From NCBI GenBank assembly GCA_017537515.1, contig JAFYKO010000170.1, positions 1,487-65,486 on the forward strand: 64,000 nucleotides of DNA. The letters run 5' to 3'. The notes beneath the pieces were generated by a model that saw only the letters and a program-made list of their open reading frames with translations, ran no database searches and was not told the DNA's origin. The stretch's first letter is position 1; each line of letters begins with the position of its first letter. The position numbers and the translations under genes are program-made. Of the stretch, positions 1 to 64,000 are shown in pieces. The stretch comes from Clostridia bacterium (GTDB lineage: Bacteria; Bacillota; Clostridia; Christensenellales; UBA1242).

Positions 1-954
1 TGGCAGGTTGTTTTCAAAGTCCTTGCGATACTCAACGGGCACCTGGATAACTCGCCCCTGGTAATCGTCAAGTTCTGCGTCGCTTGTAATAACTTTCGGC
101 TGTTCAATGTCGGACCCGATAAAGACGGGGAACGTCGCCCCGCTATAAATCCCCTTGTGTGCCTGGACTTCCCATATCGCAGGTTCAAAGATTGCCACTT
201 TCGGGTTGTTGCGTTCTGCGTCAATGTGGCTTTCCAAAAACGACGTGGATTCGTTTCGGGAAGACACCACCCACATACGGCAGGGGACTTCGCCACCCTT
301 TGTCATAAAACGGGAGAACATACGACGACGAATGCTGTTATAGTTCTGCACCGCCTGGTCCGCAACTGCATTTTGGAAGTTGGCTTCGTCAATGATTGCC
401 CCTATAACTGCCTTACCCAAAGAGTGACGCATACGGGAACCATAGGCGATACCGACGTGGTGGGGGAACATTTCTTCGTCAATTCGGTCGCCCTTGCCTG
501 GAAGCAACTTGGAGCGGAAATAGGGGGAGCAGCCAATCACGTCAATAAGTTGGTCCGCAAGCACGGCACCCGCCAGGTCCATCGTAGCCGTAATGAGCGT
601 AATCACGATAGGTGTGGTCGGAATTAGTTTGAACTTCTTATGCGGGTCTTTTAGAAGCGTGACCCTGTAAAGGTCATAAAGGACCCCGATAATGGACACC
701 GTGGACTTACCCGCACCGATACACCCCGTAATGCAGACTTCAATGAACGGGCTGTAAAGCGGGTTCGGGAACAACTGCTTCAACTTTTCAAGCCAATAGG
801 GATAGACACGACCCTCGCCATAGATAGCACCGATATAGTGCGGGTCGTTAATGAACGTTTCAATGTCAACAGGAACGGATTCGTAGCCTTCGGCTATCGC
901 AGCAGCCTTATACAAGTCTGCGGTGCTTAATCCCGCAAGTCCATTTTCAGCCAT
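1..954 (-). CDS. terL: terminase large subunit, N-terminal ATPase part (3' end runs off window)
   Basis: Minus-strand ORF open to the window edge (absent from the ORF track). My translation: MAENGLAGLSTADLYKAAAIAEGYESVPVD...CITGCIGAGKSTVS (Walker A)...GAIIDEANF (Walker B-like). ATG at 952-954, preceded by AAAGGAAG. Confidence 0.85.
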   Translation of the reverse strand, partial: MAENGLAGLSTADLYKAAAIAEGYESVPVDIETFINDPHYIGAIYGEGRVYPYWLEKLKQLFPNPLYSPFIEVCITGCIGAGKSTVSIIGVLYDLYRVTLLKDPHKKFKLIPTTPIVITLITATMDLAGAVLADQLIDVIGCSPYFRSKLLPGKGDRIDEEMFPHHVGIAYGSRMRHSLGKAVIGAIIDEANFQNAVADQAVQNYNSIRRRMFSRFMTKGGEVPCRMWVVSSRNESTSFLESHIDAERNNPKVAIFEPAIWEVQAHKGIYSGATFPVFIGSDIEQPKVITSDAELDDYQGRVIQVPVEYRKDFENNLP

Positions 955-1153
955 AGACGTAAACTTCCTTTTACACACAAGGGTAGTTGGTGTTTGCGTG
1001 GCTGTCGCTCTTGTAGGGAAATATAACAAATAATCTGTTGCATCGTCGTTGCCATTTGACTCACGCATACGAATTTCAGTGATAGTCACTTCACGACAAC
1101 CTACAAACCTACCCCACCCACCCTATTCATACTCCGAAGCATTCGTGTAATTC

Positions 1154-1390
1154 GTGGGTGCTTACGCACCCACTCATTCCTACTCACGCTTCACGAGCCA
1201 GGAACTCCCCGACCTTAAAGAAATGTAATCCTACCCTTATAGACAATCACGCCCGTAAGGGCGTGATTAGGCACACAAGCGAGCGTCAGCGAGCGTGTGT
1301 GCCCAAACCTTTTATCCTGGATTTACAGCGTTACCTTTTTATCAACGTATGGGGTTTCCTATATACCTATACGGAGATAAAAAGGTAACG
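1154..1390. other. cluster of four strong hairpins in the 530-nt non-coding gap upstream of terL
   Basis: Hairpins: 1154-1173 (8-bp stem GTGGGTGC/GCACCCAC, loop TTAC); 1245-1268 (10-bp stem, GTAA loop); 1270-1303 (8-bp stem GGCACACA/TGTGTGCC, loop holds the direct repeat AGCGAGCG x2); 1329-1390 (13-bp stem CGTTACCTTTTTA/TAAAAAGGTAACG). Confidence 0.7.
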
Positions 1391-1458
1391 AAATTATAAT
1401 AGATTACCTACTTACTAGACGTGACATTTTTATCAAGGTATGCGTTTCTTGTAAAAAC

Positions 1459-1487
1459 TAAAAAAGCCCGATTTTCGGGCTTTTTAG
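1459..1487. terminator. rho-independent terminator, bidirectional in shape
   Basis: AAAAAAGCCCG-ATTTT-CGGGCTTTTT: 6-bp GC stem flanked by an A-run and a T-run, right after the stop of the 1489..2355 ORF. Confidence 0.75.
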
Positions 1488-1488
1488 G

Positions 1489-2355
1489 CTATTGGAACAA
1501 ATCCTTGTGCTTGAATTTGAATTTACGTTCCGCACTTGTAAGGGGTATTTTAGCAGCCTGTTTTTGCTTGATTTCGTCTATACGGGATTCGGGTTTTCCG
1601 TAAGCGGGCTTTAATAGATTTTCCCTACGCAATCGCAGAATGATAGACTGCTTGATTGTCGCTGACAGGTGGTCAAACTTCGGCATACTTATGAGTTTAT
1701 CAATTAGGGATTCCTGCTGCTTGCGTGTCCGAAGATTACCTATTCCGTGGGATTTAAGCATTTTCCATAGGGTGTTTCTGCATTCGTAATCCGTAGCCCC
1801 ACGTGAAGTTGAATACTTCCTATTTATGTCCCCTATTTCTTCTGCCTTGCTATCTGCCAGGGCATCTATTAAAATCATAGCGGAGAATGCCATAGCGTTT
1901 GAAACACGGGGTATCAAGTTTAGGGGGCAATCCGTAAAATCCTTGATATAGTATAGGATTGTGTCCTTTATGGCTTCCAGGCGAATGCCTACGCCCGCAA
2001 TTTTACTGCAAAGAAGCGTATTCCTTACCATACTCCAAACCACTTTCCATTCAAAGCCCTTGTAGTATTTTATGGGCATTACGTGGATTAGGCGGTCCTT
2101 TGCCTTGTAGTGGATTCCTTGTCGGAGCCATATCATACCCGTTCGGGGTGGCGTTTCTGTTCCTGTGCAAGTGAGCCACTGCTTGTTTGTGTAAGGGATT
2201 CGGGTTATTCCGTCTTTGCAGTATTGGAACTTTGTGGTCGGTTCCGTAGCGTTATCGTGGAAAGCGTCCATCGCTTCTGCGACAAAAAACCATTCTTCTT
2301 CGGGATTGTAAGCCTTGCGGGTGGTGGTTCTTGTCGGGTCCATAGTTTCGGTCAT
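1489..2355 (-). CDS. hypothetical protein (288 aa), immediately upstream of terL in transcription order
   Basis: Long minus-strand ORF with its own TTGCTATATT promoter-like motif upstream. No motif recognised. A small-terminase role is only a positional guess. Confidence 0.65.
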   Translation of the reverse strand: MTETMDPTRTTTRKAYNPEEEWFFVAEAMDAFHDNATEPTTKFQYCKDGITRIPYTNKQWLTCTGTETPPRTGMIWLRQGIHYKAKDRLIHVMPIKYYKGFEWKVVWSMVRNTLLCSKIAGVGIRLEAIKDTILYYIKDFTDCPLNLIPRVSNAMAFSAMILIDALADSKAEEIGDINRKYSTSRGATDYECRNTLWKMLKSHGIGNLRTRKQQESLIDKLISMPKFDHLSATIKQSIILRLRRENLLKPAYGKPESRIDEIKQKQAAKIPLTSAERKFKFKHKDLFQ

Positions 2356-2452
2356 TGCGGTAGTCCTATCAAACTTGAAAGTGTGGGTGTCTGCCGTCCA
2401 CCGCTAGGACTGATGCAACAGACGGCAGCACCCACGAATCACGTGTGATAGT

Positions 2453-2466
2453 AATATAGCAACAAA
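2453..2466 (-). promoter_or_regulatory. extended -10 promoter motif TTTGTTGCTATATT (minus strand)
   Basis: The reverse complement of 2453-2466 reads TTTGTTGCTATATT, the same motif seen upstream of many plus-arm genes. It lies ~100 nt upstream of the ATG at 2355. Confidence 0.45.
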
Positions 2467-2563
2467 ACACCAAACTGCGTATGGGGGTCTAATAGAAATA
2501 TCAAAAGCGGGGTTGTATTTTAAGGATATTTTTGTATATTTATTAGTGAACACGGGTGAAAGT

Positions 2564-3775
2564 ATGTGTGTAATAACTTATAATGCAGAACTCCGATTCA
2601 AGGACAAGGCAGACCTAGACTATTGGTCTAGTCTTCTTGATACGGCTAGAATTGCATATAACGAATGTGCCAACATACTTGATTCCAATAAGATACACCT
2701 GGACTTGAAATCAGTCCACAATGCCGTGTATTACATATTGAGAGAAAATTTCCCAACAATCCCTTCACAGGGTATTATCAAGATATACAAGGAATGTATT
2801 TCTGCATTCCGTTCAATCAACTCCAACGGGCATATAGAACACAAGATACTTGAAAAGAAGAATTGGTCTATGCGGTTGGACAAACGGTTGTATTCTAAAT
2901 TAAGTGTAGATAGTATATTGCTGTGTTCCGAAAAATCCAACCGTAGGGCTGTTGCAGAAATAATTAAGTTTCCAAAACTTGTGGAACTGTTCAAGAAATA
3001 CCCTACACAAGACCCGCTTATCTTCAAGCGTGACGACAAGTTCTACCTATCCATACCGTTCAATGCTCCCGAAATACCTATACAGAGCGAAAACTGCATA
3101 GGTGTGGATTTGGGCGAACGTAGGTTTGCTGTAACGTCCGATGGCATTATGTTCAACGACAAGGAATACAATGCCCGTAGGCGTAAATTACGCTACTTAA
3201 AAAGGTGCTTGCAGAAGAAGGGCACTAAATCCGCTAGAAAGCACAAATTAAAGTTGTCCGTAAAGGAACGGAATCAATCTACGGATATGTGCTACAAGAT
3301 GGCTAACGCCATTATCGGCAGCACCTATGCAAGCATTATTGTTCTTGAAGATTTAAGCAACATTAAGCAGAAAACTTCAAAAACAAAAGAAGGTTTTAAG
3401 AAAAAGAATCATAATCGTAGAATCGGGCAAGTCCCGTTCTACAAGTTCAAGCAAATCTTGTCATACAAGGCACTACTCAATGGAAAAAGAGTAGAAACAG
3501 TTTCTCCGTTTATGACAAGCCAAACTGACTGCACGACAGGCAAGAAGGACGGAACCCGTAAGAACCGCAGATTCTATTGCAAAAACGGGACTGTCCTGGA
3601 TGCCGATTGGAACGGTGCAATCAATATCGCTCAAAAGAGCAAACATCCTTTCTCGTTAAAGATACCCCTTGATGGAGCATTGAGAACCTGGAAGGCAGGG
3701 CGTGAGTCAACCGCCCAATCGTATGTAAGACTTCCTATGGAAACACAGGAAGCATTACAAACTCACTGTCTTTAG
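2564..3775 (+). CDS. tnpB: TnpB-like RNA-guided endonuclease (RuvC-like, OrfB_IS605 type)
   Basis: RuvC triad motifs are present: CIGVDLGERRFAV (D), SIIVLEDLSNIK (E) and VLDADWNGAINIAQKS (D). The Zn-finger position reads TSQTDCTTG...RFYCKNG, i.e. CxxG twice instead of CxxC. The likely start is the ATG at 2564 (MCVITYNAELRF), not the TTG at 2513. Confidence 0.85.
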   Translation: MCVITYNAELRFKDKADLDYWSSLLDTARIAYNECANILDSNKIHLDLKSVHNAVYYILRENFPTIPSQGIIKIYKECISAFRSINSNGHIEHKILEKKNWSMRLDKRLYSKLSVDSILLCSEKSNRRAVAEIIKFPKLVELFKKYPTQDPLIFKRDDKFYLSIPFNAPEIPIQSENCIGVDLGERRFAVTSDGIMFNDKEYNARRRKLRYLKRCLQKKGTKSARKHKLKLSVKERNQSTDMCYKMANAIIGSTYASIIVLEDLSNIKQKTSKTKEGFKKKNHNRRIGQVPFYKFKQILSYKALLNGKRVETVSPFMTSQTDCTTGKKDGTRKNRRFYCKNGTVLDADWNGAINIAQKSKHPFSLKIPLDGALRTWKAGRESTAQSYVRLPMETQEALQTHCL

Positions 3776-3943
3776 GTTGTGGGTAGTTGACAGCGGTCCC
3801 GACTTCAATGCACAGGTCCTTGCTTGTTTCCAAATGGAGCAGGTTTCTGCGACACCCTGTTTTCGTAGTTATAGGTATTGACTATAACAGAAAACCCCCG
3901 CCACGTTCCGTGGCAGGGAACCCCTATGGCTAATTGGGTGAAA
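3650..3943 (+). ncRNA. expected position of the TnpB omega-RNA (reRNA) scaffold and guide; not demonstrated
   Basis: In characterised TnpB systems the guide RNA overlaps the 3' end of tnpB and extends to the right end of the element. Here there is a 168-nt tail with the 3900-3914 hairpin. This call rests on position only. Confidence 0.3.
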
Positions 3944-4279
3944 TCAAGACCGCTTGTTAAATTCTTCAAAGAACTTTTCCAGGCGGGAATTGTTCTTGTC
4001 CCACCTGTCGTAAGCGATTTTGAGTAAGATGGTCCAGGAAGCGTAAATCCCAAGAATAGCGAACGCAACGGTCTGCGTAACGGGTCCGTTCCCGCAGGTG
4101 GCGTATGCCAGGGCTGTCGGGACGGAGAGCCACAGGAACGCTGCGAGAGCCACCGCAGCGATACCGAATACGGAGAGGATTGCCCACTTGACTATCAGCC
4201 CGACGGTCATACTTATAAATTCTGCCATACCTAACACGAAGTCGGTGGCTTTGCAAAGGATTTTGTTGAGAGTTTTCAT
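3944..4279 (-). CDS. small membrane protein (111 aa, about 3 predicted TM segments)
   Basis: Hydrophobic stretches MTVGLIVKWAILSVFGIAAVALAAFLWLSV and VAFAILGIYASWTILL. The other frames here (3966..4394, 4098..4499) look like overlap artefacts. Confidence 0.6.
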   Translation of the reverse strand: MKTLNKILCKATDFVLGMAEFISMTVGLIVKWAILSVFGIAAVALAAFLWLSVPTALAYATCGNGPVTQTVAFAILGIYASWTILLKIAYDRWDKNNSRLEKFFEEFNKRS

Positions 4280-4306
4280 TGTTGCAGTCCTTGTTAAGTG
4301 GGTTCG

Positions 4307-4462
4307 CTATCCTTCGGGAGTTATACCGAGGACTACCGTTATTCGGTACAGCACATACACAATGAGTGCTAATTTGCCAAAAGCCCATAAGCACTCAACT
4401 AGCTCACTGAAAGCCTTTAAAGCGTCATCGGAGTTGGTGTTTCTATTGTTGATGTTTTTCAT
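4307..4462 (-). CDS. small membrane peptide (51 aa), first gene behind a promoter/leader cassette
   Basis: Below the ORF-track size cutoff. My translation: MKNINNRNTNSDDALKAFSELVECLWAFGKLALIVYVLYRITVVLGITPEG. GAGGATA lies 6 nt upstream of the ATG at 4460-4462. Confidence 0.5.
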   Translation of the reverse strand: MKNINNRNTNSDDALKAFSELVECLWAFGKLALIVYVLYRITVVLGITPEG

Positions 4463-4529
4463 ATCGTTATCCTCGTGGTTGTTTACACCTATAATATAAC
4501 AAAATACCTACTGATTGTCAATAGGTATT
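4463..4529 (-). promoter_or_regulatory. hairpin/-35/extended -10/leader cassette (minus-strand copy)
   Basis: Reverse complement: AATACCTA-TTGACAATCAG-TAGGTATT-TTGT-TATATT-ATAGGTGTAAACAACCACGAGGATA. TTGACA at 4516-4521 and TATATT at 4493-4498, spaced 17 nt. The 8-bp stem arms are 4503-4510 and 4522-4529. Confidence 0.7.
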
Positions 4530-4554
4530 ATTAAAATAATTTCTTACGAATATG

Positions 4555-4971
4555 TTATTTTACGATTTCGGCTTCCTGGACGTTGGTCGGGGTTCCACCG
4601 CCACGTTTTAGGATTTCAGCCTTGATACGTTCCGCATCGTCTTCGGAAATCGTGGTCGTGTCAATCTTTTCTGCGGGCTTCTCAACGTCCACGTTGGACG
4701 TATCTACGTTGTGACCCGACAGGGCTTTCATAAAGTCCAAGCGGACCCTAAACGATTCGTTGCGTTGCTTTGACAGGTCTATGAGTTCACGGACAGACGC
4801 ATCGTCCAGGTTTACCTTTTGGGCTATGGCGTTGTCTATATCGTCCATAGAATGCAAAAGGGCTTCCATTCCGTCTATGGAATACTCCGTAATGTTGAGC
4901 ATTTTGCGGTTAAGACGGGCTTTGATAGCGTCTAGTTCATTTTGCGATATGGTGGCGGGCTGATTATCCAT
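4555..4971 (-). CDS. hypothetical acidic protein (138 aa)
   Basis: Minus-arm ORF rich in D/E. The ATG lies 6 nt after a -10-like TAGATT, so the mRNA appears leaderless. Confidence 0.6.
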   Translation of the reverse strand: MDNQPATISQNELDAIKARLNRKMLNITEYSIDGMEALLHSMDDIDNAIAQKVNLDDASVRELIDLSKQRNESFRVRLDFMKALSGHNVDTSNVDVEKPAEKIDTTTISEDDAERIKAEILKRGGGTPTNVQEAEIVK

Positions 4972-5006
4972 ACCTATAATCTAACAAATTATCTGCAATC
5001 GGTCAA
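4972..5006 (-). promoter_or_regulatory. sigma-70-type promoter TTGACC-17-TAGATT abutting the start codon
   Basis: Reverse complement: TTGACC (5001-5006), a 17-nt spacer ending AATTTGT, TAGATT (4978-4983), then ATAGGT and the ATG at 4971. Confidence 0.55.
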
Positions 5007-5064
5007 TAGCAAAAGACACCCGCCCTTGCGGGCGGGAGCCTTACTATGCTTCTCAACAAGAGAA

Positions 5065-7548
5065 TTACTTTTGCTTATACACCTTGACGGTGAAGCACAG
5101 CCCGCCATAACTGTCAAAGTCGTTATCGCTGCTGAAATAGGCTTCTTCGCCTTCGTCGTCCAGGAGGCAATCGGAATACTTTTCCTGGAACTCCGAAAGA
5201 ATGTTCTGTTCGTGTCCGTCCAGGTCTTCACCGTATTCATTACCGAAATTGTAGGCTTCCCAAAGCCACTTCGGAACGATGATTGTGTCAATCAATTCCA
5301 GGCGACCCTCGGATTTCTTGGATTCGGATTTCTTGGATTTCTTGCTTTCGTTGGCGTAGCCGTTTCTGTCTTGACGGGCGATTAGCCTTGCAGTTTCATA
5401 CGGGAGCGATTCGCCCTCAACGTAAGCGTCATTTATGGTGTCGCTGTGTTTGTCGGCTAGTTTGGTTGCCCCGTCTTCGCCATAATGGAATGACACCACA
5501 AGTTCGGAAATAACGTCGCTGCGGTAATTGTCAAGGCTAGACGCTTCGGACAATGCGATTTTTTCCATTTCGGCTTTATTGAACAGGCGTTCGGACGTTT
5601 TCTTCGGCAGCAGTTTGGCTTCTTTGGCTACATAGTTCTTGAAATCGGAATACTCACGCTGCATATAGGCAATAGCGTTTTTCTTGGCTTCGTCTTCGCT
5701 GCCTGCGTAGGTAATGACGTTGGTGAATTGGGGTTCGCCCTCAAATTCAAATTCCACCTTTACCTGCCACGGGCTGTCGGCTCCGTTGGCTTCGGACTTC
5801 TTGGATTCGCCCGCAACCTTTACGATTTTCGGGGGCAATACGCACCTACCTAGATTTTTTACCTTGTCCTTGATAGTAGGCGGGATAGTCCTGGTTCGCT
5901 TTAAGCCAATCTTGTTAAGTTTGGCAGTCAGTTCGTTGCTTGCAGCACCCTCGTTAAGCCACACGTTGTAAATTTCGTCGTAGTCAACGTCAAGCATTTT
6001 CGCAAGTTGGCTAAACAGGCGTTCACGAATAAGGGAGTCGCCTACACCAATGTAGGTGTAAACGTCGTCGCCACGCAGCAAGGTTTGAAGAACGCCCTTG
6101 AACGTTCCGTTGAGCCTGTCGCCCAGGTCGTCGTCCTTGTAAGCACCCATATACCAATCCTTGATAGGTGCGTCAAAGGGTCCGTTGGCTTCGGACTGCT
6201 TGGATTCGTCCTTGTTGTAGCCACAGAACGCTGCGACTTCCTTTGCACCGTCTTCAACGGGTTTTCCCTGGTAGAACATAGCGTCCAACTTTTCCATCCA
6301 ACCGACGTTAAGACGGCAGGTGTCCTTGTCGTTGAAGTCCATACCATACTTGGATTTGAGCAAGGACTTTACGTCCTTGATATACTTGTCAAATTCGTCA
6401 GCGGACTTGCTTTCCTGTTTGCTATACTGCTTCATACGCTTCAAATGCTCCTCTGCGTCTTTCTTCTTTGCGAACGACGCAAGAATGCGGTTGTCTTCGT
6501 GGGAGCGAATGACCCAGGGTGCGTCTTCGCCCTTGGAATTTTTGTGACCTTTTTCGTAGCCCAACTTTTCGTCAGTGGGTCCCTTGGATTCGTCCTTCTT
6601 GCCCGTAATTTCGCCACGGACAAAGAGGACTTTTTCTTTAAGCGACAGTTCCTTGTCGTCAAGAAGTTCCTGCATTTCCTGGGTGTGAGAATCCAGGTAA
6701 TTCTTCACTTCGTCTTCGTCAAGGTCAAACTGCTTCACAAGTTTTTCTTCAAGGGCTTCCAGGAAACCCTTCAAGGACATAGCCTCGTCCTTGTGTGCGG
6801 AAATGCCGAGGGATTCCATCGGGATTTCCGTCTTGTCGTTATCCTTGACACCTACCAATTTAAGGTTTGTAGCACCGTGCTTCTGTGCATCCTCAAGGGT
6901 GCCCTGTGCGTCAACGATGCCGTTGGTAGTCTTGGAACGGTCGTTGCCGTTGAGGGTATAACTTGCGATGAAGAAGTCATACTGCGACGGGTCAAACTTT
7001 GTTTCGTGAAGTTTAATAGTCAGTTTGTGCTGCATACTTTCACCCCTTGAATTAAACATATTGTTTTCTATGAACGACACAAGTGCTGTTGCATCGTCGC
7101 TGTGAAGGTCAAATTCTTCGGACGGTCTGCGTTCAAGCCCATACCCTGGGTAGAACCCGTGTATAACAAAGCCGTCTTCTTCCTCAATGATAGCCAGGAC
7201 ACGGAAAATGAACGCAGCCCTGCGGGGGCAGCGTATCGTTTCTTTGACCCTAACGCAGACACCGTTCGGAAGTTCAAGTGTGCTTCCGTAGCGGAGGCAA
7301 TCTACGTTGTATTCAGCGGATTCGTTCTTGCCCGCCTGCATAGCGTTGAATCGTGCCAACTTGTGAATGTGACGCTTGCCCGCAAAGGACTTAATCCACC
7401 CATTGAGTTCTTTTGTTCGCTTACGCCTTGTCAGTGGATTGTTCCAGGTATGCTCCGCACGGGCAGACTGAATGAAGCCTGTTGCCTTGTGGCTGTCCTT
7501 GAACCTGTCAAGCAGCGATTTCTTTTTTAGGAACGCTTTATGGGGCAT
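5065..7548 (-). CDS. large modular protein (827 aa) with repeated ESKKSEANG linkers and an internal (L/I)KIxLHE tag
   Basis: Continuous ORF. Linker peptides: ESKQSEANG (aa 448-456), ESKKSEANG (aa 581-589) and ESKKSKKSESKKSEG (aa 734-748). An internal SD-like GGGGTGA plus ATG (7033-7035) precedes MQHKLTIKLHE. Confidence 0.7.
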   Translation of the reverse strand: MPHKAFLKKKSLLDRFKDSHKATGFIQSARAEHTWNNPLTRRKRTKELNGWIKSFAGKRHIHKLARFNAMQAGKNESAEYNVDCLRYGSTLELPNGVCVRVKETIRCPRRAAFIFRVLAIIEEEDGFVIHGFYPGYGLERRPSEEFDLHSDDATALVSFIENNMFNSRGESMQHKLTIKLHETKFDPSQYDFFIASYTLNGNDRSKTTNGIVDAQGTLEDAQKHGATNLKLVGVKDNDKTEIPMESLGISAHKDEAMSLKGFLEALEEKLVKQFDLDEDEVKNYLDSHTQEMQELLDDKELSLKEKVLFVRGEITGKKDESKGPTDEKLGYEKGHKNSKGEDAPWVIRSHEDNRILASFAKKKDAEEHLKRMKQYSKQESKSADEFDKYIKDVKSLLKSKYGMDFNDKDTCRLNVGWMEKLDAMFYQGKPVEDGAKEVAAFCGYNKDESKQSEANGPFDAPIKDWYMGAYKDDDLGDRLNGTFKGVLQTLLRGDDVYTYIGVGDSLIRERLFSQLAKMLDVDYDEIYNVWLNEGAASNELTAKLNKIGLKRTRTIPPTIKDKVKNLGRCVLPPKIVKVAGESKKSEANGADSPWQVKVEFEFEGEPQFTNVITYAGSEDEAKKNAIAYMQREYSDFKNYVAKEAKLLPKKTSERLFNKAEMEKIALSEASSLDNYRSDVISELVVSFHYGEDGATKLADKHSDTINDAYVEGESLPYETARLIARQDRNGYANESKKSKKSESKKSEGRLELIDTIIVPKWLWEAYNFGNEYGEDLDGHEQNILSEFQEKYSDCLLDDEGEEAYFSSDNDFDSYGGLCFTVKVYKQK
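5782..5808 (-). repeat. 27-nt intragenic repeat encoding ESKKSEANG (copy 2)
   Basis: TCCGTTGGCTTCGGACTTCTTGGATTC matches 6181-6207 at 26 of 27 positions. Confidence 0.85.
6181..6207 (-). repeat. 27-nt intragenic repeat encoding ESKQSEANG (copy 1)
   Basis: TCCGTTGGCTTCGGACTGCTTGGATTC matches 5782-5808 at 26 of 27 positions. Confidence 0.85.
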
Positions 7549-7555
7549 TGTAGAA

Positions 7556-7753
7556 TTATTCCATTTGGTCGCACTTGTTGTAATATAGATAAATCACCAG
7601 GCGGGCAAATTCTTCGTTGTTCAAACTGCCCGTGTCCGCTACGAAACCGTCCCACCAACCTGCGTCAATGTGTTCTTGAATTTTATCCGCAAGGGCTTTA
7701 ATGTCCTTGTTCTTGATACATTCTTCCCAACGTTCATTTCTTGAAAGATTCAA
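7556..7753 (-). CDS. hypothetical protein (65 aa), TTG start
   Basis: Good coding appearance. There is no in-frame ATG, so the start is uncertain. Confidence 0.45.
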   Translation of the reverse strand: MNLSRNERWEECIKNKDIKALADKIQEHIDAGWWDGFVADTGSLNNEEFARLVIYLYYNKCDQME

Positions 7754-7800
7754 TTTTCTTTTGCATAGAACAGTTGAATTTTTTCATACGTCATTCTCCC

Positions 7801-9159
7801 TTAAAGGTCAGTCATACCCTTCTTTGCGATTTCAATGCCTGCAACGCCCGTCTTCTTAACGCCCGTGTCGGTCTGTGGCATAACAGCACGGCTAGGGGCG
7901 TTCTTAATGGGTTTGTTGGACTTCTTCATCAATCCCGCATTACCGATGATGGCGTTTTCAATGTCGTCCTTGTCAATTTCGGAGTTGTAAAAATCCTGGT
8001 AGGCAGAAACCATACCGTCCTGGATATTCTTTTCAAGGTATTCACGGAGTTGGTCGGACGACCAATCAAACATATTCATACCAGGTGCCACTGTGCTTTG
8101 CGGAACTTCGCCATCGTTGGCGATAGCGATTGCACCCTGGAAGTCACGCAGCATATCTGCGGGGTCCTGGGCGGTATCGCCTGCGGAGTTCTTGAACACA
8201 AGACTGTCAATTTCGCAGTTCGGGTTCAACAGGAACACCTGGGACCACCTGTGGTGCCCGTCCACAATGTAATACGTTCCGTTGTAGTCATAGACTACCA
8301 ACGGCAGGTTCACGGTCACGGGACCGCCATCAAGAATCTGCTTCACCTGTTCGGGGTTCTTACCGCTAACCTGGTAGGAAAGCGACTTGCCCACGTCAAT
8401 TTCGTTTTGAGTCGGGTGAAGGTCCTTCGCCTTGATGTTCATAGTGGTGGTGTCCATCTTTTCAGCGTATTCACCATCACCGAAGCCCTTTTCAAGCAGG
8501 GCAAGTTGTTCGTCCGTCAAGCCATCCAAAGCGTTCACAAGACTGCCCATATCCGACTTGGATTTAAGGTCCTTAACTTCCTTGTCAAATTCCTGGTCGC
8601 CCGTTTCTTCGTAAATGCCGTCCAGGGCTTCGTTGTAGCCCTTCTTGTATGACAGGAACGCTGCACGGTTCGGGAACGATTCCTGGGTCTTCATAGGGGC
8701 GTAGTTGCGTCCGTCACGATTACCCTGGGAGTAATAGGCTTCGCCTTTGGATTCCGTAGGTGCCGACGGCTTGTTGTCAAGAATGCAGGACGTAAGCGTT
8801 TCAAGTTCTGTGTCAGTCGGGAACTCCAACTTCTTGCCGTTGTCAAATTCCATACGGAGCAGGTCTGCATCGGAGTCATACCACATTTTGCCGAAATCTT
8901 TGTATTCCTTGTATATCGGATTGGTAATTTCGCTGATTACAAGTGTCCCGCCAATGCTCCAACCGCAAGAAATAAGGTGTTCGGGGTGGTCATACTTGAA
9001 ATACAACCACACAGGACGGGTAAGGTCGTTGCTGTAAGCAGGGTCCTTGTTCCATATTTCACGTCCGTCCTTGTCCTTTACACGCTTCCCAAGCCACTGC
9101 TTGTCAGCATCAGAAACTGATTCACGCTTCTTGTTATGAAGATTGATTTTGAAACTCAT
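7801..9159 (-). CDS. protein with a C-terminal ParB/Srx-like nuclease domain (452 aa), N-terminal MSFKINLHN tag variant
   Basis: KDLHPTQNEIDV...YYIVDGHHRWSQVF matches the ParB-N/sulfiredoxin-fold signature (DGxHR). Confidence 0.6.
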   Translation of the reverse strand: MSFKINLHNKKRESVSDADKQWLGKRVKDKDGREIWNKDPAYSNDLTRPVWLYFKYDHPEHLISCGWSIGGTLVISEITNPIYKEYKDFGKMWYDSDADLLRMEFDNGKKLEFPTDTELETLTSCILDNKPSAPTESKGEAYYSQGNRDGRNYAPMKTQESFPNRAAFLSYKKGYNEALDGIYEETGDQEFDKEVKDLKSKSDMGSLVNALDGLTDEQLALLEKGFGDGEYAEKMDTTTMNIKAKDLHPTQNEIDVGKSLSYQVSGKNPEQVKQILDGGPVTVNLPLVVYDYNGTYYIVDGHHRWSQVFLLNPNCEIDSLVFKNSAGDTAQDPADMLRDFQGAIAIANDGEVPQSTVAPGMNMFDWSSDQLREYLEKNIQDGMVSAYQDFYNSEIDKDDIENAIIGNAGLMKKSNKPIKNAPSRAVMPQTDTGVKKTGVAGIEIAKKGMTDL

Positions 9160-9176
9160 AATAAAGTCCTTGCTTA

Positions 9177-9581
9177 TTAGTAAACACTCTTGAACTTTGC
9201 CAATGCTTCTTCAACGTCAGCAGCAAACGCAGCGGAGCAATTACCAGGGAGTGCTGCCAACACAATGTCTTTCCAGGAATCAATCGGGCTGTCGTAGTTG
9301 GAACCTATTTCTTCTGCAATAGCACCCAAAGCGTTGTTTGCGTCGTTAAGTTCGTCGCAAATGCCGTTAATGCGGTCCAACTTCTTTAACATTTCTTCTT
9401 TTTCGGGTCCGTCGTTAAGGCGGTCAATGGCTCCTACAATACTGTCGCTTGCGTCTTCGTCAAGAATATCACGAAGACCGCTGTAAGCCATATCTACCTT
9501 TTCGGCAGCGTCTGTGATAATGTCTTCCAGGTAGGAATTTGTGTTGTTCTTTGCTTTGCTAGGTATTAAGTCCCGTATCAT
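9177..9581 (-). CDS. hypothetical acidic protein (134 aa)
   Basis: Minus-arm ORF with AAGGA upstream. Strongly D/E-rich. Confidence 0.6.
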   Translation of the reverse strand: MIRDLIPSKAKNNTNSYLEDIITDAAEKVDMAYSGLRDILDEDASDSIVGAIDRLNDGPEKEEMLKKLDRINGICDELNDANNALGAIAEEIGSNYDSPIDSWKDIVLAALPGNCSAAFAADVEEALAKFKSVY

Positions 9582-9638
9582 AGAAGTAATCCTTATTAAA
9601 TGGTTTTGATTATACTCAATTAAAATAACAATTCCTGT

Positions 9639-10223
9639 TTACACGTGCAACACCAGGTCCAGGTAAATGAGCGATTCTTCGTTCTCTTTCTTGGCGTTCG
9701 GGTTTCGCAAAGTCCTAATGTTCTTGACAAAATACGACAAGTCTTCGTCCCCATAATGCACAAGCAACTTGGAATGTAAAACAATATCACCTGGGCAGTA
9801 GTCCCTATGACCGCTTGTATTTTTGAGCGTGTAAGCCGTGTTTTCTTCGTCCAGGAACATTTCAGTCCCACGGATGACGGGCTGTTCCTGCGGGTCCAGG
9901 AATGCGATACGGGCTATAAAGTCGGGTTCTTCCTTGTAGCGGTATTCGTGGTCCTTTTCGTTATACACACTACCCGTCCTGTCTTCCTGGTTGTAGGCAC
10001 CTTCCAGGGGCATACCACTGTAAATGGAGCGGTCGCCACGGTCCACAATCGGGAAGTTTTCAGTCCCCTCGGAAATGACGGGCAGGTAAACTTCGGCATT
10101 GTAGCCTACGATTGTGATACTATGCTTCAAGGCGACATACACCTGTGTGTCGGCTAGACGGGTAACTACGTTAAGCGAATGCCTGTCTTTCAAAAAGTTT
10201 ATGTCGTCAAGATTTTTAGGCAT
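9639..10223 (-). CDS. hypothetical protein (194 aa)
   Basis: Minus-arm ORF with AAGGAC upstream, packed 3 nt from the upstream gene's stop. Confidence 0.65.
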   Translation of the reverse strand: MPKNLDDINFLKDRHSLNVVTRLADTQVYVALKHSITIVGYNAEVYLPVISEGTENFPIVDRGDRSIYSGMPLEGAYNQEDRTGSVYNEKDHEYRYKEEPDFIARIAFLDPQEQPVIRGTEMFLDEENTAYTLKNTSGHRDYCPGDIVLHSKLLVHYGDEDLSYFVKNIRTLRNPNAKKENEESLIYLDLVLHV

Positions 10224-10226
10224 AGG

Positions 10227-10700
10227 TTAGTCCTTGATTAAGCGTATGTTATAGAATGTAAAATCCCTAACTATATCAAGTTCTGCTGAATTTTTAGTTA
10301 TCACTATGCTGTCGGCATAGTCATCGTCAATTGGTTTTCCACGTAAAAAAGCGACATCCCGTTCTTCTTCCCAATTCACCACTCTATTCCTGTGGGGGTC
10401 AAATGAAGCAAACCCGTGAGGAACGACATTAAACCCATTTTGGTCCTTTAAGGATTTAACGTGTTCTAGTAATTTTTTAATTTCTGTTGAGTCGGGAAGG
10501 TGCCATCCGTTTATAGACTTCACTATTCTATCGGCAGCGTCTAAATTATAGAAATATAAATGGGCATACTGCCTAAATATACCTGCACCCCCATCGTCAA
10601 TTTCAAGATTTTCAGCCATCCACACCTGGTCGCCAATCTTGACGGTCTTGGGGTTGAACGCTTCATTCAATCTTTCGTGAACTCTAATTTTAAGTGCCAT
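10227..10700 (-). CDS. FISUMP (Fibrobacter succinogenes major paralogous) domain protein (157 aa) with N-terminal MALKIRVHE tag
   Basis: TVKIGDQVWMAENL...NGWHLPDSTEIKKLLEHV are the hallmark motifs of TIGR02145. The start is taken at the internal ATG at 10698-10700, not the track start at 10808. Confidence 0.7.
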   Translation of the reverse strand: MALKIRVHERLNEAFNPKTVKIGDQVWMAENLEIDDGGAGIFRQYAHLYFYNLDAADRIVKSINGWHLPDSTEIKKLLEHVKSLKDQNGFNVVPHGFASFDPHRNRVVNWEEERDVAFLRGKPIDDDYADSIVITKNSAELDIVRDFTFYNIRLIKD

Positions 10701-10935
10701 ACGCTGCCTCTTGCTCGTTAGTTCTAATGACTTTGCTTTTCCAGGACGGACCCATTCGTTCTGCCTGTTCCGTGCCCGAACAATAACTGCACACGGGTTT
10801 TCCACCAATGTAGCGGTATGTCTTTCGGGCGTGGCAGATGCAGCAAAGTTCTTTTGTCCCTGCTGTATTACGCTTGCGGTGCAACGGGGCTAGTCCGTCA
10901 ATGGTTATCGGTTTTGGGTAGTCATCAATGTTCAA
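10690..10935 (-). CDS. small zinc-ribbon protein (81 aa), TTG start
   Basis: CCICHARKTYRYIGGKPVCSYC (CxxC...CxxC). Overlaps the next start by 11 nt. Confidence 0.5.
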   Translation of the reverse strand: MNIDDYPKPITIDGLAPLHRKRNTAGTKELCCICHARKTYRYIGGKPVCSYCSGTEQAERMGPSWKSKVIRTNEQEAAYGT

Positions 10936-10938
10936 GGG

Positions 10939-11259
10939 TTATTCCTTACTGTCGCAGTAGCGGTAGAAGATTGATTGTAGTTTCTTGTAAAGGTCAAAGT
11001 CGCAGTCACGCTCAAATTCGGAGTCGGCTTCCCAGGTCCGAACGTTGAACTTGCCACCATTGTAAACCAATTCGTAAGCACAGAAGAAACTGCCGACACC
11101 AGGGACGGACACAACCAACTGCTGCTGTCCGTAATTGGTGCTTTCGCTGCGGGCGTTCAACTTGTAGTTGCTGCCCAGGGCTTGCTTGAACTCCGTCATC
11201 ATAGCGTCCAAGTCAACGGCACCCTTCTTTTCGTGAAGTTTGATTGCTAATCGGCTCAT
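10939..11259 (-). CDS. hypothetical protein (106 aa) with N-terminal MSRLAIKLHE tag
   Basis: The start is placed at the ATG at 11257-11259, which overlaps the upstream stop as ATGA. The track start at 11277 would overlap by 22 nt. Confidence 0.6.
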   Translation of the reverse strand: MSRLAIKLHEKKGAVDLDAMMTEFKQALGSNYKLNARSESTNYGQQQLVVSVPGVGSFFCAYELVYNGGKFNVRTWEADSEFERDCDFDLYKKLQSIFYRYCDSKE

Positions 11260-12239
11260 TCTACCCAATGCCTCCATACGACATTAGCAAGGGTTCCGTC
11301 CTTGTCTTCATAGCACCAAAGAACGGGGTCATAGCCTAACAAATCAAGTTCCGTAGCAATGTCAACATTAGACATACCCTGTTTCTGTAATTCAGCGATT
11401 TTGTCCTTTTTGTCTTCGCCCAAATGAGTAAGCACCCATTCAACGGTTACAATCGCTGTATCGTGCAGATAGTCGTTGACTACTATGGGGTCGTTGGGGT
11501 TATACTTGTTTTCCGTATCGTATTCGTCGTGCATATCTTTGAGCATATCTTTGATAGCCCTTTTATGCAACGGAACATTGTGTATAACCCCGTCGTCGGT
11601 AATCTTTTCGTGAACACGGATTTTCAAAGAAGTCTTTTTAACGGATTCCCACTTTTGAATGTAGTCAATGCTCAAGGGTGCGGTCTTGTCAATCTTGTCC
11701 CCGTTGCCGTTTCTTTCAGCGTAAGCCACCGCCTGCTTCCAAGCGTCGGCTTCGTCTTCGGCACCCGAAATCTTCATAGTGTAGGGCTTTCCATCCTTTG
11801 TCTTGAACCTTACGACCCATTCCGAATAAAGGCGGTTCAAGTTCTTGCGAGCGTCTTCTTTGTCGCCTTCAACGGAGCCGTTCAAAATTGAACGTGCCAT
11901 ACCCGCTGACATTTTAGATTCGTGGACGGTAATCTTCATTTTCTTCATTTTGCTTTCTCCAATGGCATACAGGCTATACAAACGGGAACCCGCAGTGTAA
12001 TACTTTCTGCCCCATACCCTTACGCCCGAACCGACGTAAGTGGAACTGTCATTCAAAACCACAACGCCCTGTTTGGTGTCGTCGTCAATGTCCAAAGCCC
12101 TAATGGGTTTAGTGAACGTAAAGGCTTTCTGCCACGCAGTCATAGGACCAAACGGCTTCTTTGACCACTGCAACTCGCAGGGGTTCTTCGGATTTATCCG
12201 ATAGTGAATGTCGTATTTTGGAACGTAGATTGACTGCAT
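11256..12239 (-). CDS. three-module protein (327 aa) with two internal (L/I)KIxVHE junctions
   Basis: The junctions are KKMKITVHES (aa 101-107) and SLKIRVHEK (aa 205-211). Start and stop overlap the neighbouring genes. Confidence 0.65.
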   Translation of the reverse strand: MQSIYVPKYDIHYRINPKNPCELQWSKKPFGPMTAWQKAFTFTKPIRALDIDDDTKQGVVVLNDSSTYVGSGVRVWGRKYYTAGSRLYSLYAIGESKMKKMKITVHESKMSAGMARSILNGSVEGDKEDARKNLNRLYSEWVVRFKTKDGKPYTMKISGAEDEADAWKQAVAYAERNGNGDKIDKTAPLSIDYIQKWESVKKTSLKIRVHEKITDDGVIHNVPLHKRAIKDMLKDMHDEYDTENKYNPNDPIVVNDYLHDTAIVTVEWVLTHLGEDKKDKIAELQKQGMSNVDIATELDLLGYDPVLWCYEDKDGTLANVVWRHWVE

Positions 12240-12748
12240 TAGAACGTAAACCCTGTATATACTTCTTTATCGCCTTTAAAGCAATAGCTGTCGCCAATGT
12301 CGCTGAATTTAATGGCACAGTAGGTTCTGTCGGACCTGTCGTAGCCGTCAAAGACCCACACCTGGGATTCCTTCGGGTATTCAATCGGTTTAAGGGTAAA
12401 GAACTCGTCCTTCTTCAAGTTCTTAATCTTCTTGACGGTCGGTTCCCACGCAGCGTCTTCGTTCTTGTGTTCAACAATCCCACGCAGTTCATTGGCAATT
12501 TTACCCGTGGCATCCAAGAAAGAAATGTCGTTGTGCGGGAAGAAATCCGAAACGATTTTGTATGCAGGGAACTTGCCACGGGTGTCTTCTACATATATAG
12601 TATCACCATCAACGGTGGTGTTGACAAAAGGACCCCAACCATCTCGAAGGTAGTAATCCTGTTCGGAAGCATCGTCGGGGCTACTGCATTTAACAGCGAT
12701 TACAGGGACTACTAATTCTTTTTCGTGTAGTTTGATTTTAAGAGCCAT
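12239..12748 (-). CDS. hypothetical protein (169 aa) with N-terminal MALKIKLHE tag
   Basis: ORF with a TGTATATT -10 at 12779-12786 (minus strand) and AAAGG upstream. Its stop overlaps the next ATG. Confidence 0.65.
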   Translation of the reverse strand: MALKIKLHEKELVVPVIAVKCSSPDDASEQDYYLRDGWGPFVNTTVDGDTIYVEDTRGKFPAYKIVSDFFPHNDISFLDATGKIANELRGIVEHKNEDAAWEPTVKKIKNLKKDEFFTLKPIEYPKESQVWVFDGYDRSDRTYCAIKFSDIGDSYCFKGDKEVYTGFTF

Positions 12749-12798
12749 AGAAAACCTTTGGTTTGTTATTCAGTGTGAAATATACATTATTCTCACAA

Positions 12799-13008
12799 CT
12801 AACGGAAAAGCCATTCTTCAAATCGGGCGTTGCTTTCGTCTTCAAGCGATTGCAGGATTTCCAGGTCCGCAATACGCAGGGCACCACAGCGGGCATCCAC
12901 CGCTGTCCTGGCGACGGCATAGAGAGTGTTTATGTAGAGTTTCTGCTTGTCTTCGGGCAGCATAGCGAGCATACCCGAAATATCGGTCTGTGGTTCTGTC
13001 ATACCCAT
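12799..13008 (-). CDS. hypothetical protein (69 aa; probably starts at the second ATG at 13002 as a leaderless mRNA)
   Basis: The -10 TATATT (13009-13014, minus strand) abuts the ATG at 13008. The second ATG (13000-13002) sits 6 nt after the -10. Confidence 0.5.
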   Translation of the reverse strand: MGMTEPQTDISGMLAMLPEDKQKLYINTLYAVARTAVDARCGALRIADLEILQSLEDESNARFEEWLFR

Positions 13009-13107
13009 AATATAACAAAATACCTATTGTTTAGCAAGTATGTAAGCAAATTGTAAACAAAAATTTTAATAAGCCCTGTTGACTGCGGGTGGGTATTTAG
13101 TTATATT
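13009..13107. promoter_or_regulatory. back-to-back divergent promoters separating the two transcription arms
   Basis: Minus strand: TTGCTA (13032-13037), 17 nt, TATATT (13009-13014). Plus strand: TTGACT (13079-13084), 17 nt, TATATT (13102-13107), followed by a leader ending CCACCGAGGA. Confidence 0.65.
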
Positions 13108-13144
13108 ATTCTTACGTTCAACCATTCCACCGAGGATTAAGTGT

Positions 13145-13525
13145 ATGGAAAAAGTAATCGCACCGTTCGTCGGGTTCTACCCCGACTTCAAGCACCCGTT
13201 TTCCGTGGCTGAAAGCCACAATACCGCCCTGGGCTACATTATGGAAGCCCGCAAGGAACACGGCTTCATTATCAAGACCCTGCCCGAATGCTACGGGTTC
13301 GTAGTCAAGTCCGTGGACGGCAATTACCGATTTGCCGACCGCAAGGACGCTTACGCTGTCGCAAAGGCAGCGGGGCAGTTCAAAGAAGACTACCCGAACA
13401 CCAACACCCTTGAATCCTATATGATTAACTACGACGGGGCAGAACTATCCCCGCTGTGGAACCTGTCCGAAAAGGTGTGTCGTGCTTTCAGCGGATTAAC
13501 GGTGGACTCCGATATTGAAATTTGA
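13145..13525 (+). CDS. hypothetical protein (126 aa)
   Basis: ATG at 13145, 8 nt after CCGAGGA. First gene of the plus arm. Confidence 0.65.
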   Translation: MEKVIAPFVGFYPDFKHPFSVAESHNTALGYIMEARKEHGFIIKTLPECYGFVVKSVDGNYRFADRKDAYAVAKAAGQFKEDYPNTNTLESYMINYDGAELSPLWNLSEKVCRAFSGLTVDSDIEI

Positions 13526-13542
13526 CGCTACCCGACTATATA
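13522..13542 (+). promoter_or_regulatory. class-II motif TTGACGCTACCCGACTATATA
   Basis: One of at least 10 copies of (TTGA)CGCTA-N4-GACTATATA. It overlaps the TGA stop of the upstream gene. Confidence 0.5.
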
Positions 13543-13567
13543 GGTAGTGTAGGAGTTTACAATCACG

Positions 13568-13822
13568 ATGGACGATTTTGTTGAAAATGCCGAACTGACC
13601 GTAATGGACGTTGAGTGCTACTTGAACAGCACCGACGCACCCACCGAACTTGACGCAGCGAAACAGCAGGTAAGTGACCTGCGGTGTATGCTGCGTTCTA
13701 CGCACCAGGCTTACACGAAAGCCGTGCAGTCTGCCGAAAAATACCAACTTCTCGCCTTTGTATTTGGCTGTATGGTGGTTACAATCGTAATCTGCACAAT
13801 CCTGGAGGGTCTGCTACAATGA
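13568..13822 (+). CDS. hypothetical protein (84 aa) with a C-terminal TM helix
   Basis: The ORF ends in LLAFVFGCMVVTIVICTILEGL. ATGA overlap with the next gene. Confidence 0.55.
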   Translation: MDDFVENAELTVMDVECYLNSTDAPTELDAAKQQVSDLRCMLRSTHQAYTKAVQSAEKYQLLAFVFGCMVVTIVICTILEGLLQ

Positions 13823-14370
13823 CAAAGGTTAGGCTCAAACGGACGAAACCGAAGAAACCCACTAGCGAGCAGTATCTTGCTGCCGAACTGCCGAAGGTCC
13901 TTAACAAGTTCGTGGGGAAGCGATACACGCTGTCCTCCGCTTCTAAAATGGTTAAGGAAATTCAGCAGGTCATTGTCAGTGCCACTTGCATTCAGCCGAC
14001 CTGGGAAAGCCGTGTCCGTGATATGCAGGCTCAACTTAAAGGCAAGGCTTACCACCTTGACAACGGCATTAACAACGGAATTGTTTTCGTGGAAAATGTC
14101 GGAATATATGACAATACCGACCACGATACCTTGTGTATTGACGGTTTATTTGCTAGATTTACCAAAGACGGGAAAATTAGCGATGTCAGCCCCGTAAGGT
14201 TGGCATACCCCTTATGTTCCACCTGTATTCGTGACGGGAAGTTTAGGACCCACCTAGACGGGCACAATTACCAGGCTTACGAAATCCTTAACGACGAAGA
14301 TTTCAAGAACGCCTTGCAGTGTGCAAAGATAGCCCAAACCCGAATTAGCAGGCGGTTGGAAAACTTTTAA
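13819..14370 (+). CDS. hypothetical protein (183 aa)
   Basis: The start is taken at the ATG at 13819 (MTKVRLKRTK), overlapping the upstream stop. The track start at 13684 lies inside the previous gene. Confidence 0.6.
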   Translation: MTKVRLKRTKPKKPTSEQYLAAELPKVLNKFVGKRYTLSSASKMVKEIQQVIVSATCIQPTWESRVRDMQAQLKGKAYHLDNGINNGIVFVENVGIYDNTDHDTLCIDGLFARFTKDGKISDVSPVRLAYPLCSTCIRDGKFRTHLDGHNYQAYEILNDEDFKNALQCAKIAQTRISRRLENF

Positions 14371-14377
14371 GGATTTT

Positions 14378-14446
14378 GCCCCGCCCTATTTCCTAATCCT
14401 CGGTCGTGGTTGTCTAAAGTGCGGGAAATGGGCGGGGCTTTTTATT
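14378..14446 (+). terminator. GC-rich long-loop hairpin plus T-run
   Basis: GCCCCGCCCTATTTCC (14378-14393) pairs with GGGAAATGGGCGGGGC (14423-14438): 9 GC pairs, a 2-nt mismatch, then 5 pairs. TTTTTATTT follows. Confidence 0.6.
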
Positions 14447-14450
14447 TACT

Positions 14451-14738
14451 ATGCGACTTTACCTAGTTAAACTCAATCACGTAGATTACGACACCTACGA
14501 CGCTGCCGTTATAGCCTGTGAATCCAGGCAGAAGTTGGAACAACTCTTGGAAGACAAGGTGTTTGACAGGGAAACCCAGGACGGGGACTACAAGGGCAGA
14601 AGCGAGCGTGTCCAATACGACTACGACTTTGAAATTGGTCGTTGGCAGAAAGTTGAAGAAATCACAGCGGTCGGATATACCGACCTGGAAACCGACAAGG
14701 AAGCAATAGTTATCCTGGGTTCATTCAACGCAGGATAA
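14451..14738 (+). CDS. hypothetical protein (95 aa)
   Basis: Plus-arm ORF. No motif recognised. Confidence 0.55.
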   Translation: MRLYLVKLNHVDYDTYDAAVIACESRQKLEQLLEDKVFDRETQDGDYKGRSERVQYDYDFEIGRWQKVEEITAVGYTDLETDKEAIVILGSFNAG

Positions 14739-14750
14739 AGGAATACCCTT

Positions 14751-14978
14751 ATGAAGACTATCTACAAGATTACTGAAAGCAGCGGTGTTCGTGGAAACAA
14801 CCTGTTCCGTAAGGAATGGTTCTGTTCCACGAAGAAGTTGGCAGAAGCGTTCAAGGCTGAAAAGGAAAAGTCCGAACAGGTCACGGTAGGCAACGTTCCC
14901 AAGGGGAACGGCTACTGCATCACGCCTGTGGAAGTAATGGACAGCGAAGACGACTTTTACAAGAAGGAACTGCGATAA
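14751..14978 (+). CDS. hypothetical protein (75 aa)
   Basis: Plus-arm ORF. Its stop overlaps the next ATG. Confidence 0.5.
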   Translation: MKTIYKITESSGVRGNNLFRKEWFCSTKKLAEAFKAEKEKSEQVTVGNVPKGNGYCITPVEVMDSEDDFYKKELR

Positions 14979-15916
14979 TGCGTGTTTTGCTTACAGCGGA
15001 TTGGCACCTGCGTGGCGATGCCCCCTCGTGCCGTGTTGACCCCGATAATTGGCTTGAAGAACAGCGACAGTCTGTTGAACAACTTTACCCAATCGTAAAA
15101 GAGAACCTTTGCGACGAAGTGTGGGTCCTGGGCGACTTGTTCCACCGTGCCCGCACTTCCACCGAAGCGACCAACCAGGCATTGTCCCTGTTGAGCGGGT
15201 TCGCCCCGACCCCCGTGCGTGTCCTGGTCGGCAACCACGATATGCTGCACCACGCTTATGAAAATGTGAGCAAATCCACTATCGGTGCTATCTTTTCCCT
15301 GGGGAACGTGACGGAATTGAAAACCGATTCGTGGATTGATTTGGTAAACCACGAAAGCGTGAATACCCGATTGCAGGCATACCCGTTCGGGACAGACCCC
15401 GAAAAGATACCCGAATGCGAAATTTGGTGCGTCCACGAACTTGTGTTCCCCGACAACAATGCCCGCCCGCACGACAAGGACGGGAAGCCGATTACTAACA
15501 TTGGCGTGATAGCCGAAGAACTCTTGCAGCGTTCCAATGCCCCGCTGATTATCACGGGCGACTACCACCACGGCTATATCAAGAATTTCAACGACACGTC
15601 TGTTGTGACCTGTGGCTGCTTGAATATCCAGGCTTCGGATATGGAAGACTACAAGCCCCGTTGCTACATTCTTGACACGTCCGATTTGTCCGTGATTGAA
15701 GTCCCGCTCAAAAAGTTTGGCAAGGTCCACCCCGACCCCAAGCGTGAATCCCGCCAGGAACTTGAAACCTACCTGGAAGGCTTGCAGGATTTTGAAGTCC
15801 CGCACCTGGACTTTATCGCCAACGTGCAGGCTGCTCTTGACAAGGAAAAGAACAAGGCTGTGCGTCAAGCGACGCAGGACATTCTTGATTCGTATGTCCC
15901 CGAAGAAAAAAAGTAG
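14978..15916 (+). CDS. SbcD/Mre11-type metallophosphoesterase nuclease
   Basis: Calcineurin-like phosphoesterase motifs appear in order: LLTADWHL, VLGDLFH, VGNHD and a later conserved His. Confidence 0.8.
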   Translation: MRVLLTADWHLRGDAPSCRVDPDNWLEEQRQSVEQLYPIVKENLCDEVWVLGDLFHRARTSTEATNQALSLLSGFAPTPVRVLVGNHDMLHHAYENVSKSTIGAIFSLGNVTELKTDSWIDLVNHESVNTRLQAYPFGTDPEKIPECEIWCVHELVFPDNNARPHDKDGKPITNIGVIAEELLQRSNAPLIITGDYHHGYIKNFNDTSVVTCGCLNIQASDMEDYKPRCYILDTSDLSVIEVPLKKFGKVHPDPKRESRQELETYLEGLQDFEVPHLDFIANVQAALDKEKNKAVRQATQDILDSYVPEEKK

Positions 15917-15960
15917 CCGTAAGACTATATTACAAGTAGAACCAAAAAGGAAAACCGAAA

Positions 15961-16203
15961 ATGGCAAAAGTAGATATTGAAAATGTCAAAGCCCGTATTG
16001 ACCGCCTCAAGAACGAACGTTCCGAAGCCGAGGGCAAGAAAAAGGCTATTGAAGAAACGTGGCAGCGTGACTACAACGTTTCCACTCTTGAAGAAGCCGA
16101 AGAACTCAAAGACAAGATTGAAAAGGAACTAGAAGACAATCGTGCTGCCCAGGAAGAATATCTTGACGCTGCCGACAAACTTCTTACCGAAGCGGGTGTG
16201 TAA
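15961..16203 (+). CDS. coiled-coil protein (80 aa), candidate Rad50/SbcC coiled-coil fragment
   Basis: Heptad-like, E/K-rich sequence. TAATG overlap with the following ATPase C-half. Confidence 0.5.
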   Translation: MAKVDIENVKARIDRLKNERSEAEGKKKAIEETWQRDYNVSTLEEAEELKDKIEKELEDNRAAQEEYLDAADKLLTEAGV

Positions 16204-16784
16204 TGTCGCTTTCCCTGGAAGATTTTCACAAGAAAGTCGTGTCGGGTCGTGCCCAACTTGACATAGCGGAAAAGTCTTTGAAGACCAACCGAAAGAAGTT
16301 GGACGACTTGCAGTCCGACTGCGATAACCAAAAGAAAGCCCTGGCTCTTTTGCAGGACGTTGCGTCCAAGACGCAGGACCAACTTAAAGACGCTGTTCAA
16401 AAGTCCGTGCAGAACTGCCTGGACCTTTTGTTCCCTGGCTACGAATTTACGGTGAACTTTGTCCCGAAGCGTGGCAAGGTGGACGCTGAATTTCGTATCT
16501 GCAAGGGTGTCGCAGAATTGGACCCGTTGGATTCTTCGGGTGGTGGTCTTGTGGATTCCGTGAGTTTCGCCCTGCGTGTCGGTTGTCTGCGTCTTGCAGG
16601 CAAGCGTCCGTTCCTGTTGCTTGACGAACCCTTCGGGCACCTGCGTGATGGCGAAGTCGTCAAGCCCCGCAAGGAACTTGGACAGGTCATTTCCACGCTT
16701 GTGGACAAGATAGGCGTTCAAGTGCTTATGGTGGGCGACGTGGCGGGAACCGATATTAACGCTGACAAAGAGTATTCATTTTAA
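16203..16784 (+). CDS. Rad50/SbcC-like ATPase, C-terminal half only (coiled coil + signature motif + Walker B)
   Basis: DSSGGGLVDSVSFALRV (signature motif, LSGG-like) followed by RPFLLLDEPFGHLRD (Walker B/D-loop). No Walker A in this ORF. Confidence 0.65.
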   Translation: MSLSLEDFHKKVVSGRAQLDIAEKSLKTNRKKLDDLQSDCDNQKKALALLQDVASKTQDQLKDAVQKSVQNCLDLLFPGYEFTVNFVPKRGKVDAEFRICKGVAELDPLDSSGGGLVDSVSFALRVGCLRLAGKRPFLLLDEPFGHLRDGEVVKPRKELGQVISTLVDKIGVQVLMVGDVAGTDINADKEYSF

Positions 16785-16834
16785 CGGCATTTTTGTTATT
16801 TTAGCCATACCACTTTAAGGTAAGGAAAACAGAA

Positions 16835-17038
16835 ATGGAAAACGTAATCAATGAATATAACGTAACCTGGTATGACCGTGAATCCCACGAAAACTTCACT
16901 GCGACGTTCGGGGACTTCAAGGGTGCGTCGGAACACGCAAACTTTATAAAGAAGAACAACCTGGGCGACGACGTGTTTATTACCGAAGTCAAGAAACACT
17001 TGCGGGTTATGCCCGAAAGCGAATGGTTAGATGGCTGA
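16835..17038 (+). CDS. hypothetical protein (67 aa)
   Basis: Plus-arm ORF with AAGGAAAACAGAA upstream. Confidence 0.5.
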   Translation: MENVINEYNVTWYDRESHENFTATFGDFKGASEHANFIKKNNLGDDVFITEVKKHLRVMPESEWLDG

Positions 17039-17291
17039 AATAACTTATGAAAAATCGTTTACAGTAGTTTTACAGGTGTCTGCCGAAAGCAGCACCTTGT
17101 CTAAAACGGAACTGCTGAAACTTGTAAAACCGCAGGTTGACGCAGGACTTGAACAGGACGCAGAAGCGTTTAATTTTGTAGCAGGCTGCTGCACAGAAGA
17201 TGGGCAGACCTACTCTTATAGAGTATCACTTAAACCGAGGAAAAATAATGGCTACCAAAAAACAGAAAACCGCAAAAGACGAAAAGCCTAA
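17031..17291 (+). CDS. hypothetical protein (86 aa)
   Basis: Plus-arm ORF. The 3' end overlaps the next gene by 44 nt, so its end is uncertain. Confidence 0.45.
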   Translation: MAEITYEKSFTVVLQVSAESSTLSKTELLKLVKPQVDAGLEQDAEAFNFVAGCCTEDGQTYSYRVSLKPRKNNGYQKTENRKRRKA

Positions 17292-17889
17292 ATTCAAGTC
17301 TGTCTTTGATAGAATTGCAGAACGTCGCAAGGCTCTTGAAAAGAGCGTGGAGCGTCGCAAGGCTATTGAAGCCAAGGAACCGCCCGCAAAGGAAAAGAAA
17401 GACACGGACCCGTGGGGCTACAAGGTCACGCAGTTGGGCAAGTGTATGCTTGAACGCCTGCGTAATAAGAAGCCCCAGGGCTTGCTTGAAAGTTTGATGG
17501 ATTGCTCCGAAGAACAATTCAACTTCCTGGCAGACTTCGCCCGCAGCCTTACGAAACTTTTGGGTTGCACTGAAAAGGTTGAAAAGAAGAAAACCGCAAC
17601 GAAGTTTACCTATTCCTATAAGAAGACCGCCTTGTGTGTCGTCACTATGTCGGACCGCCCGTTTGTTGCGTTCCCGTGTATGGACGAATACACGACCAAC
17701 CGCCCTGTTGAACGCTATGCGGACAATCCGCTGTTGCCGTTCTTCTGCGGGTTCCTCCAGGTGGACACCCATATCTATGGACCCGCCCAGGGACTTTACC
17801 AGGTTTACTACGCTATGCTGCGGGGCTACCTGGTTAGTCGCTTCCCCGAAACCAGGGAACGCCTCTTGCCCAAGGAACAGGTCAAGTGA
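17248..17889 (+). CDS. hypothetical protein (213 aa), lysine-rich N-terminus
   Basis: ATG at 17248, 8 nt after AACCGAGGA (MATKKQKTAKDEK...). Confidence 0.6.
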   Translation: MATKKQKTAKDEKPKFKSVFDRIAERRKALEKSVERRKAIEAKEPPAKEKKDTDPWGYKVTQLGKCMLERLRNKKPQGLLESLMDCSEEQFNFLADFARSLTKLLGCTEKVEKKKTATKFTYSYKKTALCVVTMSDRPFVAFPCMDEYTTNRPVERYADNPLLPFFCGFLQVDTHIYGPAQGLYQVYYAMLRGYLVSRFPETRERLLPKEQVK

Positions 17890-17975
17890 TTGTCAAGATT
17901 TTGCAGTATGTTCTAGCGTTCATTATAGGGGCAGCAGGAATGCTGTTCCTTTGCATTAACAACCAATGAGGTTCT

Positions 17976-18998
17976 ATGTCTAACGTTCTTGATTACAAGG
18001 GTCTGCCGATTACGGAGTTCATTAGCGACAAGCCCGTGCAGTTTGAAGACCACAAGACTATGCTTGTGTGGAAAGATGCACCGCCTAATGAAGTTCCCGT
18101 CGTCCAATACGTCACAGAAGTCCTGTCGTATGACCCCCGTGTTCCGATTAACCGTGTGCTGACCCGCAGCGGTGCCACTTACGACCATTGTGCCGAAGTC
18201 CCCGTTGAAGACGCAGACAGCATTATGGCGACCTGCAAGCAACTCAAAGAATGGCTGCAACTGCACCCCTACACGGTCGTGATTGGCAGGGCGTTAAAGG
18301 ACGGATTCTTGCAGCCCCGTGCCACGAATGCAGAAGACTACGACCCGCCTGTAAGCGTCCTGGATAAACCCTGTGACGACAACGGGGTTTTCAACGTGTC
18401 GGGCATCGTATTCATCACGGGCAAGGACCGTCCGTTCGCACCGACAGCCAACAATCTTGTCTATGGCGTGGAGGGTGTCTATGAGCCTAGCACCGAACAG
18501 ATTAGGCAGAATGAAAAGGTGTTCGGCACGACCTATTCTATTGTGATTGTGGAACACCAGGCTATTAGCGAAAAGGCTGTCCGCTACGGCTTTGGGAACT
18601 TCGGCAAGAAGTTCTGTGCCGAAAGTATGATTGCTGCAATCATTGAAGTCCTGGGTGGCAGCGAAGACAGCAAGAAGTGTATCTACTCCGTCCCTACCGC
18701 CTGTGTTTCGGATTTCCCCCGTGTGGATTGCCCCGAATGCGTGGACGACGATAAAATCCCCGAATACCTCAAGACCGCCTACTACACGGCACTGCATAGG
18801 GTGTTCCCTAACACAATGGTGAACCCTGCCGAATTTAACAGCAAGTCGGGCGTGACTGCCGAAAAAGTGAACCTGCTGCGTAGCAAGACGGAAAAGGGGC
18901 TTGCAGTGTGCAAGGCTACCCTGGAAAAGTATGACGGGGACTTTGACAAGGCTTACGACGAACTGCGTTATAAGGACTATTCCTGTGCCAAGGGGTGA
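17976..18998 (+). CDS. hypothetical protein (340 aa)
   Basis: Long plus-arm ORF. The C-terminal CKATLEKYDGDFDKAYDELR resembles a UBA/EF-Ts-N-like helix pair (weak). Confidence 0.65.
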   Translation: MSNVLDYKGLPITEFISDKPVQFEDHKTMLVWKDAPPNEVPVVQYVTEVLSYDPRVPINRVLTRSGATYDHCAEVPVEDADSIMATCKQLKEWLQLHPYTVVIGRALKDGFLQPRATNAEDYDPPVSVLDKPCDDNGVFNVSGIVFITGKDRPFAPTANNLVYGVEGVYEPSTEQIRQNEKVFGTTYSIVIVEHQAISEKAVRYGFGNFGKKFCAESMIAAIIEVLGGSEDSKKCIYSVPTACVSDFPRVDCPECVDDDKIPEYLKTAYYTALHRVFPNTMVNPAEFNSKSGVTAEKVNLLRSKTEKGLAVCKATLEKYDGDFDKAYDELRYKDYSCAKG

Positions 18999-19191
18999 TA
19001 CTTTCAAGGAATGTTCCCGCTGCCAAAAAGGGCAGGGTGTTTATACCAACCGAATTGCCTACGGGGGAACCCTAGTGACGCACAACCGTGATAGCGGGGA
19101 AGACCACAAGGAAGCCTTGCAGACGTGGGTTGAAATAACCCTGTGTGAATCCTGTCAGCGGGAACTTCAAGAATTTGTGCAGGGTGCGTAA
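18985..19191 (+). CDS. small zinc-ribbon protein (68 aa), GTG start (uncertain)
   Basis: CSRCQKG...CESCQREL. The frame continues from an ORF that overlaps the previous gene, and GTG at 18985 is the first plausible start. Confidence 0.4.
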   Translation: MPRGDTFKECSRCQKGQGVYTNRIAYGGTLVTHNRDSGEDHKEALQTWVEITLCESCQRELQEFVQGA

Positions 19192-20060
19192 TGATTGAAA
19201 TGCGTCCGTTCTTCACTATCCCGAAGCCCAAGCAGTCGTCGTCAAACTTGCAGAACTGCAAGATACACACTTTGGATTGGGACCAATACTACACGCCCGA
19301 TGACGTGGCTGTGAAGTGCCTACGGGTCATAAAGGACCTGGGGTTGCCCATAACCGAAATGTTTGAAACGTCTGCGGGTATGGGTGCGTTTATCCGTGCG
19401 TCCGCTTCGGTCTTTGCGGGTGTTCCCGTGGAAGCCGTGGATATTGAACCGAAAGCCGACGGGATTAAAAAGGCTGATTTCTTGAACGTCTATATGTCCT
19501 ACAAAAAGGGTAGAATGTTCCTGGGAAATCCCCCGTTCGGTTCCCGTATGTCCCTGGCGACGAAGTTCTTCAAGAAGTGCGTGACGTTCGGGGATTACGT
19601 CGCCTGGATTCTACCCATATCGCAGTTGAACAACAGCCGTTCCCTGTATGAATTTGATTTGGTAGTCAGCCTGGATTTGGGCGAAGTCCTGTTTTCGGAA
19701 CAGAAACCCGTCCGCTGCTGCTTCAATGTCTATAAGCGTCCCGACAGCGGGAACCTTAACCCGCCCCCGACGGACGACTGCAAGTCCGTGAAGTTTATGC
19801 GGTCCGACAACCCCCACTACGCTGCGTTTGATTACGATATTCGTCTTTGCACCTGGGGAGGGTCGTCGGGGAAAATCCTGGAAGACGGGGACGACGACTA
19901 TACGGGGACCTACAAGTTAAAGGTGGTTCCCGAATACCTGGAACGTGTCCTGGAAATCCTGCGGGGCACCGATTGGGAACAGGAACGCCCTAGCGTGTCC
20001 TGCAAGATTATTCCCAAGGGAAATATCGTGGCGGTCCTTAAAAGGAATGGAATACCATAA
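19191..20060 (+). CDS. N6-adenine DNA methyltransferase (gamma-type motif order)
   Basis: ETSAGMGAF (motif I, FxGxG-like) lies upstream of FLGNPPFG (motif IV, NPPF). Confidence 0.7.
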   Translation: MIEMRPFFTIPKPKQSSSNLQNCKIHTLDWDQYYTPDDVAVKCLRVIKDLGLPITEMFETSAGMGAFIRASASVFAGVPVEAVDIEPKADGIKKADFLNVYMSYKKGRMFLGNPPFGSRMSLATKFFKKCVTFGDYVAWILPISQLNNSRSLYEFDLVVSLDLGEVLFSEQKPVRCCFNVYKRPDSGNLNPPPTDDCKSVKFMRSDNPHYAAFDYDIRLCTWGGSSGKILEDGDDDYTGTYKLKVVPEYLERVLEILRGTDWEQERPSVSCKIIPKGNIVAVLKRNGIP

Positions 20061-20254
20061 TGGATGTGCCTGTATGCCACAAGTGTAAGAAGCCTATCCC
20101 GTTCGGGGCTGCGTCCAAGGTTGAAATAACCCTGGACGAAAAGACGACGTTGTGTTATTGGATGTGCAGTTCTTGTTTGCGTAGCGGGTTACGGGGGCAC
20201 GGACAAAACCATAGATTTCAATGCGAGGAACCTTATGACTACTACTTCTTCTAA
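20060..20254 (+). CDS. small zinc-ribbon protein (64 aa)
   Basis: CHKCKKPIPFG...CSSC. Paralogue of the next small ORF. Confidence 0.5.
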   Translation: MDVPVCHKCKKPIPFGAASKVEITLDEKTTLCYWMCSSCLRSGLRGHGQNHRFQCEEPYDYYFF

Positions 20255-20411
20255 AAAGACCAGGTGTTGCGAACAATGTAAGAAACCCGTCCCCGATGGC
20301 TACGGGGTAGCAGCCGAACTGACAGTTGACGGCAAGACCGCCAAAAAGGTCCTTTACTGCGTGGATTGTGCAAGGCAGGTCATTGAATCGCTTGCACAGC
20401 AGCAACAATAA
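20235..20411 (+). CDS. small zinc-ribbon protein (58 aa), paralogue of 20060..20254
   Basis: Below the track cutoff. My translation: MTTTSSKKTRCCEQCKKPVPDGYGVAAELTVDGKTAKKVLYCVDCARQVIESLAQQQQ. GAGGAA lies 5 nt upstream. Confidence 0.5.
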   Translation: MTTTSSKKTRCCEQCKKPVPDGYGVAAELTVDGKTAKKVLYCVDCARQVIESLAQQQQ

Positions 20412-20429
20412 ACGCTATCCGACTATATA
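20412..20429 (+). promoter_or_regulatory. class-II motif ACGCTATCCGACTATATA, 5 nt before a start codon
   Basis: Same core as 13522, 46990 and 48901. The ATG at 20435 follows TATATA after CTATT, with no SD. Confidence 0.5.
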
Positions 20430-20434
20430 CTATT

Positions 20435-21742
20435 ATGATAACGAAGATTAAATTGCATAACTTTCAGTGCCACAAGGACCTGGAATTGGACCTTGGGCGT
20501 TCCACCGTATTGCAGGGTGGTTCCAACCACGGAAAGACAGCCGTCCTACGTGCATTCTATTGGGTCCTGTTCAATGATGCTCCGCACGACTTTGTGTCCT
20601 ATTGGGCACAGAAGAAAACCAAAAAGGGCTTCACTTTCAAGGACGACGAATACACGTCCGTCACTATCGTTGTGGACGGGCACGTTGTAGAACGCAAGCG
20701 TTCCAACACGTTCAACGGCTATATCGTTGACGATACCATTTACGAAGCACTCCGAACAGACGTGCCCGAAGCGGTCACGAAGTTATTCAACCTGGCAGAC
20801 GCTTCGGTGCAGAAGCAGTTTGACGCTCCGTTCCTGCTCGCCACGACACCTGGCGAAGCGTCTAAATACTTGAACGAACTTGCGGGGCTTGAATGCGTGG
20901 ACGGCATTCTAACGCTCGCAAAGCGTAAGGTTGCCGACACGTCCGACCTGGTAAACACGGCAAAGGAAACCGTTGAAAGCCTGGAAAAGTCCGTCGGGTC
21001 TTTCAGTTGGGTAAAGGAAGCCGAAGCCCTGTATGAAAAGGCACAGGCTACGCAGCCGAAGATTGAAGAACTTACCCGTAAGTTGGAAGCACTCAACCGC
21101 ACCATTTCCGACTACAAGGCTATCAAGAACTATCCCGAAATCCCCGATTGGCTTGAAAACGGGGACAAGTCCGCAGTGATTAAGGGCTTGGAAAAGGAAC
21201 TTGAAATCTGCAACAACTACGTGGGCACCTGCCGTGTTCTCTCACGTGTGAACCCCGCCCTGGAAAAGTTGAACGCCCTGGTGTTCCCAAAACCGCCCAA
21301 GCATACCGAAAAGGAACTTGAAGCCCTGTCGGGTTCTATTGAAAAATACGGTAAAGTCGTGTCCAACTATCGCAGGTGCAGGTCCGTATTGAACGCCCTG
21401 GACGACTTGCAGGAACCGAAGCCGTGCAAGTGGGAGGGTCGCTTGCGTCCGCTTGTGCAGTCTATCCGAAACTACGAAGAAGTCACGGAAATCCTGGGTT
21501 CTGCAAGCACCGCCCTTGACAAGATTTCAAAACTCAAGGCTCCGAAGCCGTGCAAGTGGACCGAAAAGGATTTTGAAACCCTGGTCCGCTCCATACGGAA
21601 TTACAGCAGTGCAAAATCCACGATTTCCGACTGCAACGATTACCTGGACGACGCTTACAGCGATTTGGAGGGTGTAGCCTGCCCCGTCTGCGGTCGCCCG
21701 CTTACCCGACGTGACATTTTGCTGTATGTAAGCAAAATATAA
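20435..21742 (+). CDS. Rad50/SbcC-like ATPase, N-terminal half (Walker A + coiled coil + terminal CxxC zinc hook)
   Basis: MITKIKLHNFQCHKDLELDLGRSTVLQGGSNHGKTAVL (SMC/Rad50 N-terminus with P-loop), followed by long helical repeats. The ORF ends in GVACPVCGRPL. Confidence 0.7.
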   Translation: MITKIKLHNFQCHKDLELDLGRSTVLQGGSNHGKTAVLRAFYWVLFNDAPHDFVSYWAQKKTKKGFTFKDDEYTSVTIVVDGHVVERKRSNTFNGYIVDDTIYEALRTDVPEAVTKLFNLADASVQKQFDAPFLLATTPGEASKYLNELAGLECVDGILTLAKRKVADTSDLVNTAKETVESLEKSVGSFSWVKEAEALYEKAQATQPKIEELTRKLEALNRTISDYKAIKNYPEIPDWLENGDKSAVIKGLEKELEICNNYVGTCRVLSRVNPALEKLNALVFPKPPKHTEKELEALSGSIEKYGKVVSNYRRCRSVLNALDDLQEPKPCKWEGRLRPLVQSIRNYEEVTEILGSASTALDKISKLKAPKPCKWTEKDFETLVRSIRNYSSAKSTISDCNDYLDDAYSDLEGVACPVCGRPLTRRDILLYVSKI

Positions 21743-21756
21743 CATATTATTTTAAC

Positions 21757-21837
21757 AATACCTGTTGACAATCGGCAGGTATTTTGTTATATTATAGGTG
21801 TAAAGGAAAGACAACCACCCCAACCGAGGATAGCCAA
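21757..21837 (+). promoter_or_regulatory. hairpin/-35/extended -10/leader cassette
   Basis: AATACCTG (21757-64), loop TTGACAATCGG, CAGGTATT (21776-83). TTGACA at 21765-70, 17 nt, TATATT at 21788-93. Leader: ATAGGTGTAAAGGAAAGACAACCACCCCAACCGAGGATAGCCAA, then ATG. Confidence 0.75.
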
Positions 21838-22170
21838 ATGGAAAAGACCTACACCGAAAAACTCGCAGACCGCTACAACGCTCATTGTGCTGCAAAGAAG
21901 ACCGCCCGCACCGACAGGTTCGTGGTGGTGCCCGTCACTGACGACGGCTTCGGTGGACGTAGCCCCAGGGTTTCTACTTTCGTAAGAGCCACCCCCAACG
22001 GCTGCGAAATCAACCAGGGCGATACCCCGTGTTCCTATGTCATTTCCACCGCCAACGAAATCGTCCGCAACTTGAAGGGTTCTATGGGACTTGATTTCGT
22101 CTGCGTGACGGAAGTTGAATTTCACGATATGGTCCTGGAAATGCTCGCCCCCCGCAAGGCTGCGGTGTAA
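21838..22170 (+). CDS. hypothetical protein (110 aa)
   Basis: The ATG at 21838 follows the cassette's SD. The track start at 21784 reads through the leader. Confidence 0.6.
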   Translation: MEKTYTEKLADRYNAHCAAKKTARTDRFVVVPVTDDGFGGRSPRVSTFVRATPNGCEINQGDTPCSYVISTANEIVRNLKGSMGLDFVCVTEVEFHDMVLEMLAPRKAAV

Positions 22171-22184
22171 AGGAGGTCCCCACT

Positions 22185-22511
22185 ATGGCAAAGAAAACGA
22201 TTCTTAAATACGTCACGAACGGCAAGTTGCTCAAGAAGTGGTATATGCACCCGACGAAGCACAACGCTGCGTTCTACGTCCAGGCTTCCTACAATATCTT
22301 TAAGTTGTGTTGGGAGTTTAGAGCCTGGGCTATCCACAAGAACGGGATTACCGAATGCGACCTGGGCGACTGCACCATTAACGGAACGCCTATCAAGGAT
22401 TTTAGGGAACCCTGCCGTATGGACGACAAGGAAACCCTGTTGGACGACGTGAACCATATCGCCTGGGCGGTCACTACCCAAAGCGATTTCGTCAAGGAAA
22501 ACCACATTTAA
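22185..22511 (+). CDS. hypothetical protein (108 aa)
   Basis: Plus-arm ORF with AAAGGAGG upstream. Confidence 0.6.
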   Translation: MAKKTILKYVTNGKLLKKWYMHPTKHNAAFYVQASYNIFKLCWEFRAWAIHKNGITECDLGDCTINGTPIKDFREPCRMDDKETLLDDVNHIAWAVTTQSDFVKENHI

Positions 22512-22525
22512 CCGAGGATATTCAA

Positions 22526-22837
22526 ATGAAGATTACACCCGAAATCGCTGAAATCACTAAAAAGATTGTCGCTCCGTTTTGCGACGTGAACAAGCCCATT
22601 ATCCTGTTCGTAGCAGACCTTATGCAGACGATGGGGTGGAAGCCCGAACGTTGGACCGAACAGACCGAAGTGGGCGAACTCACCCATTGGAACTTCTACT
22701 TCACTAGAAGCCCCATTCTTCTGCTTCACGTCGGCAACGGCAACCGCCACACTACCGTGACCCTGGAGGGCTACAATTACGCCTACCAGGTCAAGTTGGT
22801 CACGGACGCTATGGCAGAAGTGGGTCTGTTTGAATAG
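22526..22837 (+). CDS. hypothetical protein (103 aa)
   Basis: ATG after AACCGAGGATATTCAA. Confidence 0.6.
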   Translation: MKITPEIAEITKKIVAPFCDVNKPIILFVADLMQTMGWKPERWTEQTEVGELTHWNFYFTRSPILLLHVGNGNRHTTVTLEGYNYAYQVKLVTDAMAEVGLFE

Positions 22838-22846
22838 GGGGCGGTA

Positions 22847-23044
22847 GTGAAATACTTTACTTATGTCCTCATTGATTGCCACAAGTTAGCAGCCACGCAG
22901 AACCGCCCTGCAAGCGTAAAGCGTGAAGCCTACACGGTGGAATGTATGGCTGAAAACAGGGCTAAACTCTTTGAAAAGATTTTCCAACAGCGTGACGTTG
23001 AACGCATTGAATCCATTACGATTATCAATGAAGAAGACGCTTAA
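22847..23044 (+). CDS. hypothetical protein (65 aa), GTG start
   Basis: Plus-arm ORF with GGGGGCGG upstream. Confidence 0.45.
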   Translation: MKYFTYVLIDCHKLAATQNRPASVKREAYTVECMAENRAKLFEKIFQQRDVERIESITIINEEDA

Positions 23045-23055
23045 AGGGGGTCACT

Positions 23056-23496
23056 ATGTCTATACCGAAAGATTTTGCAGAAGCCCTGGACACCCACCTG
23101 GAACTTGCAGGCAAACTGCTAGACCAGGCATCCGTGTTTAAGGAACGAATTGACGACCTGGAACGCCAACAGGAAAAGGTCAACTTTGAACACAAGATGG
23201 GGAAGTTCGCTGTCCGTGACCGCTACGCCAACGCTATGTTCTGTCTGTCGCAGTCGCAGAATAACAACGAATATGTTAAGAACATTCGCCACACCATTAA
23301 CGGAATACCTGTCCCCAATGACTCCAAGGCAATGTGCGTGGTGCATACGCCTATGGAATGGTGTGTCATTTGGCATCGGGTCTATATTAAGGTCCACCAA
23401 TACCTTAAAAAGATTCGCCTGCAATACTATTACGGGCGAAACCCCGCCCAAATCACGACAAGCCGTCAGCCCACAATCATTGTAAACAAGGACTAG
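23056..23496 (+). CDS. hypothetical protein (146 aa)
   Basis: Plus-arm ORF with AAAGGGGG upstream. Confidence 0.6.
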   Translation: MSIPKDFAEALDTHLELAGKLLDQASVFKERIDDLERQQEKVNFEHKMGKFAVRDRYANAMFCLSQSQNNNEYVKNIRHTINGIPVPNDSKAMCVVHTPMEWCVIWHRVYIKVHQYLKKIRLQYYYGRNPAQITTSRQPTIIVNKD

Positions 23497-23499
23497 CCT

Positions 23500-23712
23500 A
23501 TGTTCGGAGTTTGGCATAAGTTTAAGGACGTTCGCCCTAGTGAATTGGACCCGAAGCCGTTATCCTACCTGGTAATCATTGAGGGCTGCTCCGAACCCTG
23601 CACGGGCTATTTTGATTTTTTCACAAAACGTTTCAGCGTCTTCGCCCCGCATATCGGGAAGTGCATCCAAGTTCCCGTTAAGTGGTGGTTCGCTGTCCCG
23701 TATCACGATTAA
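23500..23712 (+). CDS. hypothetical protein (70 aa)
   Basis: Plus-arm ORF, tightly packed. Confidence 0.5.
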   Translation: MFGVWHKFKDVRPSELDPKPLSYLVIIEGCSEPCTGYFDFFTKRFSVFAPHIGKCIQVPVKWWFAVPYHD

Positions 23713-23729
23713 CGCTAAACTGCTATATT
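23711..23729 (+). promoter_or_regulatory. class-II/extended -10 motif AACGCTAAACTGCTATATT, 6 nt before a start codon
   Basis: TGCTATATT (23721-29), then TATAGT, then the ATG at 23736. No SD. Confidence 0.5.
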
Positions 23730-23735
23730 TATAGT

Positions 23736-24584
23736 ATGGACCTAAACCGAATTTACAATATGGATTGCCTGGAGGGTATGAAAGAAATCCCCGACGGCAG
23801 CATTGACGCTATCATTTGTGACTTGCCCTATGAAGTTCTGCACAAGGATAACCCGAACGCCCAATGGGACAGGATTATCCCCTTTGAACCTTTGTGGGAA
23901 CAATATGAACGCATAATCAAGGACAACGGGGCTATCCTGTTGTTCTGCCAGGGAATGTTTACCGCCAAACTTATGTTGAGCAACGAAAAGTTGTGGCGAT
24001 ATAACCTGGTTTGGGACAAGTGCAGGGTCACGGGCTTTCTTAACGCCAACCGAATGCCTATGCGTTGCCACGAAGATATTGCCGTGTTCTACAAGACCTT
24101 GCCGACCTACAATCCGCAGTATGAAGATGGTCCGCTCAATCATTCCCGTGGAAGCGGTCCCCACAAGCAGACGAATAATTGCTACGGGGCACATTTGAAT
24201 TTGAGCGAACCGCCCAAAAAGGATTTCGGTCGTGATTACGTGGGCAGAACCTACGACAGCGTTAAGCGTGTGGAAGCGACGGTTCCCGAAGGCAAGAAAC
24301 TTCCACGCAGCATTATCGCTATTCAGCGTGAACACGAATCCACCGTCCTGCACCCGACGCAGAAGCCCGTGGAACTGCTCCGCTACCTAATCCGCACGTT
24401 CACTAACCCTGGCGATGTGGTCCTGGATAATTGTATGGGCAGTGGCACCACCGCTGTCGCAGCCGTCCAGGAAAAACGAAAGTTTATCGGATTTGAAAAA
24501 GACCCGAAGTATTTTGAAGTCGCAAATGCCCGACTGAAAAAACTCACGGGACCATTCTACATTTATGGAAACATTGGAGTGTAA
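23736..24584 (+). CDS. DNA methyltransferase, beta-class N6A/N4C (ParB-less N6_N4_Mtase type)
   Basis: MDLNRIYNMDCLEGM...DAIICDLPY (motif IV)...HPTQKP...VVLDNCMGSGTTAVAA (motif I). Confidence 0.85.
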   Translation: MDLNRIYNMDCLEGMKEIPDGSIDAIICDLPYEVLHKDNPNAQWDRIIPFEPLWEQYERIIKDNGAILLFCQGMFTAKLMLSNEKLWRYNLVWDKCRVTGFLNANRMPMRCHEDIAVFYKTLPTYNPQYEDGPLNHSRGSGPHKQTNNCYGAHLNLSEPPKKDFGRDYVGRTYDSVKRVEATVPEGKKLPRSIIAIQREHESTVLHPTQKPVELLRYLIRTFTNPGDVVLDNCMGSGTTAVAAVQEKRKFIGFEKDPKYFEVANARLKKLTGPFYIYGNIGV

Positions 24585-24588
24585 GCCT

Positions 24589-25803
24589 ATGCTCATTACT
24601 AAAAAAGAATCCAAGCAGTTGCGTTATTTCGCCCGTGCCAACTATAAGGCAGATGTCAAGGGCACCACTGCCGAAGACGGCAGCAAGGTAAAGCACAGGG
24701 ATTTCCCTGTCTTCGGGCTTTCCTATGACGAAAAGAAAGCCGACAAGGGTATGGTTGAAATTACCAATATCCAGGTCCTTTACAAGCCTTTTACGGGCAC
24801 CACGTTCGCAGAACTTATGGAAGCCTTGAACGATGTCCTCGGCTCCGACGACGTGGGCGAAAAGGTTGAAGCGGTGGAACAGCATTATGAGCCTTGCCTG
24901 CTTCACGGTCCCGACTGCACCCAGGAACCCTTACCGCCAGGTCCACCGATTGTGCAGCCGATAGCCAAACCGCAGGAAGAACCCGAACACCTGTTTGGTC
25001 CTATGTCGCATCGTGGCGTGGTCGGGGATGCCTTGGACTTCTTTAAGAATGTCAAGTTGGTGGACAAACCACAGGCTGCTGAAAACCCGCCAAAGGAATC
25101 CGCAAGTGTCGCAGACATTCCCGAAGAAGTCAAGGAAAGCGTCCTGGAAGTGGCAGAAACCGTAACCACCCTGGTTCACCCCGAAATGCAGGTTGTCAGC
25201 AAGGAAATCAAGGACCTGTCCGACGACGGGACGCTTACGGTTGACGTTAAGGCGGTAGCCAACAACCCCGTGGATAGCGTGGACGTGCATATTGACGTGA
25301 ACAAGTTGAAAGAAAAGAACGCCCAGGAAGATACCGTGGACGCTTCGGAATCCGCAAAGTTCGTGGAAGAACACGAGGCACCCGTTCTTGAAGTAAATGC
25401 CCAAGACGCAGAAATCCCCGTGGTGGAAAACCTGGAAGAAGCGAAGCAGGTTGCCGAAGAAACGGGCACACCCGTAATCACTGCGGAACAGAAGCCTGCC
25501 GTCCACCTTGACGCTGCTGCGGACGGGACGAATGACGTGACTATGGTCGTTGAAGCCCCGAAGCCGAAGAAACTTTCCCGTGCGGAACTTTACGACCTGC
25601 AAATGAAGTGCGGGGTTATGCGGTTGGCTACCCTTTATGGCGAAGACCCCGACACAGGACTAGACGTGCTTATGAAACTTTATCCCGACGCTGCTACCCG
25701 ACTCAATGAAGTGTATGCTGCTGACGGGATTAAGACATACACGATTACCGAAGAAGCAATCAAGAAAGCCTACCCCGACGAATACGCAGCACTCCGCAAA
25801 TAA
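24589..25803 (+). CDS. hypothetical acidic protein (404 aa)
   Basis: The start is taken at the ATG at 24589, after GGAGTG. The protein has a long E/D/P/V-rich middle region. Confidence 0.6.
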   Translation: MLITKKESKQLRYFARANYKADVKGTTAEDGSKVKHRDFPVFGLSYDEKKADKGMVEITNIQVLYKPFTGTTFAELMEALNDVLGSDDVGEKVEAVEQHYEPCLLHGPDCTQEPLPPGPPIVQPIAKPQEEPEHLFGPMSHRGVVGDALDFFKNVKLVDKPQAAENPPKESASVADIPEEVKESVLEVAETVTTLVHPEMQVVSKEIKDLSDDGTLTVDVKAVANNPVDSVDVHIDVNKLKEKNAQEDTVDASESAKFVEEHEAPVLEVNAQDAEIPVVENLEEAKQVAEETGTPVITAEQKPAVHLDAAADGTNDVTMVVEAPKPKKLSRAELYDLQMKCGVMRLATLYGEDPDTGLDVLMKLYPDAATRLNEVYAADGIKTYTITEEAIKKAYPDEYAALRK

Positions 25804-25820
25804 AAATTAAAAATTTTTCA

Positions 25821-25902
25821 AATTACCTATTGACAGTCAGTAGGTAATTTGTTATATTATAGGCGTAAAGAGAAGACAACCACTTCAACCGAGGATAGCA
25901 AA
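25821..25902 (+). promoter_or_regulatory. hairpin/-35/extended -10/leader cassette
   Basis: AATTACCTA (25821-29), loop TTGACAGTCAG, TAGGTAATT (25841-49). TTGACA at 25830-35, 17 nt, TATATT at 25853-58. Leader: ATAGGCGTAAAGAGAAGACAACCACTTCAACCGAGGATAGCAAA, then ATG. Confidence 0.75.
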
Positions 25903-26175
25903 ATGAATAGAGCCGAATTTAACGATTGGTTTTACAAGAATATCGTGATGACGAAATGCGACAATGACAACGGCATTTTTGAGTTCACGATTGATGGCAG
26001 AACGTTCACGACAAAAAAGGGTAAAGCAGGTATTACTTGCCTCTACTACGTTTCTGTTTATGAAACCACGTCGGGTAAAAAGTGCGTTGCTACCCGTATC
26101 TTGGGCGAAAACACTGCTGTTCAAGGAACGATTTACGCTGTCCTGTATAAGCAAATGGTGGTGGCTAATGGCTAA
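25903..26175 (+). CDS. hypothetical protein (90 aa)
   Basis: The ATG at 25903 follows the cassette's SD. Confidence 0.6.
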   Translation: MNRAEFNDWFYKNIVMTKCDNDNGIFEFTIDGRTFTTKKGKAGITCLYYVSVYETTSGKKCVATRILGENTAVQGTIYAVLYKQMVVANG

Positions 26176-26455
26176 ATCCCGTAAGAAAGTTTGGGAGCCG
26201 ATTGAAACGGCTCCCGCCCATAAGGAAATTGTGGTTCTCACCGATATGGGGGAACCCTTTATCGCTGTCCGTCACAAGAAGACGAAGTTCTTTGACGTGA
26301 AGACCATTTCGCCTAGCGGGGGATATGATTTCATTCCGAAGTATTTGCACGAACGGAACTGCACTTATTGGTGGGATATTCCGAACCTTACCAAAAAGCA
26401 GTTCGCAGCGAAGTATGAGATGCACCCCGCCTGGAACAAAATGTTTGAACGCTAA
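26168..26455 (+). CDS. hypothetical protein (95 aa)
   Basis: ATG at 26168 (MAKSRKKVWEPIETAP...), overlapping the previous stop. Confidence 0.55.
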   Translation: MAKSRKKVWEPIETAPAHKEIVVLTDMGEPFIAVRHKKTKFFDVKTISPSGGYDFIPKYLHERNCTYWWDIPNLTKKQFAAKYEMHPAWNKMFER

Positions 26456-26467
26456 ACCGAGGACCCT

Positions 26468-27130
26468 ATGGATAAACACGAACGTAAAGATTATATGGGC
26501 TTGATTTCCTGGAACCGTATTGAATGCGGTGCCCCTATCCCGATGTTCGGCTCCGAAATCAAGACCGACTCCCCCGTATGTATTCGTATCTGTAAGGCTT
26601 ATATATCCGAATACAGCACCCCCACGAATTTCCGTGTAAGCGGGGAACACCCTAGTTACATTGAAATTGAAATGACCCCGATTCAGTGGGCAGAATTTCT
26701 CACGGCAGGTCACGTTGACGATGGGGTTCCCTGCACGATTACCCGCATTGACGGCAAGAGAACGTCGCCCGTGGAAATGCGTAATATCGCTGCCGAATAC
26801 AACGTCCACGTCCAGGAAAAGTTTGACAACTTCCAGGGTGGTATCAAGGACCTGGAAAAGACCGTCCAGGAAGCCCTGGATTCGGGCAAGCCTATGTCCA
26901 AGTCCCAAATGAAAGAATTGCTGCGAGCGATGCAGTTTGTCCGCAGCAGGACCGTGGGCGACATTGAATACGCCTATGAGCGTTTCAAGGAAGATATGGC
27001 TAACGTTGTCGTCAAGTCCAAGGCAGAAGTCAACGCCTACGCAGAACTCCGATTGAGAGGTTTGGGCGTAAAGTGCCTTATGAATGACGCAGCCGACGAA
27101 CCGCCCGCCCTGGAGGACAAGAATGTATAA
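26468..27130 (+). CDS. hypothetical protein (220 aa)
   Basis: ATG after AACCGAGGACCCT. Confidence 0.65.
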   Translation: MDKHERKDYMGLISWNRIECGAPIPMFGSEIKTDSPVCIRICKAYISEYSTPTNFRVSGEHPSYIEIEMTPIQWAEFLTAGHVDDGVPCTITRIDGKRTSPVEMRNIAAEYNVHVQEKFDNFQGGIKDLEKTVQEALDSGKPMSKSQMKELLRAMQFVRSRTVGDIEYAYERFKEDMANVVVKSKAEVNAYAELRLRGLGVKCLMNDAADEPPALEDKNV

Positions 27131-27692
27131 GTATCTTCTTACCGACCCGACGGGTCTTCACGTCACCTACAAGGATTTCGTCAAGTGGTGCAACGACCGC
27201 CTGGAAGATAACCTGTGGCTATCCCACGAAGCGTTGTATTGTTCCGCTGCCCGATGTGCCGTCCGCAAGAAATGGTTCTTCAAGGAACGCTATTGGCAGA
27301 CGCACTTTGAGAACGAAATCATTTGCAAGGTTATCTATCCCTTTGAATTTCGTATGAAAGAACAACAAAAACGCAAGGAAACCGCTATGGGACTTATTAA
27401 CTTTAAGGATATGGGGCTTGACCGCTACGAGGTCCTGTGTGCCCTTTACAACTGCTCGCACCCGCTTGGAATGGGGTTCCTGCATTTCACGCCTGGTCCG
27501 CTTACTCTTGAAGAAGCACACGAACACCTGGACGGCTACGACTATGCCGATTACGTCAAGGGTCGTGTAATCAAGACGAAGTTGCCCCAGGACGCTGAAT
27601 CGTTTGACCCCCGCCTTTACGACCGTGACAACGGGGAGGGTGCAGCCCTGGAAGCACTCAAAAAGTATGTTAAGGAAAAGGAAGGTAAATAA
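27123..27692 (+). CDS. hypothetical protein (189 aa)
   Basis: ATG at 27123 (MYKYLLTDP), overlapping the previous gene's end. Confidence 0.6.
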   Translation: MYKYLLTDPTGLHVTYKDFVKWCNDRLEDNLWLSHEALYCSAARCAVRKKWFFKERYWQTHFENEIICKVIYPFEFRMKEQQKRKETAMGLINFKDMGLDRYEVLCALYNCSHPLGMGFLHFTPGPLTLEEAHEHLDGYDYADYVKGRVIKTKLPQDAESFDPRLYDRDNGEGAALEALKKYVKEKEGK

Positions 27693-27973
27693 TGGCATAC
27701 GACAAGAAAAGTTGGTCGGAATTTCGTGAAACGGGTCTGTTCCATTTCGTGAACTCTTTTCTGCACCTGTTCGGTTGGGCTATCGTTCTTTCCGAAGACG
27801 ACGACGGCAACACGGAAGTATTCCCCGCCCGAACTGACTATCGTGGGTTCCCGCAGGAATCCAACGACAGGGCTTACAGCCGTGTGACCGAATTTATGCG
27901 TAAGGAATTTCAGTCGGCTCCCGCAGAAGCGAAGACTGAATCCAAGGCAAAGAAATTCAAGGGCAAGAAATGA
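27692..27973 (+). CDS. hypothetical protein (93 aa)
   Basis: TAATG overlap with the upstream gene. Confidence 0.55.
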   Translation: MAYDKKSWSEFRETGLFHFVNSFLHLFGWAIVLSEDDDGNTEVFPARTDYRGFPQESNDRAYSRVTEFMRKEFQSAPAEAKTESKAKKFKGKK

Positions 27974-28308
27974 AATTAGTCCAAAAACACACCTGGGACA
28001 CCCATTACCCTGTCCACTGCCGTAAGTGCCTGTGGACGGGTTCTAGTCAGTTCGTATGGGGCGACGACGATGGTCCATTTTATTGCCCTTACTGCCGAAC
28101 GTCCGACCCGACAGATTGGGACCTGGACGTTTACGCTATGTCCGATTGGCACCCGTCCTATTGGAAAGAACGCCTGCGTTATATCGCCTGGAGGACCCTA
28201 TCGCTTATTACGCACCCGTGGCGTTGGGTAATGAAGCAGATATGGGACTACAAGTTTTTCAAGTGGGTGGAAGAAAGCGAAAAGGAATGGGACAAGTATG
28301 AACTTTGA
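27970..28308 (+). CDS. zinc-ribbon protein (112 aa)
   Basis: CRKCLW...YCPYCRT. ATGA overlap with the upstream gene. Confidence 0.55.
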   Translation: MKLVQKHTWDTHYPVHCRKCLWTGSSQFVWGDDDGPFYCPYCRTSDPTDWDLDVYAMSDWHPSYWKERLRYIAWRTLSLITHPWRWVMKQIWDYKFFKWVEESEKEWDKYEL

Positions 28309-28603
28309 AGAATTTTTGAATTGTATGGGCGAATGCGGGTATTGCCCTGGTCTGTCGTTTCCGCAGGTAGTTGACCTGTTGGAACGCACGGGAATGAACA
28401 CCCGCCTGGTTGAAGTGGACGTTAAGAACGGGGAATACTACGCAAAGAACGTTTACTTTATCCGACACATTGACAAGGCTACCGCTATCCGATGCCTCAA
28501 GAGCCACTTGAAGCATTTCGGTGGCTTGTGTGCAGCCGATGTGTTCCCTGTCTTCAAAGCGTTGTTGAACGGCAAGACGGCAAAGGTCATAAAATGTCAA
28601 TGA
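28298..28603 (+). CDS. hypothetical protein (101 aa)
   Basis: Plus-arm ORF that overlaps both neighbours slightly. Confidence 0.5.
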   Translation: MNFEEFLNCMGECGYCPGLSFPQVVDLLERTGMNTRLVEVDVKNGEYYAKNVYFIRHIDKATAIRCLKSHLKHFGGLCAADVFPVFKALLNGKTAKVIKCQ

Positions 28604-29355
28604 TGATGCCCATAGACGAATTTAAGCAGGCATTCAATAGTTATAAACCTAACGTGATAGACAAGAGGTTCATTTTGCACCATTTTACCGAAGTAGAACT
28701 TTGCGACAAGATTAAGAAAGCAAACCTGTTCCCGAACTATACGCTTCACGAAGAAGTGGGCATTTCGGGGGTGTCCTGCGATATGGTCTATGAAAACGGC
28801 AAGCGGGTATTCACGGTTGAAGCGAAGACCGAATTGAACTACAAGGTGTTCGCCCAGGCAAGCCGTTGGCGTAATGTCGCCACAGCGTCATTCGTAGCCG
28901 TCCCGACCTATGCACTGAAAGATTGGTATTACTCCCCCAAGAAAGTAATCCTGGAAGAATTGGGCTTGGGTCTAATCGTCGTTGACGAAGACGGTGCCCG
29001 ATTTGGCAGGTGCTACAATCCTTTTGACAAGGACCTTTACGGGGGTTCCGACGACGGGATTTACCTGTTCCCTGCGGACCTTGACTATTGGAAAGATTGC
29101 TTTGAGCGTATCGGGGAAAACCAGGCACCTGCGGGCAGCAAAATCGGTAAGCGTTCAACTACGTTTTCCCGAACTATTGACGCTCTCAAACTTGAAGCAC
29201 AGAAGCACCCCGATTACACGCTCCAACAACTTTTACTAGCCGTGCCGACCCATTATAGCAATATCACGTCTGCGGAGCAGGCTATCAAGCGTTATGCACA
29301 GCACGGCATTATTGACAAATTTTGGCAGGATAAACCAAAGGTAAACCCGATATGA
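28594..29355 (+). CDS. possible PD-(D/E)xK-fold nuclease (253 aa)
   Basis: The start is taken at the ATG at 28594. The motif is CDMVYENGKRVFTVEAK (D-x13-ExK). This is a weak, motif-only call. Confidence 0.4.
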   Translation: MSMMMPIDEFKQAFNSYKPNVIDKRFILHHFTEVELCDKIKKANLFPNYTLHEEVGISGVSCDMVYENGKRVFTVEAKTELNYKVFAQASRWRNVATASFVAVPTYALKDWYYSPKKVILEELGLGLIVVDEDGARFGRCYNPFDKDLYGGSDDGIYLFPADLDYWKDCFERIGENQAPAGSKIGKRSTTFSRTIDALKLEAQKHPDYTLQQLLLAVPTHYSNITSAEQAIKRYAQHGIIDKFWQDKPKVNPI

Positions 29356-29762
29356 TTGACGAAGAACTTAAAGAAAATTGGAAAGCAGCCTACGACCAAC
29401 TCAAAGAATCCTTGCTTAACGACAAGACTTTGAAAGAACTCACGCTGACCCCCGTAATCAAGTCCCTGGCAGAAAAGACGCACGACTTGTCCGACTGCTT
29501 CAATGAACTTGTAGAAACCCGCAGGGAAGACGGGAACCTGGTTCCCGTAATCGTGGGCTACTTTATGGCTGAAAATGTCGCCCATAAACTGATGGGTGCC
29601 CTTACTGCGGGAGCCGTCGGGAATATGTCCCCAGGGGCTATGACCTGTATGGTTAAATCCATCCTGTATAACGACCTGGCTTCCCAATTCGCTATGACCC
29701 TGTGGGAAAATGCCCAAAAAGGTTGGATTGACGACTTTTTGAAAGATACTGAAAGCACCTAG
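29352..29762 (+). CDS. hypothetical protein (136 aa)
   Basis: ATGA overlap with the upstream gene. There is a short hydrophobic stretch in the middle. Not a convincing holin. Confidence 0.55.
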   Translation: MIDEELKENWKAAYDQLKESLLNDKTLKELTLTPVIKSLAEKTHDLSDCFNELVETRREDGNLVPVIVGYFMAENVAHKLMGALTAGAVGNMSPGAMTCMVKSILYNDLASQFAMTLWENAQKGWIDDFLKDTEST

Positions 29763-29790
29763 TTTTCTACAAATAATGTATATTTAAGGT

Positions 29791-30624
29791 ATGGCTGTAA
29801 GCAAACCGTCCATATCGTCCATACACAAGTTATGGTCCAACATTACAAGGTGGGGCAGGAATGCTCCCGCCTATATCGTCATTCATTTCACTTCGGGATT
29901 TTCCCAAAATAGCGACAGCACCGCAGGTATGCTTTCCGCTTGGAAATCGTATGCCGAACGTGGCTCCAATGCCCACTATCTTGTAGGCAAGTCCGCTATA
30001 TGGGAAATGGTAAACCCCAAGACCCATTTCTGCACGTATAGTTGTGGGTCCCGTGTGGGTAAGAAGAACGTCTGCGAAGTCCCAGGTTGGGGACCTGCTG
30101 CTTATAAGGGTCCGCTCTCTATGAGCCACGCAGGTGTGGCGGGACACGCCAACACGATTAACGTGGAAATCTGTTCCTGCAAGACAGGACGTAAGAAGTG
30201 CGACCCTATGGACGACGGGTGGTATTTCAGCGACGAAACCTATATGAATGCGGTGCAGTTGGTGGCGTGGCTTTGCGACGAATTTGGTATCAAGGTCACG
30301 AATATCATTATGCACAATCAAATAACGGGAAAACTTTGTCCCGCTATGTGGTGCAATAAACCAGGTGCAGAAGCGGGCTTTGAAACGTTCAAACAGAACG
30401 TTGCCACGCTCTTGAACGAAATTGAAGAAGACACCCCCGTGAAGTCGCCTAGCCCAATGCCCGAAGGCGGTATGGTGAACGTAGCAGCCGATAGTTTCTT
30501 TTATAGCAAGCCGTCCACGGATGCCCCTATCGTGGCACAATCCCAGGCTGCAACTATTCTGCCCTACACCGTGTCAAAGAACGGATTTTATTATACGGAC
30601 AGCGGTTGGGTGCAGTCCGCTTAA
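29791..30624 (+). CDS. endolysin: N-acetylmuramoyl-L-alanine amidase (Amidase_2/PGRP fold) with an SH3b-like C-terminal domain
   Basis: YIVIHFTSG, SNAHYLVG, NTINVEICS and HNQITGKLCP match the amidase_2 Zn-site pattern. The C-terminal ~60 aa look SH3-like. Confidence 0.75.
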   Translation: MAVSKPSISSIHKLWSNITRWGRNAPAYIVIHFTSGFSQNSDSTAGMLSAWKSYAERGSNAHYLVGKSAIWEMVNPKTHFCTYSCGSRVGKKNVCEVPGWGPAAYKGPLSMSHAGVAGHANTINVEICSCKTGRKKCDPMDDGWYFSDETYMNAVQLVAWLCDEFGIKVTNIIMHNQITGKLCPAMWCNKPGAEAGFETFKQNVATLLNEIEEDTPVKSPSPMPEGGMVNVAADSFFYSKPSTDAPIVAQSQAATILPYTVSKNGFYYTDSGWVQSA

Positions 30625-30642
30625 ACTACCGAGGTATGAAAA

Positions 30643-31080
30643 ATGGTTACGCTCAAAAATCTAGCAGACAACTATTCCAAGGTGTTTTCCCCCAAGGTCA
30701 CGCCAAAGGTTCGCCATAGTTCCGCAAAGCACAACGGACACTACGTCCTGCTCAAAGGCACCGCTACGGGTTCCAACGGATTATACACTATGGAAGTGGA
30801 ACTGCAAAAGGACGAAGCAGGCAAGGTCAGTTTCCAAAGCCCCGTGTCCTACATTATCTGTTCCTGCCCCGCATTCCAATACTACGTGCAGGACCCGCTC
30901 GCAAAAATCGGGTCCACCTATCCTGGAACGGGTCACGTGAACAAGAAGATTAACAACCCGAAGCAGGTTGCTGCCCCGTGCAAGCACTTGCTTGCCTACA
31001 TTAACTATCTTATGGCAAAGGGTGTCTTGAACCGTGTCAATATGACCGCACCTGCACTTCCCGAAACGAAAAAGAAATAG
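30643..31080 (+). CDS. SWIM zinc-finger protein (145 aa)
   Basis: CSCPAFQYY...CKHLLAY fits the CxC-xn-CxH SWIM signature. Confidence 0.6.
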   Translation: MVTLKNLADNYSKVFSPKVTPKVRHSSAKHNGHYVLLKGTATGSNGLYTMEVELQKDEAGKVSFQSPVSYIICSCPAFQYYVQDPLAKIGSTYPGTGHVNKKINNPKQVAAPCKHLLAYINYLMAKGVLNRVNMTAPALPETKKK

Positions 31081-31083
31081 TCT

Positions 31084-34020
31084 ATGTCCTTATTTTCCAA
31101 GATAGGTTCCTTATTCAAGGAAAAACCCTCCGACTCCATTATGGACGATAACGTAGCGGTTGCTGCCGACGACAACAACCCGTATGTTGCGTCTGTAGTC
31201 CTGGGTGCCCGTAATGCGTATGACACGCTTCATATGCTAATGGCTCCAATGATTAGGGGTAAGAAGTCTTCATTGAAGCAGATTGACAAGTGGTTGAACG
31301 ATTGGCTTGACCGATTGAAGCAGATTGAAGATATGTATTCCGAACTGCTTGGAAAGATTAACGACCTGGGTGACGATTTTACGGGGACGTTTACCCTGGA
31401 CTTCGCAAAGGAAGCCTGGGAAATCGTCCAGGACACGCCTATCCTGCGTCGCTATATGGGCGAAGCAAACTATTGGGCACTCTATGACGCTATGGGCATT
31501 CTAGCCACGCAGACAGGAAGTCTTGCGGGCGACTTGCTTGCAGGTGTAAAGGCGACAATCAAGCAGACAATCCTGGCTCTTATTTCTATGACCGACGGGT
31601 TGCTTTGCCTGGAATCCTACCTTGGAATGATACAGCAGTATTGGGGTGCCCTGTATTTCAAGATTACACCGCTCCCGCTGCTTGATAGCATTGTCCCTAA
31701 CGTGACGACGGCTTATTGGTATAAGATGCCCATTCCGTCCCAAAGCAACGGAGTGGAACACCAAATCACGCTTTACAACAATCCTCCTCCGACCCAGGTC
31801 ACGAACCCCCCAGGAAGAGGGTTTACCCCGCTACCGCTGCCTATCCCCGACCCTATAATGGTCACACGGCAAGCGTCGTATATTGGCAAGTTTGACTATC
31901 AAAACCCCGACACCTGGTATCTTAACGGGACCCCGTATTACCTGCCCAATACAATGTATATGCTTGAACGTGCGTTGCAGTATTGGGGCAGTTCCTACAC
32001 GAACGAATATATCCCGATTCTCAATTCTTTCTACCCCAGGCGACCGTATGGCGAAGGCTCCGCAAAGCCCCTGCGTGTGGGTCACACGTTCGCACAACTT
32101 GACACGGACAAAATGTCGCTCAATGGCACCAACGTGGACGTTTCGGACGGGGACAGCGACAAGCCTAGCGTGACAGAAATCTTTGCCCCGATTTTCACTG
32201 AAAAGTTCGTGGCTTTAATGGACGAATGGCAGCAACTTTATGAATCTGCCTATAACTTGATACTCAACTATGTCCTGGAGGGTTTCCAGGCTTTTGGCGT
32301 AGAACCGTCCACCATTACTGCATTTTGGGTGTTGCAGCAGGACCCTACCAATGTCCACCCCAAGGGCAACTACGAACGTTGGCGTTTGGATAGCGGTTTG
32401 GCGAGCATTGTTGAAAACCAAATGACTACCGTTTGGCGACAAATGGTAATTGAGTTTGCAACCAATAACCCTGTTGAACCTGGCGAAGACCCGTTTGAAA
32501 AAATGTATGACGCTGTTATGGCAGCGTTCGGGGAAGCAGCCCACACCATTAGCGGTAGGGACGGCAGTTTGAGCGAAGACGAAGTGTATATGGCTGCTCC
32601 GTCCTTTAACCCTGTAAATGGCGTGAGCGACGACTTGAACCGTAATTATGGTGTCCCGTTTGTCGCTTATAAGGTAAACAAGAAGAAGGGACAGGTAATT
32701 CAAACTTCTTCGGGAGGGCAGACCGTTGCCGAGGGCGATACCGTGAATGTGGCTTATTCCGTTGACGACGTTGGATTTGTTATGTTCCCGTCTAACGATT
32801 CTACGAATTACCAGGTCCGAAACCGCAGTATTGAGTTCAACTGCGTGGCGGGGTATATTCTTGCCACTATGCAGAATGTCACGGCAGGGTTGAATGTGGC
32901 AACACCTGTTAAAGATGAACCTCAAAGGAACGAACAAGGCGAATACGTTAGGGAACCGCAGACCATAGGCTACCAGGGCGGGGACGCTGTTAATGACGAC
33001 GCTACCTTGATTGAGCAGTATATGAGCGTGGATGCTGCGATTGCACAGCCGAAAGAATTGGGTCCTGTGTCCGAATCCCTGCACAAGCACAAGTCCGCTC
33101 AACTTAATCTTGCAAAGGTCCTGGTTAAGAATGAAAGCATTTACCTGGGCAACATTTTCTTCCCCGACGGTAAGGTTCCCGCTTCTGCCGAAGAAGCCCA
33201 GGCACCCTTGACGTTCGTGACCTACTACCGCTCGTTTAACGAATCGGCTACTAGCGTAAACGAAGAACTCGCAGACATTATCGGGTATTCCATAGACCAC
33301 GGGCGTGAAACAAAGTTCCCGTGCTTTGGTGTCTATGGCGAATTGCTCTCTATGCAGTCCTGGCACTACAAGGAAATGCCCTACCTGGAATTTGCAGCCA
33401 AATACGCAAAGGTCAAGTCGGGTTCTAGCCTGTATTACGAACGTGCCAACCCTGGGCATATCGTGTATTACCATTCTAGTTATGTGTCGCAGACCCGTTC
33501 TATGCAAATGGCGATTATCCACGAATCGTTGGAAAGCACGACGAAATCCTACGGCTCCAAGGACTCTTACACGTTCTATGTCTTCCCTTGCGAAAGCATA
33601 TCTGTTTCCAAGTTGTCGGATAGTCCTAGCCTGGGTTCGTTCTTGTCCGTTGACGCTGTAAGCCCTAGCGGGGACGAATACCATTACATAACTATGCGTA
33701 ATCCGATACCGAAGTGTGCCAAATACGTGGACCCCGAAAAATGGTCGCTGATGGATATTATCCACGAATTGTATCTTTTGGCTTACAATCTTGCGGGTCT
33801 TTGCGGGGACAACGGGGAACGATTGAAGAACTTGCAGGACGACCTGTCGGAGTTCCATATTTCCACCCCGAAGTTCATTGGGCAGTTGCCCGAAAACAAC
33901 GGGCAGTATTCCCCGTTCCGATTTGAAATCTTCAAGGACTATTCCGACAAGATTGAAAAGTTCGTGAACTCCGTTTACGATTTTAGGGCTAAAATTATCG
34001 CTGCGACCGAAGCATTGTAG
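31084..34020 (+). CDS. large hypothetical protein (978 aa), possibly virion-associated
   Basis: Longest ORF in the window. No catalytic motif recognised. The guess about its role rests only on its position next to the fibre-like gene. Confidence 0.7.
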   Translation: MSLFSKIGSLFKEKPSDSIMDDNVAVAADDNNPYVASVVLGARNAYDTLHMLMAPMIRGKKSSLKQIDKWLNDWLDRLKQIEDMYSELLGKINDLGDDFTGTFTLDFAKEAWEIVQDTPILRRYMGEANYWALYDAMGILATQTGSLAGDLLAGVKATIKQTILALISMTDGLLCLESYLGMIQQYWGALYFKITPLPLLDSIVPNVTTAYWYKMPIPSQSNGVEHQITLYNNPPPTQVTNPPGRGFTPLPLPIPDPIMVTRQASYIGKFDYQNPDTWYLNGTPYYLPNTMYMLERALQYWGSSYTNEYIPILNSFYPRRPYGEGSAKPLRVGHTFAQLDTDKMSLNGTNVDVSDGDSDKPSVTEIFAPIFTEKFVALMDEWQQLYESAYNLILNYVLEGFQAFGVEPSTITAFWVLQQDPTNVHPKGNYERWRLDSGLASIVENQMTTVWRQMVIEFATNNPVEPGEDPFEKMYDAVMAAFGEAAHTISGRDGSLSEDEVYMAAPSFNPVNGVSDDLNRNYGVPFVAYKVNKKKGQVIQTSSGGQTVAEGDTVNVAYSVDDVGFVMFPSNDSTNYQVRNRSIEFNCVAGYILATMQNVTAGLNVATPVKDEPQRNEQGEYVREPQTIGYQGGDAVNDDATLIEQYMSVDAAIAQPKELGPVSESLHKHKSAQLNLAKVLVKNESIYLGNIFFPDGKVPASAEEAQAPLTFVTYYRSFNESATSVNEELADIIGYSIDHGRETKFPCFGVYGELLSMQSWHYKEMPYLEFAAKYAKVKSGSSLYYERANPGHIVYYHSSYVSQTRSMQMAIIHESLESTTKSYGSKDSYTFYVFPCESISVSKLSDSPSLGSFLSVDAVSPSGDEYHYITMRNPIPKCAKYVDPEKWSLMDIIHELYLLAYNLAGLCGDNGERLKNLQDDLSEFHISTPKFIGQLPENNGQYSPFRFEIFKDYSDKIEKFVNSVYDFRAKIIAATEAL

Positions 34021-34058
34021 GGATAAAAAGTTATTTTTAAGTAAAAGAGGTTGTCTTT

Positions 34059-35654
34059 ATGAAGAATAATCCGAACCAAGAAATCCATACCGACTATCGG
34101 GCAAACGACATTTTCAAGCCCATTAACGCTAACAGGTTGGCAGAATCCATCCATTATGATTTTGTCATTACCCAGGAAATGCTTGACAAGTTTATGGAAC
34201 AGAATCCTGGGTACACTACAATAGGTATTGGCGTTCTGCTTAACAGCAATTCTGATGGGACAAAAAATGATACCTACGCTACCCTGGCGAAAGCACCTGT
34301 AAGCGTATTTATTGCTGCGAAAACTCCATCTAACATTGTTTATGATTTTACGGATTCTTTTATAGCTACTTCAAGTAGCATTTTGGACATTTCGGATTTT
34401 ATGGAGAACGGTCAATACACTGTCACTAAAACAGATGGTGTTGTGGATGTCTATTCGGAATATCCGTATAGTGCAAACATCACAGGTGGTGTGAATTTCC
34501 ATAGCACCCCCAAGGCACCCTTGACAGTCGGTGTAGTTCAATATAATGGCGTTATTCGTATCGGTGCTTACAAGACCACAGGTAGTTCGCCTATTAACGT
34601 ATTCCGAAACGGTGACATAAAGGTCATTACACAGGAACTTGTCAGTGGTTATGGATTTTCGGATGTGCTGACAAGTGCCTCACAAAACCCTAGCCTGTTC
34701 GTAGCTGATTGGATGGGTGGCGGTAGCAGCGGTGACTTGGGATATGTCATTAGTGATACAGATACAGAAGTCTTTGGGTTATATGGTCGTTTCGTTGAAT
34801 CCGATAAATTAGGTACACGTGCTAACTTGTTAGTTAGTTCTTACTACGGTATATCCACATATTACAGGAGTCAAGCTAATGCACTTGGTTTGATTTTCAG
34901 TAATGCTATGGATGGGGTAAATATCACAGTTCACACTGATGGAACAATAACAAAGAGTAGTACACATAACAACGGGGCTATAGATAAAGTAATATTAGTG
35001 GATATGCATAAACCCGCTATCCCTGGGTTAGTGAGTACTGCTACAACTATAGCACAATGCATATCCGAATATAGAAGTGGAACTTTAAGTAAACTAGATA
35101 GTATGTACACTGCCTCAAATAGCTTTGACTTTAAGGGGGCAACTATTTTAGATTGGTACACTTGGGAAACTATTGCAAAAGAGGGTTACAACGAGTTTGT
35201 ATCTAACGATAATGATGAATTATATATAAACGCTGATTCATTGTCGGAGGGTATTGTATATGAAGTTAATGTTCATCTTATGAACATAGATAGCAGGAGG
35301 GGCGGTGATTCGGTAGTTACATCCACATCAACCGAAATAAAGCCTGTGACCCCCAATGAACCTATGGATGTTGTGACAAGCGTTTCTAGAGAAACATTTG
35401 ACACTACCCATCGAGACAAGTGGGCTATGTTGTTTTGTAACAATTACGGAGTAGTTCAACCATTAAAAGGGTGGGCACCACCTTCCGAAAGTGTTGACGC
35501 ATCGCCTAGCACCAAGGTGTATATAAAATTTAGTTCTTTCACTAGGTATGGTGGTTTTGACGTGGGTAATCGTTTAAGGATAAACCACGATGCTGCCATA
35601 GGTAAGGTTTTATTTTTTAAATTAAACGGTTACATATATGTGCTAGGTTATTAA
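34059..35654 (+). CDS. fibre / receptor-binding-like protein (531 aa), AT-rich
   Basis: S/T/G/N/Y-rich sequence with beta-rich character. Composition drops abruptly in GC relative to the flanks (by eye). AAAGAGG SD upstream. Confidence 0.6.
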   Translation: MKNNPNQEIHTDYRANDIFKPINANRLAESIHYDFVITQEMLDKFMEQNPGYTTIGIGVLLNSNSDGTKNDTYATLAKAPVSVFIAAKTPSNIVYDFTDSFIATSSSILDISDFMENGQYTVTKTDGVVDVYSEYPYSANITGGVNFHSTPKAPLTVGVVQYNGVIRIGAYKTTGSSPINVFRNGDIKVITQELVSGYGFSDVLTSASQNPSLFVADWMGGGSSGDLGYVISDTDTEVFGLYGRFVESDKLGTRANLLVSSYYGISTYYRSQANALGLIFSNAMDGVNITVHTDGTITKSSTHNNGAIDKVILVDMHKPAIPGLVSTATTIAQCISEYRSGTLSKLDSMYTASNSFDFKGATILDWYTWETIAKEGYNEFVSNDNDELYINADSLSEGIVYEVNVHLMNIDSRRGGDSVVTSTSTEIKPVTPNEPMDVVTSVSRETFDTTHRDKWAMLFCNNYGVVQPLKGWAPPSESVDASPSTKVYIKFSSFTRYGGFDVGNRLRINHDAAIGKVLFFKLNGYIYVLGY

Positions 35655-36370
35655 TGTTGCTACGTGTAATTCTGTCCCACAACCAAACGGAAAATATCCG
35701 AAAGTTTCCGCACGACCAACAGACCGTGTTCGTGTTTGACGCTCCGACATCCGAAGACATTAAGGAATGTGAAGCCCTGGGCTGTCGCTACGTCCTTATG
35801 CCGTCGGCAGGCCACAGGGGTATGAACAGAAACACGGGCTTGCAGTATATCTTACAGACGTTCTCCCCGAACTACGACGACTACGTTGAGTTCTTTGACG
35901 GGGACCGCTACCCGACGGACTACAACCCCGAAAAGGTCCAAAAGATTATGCAGGACAGTCACATTGATTGTATGCTTTATTCTTGCGAACACGATGCCCG
36001 TCATAAAAAGATTTTCGTTCCGTTGAGCGGTGCCACGTTGGTAGATACGGGGACACTTTGCAACCCGTTCTATGCCTGCGGGTTCTGTATGCGTGTGGGT
36101 GCTATCCAGGATATTATGGCATACAACCACGGCTTTCTGTTTGAGCCACGCTTTGACAAGTGGGGCAGCGAAGACCAATTCCTTGGGCTTGAATGCGAAC
36201 ACCTGCATTTCCGTGTAGCTATGACGAACGAAACGCTACTTAACGGCAGCGTAGGTGGCGACTCCGACCAACACCAGGACTATCGGGAATCCTTGCAGAC
36301 CTACGTTGACTTGATACGTGAACACGACTTCCCGATACGGAACAAGCCCCGTGATTTTGTAGTAGTGTAA
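35654..36370 (+). CDS. GT-A fold (family 2-like) glycosyltransferase
   Basis: VFVFDAPTSED...NRNTG...FFDGDRYP (DxD)...WGSEDQFLGLE (ED motif), in the canonical order. Confidence 0.5.
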   Translation: MLLRVILSHNQTENIRKFPHDQQTVFVFDAPTSEDIKECEALGCRYVLMPSAGHRGMNRNTGLQYILQTFSPNYDDYVEFFDGDRYPTDYNPEKVQKIMQDSHIDCMLYSCEHDARHKKIFVPLSGATLVDTGTLCNPFYACGFCMRVGAIQDIMAYNHGFLFEPRFDKWGSEDQFLGLECEHLHFRVAMTNETLLNGSVGGDSDQHQDYRESLQTYVDLIREHDFPIRNKPRDFVVV

Positions 36371-36395
36371 ACTAAATTTAACATACTATTTTAAC

Positions 36396-36477
36396 AATAC
36401 CTGTTGACAATAAGCAGGTATTTTGTTATATTTAGGGTGTAAAAGAAAGACAACCACCACAAGCGAGGATAATCCCA
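36396..36477 (+). promoter_or_regulatory. hairpin/-35/extended -10/leader cassette
   Basis: AATACCTG (36396-403), loop TTGACAATAAG, CAGGTATT (36415-22). TTGACA at 36404-09, 17 nt, TATATT at 36427-32. Leader: TAGGGTGTAAAAGAAAGACAACCACCACAAGCGAGGATAATCCCA, then ATG. The upstream ~20 nt (TAACATACTATTTTAAC) also match the 21730 copy. Confidence 0.75.
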
Positions 36478-36786
36478 ATGATTAAGACCGACTACCAAAC
36501 CGTAAAGAACTGCCCGTTCTCCTTGGACGTTCGCTACAATATCAATAATGCTTCCAAGGTCGGACGTATCGCAAAGAAGTTCGCAGATACGAAAATGACA
36601 TTTGGCGGTTTCTATTGCTACGATGCTGTTTACGGCTTCAATTCCAAGGAAAAGGCTGACGCTTGCAAGGCTGCTCTTGAAGAAGCATTCAAGGGCGTGG
36701 ATAGCGTAGGTGTCGGAACCGTCACGGACACCTATATGGAAAAGGTGGAAGCGGAAATCTACTTTATGGAACACGAAAAGGTTTAA
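36478..36786 (+). CDS. hypothetical protein (102 aa)
   Basis: ATG after the cassette's SD. Confidence 0.6.
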   Translation: MIKTDYQTVKNCPFSLDVRYNINNASKVGRIAKKFADTKMTFGGFYCYDAVYGFNSKEKADACKAALEEAFKGVDSVGVGTVTDTYMEKVEAEIYFMEHEKV

Positions 36787-36803
36787 TCACGAGGGCAATC
36801 ACT

Positions 36804-36989
36804 ATGAACAACAATTTCTCTATTAACGAATACGTTCCGAACGGCTATTCTTCCTGGACCGCATACAACCGCCACCAGGCACGTATGGAAAAGGTCAAGT
36901 ATTGGGCACAGGGCATCGCAGGTGCGATTGTCCTCTTGGGTGCCTACGCATTCAATGGATTCGTAGATACGGTCCTTTTCCCGATGTAG
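36804..36989 (+). CDS. small membrane protein (61 aa)
   Basis: C-terminal WAQGIAGAIVLLGAYAFNGFV TM segment. Confidence 0.5.
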   Translation: MNNNFSINEYVPNGYSSWTAYNRHQARMEKVKYWAQGIAGAIVLLGAYAFNGFVDTVLFPM

Positions 36990-36998
36990 GGGGTTACT

Positions 36999-37565
36999 AT
37001 GGATATTGAAGCAAGAGTTAAATTACCGCCCTCGGACATTCCGAACCGAAACGGCAAGGTCTATCCGAGGGACGCTATTCTAAAAGCCTGCGAAGAAAAG
37101 GGTATTACTGTCCACGACGAAATGCAGGTAAAGGTTCCTGCGGGAGCCTTGGAACAGACACACACGATTACGTCCGTGAAGTTCTCCAAGGATTTCGGGC
37201 ATATCAGCCACCGCAACAACACGATTATCCTGGATGATGTTCTTGCCGATTTCTTGGCAAAGGACGAACAGCTGCGTGTGGTTACGCTCGGCTTCCCCAA
37301 GCCTACCGACCCGTATATGCCCGACACCGAAGAAGAACTTTTGCACAAGGCAGGCGTGGGCACAATCAGCACTATCAAGAACGTGGGCGGGGAGTATATT
37401 GCTTCTGTGACGATTGACCCCAAGATGCCCTGTGGTGATACCCTGCTCAAAATTCTTTCAAGCAATGTCAAGTTGGGCTTTGCTTTCGGTGGATTCGGTG
37501 AACAGGTCGGTGATAACCAATACCAATTTACGGAAATCACTAGCGTAGCCCTGCTACCCGAATAA
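36999..37565 (+). CDS. hypothetical protein (188 aa)
   Basis: Plus-arm ORF with GGGGG upstream. No firm motif. Confidence 0.6.
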   Translation: MDIEARVKLPPSDIPNRNGKVYPRDAILKACEEKGITVHDEMQVKVPAGALEQTHTITSVKFSKDFGHISHRNNTIILDDVLADFLAKDEQLRVVTLGFPKPTDPYMPDTEEELLHKAGVGTISTIKNVGGEYIASVTIDPKMPCGDTLLKILSSNVKLGFAFGGFGEQVGDNQYQFTEITSVALLPE

Positions 37566-37587
37566 ACCGATTATGTAGAGGTTTACT

Positions 37588-38235
37588 ATGAATCGTGAAG
37601 AAATCAAGAACCGCCTGTATTTCGTTGCCGACACCATTAGAATGAACGCTGACAAGTTCGCTGCGGGCGAAACCCTTGAAAATGAAGATTGGGTCAAGGC
37701 TGCAAAGGAATTTACGTCCTGCTTGAATTACCTAATGCAGTCGCAGCGGGACTTTGAAGAAGTCCGTGCAGAAGAAGAACCGCACGAAACCCCGTCGTTA
37801 CGAAACGTTATTCGCATTGACGTTCCCGTGAACTTTGAGCATAATGGTCTTAGGTATCGGATTGCCGAAAGTGAAATTAACAGGTTTATGAGTTTACCTG
37901 CAAAGTTCCGTCCTGCGTCTATGGGCACGGAAAACGAAGAACACAGCCCGTCCGTCAACGGGGACGTTCCCCGAAAAGTTGGCGAAGTGGCTGCTATCAA
38001 TTTGGACCCTGTTCACGGGCTTGTCGCCCAAATTGACGTGGATTCGCACCAATACAAATTCGGGCAAATCCTCAAGACGCTCATTCAAGGGGGATATGCC
38101 CCCAAGTTTACGCTGTGCGGTGAACTTGAAGAAGACTTTGACCAGGTAATGAAAGTCGTGAAACTCACGCATATTTCCATAGACGTTCCACCCGCATTCG
38201 GAGCGTCCCGACCCAAGGAGGCTGACAATGGTTGA
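37588..38235 (+). CDS. hypothetical protein (215 aa)
   Basis: Plus-arm ORF with GAGG upstream. Confidence 0.6.
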   Translation: MNREEIKNRLYFVADTIRMNADKFAAGETLENEDWVKAAKEFTSCLNYLMQSQRDFEEVRAEEEPHETPSLRNVIRIDVPVNFEHNGLRYRIAESEINRFMSLPAKFRPASMGTENEEHSPSVNGDVPRKVGEVAAINLDPVHGLVAQIDVDSHQYKFGQILKTLIQGGYAPKFTLCGELEEDFDQVMKVVKLTHISIDVPPAFGASRPKEADNG

Positions 38236-38470
38236 AAATTCTGTAATCTTTAGCGACCTTGACATTAACAATCCGAACCCCCGAAAAGTCAAGTGCATTC
38301 GCAACGACCGAAATTCGGGCTATTGGGGCGACGACAAGCACGAACTGACCGTTGGCGAAATCTACGACCTAGAACGTGTGGAAGTCTATGATTGGTATTC
38401 CCACGTTTATATCAAGGGCATAGACCACCCGTTCAATTCCGTGCTGTTTGACGAAGTGGGGGAAGAATGA
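38228..38470 (+). CDS. hypothetical protein (80 aa)
   Basis: Overlaps the upstream gene by 8 nt. AAGGAGG upstream. Confidence 0.55.
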   Translation: MVENSVIFSDLDINNPNPRKVKCIRNDRNSGYWGDDKHELTVGEIYDLERVEVYDWYSHVYIKGIDHPFNSVLFDEVGEE

Positions 38471-38958
38471 ACTTCAAGGACTTCCACGACTACGCAAAGC
38501 GTATGAAGCCCGTCATAAAGCAGGCTGACAGGTTGGAGTGCAGAAAGTTTCTTGATGACCTTATTGCAGCACACCCCGAATATGCCGAAAAACTTAAAGT
38601 GGTCCAAACCTGCTTTTTAAGTTTCCAGGTAATCCATTCGCACCTGTTTGACCTTGCGAACGACGCTATGCAGATTGAGCGGAACTATCGTGCCAGGGTT
38701 GACGCAGGAAGCAATCCCCTGGGGCTGAAACTGACCGACAAGGCAAAGGCTATGATACCAAACAAGTGCCCGCACTGCAACTGCGGTCTGCTTGAAGTGG
38801 GTGTCGGTGGCGAAGACTTCGGGGACGACAGCACGTTCCAGGTAGTCCGTGAAAGCGAAAAGGGCTATGTCCTTAAAGCGTCGCCCCTCAACGAAGACTT
38901 GCAGATTTCTAGCGATAGTATCTTGTTCTGCCCCATTTGCGGGAGGGAATTGCAGTGA
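38467..38958 (+). CDS. zinc-ribbon protein (163 aa)
   Basis: CPHCNCG...CPICGREL. ATGA overlap with the upstream gene. Confidence 0.55.
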   Translation: MNFKDFHDYAKRMKPVIKQADRLECRKFLDDLIAAHPEYAEKLKVVQTCFLSFQVIHSHLFDLANDAMQIERNYRARVDAGSNPLGLKLTDKAKAMIPNKCPHCNCGLLEVGVGGEDFGDDSTFQVVRESEKGYVLKASPLNEDLQISSDSILFCPICGRELQ

Positions 38959-39110
38959 TTAAGTTTTTGGTTATTTGCACTTTCGTGAACCCTGCATACA
39001 AGCCGAAGTATCGCCTGTTTTCCACGGAATCCAAGGCACAGGCTTTTATCGCTATGCAGCCACCTACGACTACGGCAACTCTTGAAATGCTGCGTGAAGA
39101 CGAAGAATAG
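38955..39110 (+). CDS. small hypothetical protein (51 aa), GTG start
   Basis: GTGA overlap with the upstream stop. GGGAGGG lies 7 nt upstream. Below the track cutoff. Confidence 0.35.
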   Translation: MIKFLVICTFVNPAYKPKYRLFSTESKAQAFIAMQPPTTTATLEMLREDEE

Positions 39111-39281
39111 AAGGATTGTTGCTATATAGGTATTGACGAATGTTTTGGCGTGGGCTTCGGGCGTTAGGGACCATATCTTTTGTAGTCGTGTGTATCTTAA
39201 TCACGATGATAGCAATATCCGTATTCGCCCTGTATGCCATAACAATGATTAACGAACTTTTTTATAAATGAGAGGTGTTAT

Positions 39282-39581
39282 ATGATTACTCCCTACAAGA
39301 ATTGGACGGACAAGCAGATTGAAGCCGTCAAGAACAACAAAATCCCGAAGGGCAAGACCTACGCCCAATGTGCCTACTTTGCCCGTGCCCACCTGCACAG
39401 GGGCTTCCGTCCCGTAAAGGGCAAGATTACCGAAGACCGTGACCTGCGTGGCAAGAAGTATTGGGAACTGCACAACAGCGGTATGTCCTATTCGCAGATT
39501 GCCGTCCAGGAAGGCGTTTCCCGTCAGCGTGTCCACGCTATCATTCAGCAGTATCTTGACAGCATTAAGGTTGACGTTTAA
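39282..39581 (+). CDS. helix-turn-helix DNA-binding protein (99 aa; sigma region-4-like HTH)
   Basis: C-terminal GMSYSQIAVQEGVSRQRVHAIIQQ is a classic HTH. GAGG upstream. Confidence 0.55.
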   Translation: MITPYKNWTDKQIEAVKNNKIPKGKTYAQCAYFARAHLHRGFRPVKGKITEDRDLRGKKYWELHNSGMSYSQIAVQEGVSRQRVHAIIQQYLDSIKVDV

Positions 39582-39690
39582 ACTTCGGTAATTACTAGAA
39601 TGTTGCGGTATTGCTATATTAAAAATAGCCCCTCCGATTTGATGCATCGTCGGGGCGTAAATAACCCCAACAAATTGGAGGTGGCTTTTT

Positions 39691-40329
39691 ATGTTTAGCA
39701 AGAGGCAGGCGGTAGCTTACTGTTGCGAACCTATTGATACTATTCAAGGGTTTAAAGAAGCTACTGCATCTTTAGAAAAATACCATATTCACCATAGGTT
39801 TGAAGATATGGGTTTATCCCGTAAGGACCTTATGGAATTAGGGTTACTCTATAACAGACCTGCGTGTGAGTTGGTATTTATAAACGGGCTGGAGCATAAC
39901 CGAACGCACTCTACGAGAGATTTATCCGATAAGTATAAACAAACCTTATGGGGGAAAGGGCACGTCCCCGAATTTACGGTAGAACACCGACAGCACATTA
40001 GCGACGCAAAGACAGGCGTAAAGCAATCGCCCGAACATACCCTGCACGTTAAAGAAGCCTGTGCAGCTATACGGGCTACAAAAGAGTTCCATAGTAAGCT
40101 ACATAATGCACAAGAACGGATATGGACTGTTGAAAAGCGTGAGGGACACGCAGAAGTTATTAAGCGTCTGTGGGGAACTAATACGGAATACCGTAAAGCT
40201 ATGACTAAAAAAGCAACCGCAAGTATTCACAGGGATTTAGAAGCCTATAAGCAATATAAAGCTAATGGGGGTGAATTAAGTTGGAAGCCGTTTAGGTCGT
40301 TGCTTGCTCAACAAAGGAAAGCACAATGA
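39691..40329 (+). CDS. HNH homing endonuclease with NUMOD3-like repeats, AT-rich
   Basis: YHIHHRFED...N...LEHNRTH (HNH-like), then FTVEHRQHISDAKTGVKQSPEHTLHVKEA (NUMOD3-like). Own TGCTATATT promoter at 39612-20. The stop overlaps the primase ATG. Confidence 0.6.
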   Translation: MFSKRQAVAYCCEPIDTIQGFKEATASLEKYHIHHRFEDMGLSRKDLMELGLLYNRPACELVFINGLEHNRTHSTRDLSDKYKQTLWGKGHVPEFTVEHRQHISDAKTGVKQSPEHTLHVKEACAAIRATKEFHSKLHNAQERIWTVEKREGHAEVIKRLWGTNTEYRKAMTKKATASIHRDLEAYKQYKANGGELSWKPFRSLLAQQRKAQ

Positions 40330-41258
40330 TTGATTGGAAAAGTTTATTCACTGACCTTAATGTGCCGTATTGGGATAACGGTAAAAATTGCTCACCTGGC
40401 AGGATTAACATACAGTGCCCCTTTTGTTCGGACCATAGTAATCACGGTTCTTTTGGTATAACTAAAGGGGATTATCAATGTTGGCGTTGTAAAGGCGGGC
40501 ACCCCGTAAAGGCTGTGTCGCTCGCTGCCCATATCCCTATGGACACCGCACGGCAACTAATACAGAAGTATTCAAAGGGCTTCAACCCGTTCCTGCAAGC
40601 GGAACAAACTCACAAGTCTAGCGTAAAGAGTATCACGCTTCCAGGGGAACCGCTTAAAGATTGCCACCGACGCTATTTGAGCGAAGTCCGAAAGTTTGAC
40701 CCCGAAGAATTGGAATTTTATCACGGGATATTAGGCACCACCGACGTGGGCTATTGGCAGGGCATTGACTTTCGCTATCGTGTCATAATCCCCATTTATG
40801 ACGTATGGGGGAACCTTTGCACGTTCCAGGGGCGTGACTACACGCAGCAACAGGAACTACGCTACAAGTGCTGCCCTGTGGACAAGGCTGTGGTTCACCA
40901 CAAGCACCTTTTGTATGGTGCGGAACTAGCCCGAAACAAGGACCGAATCGTGGTCGTGGAAGGCGTGTTTGACCAATGGCGTATGGGTCCAGGTTCCGTC
41001 GCAACGTTCGGGACTTCGCTTACCCGTGAGCAGGTCAACCTTATATCTATGTGGAAAGAAGTAATCTTTCTGTTTGACCCCGAACCCGAAGCCCAGGAAC
41101 ACGCCCGTGAATATGCCAGGGATATTTCAGCCTGCGGGTGCAGTGTTGAAGTATGTGCTGCCGAATTTGGTTATGACGCAAAGGGCAATCCCAGGGACCC
41201 TGGCGACCTTACTCCCGACGAAGCCCGTGGCGTTATGAAAGAACTAGGAATGGTGTAA
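40326..41258 (+). CDS. DNA primase (zinc finger + TOPRIM)
   Basis: CPFCSDHSNHGSFGI...CWRCKG zinc finger. RIVVVEGVFDQW and IFLFDPEPEAQEH are TOPRIM acidic motifs. Confidence 0.7.
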   Translation: MIDWKSLFTDLNVPYWDNGKNCSPGRINIQCPFCSDHSNHGSFGITKGDYQCWRCKGGHPVKAVSLAAHIPMDTARQLIQKYSKGFNPFLQAEQTHKSSVKSITLPGEPLKDCHRRYLSEVRKFDPEELEFYHGILGTTDVGYWQGIDFRYRVIIPIYDVWGNLCTFQGRDYTQQQELRYKCCPVDKAVVHHKHLLYGAELARNKDRIVVVEGVFDQWRMGPGSVATFGTSLTREQVNLISMWKEVIFLFDPEPEAQEHAREYARDISACGCSVEVCAAEFGYDAKGNPRDPGDLTPDEARGVMKELGMV

Positions 41259-41260
41259 GT

Positions 41261-41512
41261 ATGGAAGTTGCAGAATTTATTGAAACTTGCAAAGCGGTAT
41301 TCCCCGACTGCGAAATCACGGGTTCAAGGAATAAGAAGAACCCCTGTCTTAAAGCGTTCGCCTACAAGACCCGTGGTCCGTATATCGCACACTTGTGGAA
41401 GGGTGGTTGCTGTTCTTGGGAAAAGCACGAAGATGTTTCGCAAGGGAATATCAAGTCCCCCGAAGAACTCAAACTGAAACTTGAAAAAGTAAAATTATCG
41501 TATGGGCTGTAA
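41261..41512 (+). CDS. hypothetical protein (83 aa)
   Basis: Tightly packed plus-arm ORF. Confidence 0.5.
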   Translation: MEVAEFIETCKAVFPDCEITGSRNKKNPCLKAFAYKTRGPYIAHLWKGGCCSWEKHEDVSQGNIKSPEELKLKLEKVKLSYGL

Positions 41513-41514
41513 GT

Positions 41515-42621
41515 ATGGCGTTTAATCTTGCTCTAAAATCCAAAACTGCCGAAGCGTCGTTTAGCATTTCCCGTGACTTGCTCGCACGTTTCGTGTCTGC
41601 CGTGAACTGCATTGTCCCGAAGAAGACGACAGTCCCTATCTTGAAGTTCGTCCGAATTTACTACAAGAACGGGGACGGGTTTATCCGTGTGTCCGACACC
41701 AACTGCTATGCCGAATTGTCCTTGAAAGAAGCACGTGGGAGCGGGGAAATTGACCTGGCTGTGGAATACGGCTCCCTGGAAAATATGCTCTCCAAGGCAC
41801 CCCGCAGCAGCGGTGTGTTCCTGGTAGAACGTGAGGGCACCGCCCTGGTGTTCAAGGACAACTGCGTGACCTGCGGAAAACTTGCAGGCGTTCCTGGTGC
41901 TGACTGCCCGTCGCTCATTATCCCGATTGACACGGACGAGGGTTGGGTTGACTTGTCGGAACGTGACACGCAGTTTATCCATAAATACGTTTCGCCCCTG
42001 TGCATTGAAGACGCTCAATATACCGCCTTGAACAGCATTCTGTTTGAAGAAAACGACCTTACGTTTGGCTTTGCTGCGACCGACCGTCACGCCTTAATCT
42101 TCACGAAGTTCATTGAAGAACCGACGTTCCGTCGTGCGTTACCGTGTAGGGCGTTTAAGGCTATGACCCTGTTCGGGACTGACAGCAGGCTTATGCTCCA
42201 TACAGGGCACTACCGATTTGAAAGCAAGCAGTTTTCCGTCTATGGTCCGTTCGTTGGCGGGACCTATCCCGACTTCCACAAACTTGTAGATACCGACGGG
42301 TTTACCCAGGTTCTCAAAGTGAACGTGAAGACGCTCCGTGAAGAATTGAACCGACTTTCTATGATTGTCCCGCACACTTCCAAGGGCTACTGCCCCGTAA
42401 TGCTGACCTATGGTCCCGAATACCTGGGTGTGCAGGAAGTCCCGCAGGATTACGTTTTTGAAGACAACAAAGGTATCAAAATGGATGCCTTGAAGTTGCT
42501 TGAACTAATGGAACGCTTTGACGACAATTCCCCCGTGACTTTCAAGGCTACGGGGAACGTCACGCACCCGACGGTGTGGAAAGACAGCAGGGCAACCACC
42601 CTGTTTATGCCTATGGTATAA
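41515..42621 (+). CDS. DnaN-like sliding clamp (beta-clamp paralogue 1, 368 aa)
   Basis: Length and N-terminal pattern fit a beta clamp: SISRDLLARFVSAVNCIVPKKTTVPILKFVRIYYKNGDGFIRVSDTNCYAEL resembles the L..v..iv.kr...PiL..v.l...l.l.atD consensus. Confidence 0.55.
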   Translation: MAFNLALKSKTAEASFSISRDLLARFVSAVNCIVPKKTTVPILKFVRIYYKNGDGFIRVSDTNCYAELSLKEARGSGEIDLAVEYGSLENMLSKAPRSSGVFLVEREGTALVFKDNCVTCGKLAGVPGADCPSLIIPIDTDEGWVDLSERDTQFIHKYVSPLCIEDAQYTALNSILFEENDLTFGFAATDRHALIFTKFIEEPTFRRALPCRAFKAMTLFGTDSRLMLHTGHYRFESKQFSVYGPFVGGTYPDFHKLVDTDGFTQVLKVNVKTLREELNRLSMIVPHTSKGYCPVMLTYGPEYLGVQEVPQDYVFEDNKGIKMDALKLLELMERFDDNSPVTFKATGNVTHPTVWKDSRATTLFMPMV

Positions 42622-42646
42622 TAACCCTAAAACCGAGGATAACACA

Positions 42647-43087
42647 ATGACAGAACCGATTATCGTCCCGCAGGAAATCTTGGAAACCTACGGGGGGAAG
42701 TTCCCCAAGAAAATCTATATCAAGTTCAAGGGCAAGTCCGACCTTGTAGTTAAGGATTGGACCCCGATTACGCCCGATGCCCTGCTGCTCAATTTGCAGG
42801 TCAAGAACACGGACCCGAACGGGGTGCAACCGTCCTGGCAGATTGACAAGGCTGCGAAGAAAACGCAGATGTTGGCTATCAAGGAATGGCTTGAAGAAGG
42901 GCACACGATTACCCCGCTTGAAGCCCTGGAAATGTTCGGCTGCTTCCGTTTGAGTGCCCAAATTTTCAATTTGAAGAAGTTGGGCTTGAAGATTGACTGC
43001 AAGACCGACAAGGACCCACGAACGGGCAAACGCTACGGGACGTATTGGCTCCTGGAAGGTGTCAAGAAACCCGAAGCCAACCATTAG
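42647..43087 (+). CDS. putative winged-helix/HTH DNA-binding protein (146 aa)
   Basis: ITPLEALEMFGCFRLSAQIFNLKKLGLKI resembles HTH_39-type phage DNA-binding domains. AACCGAGGATAACACA upstream. Confidence 0.45.
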   Translation: MTEPIIVPQEILETYGGKFPKKIYIKFKGKSDLVVKDWTPITPDALLLNLQVKNTDPNGVQPSWQIDKAAKKTQMLAIKEWLEEGHTITPLEALEMFGCFRLSAQIFNLKKLGLKIDCKTDKDPRTGKRYGTYWLLEGVKKPEANH

Positions 43088-43128
43088 TGCAATTTTGGCA
43101 GTATGTTGCTATATATGTATTAGTGGCT

Positions 43129-43443
43129 ATGAAAGACATAACGAACACGACCGACATTAGAACCTGGGTAATTGATTGGCTTGAAAACCGCTTTTCCATT
43201 ACCCGTGAGTGCATTGAATCCTCCGAAAAACTTGCCGACGTTTGTTGCTATGACGACGTTGACAGGTTTTTCCTGGAATACGACGCTGAATCCGATTTCG
43301 GCATTCCTGTTCCCGATGGAGCCTTTGACGAATGCGAATCGTTGAATGACCTGGTTTGTAAAATTAAAGAAATAAAAGACAAGGACGCAAAATGCAACTT
43401 TGGCACCCCAACCTGTTACCCGAACTTCCCGACAGACTGCTGA
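43129..43443 (+). CDS. hypothetical acidic protein (104 aa)
   Basis: ATG at 43129, downstream of TTGCTATATAT (43107-15). Confidence 0.5.
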   Translation: MKDITNTTDIRTWVIDWLENRFSITRECIESSEKLADVCCYDDVDRFFLEYDAESDFGIPVPDGAFDECESLNDLVCKIKEIKDKDAKCNFGTPTCYPNFPTDC

Positions 43444-43772
43444 CCGCCCTGCATAGGGATATTTGTAAAATCCGTTCTTCCCAATGGCGTAGCCCGACTA
43501 ACGTGAGGACCTGGTTCTACGCTCTCCCGTGGGGGTCCTTGATTTGGTATCACGGCAAGGTTATTCGTGAAATGCAGCGTCGCAAGTGGAAGCCGTCCGC
43601 TGTGTGGTTTGACCCGCTGTATCGTGGTAAAATGCTGCCTATGGCTTCCACGCTTACCGAAGCGGACCTGTCACGAAAGAAATTGGGCGACATTTTCCTT
43701 AAAACCTGCCCTATTCCCCAGGACAAGTTTGAACAAATGTTGCAGAAGTGGAAATCCGCAAAGGGTGTATAA
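43392..43772 (+). CDS. pyrimidine-dimer DNA glycosylase-like protein (Pyr_excise/TIGR02328-like)
   Basis: MQLWHPNLLPELPDRLLTALHRDICKIR matches the MRLWH..LIP.LP...LL..HRE N-terminal signature of that family. Confidence 0.5.
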   Translation: MQLWHPNLLPELPDRLLTALHRDICKIRSSQWRSPTNVRTWFYALPWGSLIWYHGKVIREMQRRKWKPSAVWFDPLYRGKMLPMASTLTEADLSRKKLGDIFLKTCPIPQDKFEQMLQKWKSAKGV

Positions 43773-44827
43773 TGGCTGACAACGCTAACACCCTTTTACC
43801 CAAGTTGAACGAATGGCTGAAAGACGTGGGCGTATCTGCCCGTGTCGTCGTTCGTGGTAAGGACCTGCTTGAAATCCGCTTGGAAACCCAAGACCTGTTC
43901 ACGGAGCAATTCGCTGCTCCCAGGCGTTTGCCTGTTGTCCGAACTCACGCAACCGTGCGTGAGAACCGCCCGAAGCCCGCACCGAAGCCCAAGGTGGAAG
44001 AACCCAAGCGTGGCTTCAATCTGCACCTGGTCGCCCACAAGGATAGTATGTCCGATGCCGATTTAAGCAGGCTTCACGAACTCACGCAGTCCTATTCGTT
44101 CTTGTCCGCTACGAAGTTGAACAGCAAGGTATGGGAAACTACCTGCCGTGAAGTCGTTTGGCTCGCAACGGGTTTCTTTGTGGATTCGCATAAGTGGGAC
44201 AAGAAGTGGATGGCGAAGACGGAACAAAAGGGTGGTGGTCCCGCTCTCTTAAAGGGCAGGTTTACCGACATTCCGTCTGCGATAGACACCATTGAAAAAT
44301 GCCTGGACTATGTGGAAAACGCTCACAGGACTAGCGGGTATTGGTTCCCGCCCCTGGAAAACGGAAAGATACCCCGCAAGTCGCTTGCGTCCTTTATCTG
44401 TTCGCAGACAAAGGCGGGCACTGAATGGAGTCCGTTTTGCGAGGTCCTGTGGGAAATGAACAAGGACACCGCCATTAAATCATCGCTCCCGAAATTGGCT
44501 ATCAATGCTGCGGAACTCGCCATAAAGGATTCGGAATACCTGCGGGGTATGCCGTCGTCTTCTATGGCGAACTATTGGAATGGCGTTAAGAAATTCGTGG
44601 ATTGGTATTATGCCAATCGTGATATGCTTATGTCTGTCGTGGATAACAGGGTCCGTCTAGCCGACGTTGGTATGGCTGTGACGCTTGTCAAGGAATGGAA
44701 CGCTTCTGCAAACGGCAAGGTGCTTCCCGTGTCCTTTATCTACCCTGGCAGCGACAGGTGGTTCCGTTTTGTGCAGTGGTGCAAGACGAACAGAAATGTG
44801 ACAATCCCCGATTATAGGAATGGTTGA
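43772..44827 (+). CDS. hypothetical protein (351 aa)
   Basis: The ATG at 43772 overlaps the upstream TAA by 1 nt. No motif recognised. Confidence 0.6.
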   Translation: MADNANTLLPKLNEWLKDVGVSARVVVRGKDLLEIRLETQDLFTEQFAAPRRLPVVRTHATVRENRPKPAPKPKVEEPKRGFNLHLVAHKDSMSDADLSRLHELTQSYSFLSATKLNSKVWETTCREVVWLATGFFVDSHKWDKKWMAKTEQKGGGPALLKGRFTDIPSAIDTIEKCLDYVENAHRTSGYWFPPLENGKIPRKSLASFICSQTKAGTEWSPFCEVLWEMNKDTAIKSSLPKLAINAAELAIKDSEYLRGMPSSSMANYWNGVKKFVDWYYANRDMLMSVVDNRVRLADVGMAVTLVKEWNASANGKVLPVSFIYPGSDRWFRFVQWCKTNRNVTIPDYRNG

Positions 44828-46995
44828 GTATGAGTTATGACCTTATGGGTATGATGAACAGAATGGGTCGTGCCCCTACGCCCATTGAGCCGATTGCAGG
44901 CGTTAAATACGTCGCTGAATTTACAAAAGTTGACAAGACGGTTGTAGCCCTTACCTGGTTTACACATAACAAGGATGCCTGGAAAGCCATTCTTGAAGCC
45001 GTCCGAAAACTCCCCGAACGTTCCTACAACGCTGCCACAAAAAAGTGGGAAGTTCCCTGGACGGGTAAAACGAAGACCTGGATGGAAGCGTCGGGTTGGA
45101 AAGACCCCCCGAAAGAAAAGGACCCGAACGAAAAGCGGGAAGACCCCCGTATCAAGCAAAAGGCTAAAATTGACGCTACGAAGTTGGACCCCGAAGGCAC
45201 CCTTATTCCTGGGCTGCGTCCGTATCAAATTGATTTCTTGAAGTTCGCCCAAATCCGTCACGGCAGGCTTGCCCTCGGTGACGAAATGGGCTGTGTCTGT
45301 GGCGATATGACGGTGCAGGTCCGTAAGGACGGCAAGGAACGTAAAATCAGCCTGGAAACCTTGTATCGGGAATTTTCCAAGAGCAAGGAAACAGCCGATT
45401 GGAGTATTCTTTGCTACTGCCCCGACTATATGTTGGATATGCCCTATGGCGAAGTCGTTGACGTTATCCAAAGCGGTATCAAGCGTTGCGTTCACGCAAC
45501 CCTTGAAGACGACACCTACCTTATTGCCACGCCCGACCACAAGGTTCTTACTGACAACGGGTGGACCGAACTCAAAGATACCTTGAACGCCTACATTGAA
45601 GTTGAGAAGAACGGCAGGACCTCTATGGAACGTGTCGTGTCTATCACGTCCGCAGGTATGCGTATGACCTACGACGTAAAGGTGCTGAATTACGGGAACT
45701 TTATTGCGAACCACGTAATCGTCCATAACTGCGGTAAGACGGTGGAAGCCTTGTCCTGGATGGTCTATGCGAACGCCTATCCCGCACTTTACGTCGTGAA
45801 CGCCCCGACCAAACTTCAATGGCAGGGTGCCTACCGCAAGTGGGTGGGAGCCACAAAGAAGCATTACCCCGACGTGGACGTGTTGGGCGGTCGTAAACCT
45901 TACAGGCTGACCCGTGACAAGAGTTATATCATAAATTGGGATATTCTAGCGGATTGGAAGGACGAACTCGCAAAGGTCGGGTTCCGTCTGCTTGTAGGCG
46001 ACGAAGTGCAGGCTATCGGCAACCCCGAATCCCAAAGGGCTGCTGCATTCAAGGAACTCTCCGAAATTATCCCGCACGTTATCGGTATGAGCGGAACCCC
46101 CGCTATGTCAAAGCCGTTGCAGTTTTGGACCCTGCTTTCTATCGTTGAGCCGTCCAAGTTCAAGAACTACTACGTGTATAGGAACCGCTACTGCGACCCG
46201 CAGCAGGACGCTTACGGCACGAAATACAATGGTGCGTCCAACGTGGAAGAACTTCACGAACTGCTAGTTAATTGTATGCTCCGCAGAACAAAGAGCGAAG
46301 TTATGAAGGACCTGCCCCCGAAAGTTATGGAAGTGGTCCCGCTTGAAGTGGACGCTGCGGGCTTGGACGATTACTACGAAGAAGAACGCTCCGCATTCTC
46401 CGAAGATACCGTCAAGGGCGAAAAGGAAAGTGCCCGCAACAAGGTTGCCCACCTGCTCCGAACCGCCTACGCTCTCAAAGAGAAGTCTATGCTGCTGTGG
46501 ATTGAAGACTTCCTGGAATCGGGTAAGAAGTTGCTGCTTTTCGCTTGGCACCGCTCCGTCGTGGAAGTCCTTTACGATACGCTCAAAGAATACCACCCTG
46601 CCATTATCTATGGCGGTATGACGACGAACGAACGTGAAGAAGCCCGTAAGAAGTTCATTGAAGACCCGAAATGCCGTGTAATCGTCGCCAACATACAGGC
46701 GGGCGGTGTAGGTATTGACGGCTTCCAGGAAGTCTGCTCCGACGTGGCTTTTGCCGAATTTTCGCACACCCCGAACTACCACAGGCAGGCAGAAGACCGC
46801 CTGCACCGCAGCGGGCAGAAAACGTCGGTCACTTCTTACTATCTTGTAGCACCTGGAACGGTGGATATGGACGCTATTGAAGTCCTGGACGCTAGGGCGA
46901 AAATGCTTGATGGCGTGTTGGACGGCAAGGAAACCGCTACGACTGACTTGCTTACGGAACTCTTGGAACGCAGGGGTGCCAGGTTTGGTCGCTAA
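44824..46995 (+). CDS. SNF2/Rad54-family ATPase (helicase-like), interrupted by a mini-intein in motif I
   Basis: LRPYQIDFL, DEMG|intein|CGKT (motif I), LLVGDEVQAIGN (II), MSGTPAMSKP (III), ANIQAGGVGIDG (V), HRQAEDRLHRSGQ (VI). Confidence 0.9.
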   Translation: MSMSYDLMGMMNRMGRAPTPIEPIAGVKYVAEFTKVDKTVVALTWFTHNKDAWKAILEAVRKLPERSYNAATKKWEVPWTGKTKTWMEASGWKDPPKEKDPNEKREDPRIKQKAKIDATKLDPEGTLIPGLRPYQIDFLKFAQIRHGRLALGDEMGCVCGDMTVQVRKDGKERKISLETLYREFSKSKETADWSILCYCPDYMLDMPYGEVVDVIQSGIKRCVHATLEDDTYLIATPDHKVLTDNGWTELKDTLNAYIEVEKNGRTSMERVVSITSAGMRMTYDVKVLNYGNFIANHVIVHNCGKTVEALSWMVYANAYPALYVVNAPTKLQWQGAYRKWVGATKKHYPDVDVLGGRKPYRLTRDKSYIINWDILADWKDELAKVGFRLLVGDEVQAIGNPESQRAAAFKELSEIIPHVIGMSGTPAMSKPLQFWTLLSIVEPSKFKNYYVYRNRYCDPQQDAYGTKYNGASNVEELHELLVNCMLRRTKSEVMKDLPPKVMEVVPLEVDAAGLDDYYEEERSAFSEDTVKGEKESARNKVAHLLRTAYALKEKSMLLWIEDFLESGKKLLLFAWHRSVVEVLYDTLKEYHPAIIYGGMTTNEREEARKKFIEDPKCRVIVANIQAGGVGIDGFQEVCSDVAFAEFSHTPNYHRQAEDRLHRSGQKTSVTSYYLVAPGTVDMDAIEVLDARAKMLDGVLDGKETATTDLLTELLERRGARFGR
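45292..45729 (+). mobile_element. mini-intein (146 aa, no endonuclease domain) in the P-loop of the SNF2 ATPase
   Basis: Begins CVCGDMTVQV (block A Cys1). Has IATPDHKVLT (block B TxxH). Ends NFIANHVIVHN followed by Cys+1. Removing it restores LGDEMG-CGKTVEAL. Confidence 0.85.
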
Positions 46996-47006
46996 CCGAC
47001 TATATA
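46990..47006 (+). promoter_or_regulatory. class-II motif CGCTAACCGACTATATA
   Basis: Overlaps the TAA stop of the SNF2 gene. Followed by a leader with ACGAGGATAAG and the ATG at 47027. Confidence 0.5.
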
Positions 47007-47026
47007 TCTAACGAGGATAAGTTTTA

Positions 47027-48508
47027 ATGCTCCAACGTGTAAAAGTAGATATTAGTGAAGAACGTAGGCTTTTGGCAAATATGATTATGTCCACGCCCCT
47101 TTTGGCTAAATGCCGAAAGTCGTGTGACCCAATCCTGTTTGAAAGCAATATGGGGAAAATTGTTTCGTCGTGGGTCTTGACTTTCTATGACCGCTATGGC
47201 GAAGCCCCCAAAGAAGCAATTAGCGATATTTTTGCAAATAGGGTGTCGGAACTGAAAGAAGCCGACGGGGATATGGTCAAGGCGTTCCTTGACACTGCGT
47301 CCGACGAATGGATGCCGACAAACGAATCCCTGGCTACCGACAACGCTATCAAGTATTTCCAAAAACGTTCGCTTGCCCTGCTTACCGAAAAGTTGAACCG
47401 CTCCGTCCAAAGCGGTGACGTGTCTAGCGGGTATCACGCTATTGCGGACTTTACGAAACCCGACGTGCGACAGGCACAGGTAGTGAACTTGTTTAGGGAC
47501 GCTTCCATTATCGCCAACGCATTTGAGAACGACGAAGAAGAAATCTTCACGATGCCAGGTGTCCTGGGTAGCGTAATCGGTCCGTTTATCCAGGAAGATT
47601 TCGTTGCCGTTATCGGTCCCCCGAAAAGCGGTAAAACCTGGTGGCTTATGACGATTGCGGTCCAGGCTGCTTTGCAGGGTAAGCACGTCCTTTACGTGTC
47701 CCTGGAAATGTCCGAAAAGCAGGTTGTCCGTCGTTTTTGGCAAATGCTTACGGGTTCGTCCCGCTATGGCGAAGAACTGCATTACCCCGTTATGGTCTAT
47801 GACGACGAGGGCAACGCTCAACTTGCAGACGTTAGCGAGCCGTCGCATAGAGTGGACGCAAGCCTAGAGGGTATTGAAAAGGCTCAAAGGGCATTCCGCA
47901 AGATTACCCGCAACGACAAGTTTGAACTGCGAACGTTCCCGACGGGAACCCTGTCTGTAAAGGGTCTTGAAGCCGAACTGAAAGATATGGAAGTTTACAG
48001 CGGGTGGGCACCCGAAGTAATTTGCGTTGACTATGCCGACATTATGGACCTGGGACCTGGCAGCGACGAACGTGAAAAGATTAACCGCTGTTGGAAAGCC
48101 CTACGTGGTCTTGCAAGCACCCGAAAGTGTATGGTCGCTACCGTGTCACAGACGGGTCGTGCAACCGTCGGTGGCGAGCAGGACGCAGCCGAAAACCAGG
48201 TGTCCGAAGATATTCGTAAGGTCGCCCACGTGACGAAGATGATTACGATTAACCACACGCCTGCGGAAAAGAAGCGTGGCATTACCCGCCTAGCCTGCAA
48301 CACCACCCGTGATGGTGCCCCCGTCCAGGATTCTGTTGTCTGCACAACCTGTCTTGCAATCGGCAGACCTTATATGGAATGCGAATTGCTGTCACGTGTG
48401 GATATGAGCCAGGAAGAACAATGGGACGGCAGCGAAGACGACGAAAACAATATGCCCGCCAAACGGTCGGGCAGAAGAACAGGGAGCCGTGGACGTTCCC
48501 GTAGGTAA
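47027..48508 (+). CDS. DnaB-like replicative helicase
   Basis: VIGPPKSGKTWWLM (Walker A), VLYVSLEMSEKQVVRRF (DnaB H1a/SLEM motif), CVDYADIM (Walker B). Basic C-terminal tail. Confidence 0.8.
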   Translation: MLQRVKVDISEERRLLANMIMSTPLLAKCRKSCDPILFESNMGKIVSSWVLTFYDRYGEAPKEAISDIFANRVSELKEADGDMVKAFLDTASDEWMPTNESLATDNAIKYFQKRSLALLTEKLNRSVQSGDVSSGYHAIADFTKPDVRQAQVVNLFRDASIIANAFENDEEEIFTMPGVLGSVIGPFIQEDFVAVIGPPKSGKTWWLMTIAVQAALQGKHVLYVSLEMSEKQVVRRFWQMLTGSSRYGEELHYPVMVYDDEGNAQLADVSEPSHRVDASLEGIEKAQRAFRKITRNDKFELRTFPTGTLSVKGLEAELKDMEVYSGWAPEVICVDYADIMDLGPGSDEREKINRCWKALRGLASTRKCMVATVSQTGRATVGGEQDAAENQVSEDIRKVAHVTKMITINHTPAEKKRGITRLACNTTRDGAPVQDSVVCTTCLAIGRPYMECELLSRVDMSQEEQWDGSEDDENNMPAKRSGRRTGSRGRSRR

Positions 48509-48519
48509 AGGACTGACCT

Positions 48520-48789
48520 ATGATTATTAACGGATTTGATTTTAGAGAAACTTGCGGGGCGTGTCCCGAACAATATGACGTGTTTGATTTCAAGGGGAAC
48601 CAGGTAGCCTATATCCGTCTGCGTTGGGGGACGCTGCAAGTAAGTGCCCCCGATTGGAACGGGGACACTATCTATGAGCATTCCTATAGTGACGGGTGGT
48701 TAGGTTCGTTCACCAGCGACGAAGAACGTACGAATAAACTTAACCTTATTGCAAACATATTAAATGCCCGTGTTTACGGGGAAGGGTAA
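48520..48789 (+). CDS. hypothetical protein (89 aa)
   Basis: Plus-arm ORF with AAAGGAC upstream. Confidence 0.5.
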   Translation: MIINGFDFRETCGACPEQYDVFDFKGNQVAYIRLRWGTLQVSAPDWNGDTIYEHSYSDGWLGSFTSDEERTNKLNLIANILNARVYGEG

Positions 48790-48900
48790 ATTTATGCTAG
48801 ACCAAAACACAACCTACAATCTTGATGATAGCGGTCCTATCGTAAAGGAACGCTTTGACGTGGACGACGACAGGTGGGAAGCATTCAAGAAAGCGTGTGA

Positions 48901-48921
48901 TTGACGCTATGTGACTATATA
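48901..48921 (+). promoter_or_regulatory. class-II motif TTGACGCTATGTGACTATATA
   Basis: TTGACG, 9 nt, TATATA. Followed by a leader with AAAGGAAAC and the ATG at 48958. Confidence 0.5.
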
Positions 48922-48957
48922 ACAATCGTGAACACAACAACATAAAGGAAACCTACA

Positions 48958-50055
48958 ATGGCAATCCAAATTGAAAAAGCAAAACTCATTGAATCCCTCA
49001 AAAAAGTAATGCCTGGTGTTGAAACGGGCAATACCGTGATTGACGGCACCGACCTTCTTCTTTTCACGGGGGCGTCTGTCAGTTCCTACAACAGCGAAAT
49101 CGCTGTGTCTGCCCCGTGCGACACGCAGAATGTTTCGTTCTCCGTCAAGGGTGCGGACTTCTTCAACCTTGTGTCCCGTATGTCCGACGTGATGGTGTCG
49201 CTTGAAATCGTGGATAACAAGGTGAAACTCAAAGCGGGTCGCACAAAGGCTTCTATGGCCCTGGAAGATTCGTCCAAGGTTATGAACCTTATTCGTGACC
49301 TTAACGTGGCTTCCTTGAAGTATGAGGCTATCCCCGAAGCGTTCATTGACGCTGTGAACATTTGTAATCTTTCGGGCAACGCTGAAAATATCCGTGGCGT
49401 GGCTGTGAATGATTATGAAGACGGCTCCGCTGTCTATGAAACCGACTCCACCCGTGTCTGCATTAACAAGTTGTCCGAACGTATGGTCCCGTTTTGGGTT
49501 GACGACACCACGTTCAACAACGCTTTCAAGGTCGGCACCCCGACGGGCTACTGCGTCAGCGACGCTTGGCTGCACCTCAAGTATGCCGACGGCACCGTGT
49601 TCTCCGCAAAGCGTAAGGACCACACCGCCTATCCGTTTGAAGCCCTGGCTTCTTTCCCGAAGGCTTTTGAAAATGCAAAGGTTATCGTCAAGGGTCGCCT
49701 GCCGAACAACATTGCCGAAGCCGTGTCCCGTGTGGCTATCCTGGCTTCGGGCGTTGACAAGAAGAACGCCCGCCTGGTGCGTATGACGTTCCGTAAGGAC
49801 GAACTTGAACTTTACGCAGAAAAGATGGGTGGCGAAGCGTCCGAAACTATCCCGTGGGAAACTGCTCTTGAAGAAGACCCGCAGAATATGGAAGTTTGGG
49901 TCAACACGTCGTTCTTGCTTGAAGCGTCCAACAAGGTTATGGACTTCACGCTTTGCTATATGGATATGGACCCGACGGCTCCCCCGTCCCTGTCCCTTGT
50001 CTTCCAATCGGGCGAATTTATGCAGTTAGTCCAGGGTGCGACCAATTCCAAGTAG
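48958..50055 (+). CDS. DnaN-like sliding clamp (beta-clamp paralogue 2, 365 aa)
   Basis: MAIQIEKAKLIESLKKVMPGVETGNTVIDGTDLLLFTGASVSSYNSEIAVSAP follows the DnaN N-terminal pattern. Length is typical of beta clamps. Confidence 0.55.
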   Translation: MAIQIEKAKLIESLKKVMPGVETGNTVIDGTDLLLFTGASVSSYNSEIAVSAPCDTQNVSFSVKGADFFNLVSRMSDVMVSLEIVDNKVKLKAGRTKASMALEDSSKVMNLIRDLNVASLKYEAIPEAFIDAVNICNLSGNAENIRGVAVNDYEDGSAVYETDSTRVCINKLSERMVPFWVDDTTFNNAFKVGTPTGYCVSDAWLHLKYADGTVFSAKRKDHTAYPFEALASFPKAFENAKVIVKGRLPNNIAEAVSRVAILASGVDKKNARLVRMTFRKDELELYAEKMGGEASETIPWETALEEDPQNMEVWVNTSFLLEASNKVMDFTLCYMDMDPTAPPSLSLVFQSGEFMQLVQGATNSK

Positions 50056-50080
50056 TTTGTTGTGTCCTCGTTAAAAAGGA

Positions 50081-50110
50081 ATGCCGAGGCTTAACCGCTT
50101 CGGCATTTCT
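50081..50110 (+). terminator. hairpin terminator after clamp paralogue 2
   Basis: ATGCCGAGG (50081-89) pairs with CTTCGGCAT (50098-106), including one G-U pair. T-rich tail. Confidence 0.5.
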
Positions 50111-50116
50111 ATCTTT

Positions 50117-50137
50117 TTGACGCTCTTGTGCTATATC
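50117..50137 (+). promoter_or_regulatory. class-II motif TTGACGCTCTTGTGCTATATC
   Basis: TTGACG, 9 nt, TATATC with a TG extended -10. Upstream of the polymerase gene. Confidence 0.5.
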
Positions 50138-50175
50138 TATATTACAGAAGTTTAACGTTTACGGAATAAGAATTT

Positions 50176-52869
50176 ATGGGCTTTTTCAAGATACCCGCTG
50201 CCATTCAAGCGATGTCAGCGAAGCCGAAACTGACAGGCTGTCTAGCCTGTGGATTGGACCAATCGGGCAAGGAATTACCCTTTGCAGGGGACGGTAAGGA
50301 CAAGGTTTTAATTCTGTGCGACCACCCCCGTGGAACGGAAGGCAACGACCACGACACCGTGTTCCTGCACAAGATGTATGATTATCTTTGGGACTTGCAG
50401 GGCAAGCGTGGACTGCCCAGGGACTTTTTGGAGTCTGCCTGGATTGGCTACGTTATCCCGTGCCCCTGCAACAAGGAAAACGGCAAGGACCCCAAGCCCG
50501 ACTGCTGCAAGGAACGCTTGGATAGACTCATTAACGAATTGAAGCCGTCCGTTATCATTCCTATGGGTCCCGCTGCTATCCAGGCTCTTATTTGGGACCG
50601 AATGAGCGGGCGTATCGGAAACACGAAGCCGTCTGACCTTTACGGCAAACGCATTCCCGACCGCCACTATAATTGTTGGATTTGCCCGACATACTCCCCC
50701 GAATTTTTGACGTGGCAGAAAGACGACGACAAGTGCCCGTATATGTATTTTTCGCAGCATATTCGTCTTGCCTATCAAATCAAAGATACCCCGCTGCCGA
50801 AAATCCCGACGGACGTTCGCACCACGGGCGACGCTGAAACTGCTGCCGATTGGATTGAAGAAATTATTGAATGGGCTGAAACGGACCAACTTGACAAGGC
50901 TCCCGAAGGCTATCACGACGTTGCGATTGACTACGAAACCACAGGTCTTAAACCACACCGTGAGGGTCATTCTATCAAGGCTGCGTCTGTGGGCTACCGC
51001 AAGGACGGGGAATACCACGCTATCGGTATTTGGTGGGACGGGGACAACGAACGCCTGGTAAACGCCTGGTATAAACTCACGCACCACGATAAAATCGGTA
51101 TGGTCGCACACAAGGCTGACTACGAAGCCTGTTGGACCAGGTTTAGAGCGGGTCTGCATAACACCCGCACCGATTGGATTGATAATTGGTCCTGGGACAC
51201 TTGCCTGGGTGCCCACGTCCTTGACAACTCCCAAAAGGTCGGATTGAAGTTCCACACCTATTGCGAATTGGGTGTTATCGGCTACGACAATAAAGCAGAC
51301 CATTTCATTACGACCCTTATGGACGGGGAAGACCCCAAGAGTTGCAACGCCTTTAACCTGCTCAAAAAGGGTATGGGTGTTCCCAAGGGCGACATTATCT
51401 ACTATTGCGGGCTAGACTCCATTTATACGATTGCCCTGCGTGACATTCAGTCCGCACAAATGATTGGGCTTGAAAAGCCGTTCCGCTTCTTTATGCAGGG
51501 TATGGACGCACTCGCCCGTGTGCAGTCCGAGGGTCTGCCGATTGATTACGGCAGGATTAACGACTTGCAGAATGAACTTGAAACCAAATACAAGGAATCC
51601 GAAGAAGCCGTCAAGAACACGGACGAAGCGAAGCAGTGGTGCCGTCAGCACCCAGGCGAAACGTTCAACCCGCTCTCTAACAAACAGATTGCCGAAGTGC
51701 TTTACAAGATTTGCGGATTGAAACCGCCATCGGGTAAAGAAGACGCAACGGGCGACACCCTGGAAAAGTTGGGCACCCCGTTCTGTAAGGCTATCCTGGG
51801 TATGCGACGTTGGGCGAAGATTATGGACTTCCTGGACGGCTACAAGCGTGAAGCCGTGTGGGACGAAGAAAAGCAGGCATATCTTATTCGCCCGTTCTTC
51901 AACCTGTCAACGGGTGCGGGCGGTGATGCCGATGCGGGTCCCCGAACCTATCGTAGTTCGGCTGACAGCCCCAACTTCCAAAATATCCCGAAGCGGGATA
52001 AAGAAATGAAGAAAATCCTGCGAACCTTGTTTGTCGCTCCAAAGGGCTACCGCTTTATGGAAATGGACTACAAGAGCCTGGAAGTTATGGTGTCCGCAAG
52101 TTATCATCACGACCCGCAAATGATACATTACTTGCAGAATCCCGCTTCGGATATGCACCGTGACACTGCCTGCGATATGTATATCCGAAAGCCCGAAGAA
52201 CTGACAAAGGAAGAACGTTCCACCATTAAGGCGGGCTATGTGTTTTCGTCCTTCTATGGTGCGTCCTACAAGTCGTGTGCCCGAAATATGTGGAACAATA
52301 TGCCAAAATATACAAAGGAACACTTGGCAAAGGACCACAGGATTACCACTTACGAAAAGTGGGAAGCACACGTCAAAAAAGGCGATGATATTTTTTGGAA
52401 CCAACGCTTTAAGGTTTACAACGCTTGGCGTAGAACTGAATGGGACAGTTATCAAAAAATGGGCTACGTGCAGTCCTACACGGGTTTCCGCTGCCTGGGA
52501 CCTATGGGCTACACGCAGGCTACGAACTGCTGCATTCAAGGTTCCGCATTCCATATCCTGTTGAAAGCCCTTACCTATGACTTGAAAGATTTCAAGGCAC
52601 AAGGCTTGCAGTCTTGCATTATCGGGCAGATTCACGACGCTATCATTTCGCTTGTCAAGGAAGGCGAAGAAGACAAGGTGGCAAAGATTATCTATGGTAA
52701 TGGCGTGAAGCGTGTCAGCAAGGAATTTCCGTGGATTTGCGTTCCGCTTGTGATTGAAGCCGACGCTTCTGCCGTGGATGGGTCCTGGGCTAAAATGACC
52801 GAAGTGGGTGCCCTGTGTGACGAGGGTATGCCAGAAAATTGGCAGGCAAAGTTTGAGGAAGCCCATTGA
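50176..52869 (+). CDS. polA: family-A DNA polymerase with 3'-5' exonuclease and an N-terminal UDG-superfamily (family-4-like) domain
   Basis: UDG-like segment (aa ~35-140): GDGKDKVLILCDHPRGTEG...VIPCPCN...KPSVIIPMGPAAIQAL. Exo I: VAIDYETTGL. Pol motif A: MEMDYKSLEVMV. Motif B: RSTIKAGYVFSSFYGAS. Motif C: IGQIHDAI. Confidence 0.9.
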   Translation: MGFFKIPAAIQAMSAKPKLTGCLACGLDQSGKELPFAGDGKDKVLILCDHPRGTEGNDHDTVFLHKMYDYLWDLQGKRGLPRDFLESAWIGYVIPCPCNKENGKDPKPDCCKERLDRLINELKPSVIIPMGPAAIQALIWDRMSGRIGNTKPSDLYGKRIPDRHYNCWICPTYSPEFLTWQKDDDKCPYMYFSQHIRLAYQIKDTPLPKIPTDVRTTGDAETAADWIEEIIEWAETDQLDKAPEGYHDVAIDYETTGLKPHREGHSIKAASVGYRKDGEYHAIGIWWDGDNERLVNAWYKLTHHDKIGMVAHKADYEACWTRFRAGLHNTRTDWIDNWSWDTCLGAHVLDNSQKVGLKFHTYCELGVIGYDNKADHFITTLMDGEDPKSCNAFNLLKKGMGVPKGDIIYYCGLDSIYTIALRDIQSAQMIGLEKPFRFFMQGMDALARVQSEGLPIDYGRINDLQNELETKYKESEEAVKNTDEAKQWCRQHPGETFNPLSNKQIAEVLYKICGLKPPSGKEDATGDTLEKLGTPFCKAILGMRRWAKIMDFLDGYKREAVWDEEKQAYLIRPFFNLSTGAGGDADAGPRTYRSSADSPNFQNIPKRDKEMKKILRTLFVAPKGYRFMEMDYKSLEVMVSASYHHDPQMIHYLQNPASDMHRDTACDMYIRKPEELTKEERSTIKAGYVFSSFYGASYKSCARNMWNNMPKYTKEHLAKDHRITTYEKWEAHVKKGDDIFWNQRFKVYNAWRRTEWDSYQKMGYVQSYTGFRCLGPMGYTQATNCCIQGSAFHILLKALTYDLKDFKAQGLQSCIIGQIHDAIISLVKEGEEDKVAKIIYGNGVKRVSKEFPWICVPLVIEADASAVDGSWAKMTEVGALCDEGMPENWQAKFEEAH

Positions 52870-52870
52870 T

Positions 52871-53512
52871 ATGGATTTGAAAGATACAGTCAATTATGAA
52901 AATGGGGTTATTTGTGATTTGTATAACCAAGGTTATACGTTACGGCACATAGGCGAAAAATTAAATAGGGACCACCATTATGTTAAACGAAGATTGCTTG
53001 AAAATAACATACCGATTGTAAGCAGAAAAACAAAGAAACCTTATACAGAGGAACATCGCAGAAAAATATCGTTGACTAGTAAAGGCAGGGTTCCGTGGTC
53101 TAGGGGTAAACATATGTCCCGTGAGTGTAATCTAAAAAATATGCTTACACATTTAAGGTATTCTGTTGACTATGAATGGCTTAATTCATTTGAAGATATA
53201 GAAAAATTAAAGTTTCTTAATAGGGCTATATCTAGGAAAAGGGACTGCATAGGGTTCACTACCGAAGATTATAAAGCATTTATAGCAAAATTTTACAACG
53301 ACCCTAAATTTAATGAATTATATGCTAAATGGCTAAAAACAAAAGATAAATGGATTAAGCCATCGTTAGACCATATAATTGCAAAATCCGACGGTGGTAG
53401 CCTAACTATTGAGAATTTACGATTCATTAGTTGGTTTGAAAACCGTGCAAAAGAGTCTATATCTTGTGAGAAATGGGAGCAAATGAAGAAAAACATTAAA
53501 TACTACCTATGA
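52871..53512 (+). CDS. HNH homing endonuclease (N-terminal HTH + NUMOD3-like + C-terminal HNH), AT-rich
   Basis: YTEEHRRKISLTSKGRVPW (NUMOD3-like). PSLDHIIAKSDGGSLTIENLRFISWFENRAK (HNH). The ATG is 2 nt after the polymerase stop. Confidence 0.75.
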   Translation: MDLKDTVNYENGVICDLYNQGYTLRHIGEKLNRDHHYVKRRLLENNIPIVSRKTKKPYTEEHRRKISLTSKGRVPWSRGKHMSRECNLKNMLTHLRYSVDYEWLNSFEDIEKLKFLNRAISRKRDCIGFTTEDYKAFIAKFYNDPKFNELYAKWLKTKDKWIKPSLDHIIAKSDGGSLTIENLRFISWFENRAKESISCEKWEQMKKNIKYYL

Positions 53513-53542
53513 TGTAGTGTAATAATTAGCCATTATTCAAGT

Positions 53543-53563
53543 TTGACACTATACGACTATATA
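53543..53563 (+). promoter_or_regulatory. class-II motif TTGACACTATACGACTATATA
   Basis: TTGACA, 9 nt, TATATA. Followed by a leader with AAGGAAC and the ATG at 53583. Confidence 0.5.
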
Positions 53564-53582
53564 ACAATTAAGGAACACAACT

Positions 53583-53912
53583 ATGTCTAATTTTCAAGTT
53601 GCTAAAAAATCCCTTCAAGCCATTCAAGCGGTAGTCACCGAAGCCCTTGATAATCTTGACAGGCTCCCGCCCGAAGAAGTCGTTCCTGTGGATAGGGCTA
53701 TCAATGCCGTCCACGAATGTGCCCAGGGCTACGAAGACCACATTAACAATTTGTCCGTGGAATCGTGCTGCTACATTCTGCTTAACAAGTATCTTGAACG
53801 CACCCCGACCCATACGGAAGTCACTACGTTCAAGTCTGTTATGGAACTTACGCTGCACAACAATTTCGGTGTTCCCACGGAAAAGTTTGAAACACCTAAA
53901 ACCGAGGAATAA
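53583..53912 (+). CDS. hypothetical protein (109 aa)
   Basis: Plus-arm ORF downstream of a class-II motif. Confidence 0.55.
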   Translation: MSNFQVAKKSLQAIQAVVTEALDNLDRLPPEEVVPVDRAINAVHECAQGYEDHINNLSVESCCYILLNKYLERTPTHTEVTTFKSVMELTLHNNFGVPTEKFETPKTEE

Positions 53913-53915
53913 CCT

Positions 53916-54278
53916 ATGATTGATAACAACACGGACGAAGTTTCCGAAAAACTGAAAGAAGCACGGGAAGCACTTTCCGAAGAAACCATTGACAAAATCA
54001 AGGAAGCCGAAGAAGCGTTCAATGAATGCGTCGCCAGGTATGAATCCGAAATTGAAGACCTTCAAGGCATTATTGACGATAGGGACTCCGAAATTGCGGA
54101 ACTGAATGACAAGATTGAAGAAATGCAAAGCACAACAGGCGACCTTGAAGACTACGCTGCAAAAATGCTTCAAGCGTTCACTGGTCACGAACCGTCTATG
54201 GGCGAAGTGCTTTCACTCAAAGAAGACCTTGAAAAACTCTTAACCACCAAACACAACATTCCCCTGGGGTACTTGTAA
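53916..54278 (+). CDS. hypothetical acidic coiled-coil protein (120 aa)
   Basis: ATG after AACCGAGGAATAACCT. E/D-rich. Confidence 0.55.
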   Translation: MIDNNTDEVSEKLKEAREALSEETIDKIKEAEEAFNECVARYESEIEDLQGIIDDRDSEIAELNDKIEEMQSTTGDLEDYAAKMLQAFTGHEPSMGEVLSLKEDLEKLLTTKHNIPLGYL

Positions 54279-54279
54279 T

Positions 54280-55224
54280 ATGTCACTTTACAACGTATAT
54301 CGTCCGAAGACGTTTGCCGAAATGCTCGGAAATACCGAAGTCATCAACGCAGTCCAAACCCATTTCGCACAGGACCCGAAGCGTGTGTCCCACTGCCATA
54401 TCTTCTATGGTCCTAGCGGGACGGGTAAGACTACAATCGCCCGCATTATCGCTACGGAACTGCTTCACGCTGACCCCGATTTCAGCATTCACGAAATCAA
54501 TACGTCCGACAACCGTGGTATTGATACCGTCCGTGAAATCCGTGAACAGATGCGTGGTTTGCCCCTTAAAGGCAAGGCTGTTGTGTATATCATTGACGAA
54601 GCCCACGGAATGACCGCAGACGCTAAACGTGCATTCTTGAAGCCGACCGAGGATATGCCGTCCCACGTCTATTTCTTCTTCTGCACCACGAACCTTACGC
54701 AGTTGCTCAAAGGCGACGAAGGCAAGGCTCTTGGAACCCGCAGCACTCAATGGAAGTTGGAACCGCTCAACGCTCGTCAGTTGGGCAAGTTGGTGCTTCG
54801 CACTGCCGAAGTTGAAAAGTTCAATGTGGACGACAGGGTGCTTACTAAAATCATTGAGTTTGCGGACGGCTCGCCCCGTTCTGCCTTGAAAGCCCTTGAA
54901 AAAGTAATGTCTAGCCCCGACGACATTGAAGCACAGTTGAAGACCCTGGAGGGCGGTCTTGAAGACGACCCGAACACCTTGGAGTTCTGCCGTGCCGTTT
55001 GTGCGGGTAAGCCGAATTGGAAAGAAATCAATGCAATCTTGCGTGAAATGAAGGGCAAGGTGGACGCTGAAACCGTCCGTCGTGGTGTCCTGGGCTACTG
55101 CACTGCCATTATGCTCAAAAATGGCAGCGAGCGTATCTGCCGTGTTATGGAGGAATTTGCTATCCCGACCTATGACACGGGCTTCCCTGGTCTTGTCCTG
55201 GCTGCTTACAGGTCTATGAAGTAA
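54280..55224 (+). CDS. AAA+ clamp-loader subunit (DnaX/RFC-like)
   Basis: YRPKTFAEMLGN...IFYGPSGTGKTTIARIIA (Walker A)...VYIIDEAHGMT (Walker B)...GSPRSAL (sensor-2 region). Confidence 0.75.
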   Translation: MSLYNVYRPKTFAEMLGNTEVINAVQTHFAQDPKRVSHCHIFYGPSGTGKTTIARIIATELLHADPDFSIHEINTSDNRGIDTVREIREQMRGLPLKGKAVVYIIDEAHGMTADAKRAFLKPTEDMPSHVYFFFCTTNLTQLLKGDEGKALGTRSTQWKLEPLNARQLGKLVLRTAEVEKFNVDDRVLTKIIEFADGSPRSALKALEKVMSSPDDIEAQLKTLEGGLEDDPNTLEFCRAVCAGKPNWKEINAILREMKGKVDAETVRRGVLGYCTAIMLKNGSERICRVMEEFAIPTYDTGFPGLVLAAYRSMK

Positions 55225-55232
55225 ATATGGTC

Positions 55233-55305
55233 GGACGTGTAGCACAATGGTTGGTGCGACGGACTCATAACCCGTTGGTTGCAGGTTCAAGTCCTGTCAC
55301 GTCCA
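55233..55305 (+). tRNA. tRNA with CAU anticodon (elongator Met or lysidine-modified Ile2 type)
   Basis: Hand fold, 73 nt. Acceptor GGACGTG/CACGTCC, T8. D arm GCAC-AATGGTTG-GTGC. Anticodon arm ACGGA-CTCATAA-CCCGT with an A31-C39 mismatch. Variable loop TGGTT. T arm GCAGG-TTCAAGT-CCTGT. Discriminator A. No encoded CCA. The G1-C72 pair argues against an initiator. Confidence 0.85.
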
Positions 55306-55339
55306 TTATTTGATTAACCCTTAAACAAAAGGAACCCTT

Positions 55340-55828
55340 ATGAACGGGAACTATAACTTTTCCATAAATACGATTGACCCCGACTTGGAAATTGACTTTA
55401 TGGATTTGCAGCCCGCAGTGGCTATGCAGTCGTCCCTGTATGCCTATTACAGTGACCTGGCGGTGGATGCCCTTGCGGAGCGTGACGAAGCAGCGGACAC
55501 CCTCAAACGAATGGAGGGCGAAGTTGAACTTGAAATCCGCAAGAACGCAGAAGCCAATAAGCAAAAACTGACAATCCCCGAAGTCACAGCTCTGGTTGCG
55601 TCCGACTCCCGCCTGGTAGAACAGCGTAGGGTAATCGTTGAAAAGACAAAGGAATTTAAGAAGTTGGACGGCAAGGTAAAGGCTTTGGACCAAAAGAAGT
55701 CTATGATTGAATGTGCCGTCCGAATGATGCTTTCCAAGTCTAACGTGTTGAGCAGCAAGGGCGTAGCCGACGATTGGGCTGCGGATGAATCGCAGAACGC
55801 TATCCGCAGACGCTTGAATGGCAGGTAA
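55340..55828 (+). CDS. hypothetical protein (162 aa)
   Basis: Plus-arm ORF with AAGGAAC upstream. Helical, charged. Confidence 0.6.
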   Translation: MNGNYNFSINTIDPDLEIDFMDLQPAVAMQSSLYAYYSDLAVDALAERDEAADTLKRMEGEVELEIRKNAEANKQKLTIPEVTALVASDSRLVEQRRVIVEKTKEFKKLDGKVKALDQKKSMIECAVRMMLSKSNVLSSKGVADDWAADESQNAIRRRLNGR

Positions 55829-55859
55829 TTCAAAGTTTTCAGTAGGGCATATAGCAATT

Positions 55860-55979
55860 TTGACGCTATGTTGCTATATTGAATTAACGCCCCTGTGGGA
55901 TTCTCCGTCCCTATGGGGCAAGTGAACAGTGAACAGAAATAAACAGCAAACAGCAAACTAAAACAAATAGGAGTCCAAT
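55860..55979 (+). promoter_or_regulatory. class-II promoter motif plus a long structured/CA-rich 5' leader of the SSB-like gene
   Basis: TTGACGCTATGTTGCTATATT (55860-80). Then hairpin GCCCC-TGT-GGGA...TCCC-TAT-GGGGC. Then GTGAACA x2 and AAACAGC x2 repeats. Then AATAGGAG before the ATG. Confidence 0.5.
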
Positions 55980-57401
55980 ATGGCAGGATATGACCGCAGC
56001 CGTATGTCCCTGGGTCGTCGCACCCAACAGCAAACAGATACCCGTGAATCCAACGGTGGCTTGTCCCGCCAGGGATTTATGAACTACGCCACTTGCAAGT
56101 TGAAATTCTTCAAGATGGGCGACCCTGGCACGTATCACGACATTAACATTCTTCCCTGGAAGATTTCTTCCAAGAACCACCCCGAAGTCATTCGCACAAA
56201 GGACGAACCCGAATTTCTCCGTAATGGCGAACCGAACCCCGCAAAGGTTATGGTGGGCGACCTTGACTACGTGCTTGACGTGATGGTTCATACCCGCATT
56301 GGACCCAACAATGGCGATTACCTGTGCTTGAAGAAGAACTTTGGTAAGCCGTGCCCGATTTGCGAACGTGCCGAAGAACTCAACAAGGACAACCGCACGA
56401 AAGAAGAAGCAAAGAAACTCTTTGCAAAGCGTAAGTGCGTTTACGTCGTCCAGGAACTTGACGACCAATTCTATGACAAGGGCGAAGACCCGAAGATTTT
56501 TGAAGTGTCCCACCCTGTCTTCTCCAAGGATTTGCAGGACCGTGCTACCGCCTGTATGCGTGGCAAGGGCATTGTGAACTTTTCCGACACTTCCATTGAA
56601 GAGGGTCGTGTCGTGTCGTTCAACGTGAACGAAGAATCTATGGGTAATGGCAAGAAGTTCAAGAAGGCTGCGAACTTTGAGTTCAACGAACGCAAGGAAG
56701 AAATTGACCCTGCCGTTCTCGCAAAGTGCCCGTCGCTTGACTCTATGATGGTTATCAAGACCTACGACCAACTCAAATCCGCTCTCTATGGCGACCCCGA
56801 TGACGTTGAAGCCGATTTTGACAATCAGCCCGACGAAGCCGAAGAATCCACGCCTGCACGTTTCCGTGATAACGCCCCGTCGGATTATGGTGACGAACAG
56901 CCGAACAGCCGTCGTCGTCCCGCACAGGACGAAGTTGAAGCCGACGAACCTGTGAACACTCCCCGTCGTCGTGCTGCCGAAGAACCGCAGGATGAAGCCC
57001 CTGCCCGTCGTCAGCGTCCCGCCCAGGACGAAGCCCCTGCCCGTTTCAGTGACAACGAACCGAAGGACAAGGGACCGCTTGACGAAGCCGACTTTGACAG
57101 CGACCCTTACACCGCTGCCCGTCGCAACTCTCGCAAGACTGCCGTGGACCAGGACACTTCCAAGGAAACGACTACCCGTGCTGAAACTCCCGCACCGACT
57201 ATGCCGTTTGACGACGATGAACAGCCCGAAGAAAAGCAGCCTGCGAAGACTACACCGAAGCGTGAAGTTGCCGATGGCGAATGCCCGAATGGTTATGAGT
57301 TCGGGACCGACTGCGAAAACCAACCGTTGTGCAGCAAGTGTCCCGATGCCATTTGGTCCAAGTGCGACAAGTGCAAACGCTTGATGGCTCGCAAGAAGTA
57401 A
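55980..57401 (+). CDS. putative ssDNA-binding protein (gp32-like Zn-containing N-terminal part, disordered acidic/Arg repeat tail, C-terminal Cys cluster)
   Basis: The call rests on position between the clamp loader and the recombinase, plus the motif HTRIGPNNGDYLCLKKNFGKPCPICE. The tail has repeats RRRPAQDE / RRQRPAQDEAPAR. The protein ends CSKCPDAIWSKCDKCK. Confidence 0.4.
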   Translation: MAGYDRSRMSLGRRTQQQTDTRESNGGLSRQGFMNYATCKLKFFKMGDPGTYHDINILPWKISSKNHPEVIRTKDEPEFLRNGEPNPAKVMVGDLDYVLDVMVHTRIGPNNGDYLCLKKNFGKPCPICERAEELNKDNRTKEEAKKLFAKRKCVYVVQELDDQFYDKGEDPKIFEVSHPVFSKDLQDRATACMRGKGIVNFSDTSIEEGRVVSFNVNEESMGNGKKFKKAANFEFNERKEEIDPAVLAKCPSLDSMMVIKTYDQLKSALYGDPDDVEADFDNQPDEAEESTPARFRDNAPSDYGDEQPNSRRRPAQDEVEADEPVNTPRRRAAEEPQDEAPARRQRPAQDEAPARFSDNEPKDKGPLDEADFDSDPYTAARRNSRKTAVDQDTSKETTTRAETPAPTMPFDDDEQPEEKQPAKTTPKREVADGECPNGYEFGTDCENQPLCSKCPDAIWSKCDKCKRLMARKK

Positions 57402-57420
57402 TTAAACCCGTAAACATAGA

Positions 57421-57453
57421 GGGGGCGTTGGCTCACGCTAACGCCCCTTTTTA
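57421..57453 (+). terminator. rho-independent terminator
   Basis: GGGGCGTT (57422-29) pairs with AACGCCCC (57440-47). TTTTT follows. Confidence 0.75.
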
Positions 57454-57468
57454 ACCCAGGATATTACT

Positions 57469-58797
57469 ATGGCAAAAAAGAAAGAAAACGTGGTTGTGGA
57501 AGAACCCCGTGTTAGAATGGGCAGCGATTTGCTTGACTTGCTCATTGGTGGCGACAAGAACGTTTATGGATTGCCGTTCGGTGCTATCATCCAAATTTGG
57601 GGCGATAGTTCTGCGGGCAAGACCTTTATCAAGAACGAAATGATTGCCTCTACCTATTGGGCTATGGGCGGTCCGAAAGCGAAGTTGGTATGGGAATCCG
57701 ACGACAGCGAAACGGGCGATACGTTCAAGACCGAACGCCTGTATGGTGTGAATATCCACCCCGAAGTCCGTAAGATTGGTCCGCTCAAATTTGAAGACTC
57801 CGAAACCGTTGAAGAAATGGACGGCAAACTTACGAATATGCTGAATTGGATGCCCGAAGATATGTATGGTATCTATGCCGTGGACTCCCTTGACGGCTTG
57901 GCTGACAAGACCAAAAAGGAAAAGGAAGCCAAACGTGCAAAGCAGCAGGCAAAGGGTGAAGAAGTCAAGGACGATGGCGACTATGGTGCCCAAATCGCAA
58001 AGTTCTTGTCCCAGGACTTTTTCCGAAACAAGCACAAGGCTCTTGAACGCAAGAAACTTACGCTTATTATCGTGTCGCAGACCCGCTGCAACTTCGGTGC
58101 CGTCGGTGCGTTCGCCCCGAAGAAAAAGACAGGCAACGGTGACGCTATGGAGTTCTACTGCCATACACGCTTGAAGTTGTCCAGGCTCGCCTTTATTGAG
58201 CGTGAGGGCACAAAGGTAGGCGTGGTCGTAAAGGCTGTCACTACGAAATCCAAGACTCCCCGTCCGTTCCGTGAAATTGTCTATACCGCCTACTTTGATT
58301 ACGGTATTGACAATATCGGCTCCAACATTGACTACCTGTTTGACTTGCGTGGCGACGATGGTAAATTAGGTAAGGCTGCTAACGCTATTGCGTGGAGTGC
58401 CAACGCTAAAAAGAAGTCGCTCACGAATCTCAAGGATTGGCTCAAAAAGATGGATTGGGAACGTGACTGCAAAGCGGACCTTAAAGCAGCCTGCGACGGC
58501 AAGAGCAATCTTTCCGTGGATTGGATTATCGGTTGGGCTACCGAGGACCCCGAACGTAAGATTGCGTTTGACGAAGAATTTGGCGAGGAATTTACCCGTG
58601 ACGAACTTATTAAGTTGTGCGAGGACAATCCCGAAATGGCGAAAGAACTCACAGAACGTGTAAGGGCTAAATGGGAAGAACACGAAGACGCTGTGGCAAC
58701 AAAGCGTCCCGCCAAATACGGCAATAACTATGCGGTCCAGGCTGCGAACGAACCTACGGACGAACCTACCGAAGAACCCGCAGAAGCAACAGCCTAA
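57469..58797 (+). CDS. RecA-superfamily recombinase (UvsX/RecA-like)
   Basis: GLPFGAIIQIWGDSSAGKTFI (Walker A), IYAVDSLDGL (Walker B), LTLIIVSQTR. Confidence 0.7.
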   Translation: MAKKKENVVVEEPRVRMGSDLLDLLIGGDKNVYGLPFGAIIQIWGDSSAGKTFIKNEMIASTYWAMGGPKAKLVWESDDSETGDTFKTERLYGVNIHPEVRKIGPLKFEDSETVEEMDGKLTNMLNWMPEDMYGIYAVDSLDGLADKTKKEKEAKRAKQQAKGEEVKDDGDYGAQIAKFLSQDFFRNKHKALERKKLTLIIVSQTRCNFGAVGAFAPKKKTGNGDAMEFYCHTRLKLSRLAFIEREGTKVGVVVKAVTTKSKTPRPFREIVYTAYFDYGIDNIGSNIDYLFDLRGDDGKLGKAANAIAWSANAKKKSLTNLKDWLKKMDWERDCKADLKAACDGKSNLSVDWIIGWATEDPERKIAFDEEFGEEFTRDELIKLCEDNPEMAKELTERVRAKWEEHEDAVATKRPAKYGNNYAVQAANEPTDEPTEEPAEATA

Positions 58798-58823
58798 AAA
58801 GCCGTTATCTACCTATATTTGTA

Positions 58824-58857
58824 GTAGTGGGGTGTGGTGCCCCGCTACTTTTATTTT
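58824..58857 (+). terminator. rho-independent terminator
   Basis: GTAGTGGGG (58824-32) pairs with CCCCGCTAC (58840-48), including one G-U pair. TTTTATTTT follows. Confidence 0.75.
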
Positions 58858-58865
58858 AAGGATTT

Positions 58866-59075
58866 ATGGATATTCTACAATTTTGGAAAAAACTGAACGC
58901 TATCGTGAAAACACGCACCCCTATGGATTCTGCACGTAAAATGGTTGAGTCGGGCGAAATCACGAAAGAAGAAGTGTCCTGGGCACTTGCAGCGTTGGCT
59001 ACCTTACCGATTACTATGCTTGAAACTTTGAGCGACAAGGAAAAGTATAAACGTGGAATTGAACAAACTCTATAA
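58866..59075 (+). CDS. hypothetical protein (69 aa)
   Basis: Plus-arm ORF. Overlaps the methyltransferase GTG start by 23 nt. Confidence 0.45.
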   Translation: MDILQFWKKLNAIVKTRTPMDSARKMVESGEITKEEVSWALAALATLPITMLETLSDKEKYKRGIEQTL

Positions 59076-59737
59076 TATGGATTGCCTGGAATATATGTCC
59101 AGGCTTGAAGACAACTGCGTGGATTTGGTTCTTACAGATATTCCGTATGACGAATGTTCCGATAGGGAAGAGGGCGGGCTGCGTCACATTAACAAGGACA
59201 CTGCCGACGTGCTTACGTTCCCCTTGGGAAAATTTATGGACGAAGTAATCCGTATCTGTAAGGGAAGTATTTATATTTTTTTGCGGAACCGAACAGGTTT
59301 CTACGCTGCGTAAAGCGGGCGTTGACAAGGGTCTTTCTACCCGCCTTTGCATTTGGGAAAAGACTAACCCATCGCCAATGAACGGGCAACACCTGTGGCT
59401 GTCTTCGGTGGAATGCTGCGTGTTTATGCGTAAGTCTAACGCCACGTTCAATGAGTTCTGCCAATCCCCCGTGTGGCGACTCCCCTGTGGGTCTAGTAAG
59501 CGACACCCCACTGAAAAGCCCCTGGAATTGTTTAGACGGCTTGTAAGGGCTAGTTCCAATCACGGGGACATTGTGTTTGACCCTTGCATTGGAAGCGGAA
59601 CCACCGCAGAAGCAGCCGTGTTGGAAGGACGAAAGTTTATCGGGACCGAATTGTGTAAAGAATACTACGACGTTGCCAACAAACGTCTGCGACACCTTAC
59701 GGGTCCGTTCTATCTGTTCGGCAACATTGGAGTATAA
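59053..59737 (+). pseudogene. beta-class DNA methyltransferase paralogue, frameshifted at a T7 run (59276-59282)
   Basis: Frame A: VELNKLYNMDCLEYM...LVLTDIPY...GSIYIF, then a stop at 59311-13. Frame B continues CGTEQVSTLRKAGVDKGLSTRLCIWEKTNPSPMNGQ...HPTEKP...FDPCIGSGTT...LTGPFYLFGNIGV. Removing one T joins the two frames. Both ends align with the 23736..24584 methyltransferase. Confidence 0.8.
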
Positions 59738-59739
59738 CA

Positions 59740-60045
59740 ATGAAAGACGAAACCAAAAAAGTAATTGCCCTTTTGAAAGATGCGTGTCTTGACGTAGAAG
59801 ACGCTGAAACGTTCCTGGGCGACTGCGTGACGGACGAAACCCGTGACGATATTGTGGTCTATTACTTTGACGATTGCGACAGTATGACGTTCTATTACTA
59901 CCTGCACCCCGTCGGGGACGGCAAGTGGGAAGCAAAGAACGGGACTGCCGACGTTGACAACAACGTGATAGCCGAAGCAGACCTGGTGGCGTTCGCACGT
60001 GAACAGCAAGAGGACTATGACGCATACCATAACACGCTGACATAG
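59740..60045 (+). CDS. hypothetical acidic protein (101 aa)
   Basis: The ATG is 2 nt after the methyltransferase stop. Confidence 0.55.
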   Translation: MKDETKKVIALLKDACLDVEDAETFLGDCVTDETRDDIVVYYFDDCDSMTFYYYLHPVGDGKWEAKNGTADVDNNVIAEADLVAFAREQQEDYDAYHNTLT

Positions 60046-60064
60046 CCCCAGGCTACTTTCAAGT

Positions 60065-60085
60065 TTGACGCTATCTTTCTATATT
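60065..60085 (+). promoter_or_regulatory. class-II motif TTGACGCTATCTTTCTATATT driving a non-coding transcript
   Basis: TTGACG, 9 nt, TATATT. No ORF follows for ~260 nt. Confidence 0.5.
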
Positions 60086-60092
60086 ATAATTA

Positions 60093-60278
60093 CGGCACCT
60101 GGGTGGATAGGCGGGTAGGGTGGTTGCAAACGTCCTGCTTGCCGATAAGGGTGGACCTTCGCCATAAATGACAAGCCTTTTGCAAAAGGATTGTGCTGTC
60201 CGAAATTGGTAATAGATTCCGAAGCCCGTAGTAGGAAGTTCCCTTTTTCGGCTACTAGGTCGGTTCTAGCGGGTGCTG
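60093..60278 (+). ncRNA. candidate structured RNA 'element A' (~186 nt), family unknown
   Basis: Starts ~7 nt after the -10. Terminal helix CGGCACC (60093-99) pairs with GGTGCTG (60272-78). Internal hairpins: CCTTT-TGCA-AAAGG and TAGTAG...CTACTA. A U-rich tail follows. Shares four collinear blocks with element B. Confidence 0.4.
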
Positions 60279-60344
60279 TTATTTCTCAAATCTACGTGAG
60301 GTGCGATTACAATCTTTGCTATATTTATAGTAGCGAGGTATGCT

Positions 60345-61217
60345 ATGTATGAGTGCATTTATTGTAAGCAGCCATTTTCATCCGCAAGAGAAAAAGGCTA
60401 TCATCAGCGGTATTGTAAATTATCACCCTATTATGAAAAGCGTAAACTTGCGTTTCAATTAGCGGGTAAGAAAACTTCCGAAAACAATAAAGGTAAACAT
60501 TGGGTGCCTAGAACTCTTTATACGTTTACTTGTGAAAAATGTGGGATGTCTTTTAGTAAAGAATTAACAGACACACAGCGACGTAAAATGACACATTTCT
60601 TTTGTTCCAGGAAGTGTGCAAATAGTCGGAATAAGTCGGAATCAACTAAAAATAAAGTAAGTATGACCTTAAAGATTAGGGCATTTTTGAAAAAGACGGG
60701 TGAATCCGTATTTACAGGGTTCCATCCATTAAATACTTGTCGTAATTGCGGGGTTGAAATAAGCCGACGGGCTACATATTGTATTAAATGTTTCAAAAAA
60801 TGTATGGAATATACAGATAGCACAAGACTAAAATTGAGAGCAGCAGGGCTAAAGGCTGCTATGGCGAATGCTGAAAGTAAAAGGTCACTTAATGAAATAG
60901 AGTTCTGTAAAAAGTGTGAAACTACGTTCAAGTCAGTAAAGCATAATGAAGCATTGTTTAATGGATGGGACGCAGATATTATTATAGAAGACTATAAACT
61001 TGCTATCTTGTGGAATGGGGCGTGGCATTACAAGAAAATAAAGGAAAACCAATCCCTTTCTCAAATTCAAAATAGAGATAGCATAAAATTAAAAGAAATA
61101 CAGGCGTGTGGATATATTCCTTATGTAATAAAAGATATGGGTAAGGCTAATAAAGATAAAGTGGAAAGAGAGTTTGATGAACTATTAAATTTCATAAAAA
61201 GGCTTGATAGTAAATAA
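60345..61217 (+). CDS. AT-rich Cys-rich protein with a C-terminal endonuclease-like (PD-(D/E)xK / Vsr-DUF559-like) region; probable free-standing homing endonuclease
   Basis: Multiple CxxC pairs (CIYC, CEKC, CRNC, CIKC, CKKC). C-terminus reads GWDADIIIEDYKLAILWNGAWHYKK. Own promoter TGCTATATT (60317-25) and a GAGG SD. Composition is unlike the flanks. Confidence 0.4.
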   Translation: MYECIYCKQPFSSAREKGYHQRYCKLSPYYEKRKLAFQLAGKKTSENNKGKHWVPRTLYTFTCEKCGMSFSKELTDTQRRKMTHFFCSRKCANSRNKSESTKNKVSMTLKIRAFLKKTGESVFTGFHPLNTCRNCGVEISRRATYCIKCFKKCMEYTDSTRLKLRAAGLKAAMANAESKRSLNEIEFCKKCETTFKSVKHNEALFNGWDADIIIEDYKLAILWNGAWHYKKIKENQSLSQIQNRDSIKLKEIQACGYIPYVIKDMGKANKDKVEREFDELLNFIKRLDSK

Positions 61218-61257
61218 GTAATTACTAATTTTACGTTTGTAAAACGCCACAGGTGGC

Positions 61258-61464
61258 GAAACGAACCTGGGAGGTTGTGCGGTTTCCTAATTAAAAACGC
61301 TCCGATAAGGCTCCCGTCGGACCCAGGGGCTTCACGGGAACCGCAACCGTGGCTAATGGCAAGTGACCTGTAGGACTCTTGCGGGGGAAGTTCCCCACGG
61401 GACGTTGCACTAGATTGAAGTGCAGAATAGCCCCAACGAAAAGAGTAGGGTCGCTTTTGTGGTA
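61258..61464 (+). ncRNA. candidate structured RNA 'element B' (~200 nt), related to element A
   Basis: GC-rich with no ORF. Interleaved helices CCTGGG (61266-71)/CCCAGG (61322-27) and GGTTGTGCGGTTTCC (61273-87)/GGGAACCGCAACC (61336-48) form a pseudoknot-like arrangement. Also CCGTGG/CCACGG and the GGGGA-AGT-TCCCC hairpin. Confidence 0.4.
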
Positions 61465-61504
61465 GGGCAGGTTGATTGCAACGACCTGCCCGCTTTCATT
61501 TTAT
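61465..61504 (+). terminator. rho-independent terminator closing the endonuclease/ncRNA unit
   Basis: GGGCAGGT (61465-72) pairs with ACCTGCCC (61484-91). GCTTTCATTTT follows. Confidence 0.7.
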
Positions 61505-61525
61505 TAAAAATTTTTACTTTTCCTA

Positions 61526-61601
61526 TTGACAGACGCTAGATAATTAGTTATATTTATGGTGTAAAGAGAACAACCACTCACTACAACCGAGGTATAACTC
61601 T
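61526..61601 (+). promoter_or_regulatory. promoter/leader cassette (hairpin arms degenerate in this copy)
   Basis: TTGACA (61526-31), 17 nt, TATATT (61549-54). Leader: TATGGTGTAAAGAGAACAACCACTCACTACAACCGAGGTATAACTCT, then ATG. Confidence 0.65.
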
Positions 61602-62018
61602 ATGGCAGATACAGCCTTTGTCTTTAAGCAAGCAATCGTCACGTTCTATCGCAAGTCTAACAAGCAGAACACACCCCCCGAAGATATGTGGTGTAAGGTT
61701 TGCGACAATGAAACGTCGCTGTCCACTGTGTTGGAAATGGAAATAGGCGAATACCTTGACAAGATTTCAGCAGCCAAGAGTGAAATTATGAAACTTATTA
61801 CGGGTGGCTTGAACCTGTTTAGCCCCTCTCCCGCAGGCGTATCGGGGATGCACTATCAAAACCAATCCATTACGGTAAGTTGCGGGTATAGCGTGGAATT
61901 GAAGTATTGGCGAACCCTTAACGGGGTCATTATCCGAATTAACCGAACTGACGGGGATGCCGATGTGAACTATTTGACTATCCTTGTAAAGTCCATCTAC
62001 GAAAAAAAGGAAGACTAA
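61602..62018 (+). CDS. hypothetical protein (138 aa)
   Basis: ATG after the cassette's SD. Confidence 0.6.
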   Translation: MADTAFVFKQAIVTFYRKSNKQNTPPEDMWCKVCDNETSLSTVLEMEIGEYLDKISAAKSEIMKLITGGLNLFSPSPAGVSGMHYQNQSITVSCGYSVELKYWRTLNGVIIRINRTDGDADVNYLTILVKSIYEKKED

Positions 62019-62227
62019 TGCCTACTCCCGCTTTCAAAATCACGATTACCCGCATTCCTAACGGGTCCACCGAACCCCGCACCACGGAAGACATTTACCC
62101 CGTGGACGACTTTGACACGACTATCCAGGCTGCTTACCGCAGGGCTATCGCCAGGTGGCACCATATTCATAACGTTATCGCCAATCGTGGCGATACGCTT
62201 GTCAGAGGGACTTTCAGTCGCATTTAA
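62018..62227 (+). CDS. hypothetical protein (69 aa)
   Basis: TAATG overlap with the upstream gene. Confidence 0.5.
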   Translation: MPTPAFKITITRIPNGSTEPRTTEDIYPVDDFDTTIQAAYRRAIARWHHIHNVIANRGDTLVRGTFSRI

Positions 62228-62236
62228 GGAACTCTT

Positions 62237-62686
62237 ATGGCTACTCCCGATAAAGCAACCATCTATAATCTACACGACACCCTTTTCAACCATTACAACG
62301 TCCTGGACGTGTTGGCTACCTATATAGCCCACAAGGAAGACGTTAAAAATATGTTCTGCGACCACTCCATAGATATTATGGATATTCGCCTGGAACCTAA
62401 CCTGGATTGCGTAGTCGTCCATTACACGCTTGTATCGGACGGCAGGGTTCGTTATAGGACTATCTACCCGATGCAGTGGGAATTGTTCCTGGAACTCACG
62501 AAAGACCCCGTAAAGCAGGGGCACAACCCCTGGACCTTGCAGGACTACGGGAACGACTGCCGACCGTTCCGTGGAATGCGTAAAATCAGCGGACCGCCTG
62601 TCCGTGTCGTCACGCCCGACGAAGCATACAGAATCCTGCGTGAGCAGGCTGCTGCGTTTAACGACGAAGATACGGAAAGTAAATAA
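62237..62686 (+). CDS. hypothetical protein (149 aa)
   Basis: Plus-arm ORF with AAGGAAC upstream. Confidence 0.6.
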   Translation: MATPDKATIYNLHDTLFNHYNVLDVLATYIAHKEDVKNMFCDHSIDIMDIRLEPNLDCVVVHYTLVSDGRVRYRTIYPMQWELFLELTKDPVKQGHNPWTLQDYGNDCRPFRGMRKISGPPVRVVTPDEAYRILREQAAAFNDEDTESK

Positions 62687-62704
62687 TTTTATGCCATAAA
62701 TCTG

Positions 62705-62733
62705 TTGCCAAAATGTTGGTAATTTGTTAGATT
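62705..62733 (+). promoter_or_regulatory. sigma-70-type promoter TTGCCA-17-TAGATT upstream of the sigma-like gene
   Basis: The spacer ends AATTTGT, as in the 4972..5006 promoter. The leader carries AAACCGAGGAA. Confidence 0.5.
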
Positions 62734-62782
62734 TATACTACAACCTAGAAACCGAACCTGTTAAACCGAGGAACCCCGACCC

Positions 62783-63745
62783 TTGAAACCGACCGAAGAA
62801 CTGTATTTCCAATATGCAGGGGTAATCACTAGCGTAGTCAACAAATACGCCTACCAATGCCCCGACCTGGCTGACGATTTATTGCTCCAAGCACAGTTGC
62901 TTTTTTGTCAAGCCTGTGTGACCTACGACCCCGACCACCCTAGCAAGGCTTCATTTGAAACCTGGCTGCGTAATAAACTCCAAGACATTTCCGCTCTTGT
63001 GAAAAAGGCTACCAGGGGTCCGTGCCTTATTAAAACGGAAAAGCCGAAGAAGACCGAAACTGCCGTCAAGCGTAAGCGTGTGTGGGCGAGAAAATCCGTG
63101 AAACCGCAGTGTTCCGAAGACAACACAGCGACGAACATTATGCTGTTGCAGGAAATTGCGGATAACGTGAAGCGTGAACCCGACGATGACCCGATTGAAC
63201 TTTCCGACGTGACCTGCGGGTATATCCTGGAAGATTACAGCAAGAAACTTTCCGACGGGACAGCAGACGGGCACGACTACCCCAAGGCTATGTTGCCCTA
63301 TATCCGTGCCCTGCGTGGCGATTCCTTGCAGGTGTTCAAGGATTTCTGTGAGGGTCGCCTTGAACGTGAACCCCGTAAGAACCTGTCGTTCGCAAAGCAG
63401 AAAGCCCGTGGAATACTTTCCCCGTCCTATATCTACAACAAGTTCTACAAGGAAAAGGGTTGGTCCCGCTCCCGTGTAGAAAACGCCTGGAGGGGTCTGC
63501 GTGGAATGTTGAAGAACTACGTGGACGGCAAGATGCCTACAATCATTAACAATCCGTCCTTGCGTAAGAACAAGGTCCACAGGGGCGAAAGCAGTTTTGA
63601 AAAGGCAAGCAGGCTTTTTGAAGAACGTCACAGCCTGTCGTTCAACACCTATCGGGTCCTGTGCAAAAAGGGCATTCTGCATAAAGAGAATGTTGCCGAA
63701 AACGAAGACCTGTCCAAATACCTTTTACACACGTTCGCTTACTAG
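62783..63745 (+). CDS. sigma-70-family (ECF-like region 2) transcription factor, TTG start
   Basis: VVNKYAYQCPDLADDLLLQAQLLFCQACVTYDPDHPSKASFETWLRNKLQD fits the sigma region 2.1-2.4 pattern (DL.Q...L......yD......F..WL). Region 4 is not clearly recognisable. Confidence 0.5.
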   Translation: MKPTEELYFQYAGVITSVVNKYAYQCPDLADDLLLQAQLLFCQACVTYDPDHPSKASFETWLRNKLQDISALVKKATRGPCLIKTEKPKKTETAVKRKRVWARKSVKPQCSEDNTATNIMLLQEIADNVKREPDDDPIELSDVTCGYILEDYSKKLSDGTADGHDYPKAMLPYIRALRGDSLQVFKDFCEGRLEREPRKNLSFAKQKARGILSPSYIYNKFYKEKGWSRSRVENAWRGLRGMLKNYVDGKMPTIINNPSLRKNKVHRGESSFEKASRLFEERHSLSFNTYRVLCKKGILHKENVAENEDLSKYLLHTFAY

Positions 63746-63868
63746 ACTATGGTGTATAAAAGTTTATTAAAATCTACTTGTATTTCTTGAAAGGTTTATG
63801 TATATTTATGGCAGGAAATTACGGTTCCGACAATACAGTTGAGTTTCAAAAATACCCGCAAGGGTGTT

Positions 63869-63908
63869 ATCCTGTCGTTACCGTAATTAGCGACAGGATT
63901 TTTGTTTT
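63869..63908 (+). promoter_or_regulatory. 9-bp hairpin plus U-run in the 5' leader of the second tnpB (IS200/IS605 left-end-like structure / attenuator)
   Basis: ATCCTGTCG (63869-77) pairs with CGACAGGAT (63891-99). TTTTGTTTT follows. It lies between a TGTATATT promoter (63799-806) and the ATG at 63909. Confidence 0.5.
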
Positions 63909-64000
63909 ATGGTAGTTACAAAAGGCATAGAGTTAAGACTAAACCCTACGAAGGCACAAAAAGTGTTCTTTAATAAGTGCATCGGTGCTGAACGTGTAGC
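63909..64000 (+). CDS. tnpB: second TnpB-like protein, N-terminal 30 aa only (runs off window)
   Basis: My translation MVVTKGIELRLNPTKAQKVFFNKCIGAERV matches the canonical TnpB N-terminus (K.y.fRl.Pt.eQ...l.k.fG..Rf.yN). Confidence 0.55.
   Translation, partial: MVVTKGIELRLNPTKAQKVFFNKCIGAERV

Follow-up and report, generated by a model that had tools for sequence, protein, structure and literature searches.

The 64,000-nt window analyzed here, which is the whole stretch of DNA under study, reveals a rumen jumbo phage that carries a putative stable-RNA operon, with one promoter and one terminator placed around two structured RNAs, RNA A and RNA B. We give this explanation as a whole a probability of roughly 0.7. 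The two RNAs, whose structures are well supported, constitute two previously undescribed families, and the locus between them is a variable slot that is empty, holds a tRNA-Met gene, or holds an AT-rich cassette. In the window, the cassette is present and encodes a 290-aa protein whose structural model identifies it as a nuclease of the Vsr-type fold. The features of the locus are collected in Table 1.

Table 1 Features of the RNA locus (window coordinates)
Feature	Position	Strand	Remarks
Promoter motif TTGACGCTATCTTTCTATATT	60065..60085	+	Same motif class occurs six times in the window; predicted promoter
RNA A	60092..60279	+	~190 nt; five-helix RNA, elements labeled P1-P6; RNAalifold and pair counts
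P1, closing/acceptor-like helix of RNA A	60092-60101 with 60270-60279	+	
P2 of RNA A	60102-60107 with 60158-60163	+	
P3 hairpin of RNA A	60110-60143	+	UUGCAA at 60124-60129
P4 hairpin of RNA A	60171-60194	+	UUGCAA at 60180-60185
P5 long hairpin of RNA A	60198-60252	+	Conserved 13-nt loop GAAGCCCGUAGUA at 60221-60233
P6 T-arm-like hairpin of RNA A	60255-60269	+	
Inserted putative homing-endonuclease cassette	60288..61241	+	Own CTATATT promoter-like box at 60319-60325, GAGG ribosome-binding site, ORF, 24-nt tail
290-aa protein	60345..61217	+	N-terminal Cys-rich zinc-finger/ribbon modules; C-terminal Vsr-like domain, residues ~180-265
RNA B	61242..61504	+	~250 nt; 3' end is a three-way junction plus terminator
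RNA B 5' domain	61242..61367	+	Small 5' hairpin and candidate pseudoknot helices; variable, partly deleted in L169; from alignments
RNA B conserved 3' module	61368..61449	+	Three-way junction (closing stem ACUCUU/AAGAGU and two hairpins), GUAGGA motifs on either side
Intrinsic terminator	61465..61504	+	10-bp stem followed by a U tract; loop is the third UUGCAA (61476-61481); terminator scan

The fold of RNA A is maintained by compensatory changes. In its pair table, 92% of the cells are paired and 16 of the 58 pairs are compensatory, a count that rises to 28 of 58 with L175 added; slid controls gave 2 to 11 overall and 3 to 11 with L175 included. These figures rest on just six or seven distinct sequences, and the alignment containing L175 was fitted to the model. 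A covariance model of RNA A (R1) recovers all RNA A copies at E < 1e-35. By our own count, G-U pairs occupy ~16% of the cells, and because a G-U pair becomes a mismatch on the opposite strand, the plus strand is the one that folds. The helix CGGCACC/GGTGCTG, which an earlier sequence-only reading had proposed to close the first stretch, is real and corresponds to the covarying closing helix P1.

The ends of RNA A resemble those of a tRNA. P1 and the adjacent hairpin P6, with its 7-nt loop, are similar to an acceptor stem and a T arm, and the T-like loop directly abuts the 3' strand of P1. While this loop has the canonical sequence UUCGAAU in L170 and UUCGAUU in L175, that of the window's own RNA A is GUCGGUU, which is degenerate and not canonical. 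The RNA A family shares with tRNA (RF00005) an acceptor stem that stacks on a T arm whose 7-nt loop is of the UUCRANY type. In addition, an invariant UG directly follows the 5' strand of P1. When 378 kb were searched with model R1, the sole matches from outside the family were two genuine tRNA-Glu genes, which aligned via the acceptor and the T arm. In L175, RNA A is flanked by two other aberrant tRNA-like genes. A complete cloverleaf with a 7-nt anticodon loop is not present in RNA A, where the loop of P4 is the 6-8-nt UUGCAA loop, and neither ARAGORN nor the Rfam tRNA model called a tRNA at RNA A in the window, L165, or L170. RNA A most likely arose by expansion of a tRNA gene. Its 3' end is reminiscent of the 3' end of E. 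coli tmRNA. The identification of RNA A as a tmRNA was considered and rejected: there is no conserved tag frame, the candidate reading frames within RNA A differing by our own reading among the window, L006, and L165; the acceptor pairs run C-G, G-U, G-C and so on without G3-U70; and no ARAGORN or Rfam tmRNA match was obtained.

RNA B is structured in a different way. Its 3' module, compared across seven variants, shows 88% of cells paired and compensatory changes in 8 of the 16 pairs, against 1 to 4 in slid controls. The model of this module (R2) finds one copy per locus; neither the window nor the L009, L012, L166, and L172 lineages contained a further copy. The pseudoknot-like segments of RNA B are complementary and highly conserved, and a single pair of the 29 is compensatory, with two alternative structures counted. 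The deletion in L169 removes the 3' strand of one candidate helix together with the CCGATAAGG block.

The sequence-only reading had also described four collinear blocks common to both stretches and taken them to suggest paralogy. The blocks are present at the positions reported, but their co-occurrence does not significantly exceed chance: of 300 dinucleotide shuffles, 26 produced a collinear chain of at least four 9-mers with at most one mismatch (p about 0.09). Likewise, RNA B was not detected by the covariance model of RNA A (best score 11.6 bits, E 0.65), and neither test gives paralogy significant support. The GGAAGUUCC block forms one strand of the long hairpin in RNA A, whereas it is a self-contained hairpin in RNA B. 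In the reading that we favor, RNA B is unrelated to RNA A. The pattern GGUAGGG..UUGCAA..CCUGC is common to the P3 hairpin of RNA A and the terminator hairpin of RNA B and is not collinear with the four blocks.

The predicted promoter belongs to a motif class, TTGACRCTAT-N4-CTATAT, with six copies on the plus strand of the window (13522, 48901, 50117, 53543, 55860, and 60065), five of which lie a short distance upstream of a listed ORF start. The copy at 60065-60085 is kept in L004 and L006, and both its recurrence and its conservation are consistent with the suggestion that the locus has its own promoter; a generic sigma-70 scan left it unscored because its spacer is too short. The terminator that had been noted by eye was recovered by a terminator scan; in L006, G-C replaces one of its A-U pairs, a compensatory change. 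On the upstream side, the neighboring ORF stops at 60045, and the gene that follows downstream has a promoter of its own at 61526. The contrast between GC-rich flanks and an AT-rich gene likewise holds, with a GC content of 0.51 for flank A, 0.56 for flank B, 0.34 for the inserted cassette, and 0.48 for the whole window. The locus is situated at the end of a replication/recombination module (primase, DnaB, PolA, a gp32-like protein, and UvsX), and TnpB genes are found a few kilobases downstream. That RNA A or RNA B might be an omega-RNA of these TnpB genes was rejected, neither RNA having similarity to the rest of L001.

Rfam 15, applied to the whole window at the gathering threshold and to the region and three uninterrupted alleles at E ≤ 10, yielded noise only, and neither RNA matched any of its families. 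The sequence-only reading had matched neither RNA by eye to tRNA, tmRNA, 6S, SRP RNA, or the group I core. Resemblances to RNase P, SRP, 6S, and riboswitches that were considered by eye have no Rfam support. INPHARED phages gave no match to the RNAs with BLAST in near and distant modes, and we found no equivalent RNA described in the literature. In exact and degenerate motif scans of IMG/VR, metagenome contigs, and GTDB genomes, the real matches came from one clade of ~215-kb phages and L175, and the remaining matches were chance occurrences inside coding sequence. The family is restricted to this one clade of rumen-type phages and is absent from its members L009, L172, and L012, and is therefore dispensable. 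RNA A occurs without RNA B in L165 and L175, and the RNA B type occurs without RNA A in L008, L010, and L011.

Comparison of alleles defines the slot between the two RNAs. RNA A and RNA B are contiguous in L006 and L170/L171, and a tRNA-Met gene separates them in L004 and L168. L168 and L169 share a common backbone and carry tRNA-Met and the endonuclease cassette, respectively, in the same slot; this comparison, together with alignments A1/A2, was used to set the cassette junctions. The cassette is absent from L006, L170, L004, and L168. It displays two traits of free-standing homing endonuclease genes, namely presence or absence at one locus among close relatives and a foreign base composition. 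The ORF-less alleles retain both flanks, either contiguous or separated by tRNA-Met. With these alleles and the Vsr-like domain, the initial idea that a homing endonuclease invaded two phage ncRNA genes arranged in tandem is essentially right, the paralogy aside.

The product of the inserted gene, previously read as a Cys-rich endonuclease-like protein, is indeed Cys-rich and carries a Vsr-like nuclease domain; it belongs to an unannotated family with 819 homologues. Its AlphaFold2 model has a pLDDT of 88, and the top Foldseek matches of the model are Vsr structures (1cw0_A/1vsr) with a probability of 1.0 and target TM-scores of 0.53 to 0.56. D209/D211, W227-H228, and R244-D245 are invariant in 32 homologues, and the residues corresponding to Asp51, Trp68-His69, and Asp97 of Vsr are conserved (correspondence from PMC2677866). 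The protein is predicted to combine a Vsr-type fold, the Asp, His, and Asp residues of catalysis, and a Phe/Trp wedge. The N-terminal region gave zinc-finger profile matches. Pfam and PHROGs searches of the endonuclease and its neighbors returned no family above threshold. Against PDB sequences, the profile reached 3r3p_A (I-Bth0305I) with a marginal E of 0.2 over 40 residues, and there was no single-sequence match. Three relatives of the nuclease reside inside phage tRNA arrays of 18 to 19 genes (L014-L016), without RNAs A and B.

We propose that the Vsr-like nuclease would cut endonuclease-less alleles of the locus in co-infecting relatives and that recombinational repair would then copy the cassette in, displacing the tRNA, as T4 SegB does in the T4 tRNA cluster. 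RNA A would be matured like a tRNA, by RNase P at its 5' end and by RNase Z and CCA addition at its 3' end. Our best guess for its function is a tRNA mimic, which might engage the machinery that binds tRNAs and could, for instance, decoy host defenses that target tRNAs. The UUGCAA palindrome is invariant in two hairpin loops of RNA A, those of P3 and P4, and these self-complementary loops could mediate RNA-RNA contacts.

Several other explanations of the locus were weighed. A and B could be two domains of one RNA of ~470 nt, similar to GOLLD and ROOL, in which the gap is a tolerated linker and the three UUGCAA loops kiss to drive self-assembly; we regard this as unlikely. A single promoter and a single terminator around both modules would fit such an RNA, as would the finding that the terminator scan detected no terminator after RNA A, and GOLLD offers parallels that include a tRNA in the linker and kissing loops (PMC12286853). 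Moreover, 3 of the 20 TTGCAA occurrences in the 64 kb fall within hairpin loops of this ~500-nt element, and the terminator loop is UUACAA, not UUGCAA, in L008 and L011, phages that lack RNA A. However, the covariance models of GOLLD and ROOL, run at E ≤ 10 against two alleles without an interruption (L006 12230-12740 and L170 3255-3735), matched neither, each RNA exists without the other in the phages listed above, and the tRNA-like ends of A suggest its excision as a unit. Because the UUGCAA loops never vary, covariation cannot support kissing contacts. The proposal that the flanks are halves of a self-splicing intron or a twin-ribozyme element carrying a homing-endonuclease ORF, also raised in the sequence-only reading, draws on the presence of structured RNA on both sides of the ORF and on Vsr-like endonucleases known within group I introns (PMC2677866, PMC3239194). 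It is highly improbable: no host gene is interrupted, as there are no exons, the upstream ORF stops at 60045, and the next gene downstream of the locus has its own promoter; group I, group II, GIR1, and ribozyme families gave no match at E ≤ 10; both flanks are kept in ORF-less alleles, so removal of the ORF leaves both RNAs; the ORF can be replaced by a tRNA gene; and each flank is found alone elsewhere.

We also give very little credence to the RNAs being cofactors, guides, or antitoxins that act with the nuclease as one system. Physical linkage in the window, L169, and L165 is consistent with it, and TnpB/omega-RNA systems, whose TnpB component is encoded a few kilobases away, are a precedent for phage nucleases that can use adjacent RNAs. 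This cofactor or antitoxin pairing, proposed earlier as well, is rejected, since L004, L006, L008, L010, L011, L168, L170, and L175 carry RNA A, RNA B, or both but no nuclease, while tRNA arrays that lack the two RNAs contain homologues of the nuclease; in addition, the nuclease has its own predicted multi-zinc-finger DNA-binding region, and base composition marks the cassette as foreign to the locus. It is hardly probable, finally, that the hairpins act as DNA (a replication origin, a packaging site, or a recombination hotspot). The position at the end of the replication/recombination module and TTGCAA palindromes that could be protein-binding sites are in its favor, whereas G-U wobbles preserve the helices in a way that works on the plus strand only, the unit has a dedicated promoter and intrinsic terminator, the T loop is of the tRNA type, and the same transcription unit accommodates a tRNA gene.

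For the putative stable-RNA operon, the closest analogue is the T4 tRNA cluster with its species I/II RNAs and SegB, with GOLLD and ROOL as looser parallels. SegB is located in the T4 tRNA cluster beside RNA species I/II and recognizes tRNA genes by their T-loop sequence (PMC2330249; also PMC13096335). Both loci have a free-standing endonuclease gene between RNA genes, a gene that sister phages with a different tRNA content lack at the corresponding locus, and both contain stable RNAs, including non-tRNA RNAs, that are co-transcribed in T4 and probably so here. However, SegB is a GIY-YIG enzyme, whereas the present protein is Vsr-like with zinc fingers and its homing is predicted; the cluster here is tiny, being made up of a single tRNA-like RNA, no more than one tRNA, and one further RNA, and its RNAs have no detectable sequence match in INPHARED phages. 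With I-Bth0305I and the Vsr-like (EDxHD) enzymes, the nuclease shares the Vsr-type fold by Foldseek, the conserved Asp, Trp-His, and Asp positions, and a free-standing, mobile behavior in phage genomes (PMC2677866, PMC3239194). It differs from them in its marginal 3r3p match and lack of a Pfam match, in an N terminus of zinc-finger/ribbon modules instead of NUMOD3 helices, and in the location of the family members examined here, which lie in RNA-gene clusters and not within introns or inteins.

Both GOLLD and ROOL are encoded by phages in the vicinity of tRNA islands. GOLLD combines a conserved 3' part with a variable 5' part, its linker sometimes accommodates tRNAs, and its cages are held together by kissing loops (PMC12286853). 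The present RNAs are likewise phage encoded, elaborately structured, and near tRNA genes, with a tRNA that can sit within the RNA locus; their 3' part is conserved and their 5' part variable as in GOLLD, and they come from rumen samples as does ROOL. Their palindromic loops could form kissing contacts of the same kind (PMC12286853), through which they might oligomerize. In contrast, they are smaller (190 nt and 250 nt), and the two parts occur independently. With the tRNA-like domains of tmRNA and YrlA, RNA A shares the acceptor-like helix stacked on a T arm, the rest being inserted between the D side and the T arm. A conserved tag reading frame and a G3-U70 pair distinguish tmRNA from RNA A. 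There was no Rfam YrlA match for RNA A, and the scanned window proteins, a minority of the window ORFs, included neither Ro nor SmpB.

The two structured RNAs, absent from Rfam 15, join a short list of phage non-coding RNAs. Given their narrow distribution in one rumen phage clade and the dispensable nature of the locus, we consider them a solid lead and not a breakthrough. They suggest a route by which a tRNA gene expands into a 190-nt RNA that keeps just its acceptor/T-arm end. In L175, several aberrant tRNA-like genes of this kind lie side by side. Phage tRNAs are known to counteract host defenses that cleave tRNAs, and loci of this type are amplified by SegB (PMC13096335), which makes tRNA mimics in the same slot plausible anti-defense candidates. 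There is some, rather small, chance that RNA A, alone or with RNA B, represents a new class of phage effector RNA, either a tRNA-derived mimic that tRNA-processing enzymes mature and that blocks or decoys host defenses directed at tRNAs, or a UUGCAA-assembled mini GOLLD/ROOL-like particle. Under both possibilities, the Vsr/zinc-finger family would be an unrecognized homing system for tRNA and tRNA-like arrays. An unannotated family of more than 800 proteins is now placed in the Vsr-like fold, and since some of its members reside in phage tRNA arrays, there is a concrete hypothesis for their target.

The window derives from a metagenomic phage whose relatives are represented by contigs of ~213-223 kb, and an identical ORF at 60345-61217 is found in 16 contigs. 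Its neighbours form a T4-like replication/recombination module of primase, DnaB, PolA, clamp loader, gp32-like protein, and UvsX. The sequence-only reading had described this ORF as an AT-rich, Cys-rich gene between GC-rich stretches poor in ORFs, and the product is indeed a Cys-rich protein of 290 aa, with ~34% GC over the ORF stretch, 51% and 56% in the flanks, and 48% on average in the window. Upstream lies a gene for an N6/N4 DNA methylase (59053-59737) that is broken into ORFs of 86 and 119 aa; in a tblastn search with the intact 227-aa protein of the related contig L169, residues 1-76 matched in one frame and residues 75-228 in another, which places a frameshift near 59280. L168 and L169 also have another methylase, of 247 aa, that is absent from the window.

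Features of the locus
Feature	Position	Strand	Remarks
Promoter-like motif TTGACGCTATCTTTCTATATT	60065-60085	+	upstream of first ORF-poor stretch
RNA A	60092-60279	+	first structured RNA
Endonuclease cassette	60288-61241	+	own CTATATT box at 60319 and GAGG ribosome-binding site
RNA B	61242-61504	+	second structured RNA; conserved part across lineages 61368-61449
Terminator	61465-61504	+	detected by sigma-70/terminator scan
Canonical promoter of next gene	61526		detected by same scan

Related phages were fetched via their UvsX gene, and both flanks of the ORF were compared with them by BLAST. The flanks are adjacent in L006/L007; in L170/L171 they are contiguous and lie directly downstream of a different upstream gene; in L004 they are separated by just ~80 nt, which alignments identify as a tRNA-Met gene. 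On a backbone common to both contigs, L168 reads ...GGGTGCTGTTAAATTTCT / tRNA-Met / AAACGCC..., and L169 carries the endonuclease cassette between exactly these junctions. In L165, a 63%-identical endonuclease homologue occupies the same position downstream of a diverged RNA A, and RNA B is absent. The comparison with phages lacking the ORF, proposed in the sequence-only reading, shows the ORF to be an insertion into a variable slot.

The 290-aa protein has 819 homologues at E<=1e-3; among the best 120, Pfam annotation is nearly absent, and the few source names given are "hypothetical protein." The C-terminal 110 residues are strongly conserved (RRSKNE..., FNGWDADIIIED, ILWNGxWHY, and QNRD), and zinc-finger/ribbon modules make up the N-terminal half. 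The best structural match of the AlphaFold model (pLDDT 88) is Escherichia coli Vsr (1cw0/1vsr; probability 1.0), and a profile search matched I-Bth0305I marginally (E 0.2). Three other jumbo phages have homologues embedded in arrays of 18-19 tRNA genes, one further homologue adjoins tRNA-Met, and another (in L166) replaces a degenerate tRNA-like sequence found in a different RNA-rich spacer of L012. That spacer (L012 12440-12830), downstream of a sigma-like gene, contains long hairpins as well as the tRNA-like sequence, whereas at the same spot L166 (3760-5110) carries the homologue, 55% identical, and then a structured stretch with an ACUCUC/GAGAG stem; covariance models R1 (of RNA A) and R2 (of the RNA B 3' module) detected neither. 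The replication module probably includes a second homing endonuclease of the free-standing type, encoded by an ORF (52808-53512) that overlaps the PolA gene 3' end and contains NUMOD3 and HNH motifs. Within the SNF2-type helicase ORF (44824-46995), residues 259-302 match an intein-splicing domain, and the 359-aa ORF just upstream (43748-44827) has no Pfam match; together they may represent an intein-containing or fractured helicase gene. Two TnpB (OrfB_IS605/Cas12f-like) genes lie beyond the 3' end of the window, <=10 kb downstream of the element (L001 13565-14803 and 19479-20693), and their flanks showed no similarity to RNA A or RNA B.

RNAalifold on four RNA A sequences gave 57 pairs, 14 with compensatory changes. 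A six-helix structure (P1-P6) is paired in 92.3% of cells, with double changes in 16 of 58 pairs compared with 2-7 in slid controls, in which helix partners were shifted; few independent sequences stand behind these and the other RNA covariation counts. A degenerate motif scan found a far more diverged copy in L175, with a wholly different closing helix (GCGUCUG/CGGACGC) and 145 bits with model R1. Adding this copy raises the compensatory count to 28 of 58 pairs, versus 3-11 in controls, in an alignment that was fitted to the model and hence leans toward the structure. By our own count in the L175-inclusive table, ~16% of cells are G-U pairs, indicating that the + strand is the folded strand. 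An invariant palindrome, UUGCAA, occupies both the P3 and P4 loops and recurs in the terminator loop; TTGCAA occurs just 20 times in 64 kb. The terminator loop (window 61473-61483; L008 3920-3935) reads GAUUGCAAC in every phage with RNA A, whereas in L008 and L011, both without RNA A, it reads GAUUACAAC and self-complementarity is lost, which hints, from two lineages only, that the loop may contact RNA A.

The ends of RNA A are also tRNA-like. The P6 hairpin, adjoining the P1 3' strand, has a covarying 4-5-bp stem (CUAG/CUAG, CCGA/UCGG, CUGG/CCAG, and CCUG/CAGG) and a 7-nt loop that is a canonical T loop in L170 (UUCGAAU) and L175 (UUCGAUU), and reads UCCGAUU in L006, UGCGAAC in L165, and GUCGGUU in the window. 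After the P1 5' strand comes an invariant UG, like U8 and R9 of tRNA, and the four helices radiating from the junction (P2/P3, P4, P5, and P6) follow one another as the D, anticodon, long variable, and T arms would. When 378 kb was searched with model R1, its only non-family matches coincided with genuine tRNA-Glu genes of unrelated phages, aligned via the acceptor and T arm. Moreover, the diverged copy in L175 is the middle one of three aberrant tRNA-like genes (1249-1693, - strand); one neighbour has canonical D and T arms, 58 nt replacing the anticodon arm, and a score of 37 bits with the Rfam tRNA model, and the other is a 91-nt "tRNA-Phe(aaa)" by ARAGORN. A true tRNA is ruled out, as RNA A has no 7-nt anticodon loop and is rejected by tRNA finders. 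Given its conserved acceptor/T-arm end and the neighbours it keeps, our preferred guess from sequence is that RNA A may be a tRNA mimic.

The conserved part of RNA B comprises a closing stem (ACUCUU/AAGAGU) and two hairpins, with GUAGGA motifs on either side. Across seven distinct variants of this 3' module, 88% of cells are paired, with compensatory changes in 8 of 16 pairs versus 1-4 in slid controls. Each positive locus gave a single match to model R2, and the L009, L012, L166, and L172 lineages gave none. L010 has tRNA-Met and the 3' module and nothing else of the element, and L008 and L011 have one B-type unit; the distribution of the element is narrow and patchy. In the 5' domain, the complementary segments proposed as pseudoknot-like helices exist, with one compensatory pair in sequences too conserved for covariation, and L169 lacks ~30 nt, among them the CCGATAAGG block and one strand of the proposed pseudoknot. 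The four blocks said to be shared by the two RNAs are where they were placed, but a collinear chain that long arose in 26 of 300 shuffles. Model R1 does not detect RNA B (E 0.65), and the structural role of the GGAAGUUCC block in RNA A differs from that in RNA B, leaving the paralogy of the two unproven.

Known RNA families gave no counterpart. The sole Rfam 15 match in the whole window is tRNA-Met (55233-55305); at E<=10, nothing credible appeared over 59900-61700 or in L008, L006, and L170, whose alleles are uninterrupted. ARAGORN found neither tRNA nor tmRNA over the element, and 50,697 deposited phage genomes held no similar sequence.

The generic sigma-70 scan that recovered the predicted terminator gave the proposed promoter no score. 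This motif is nevertheless kept in sister phages and belongs to a recurring class, TTGACRCTAT-N4-CTATAT, with six copies in the window, all on the + strand (13522, 48901, 50117, 53543, 55860, and 60065), five of which precede a listed ORF start by a short distance, one of these ORFs being the polymerase gene. A standard sigma-70 promoter needs wider spacing, so the motif may define a promoter class specific to the phage. Only the TTTGCTATATT half occurs in the endonuclease cassette and in its L165 and L166 homologues. Downstream of one such promoter, the 5' leader of the gp32-like gene (55880-55920) contains a GC-rich hairpin, GCCCCTGTGGGATTCTCCGTCCCTATGGGGC, and then CAGNGAACAG-type repeats.

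Tandem noncoding RNA genes invaded by a homing endonuclease had been among the explanations offered; the two RNAs, the cassette in a variable slot, and the Vsr-like fold agree with it, but the paralogy does not stand as proven. The phage RNAs GOLLD and ROOL, which lie near tRNA islands, with tRNAs in the GOLLD linker, and form kissing loops (PMC12286853), offer a second, looser parallel, and no model match places the window RNAs among them. The closer parallel is the T4 tRNA region, where tRNAs and the stable RNA species I and II accompany the free-standing endonuclease SegB, which recognises tRNA genes by their T-loop sequence and promotes the inheritance of its own locus (PMC2330249). From this parallel, we read the window locus as a predicted stable-RNA operon in which the slot between the RNAs would have been taken over by a putative Vsr-like homing endonuclease.
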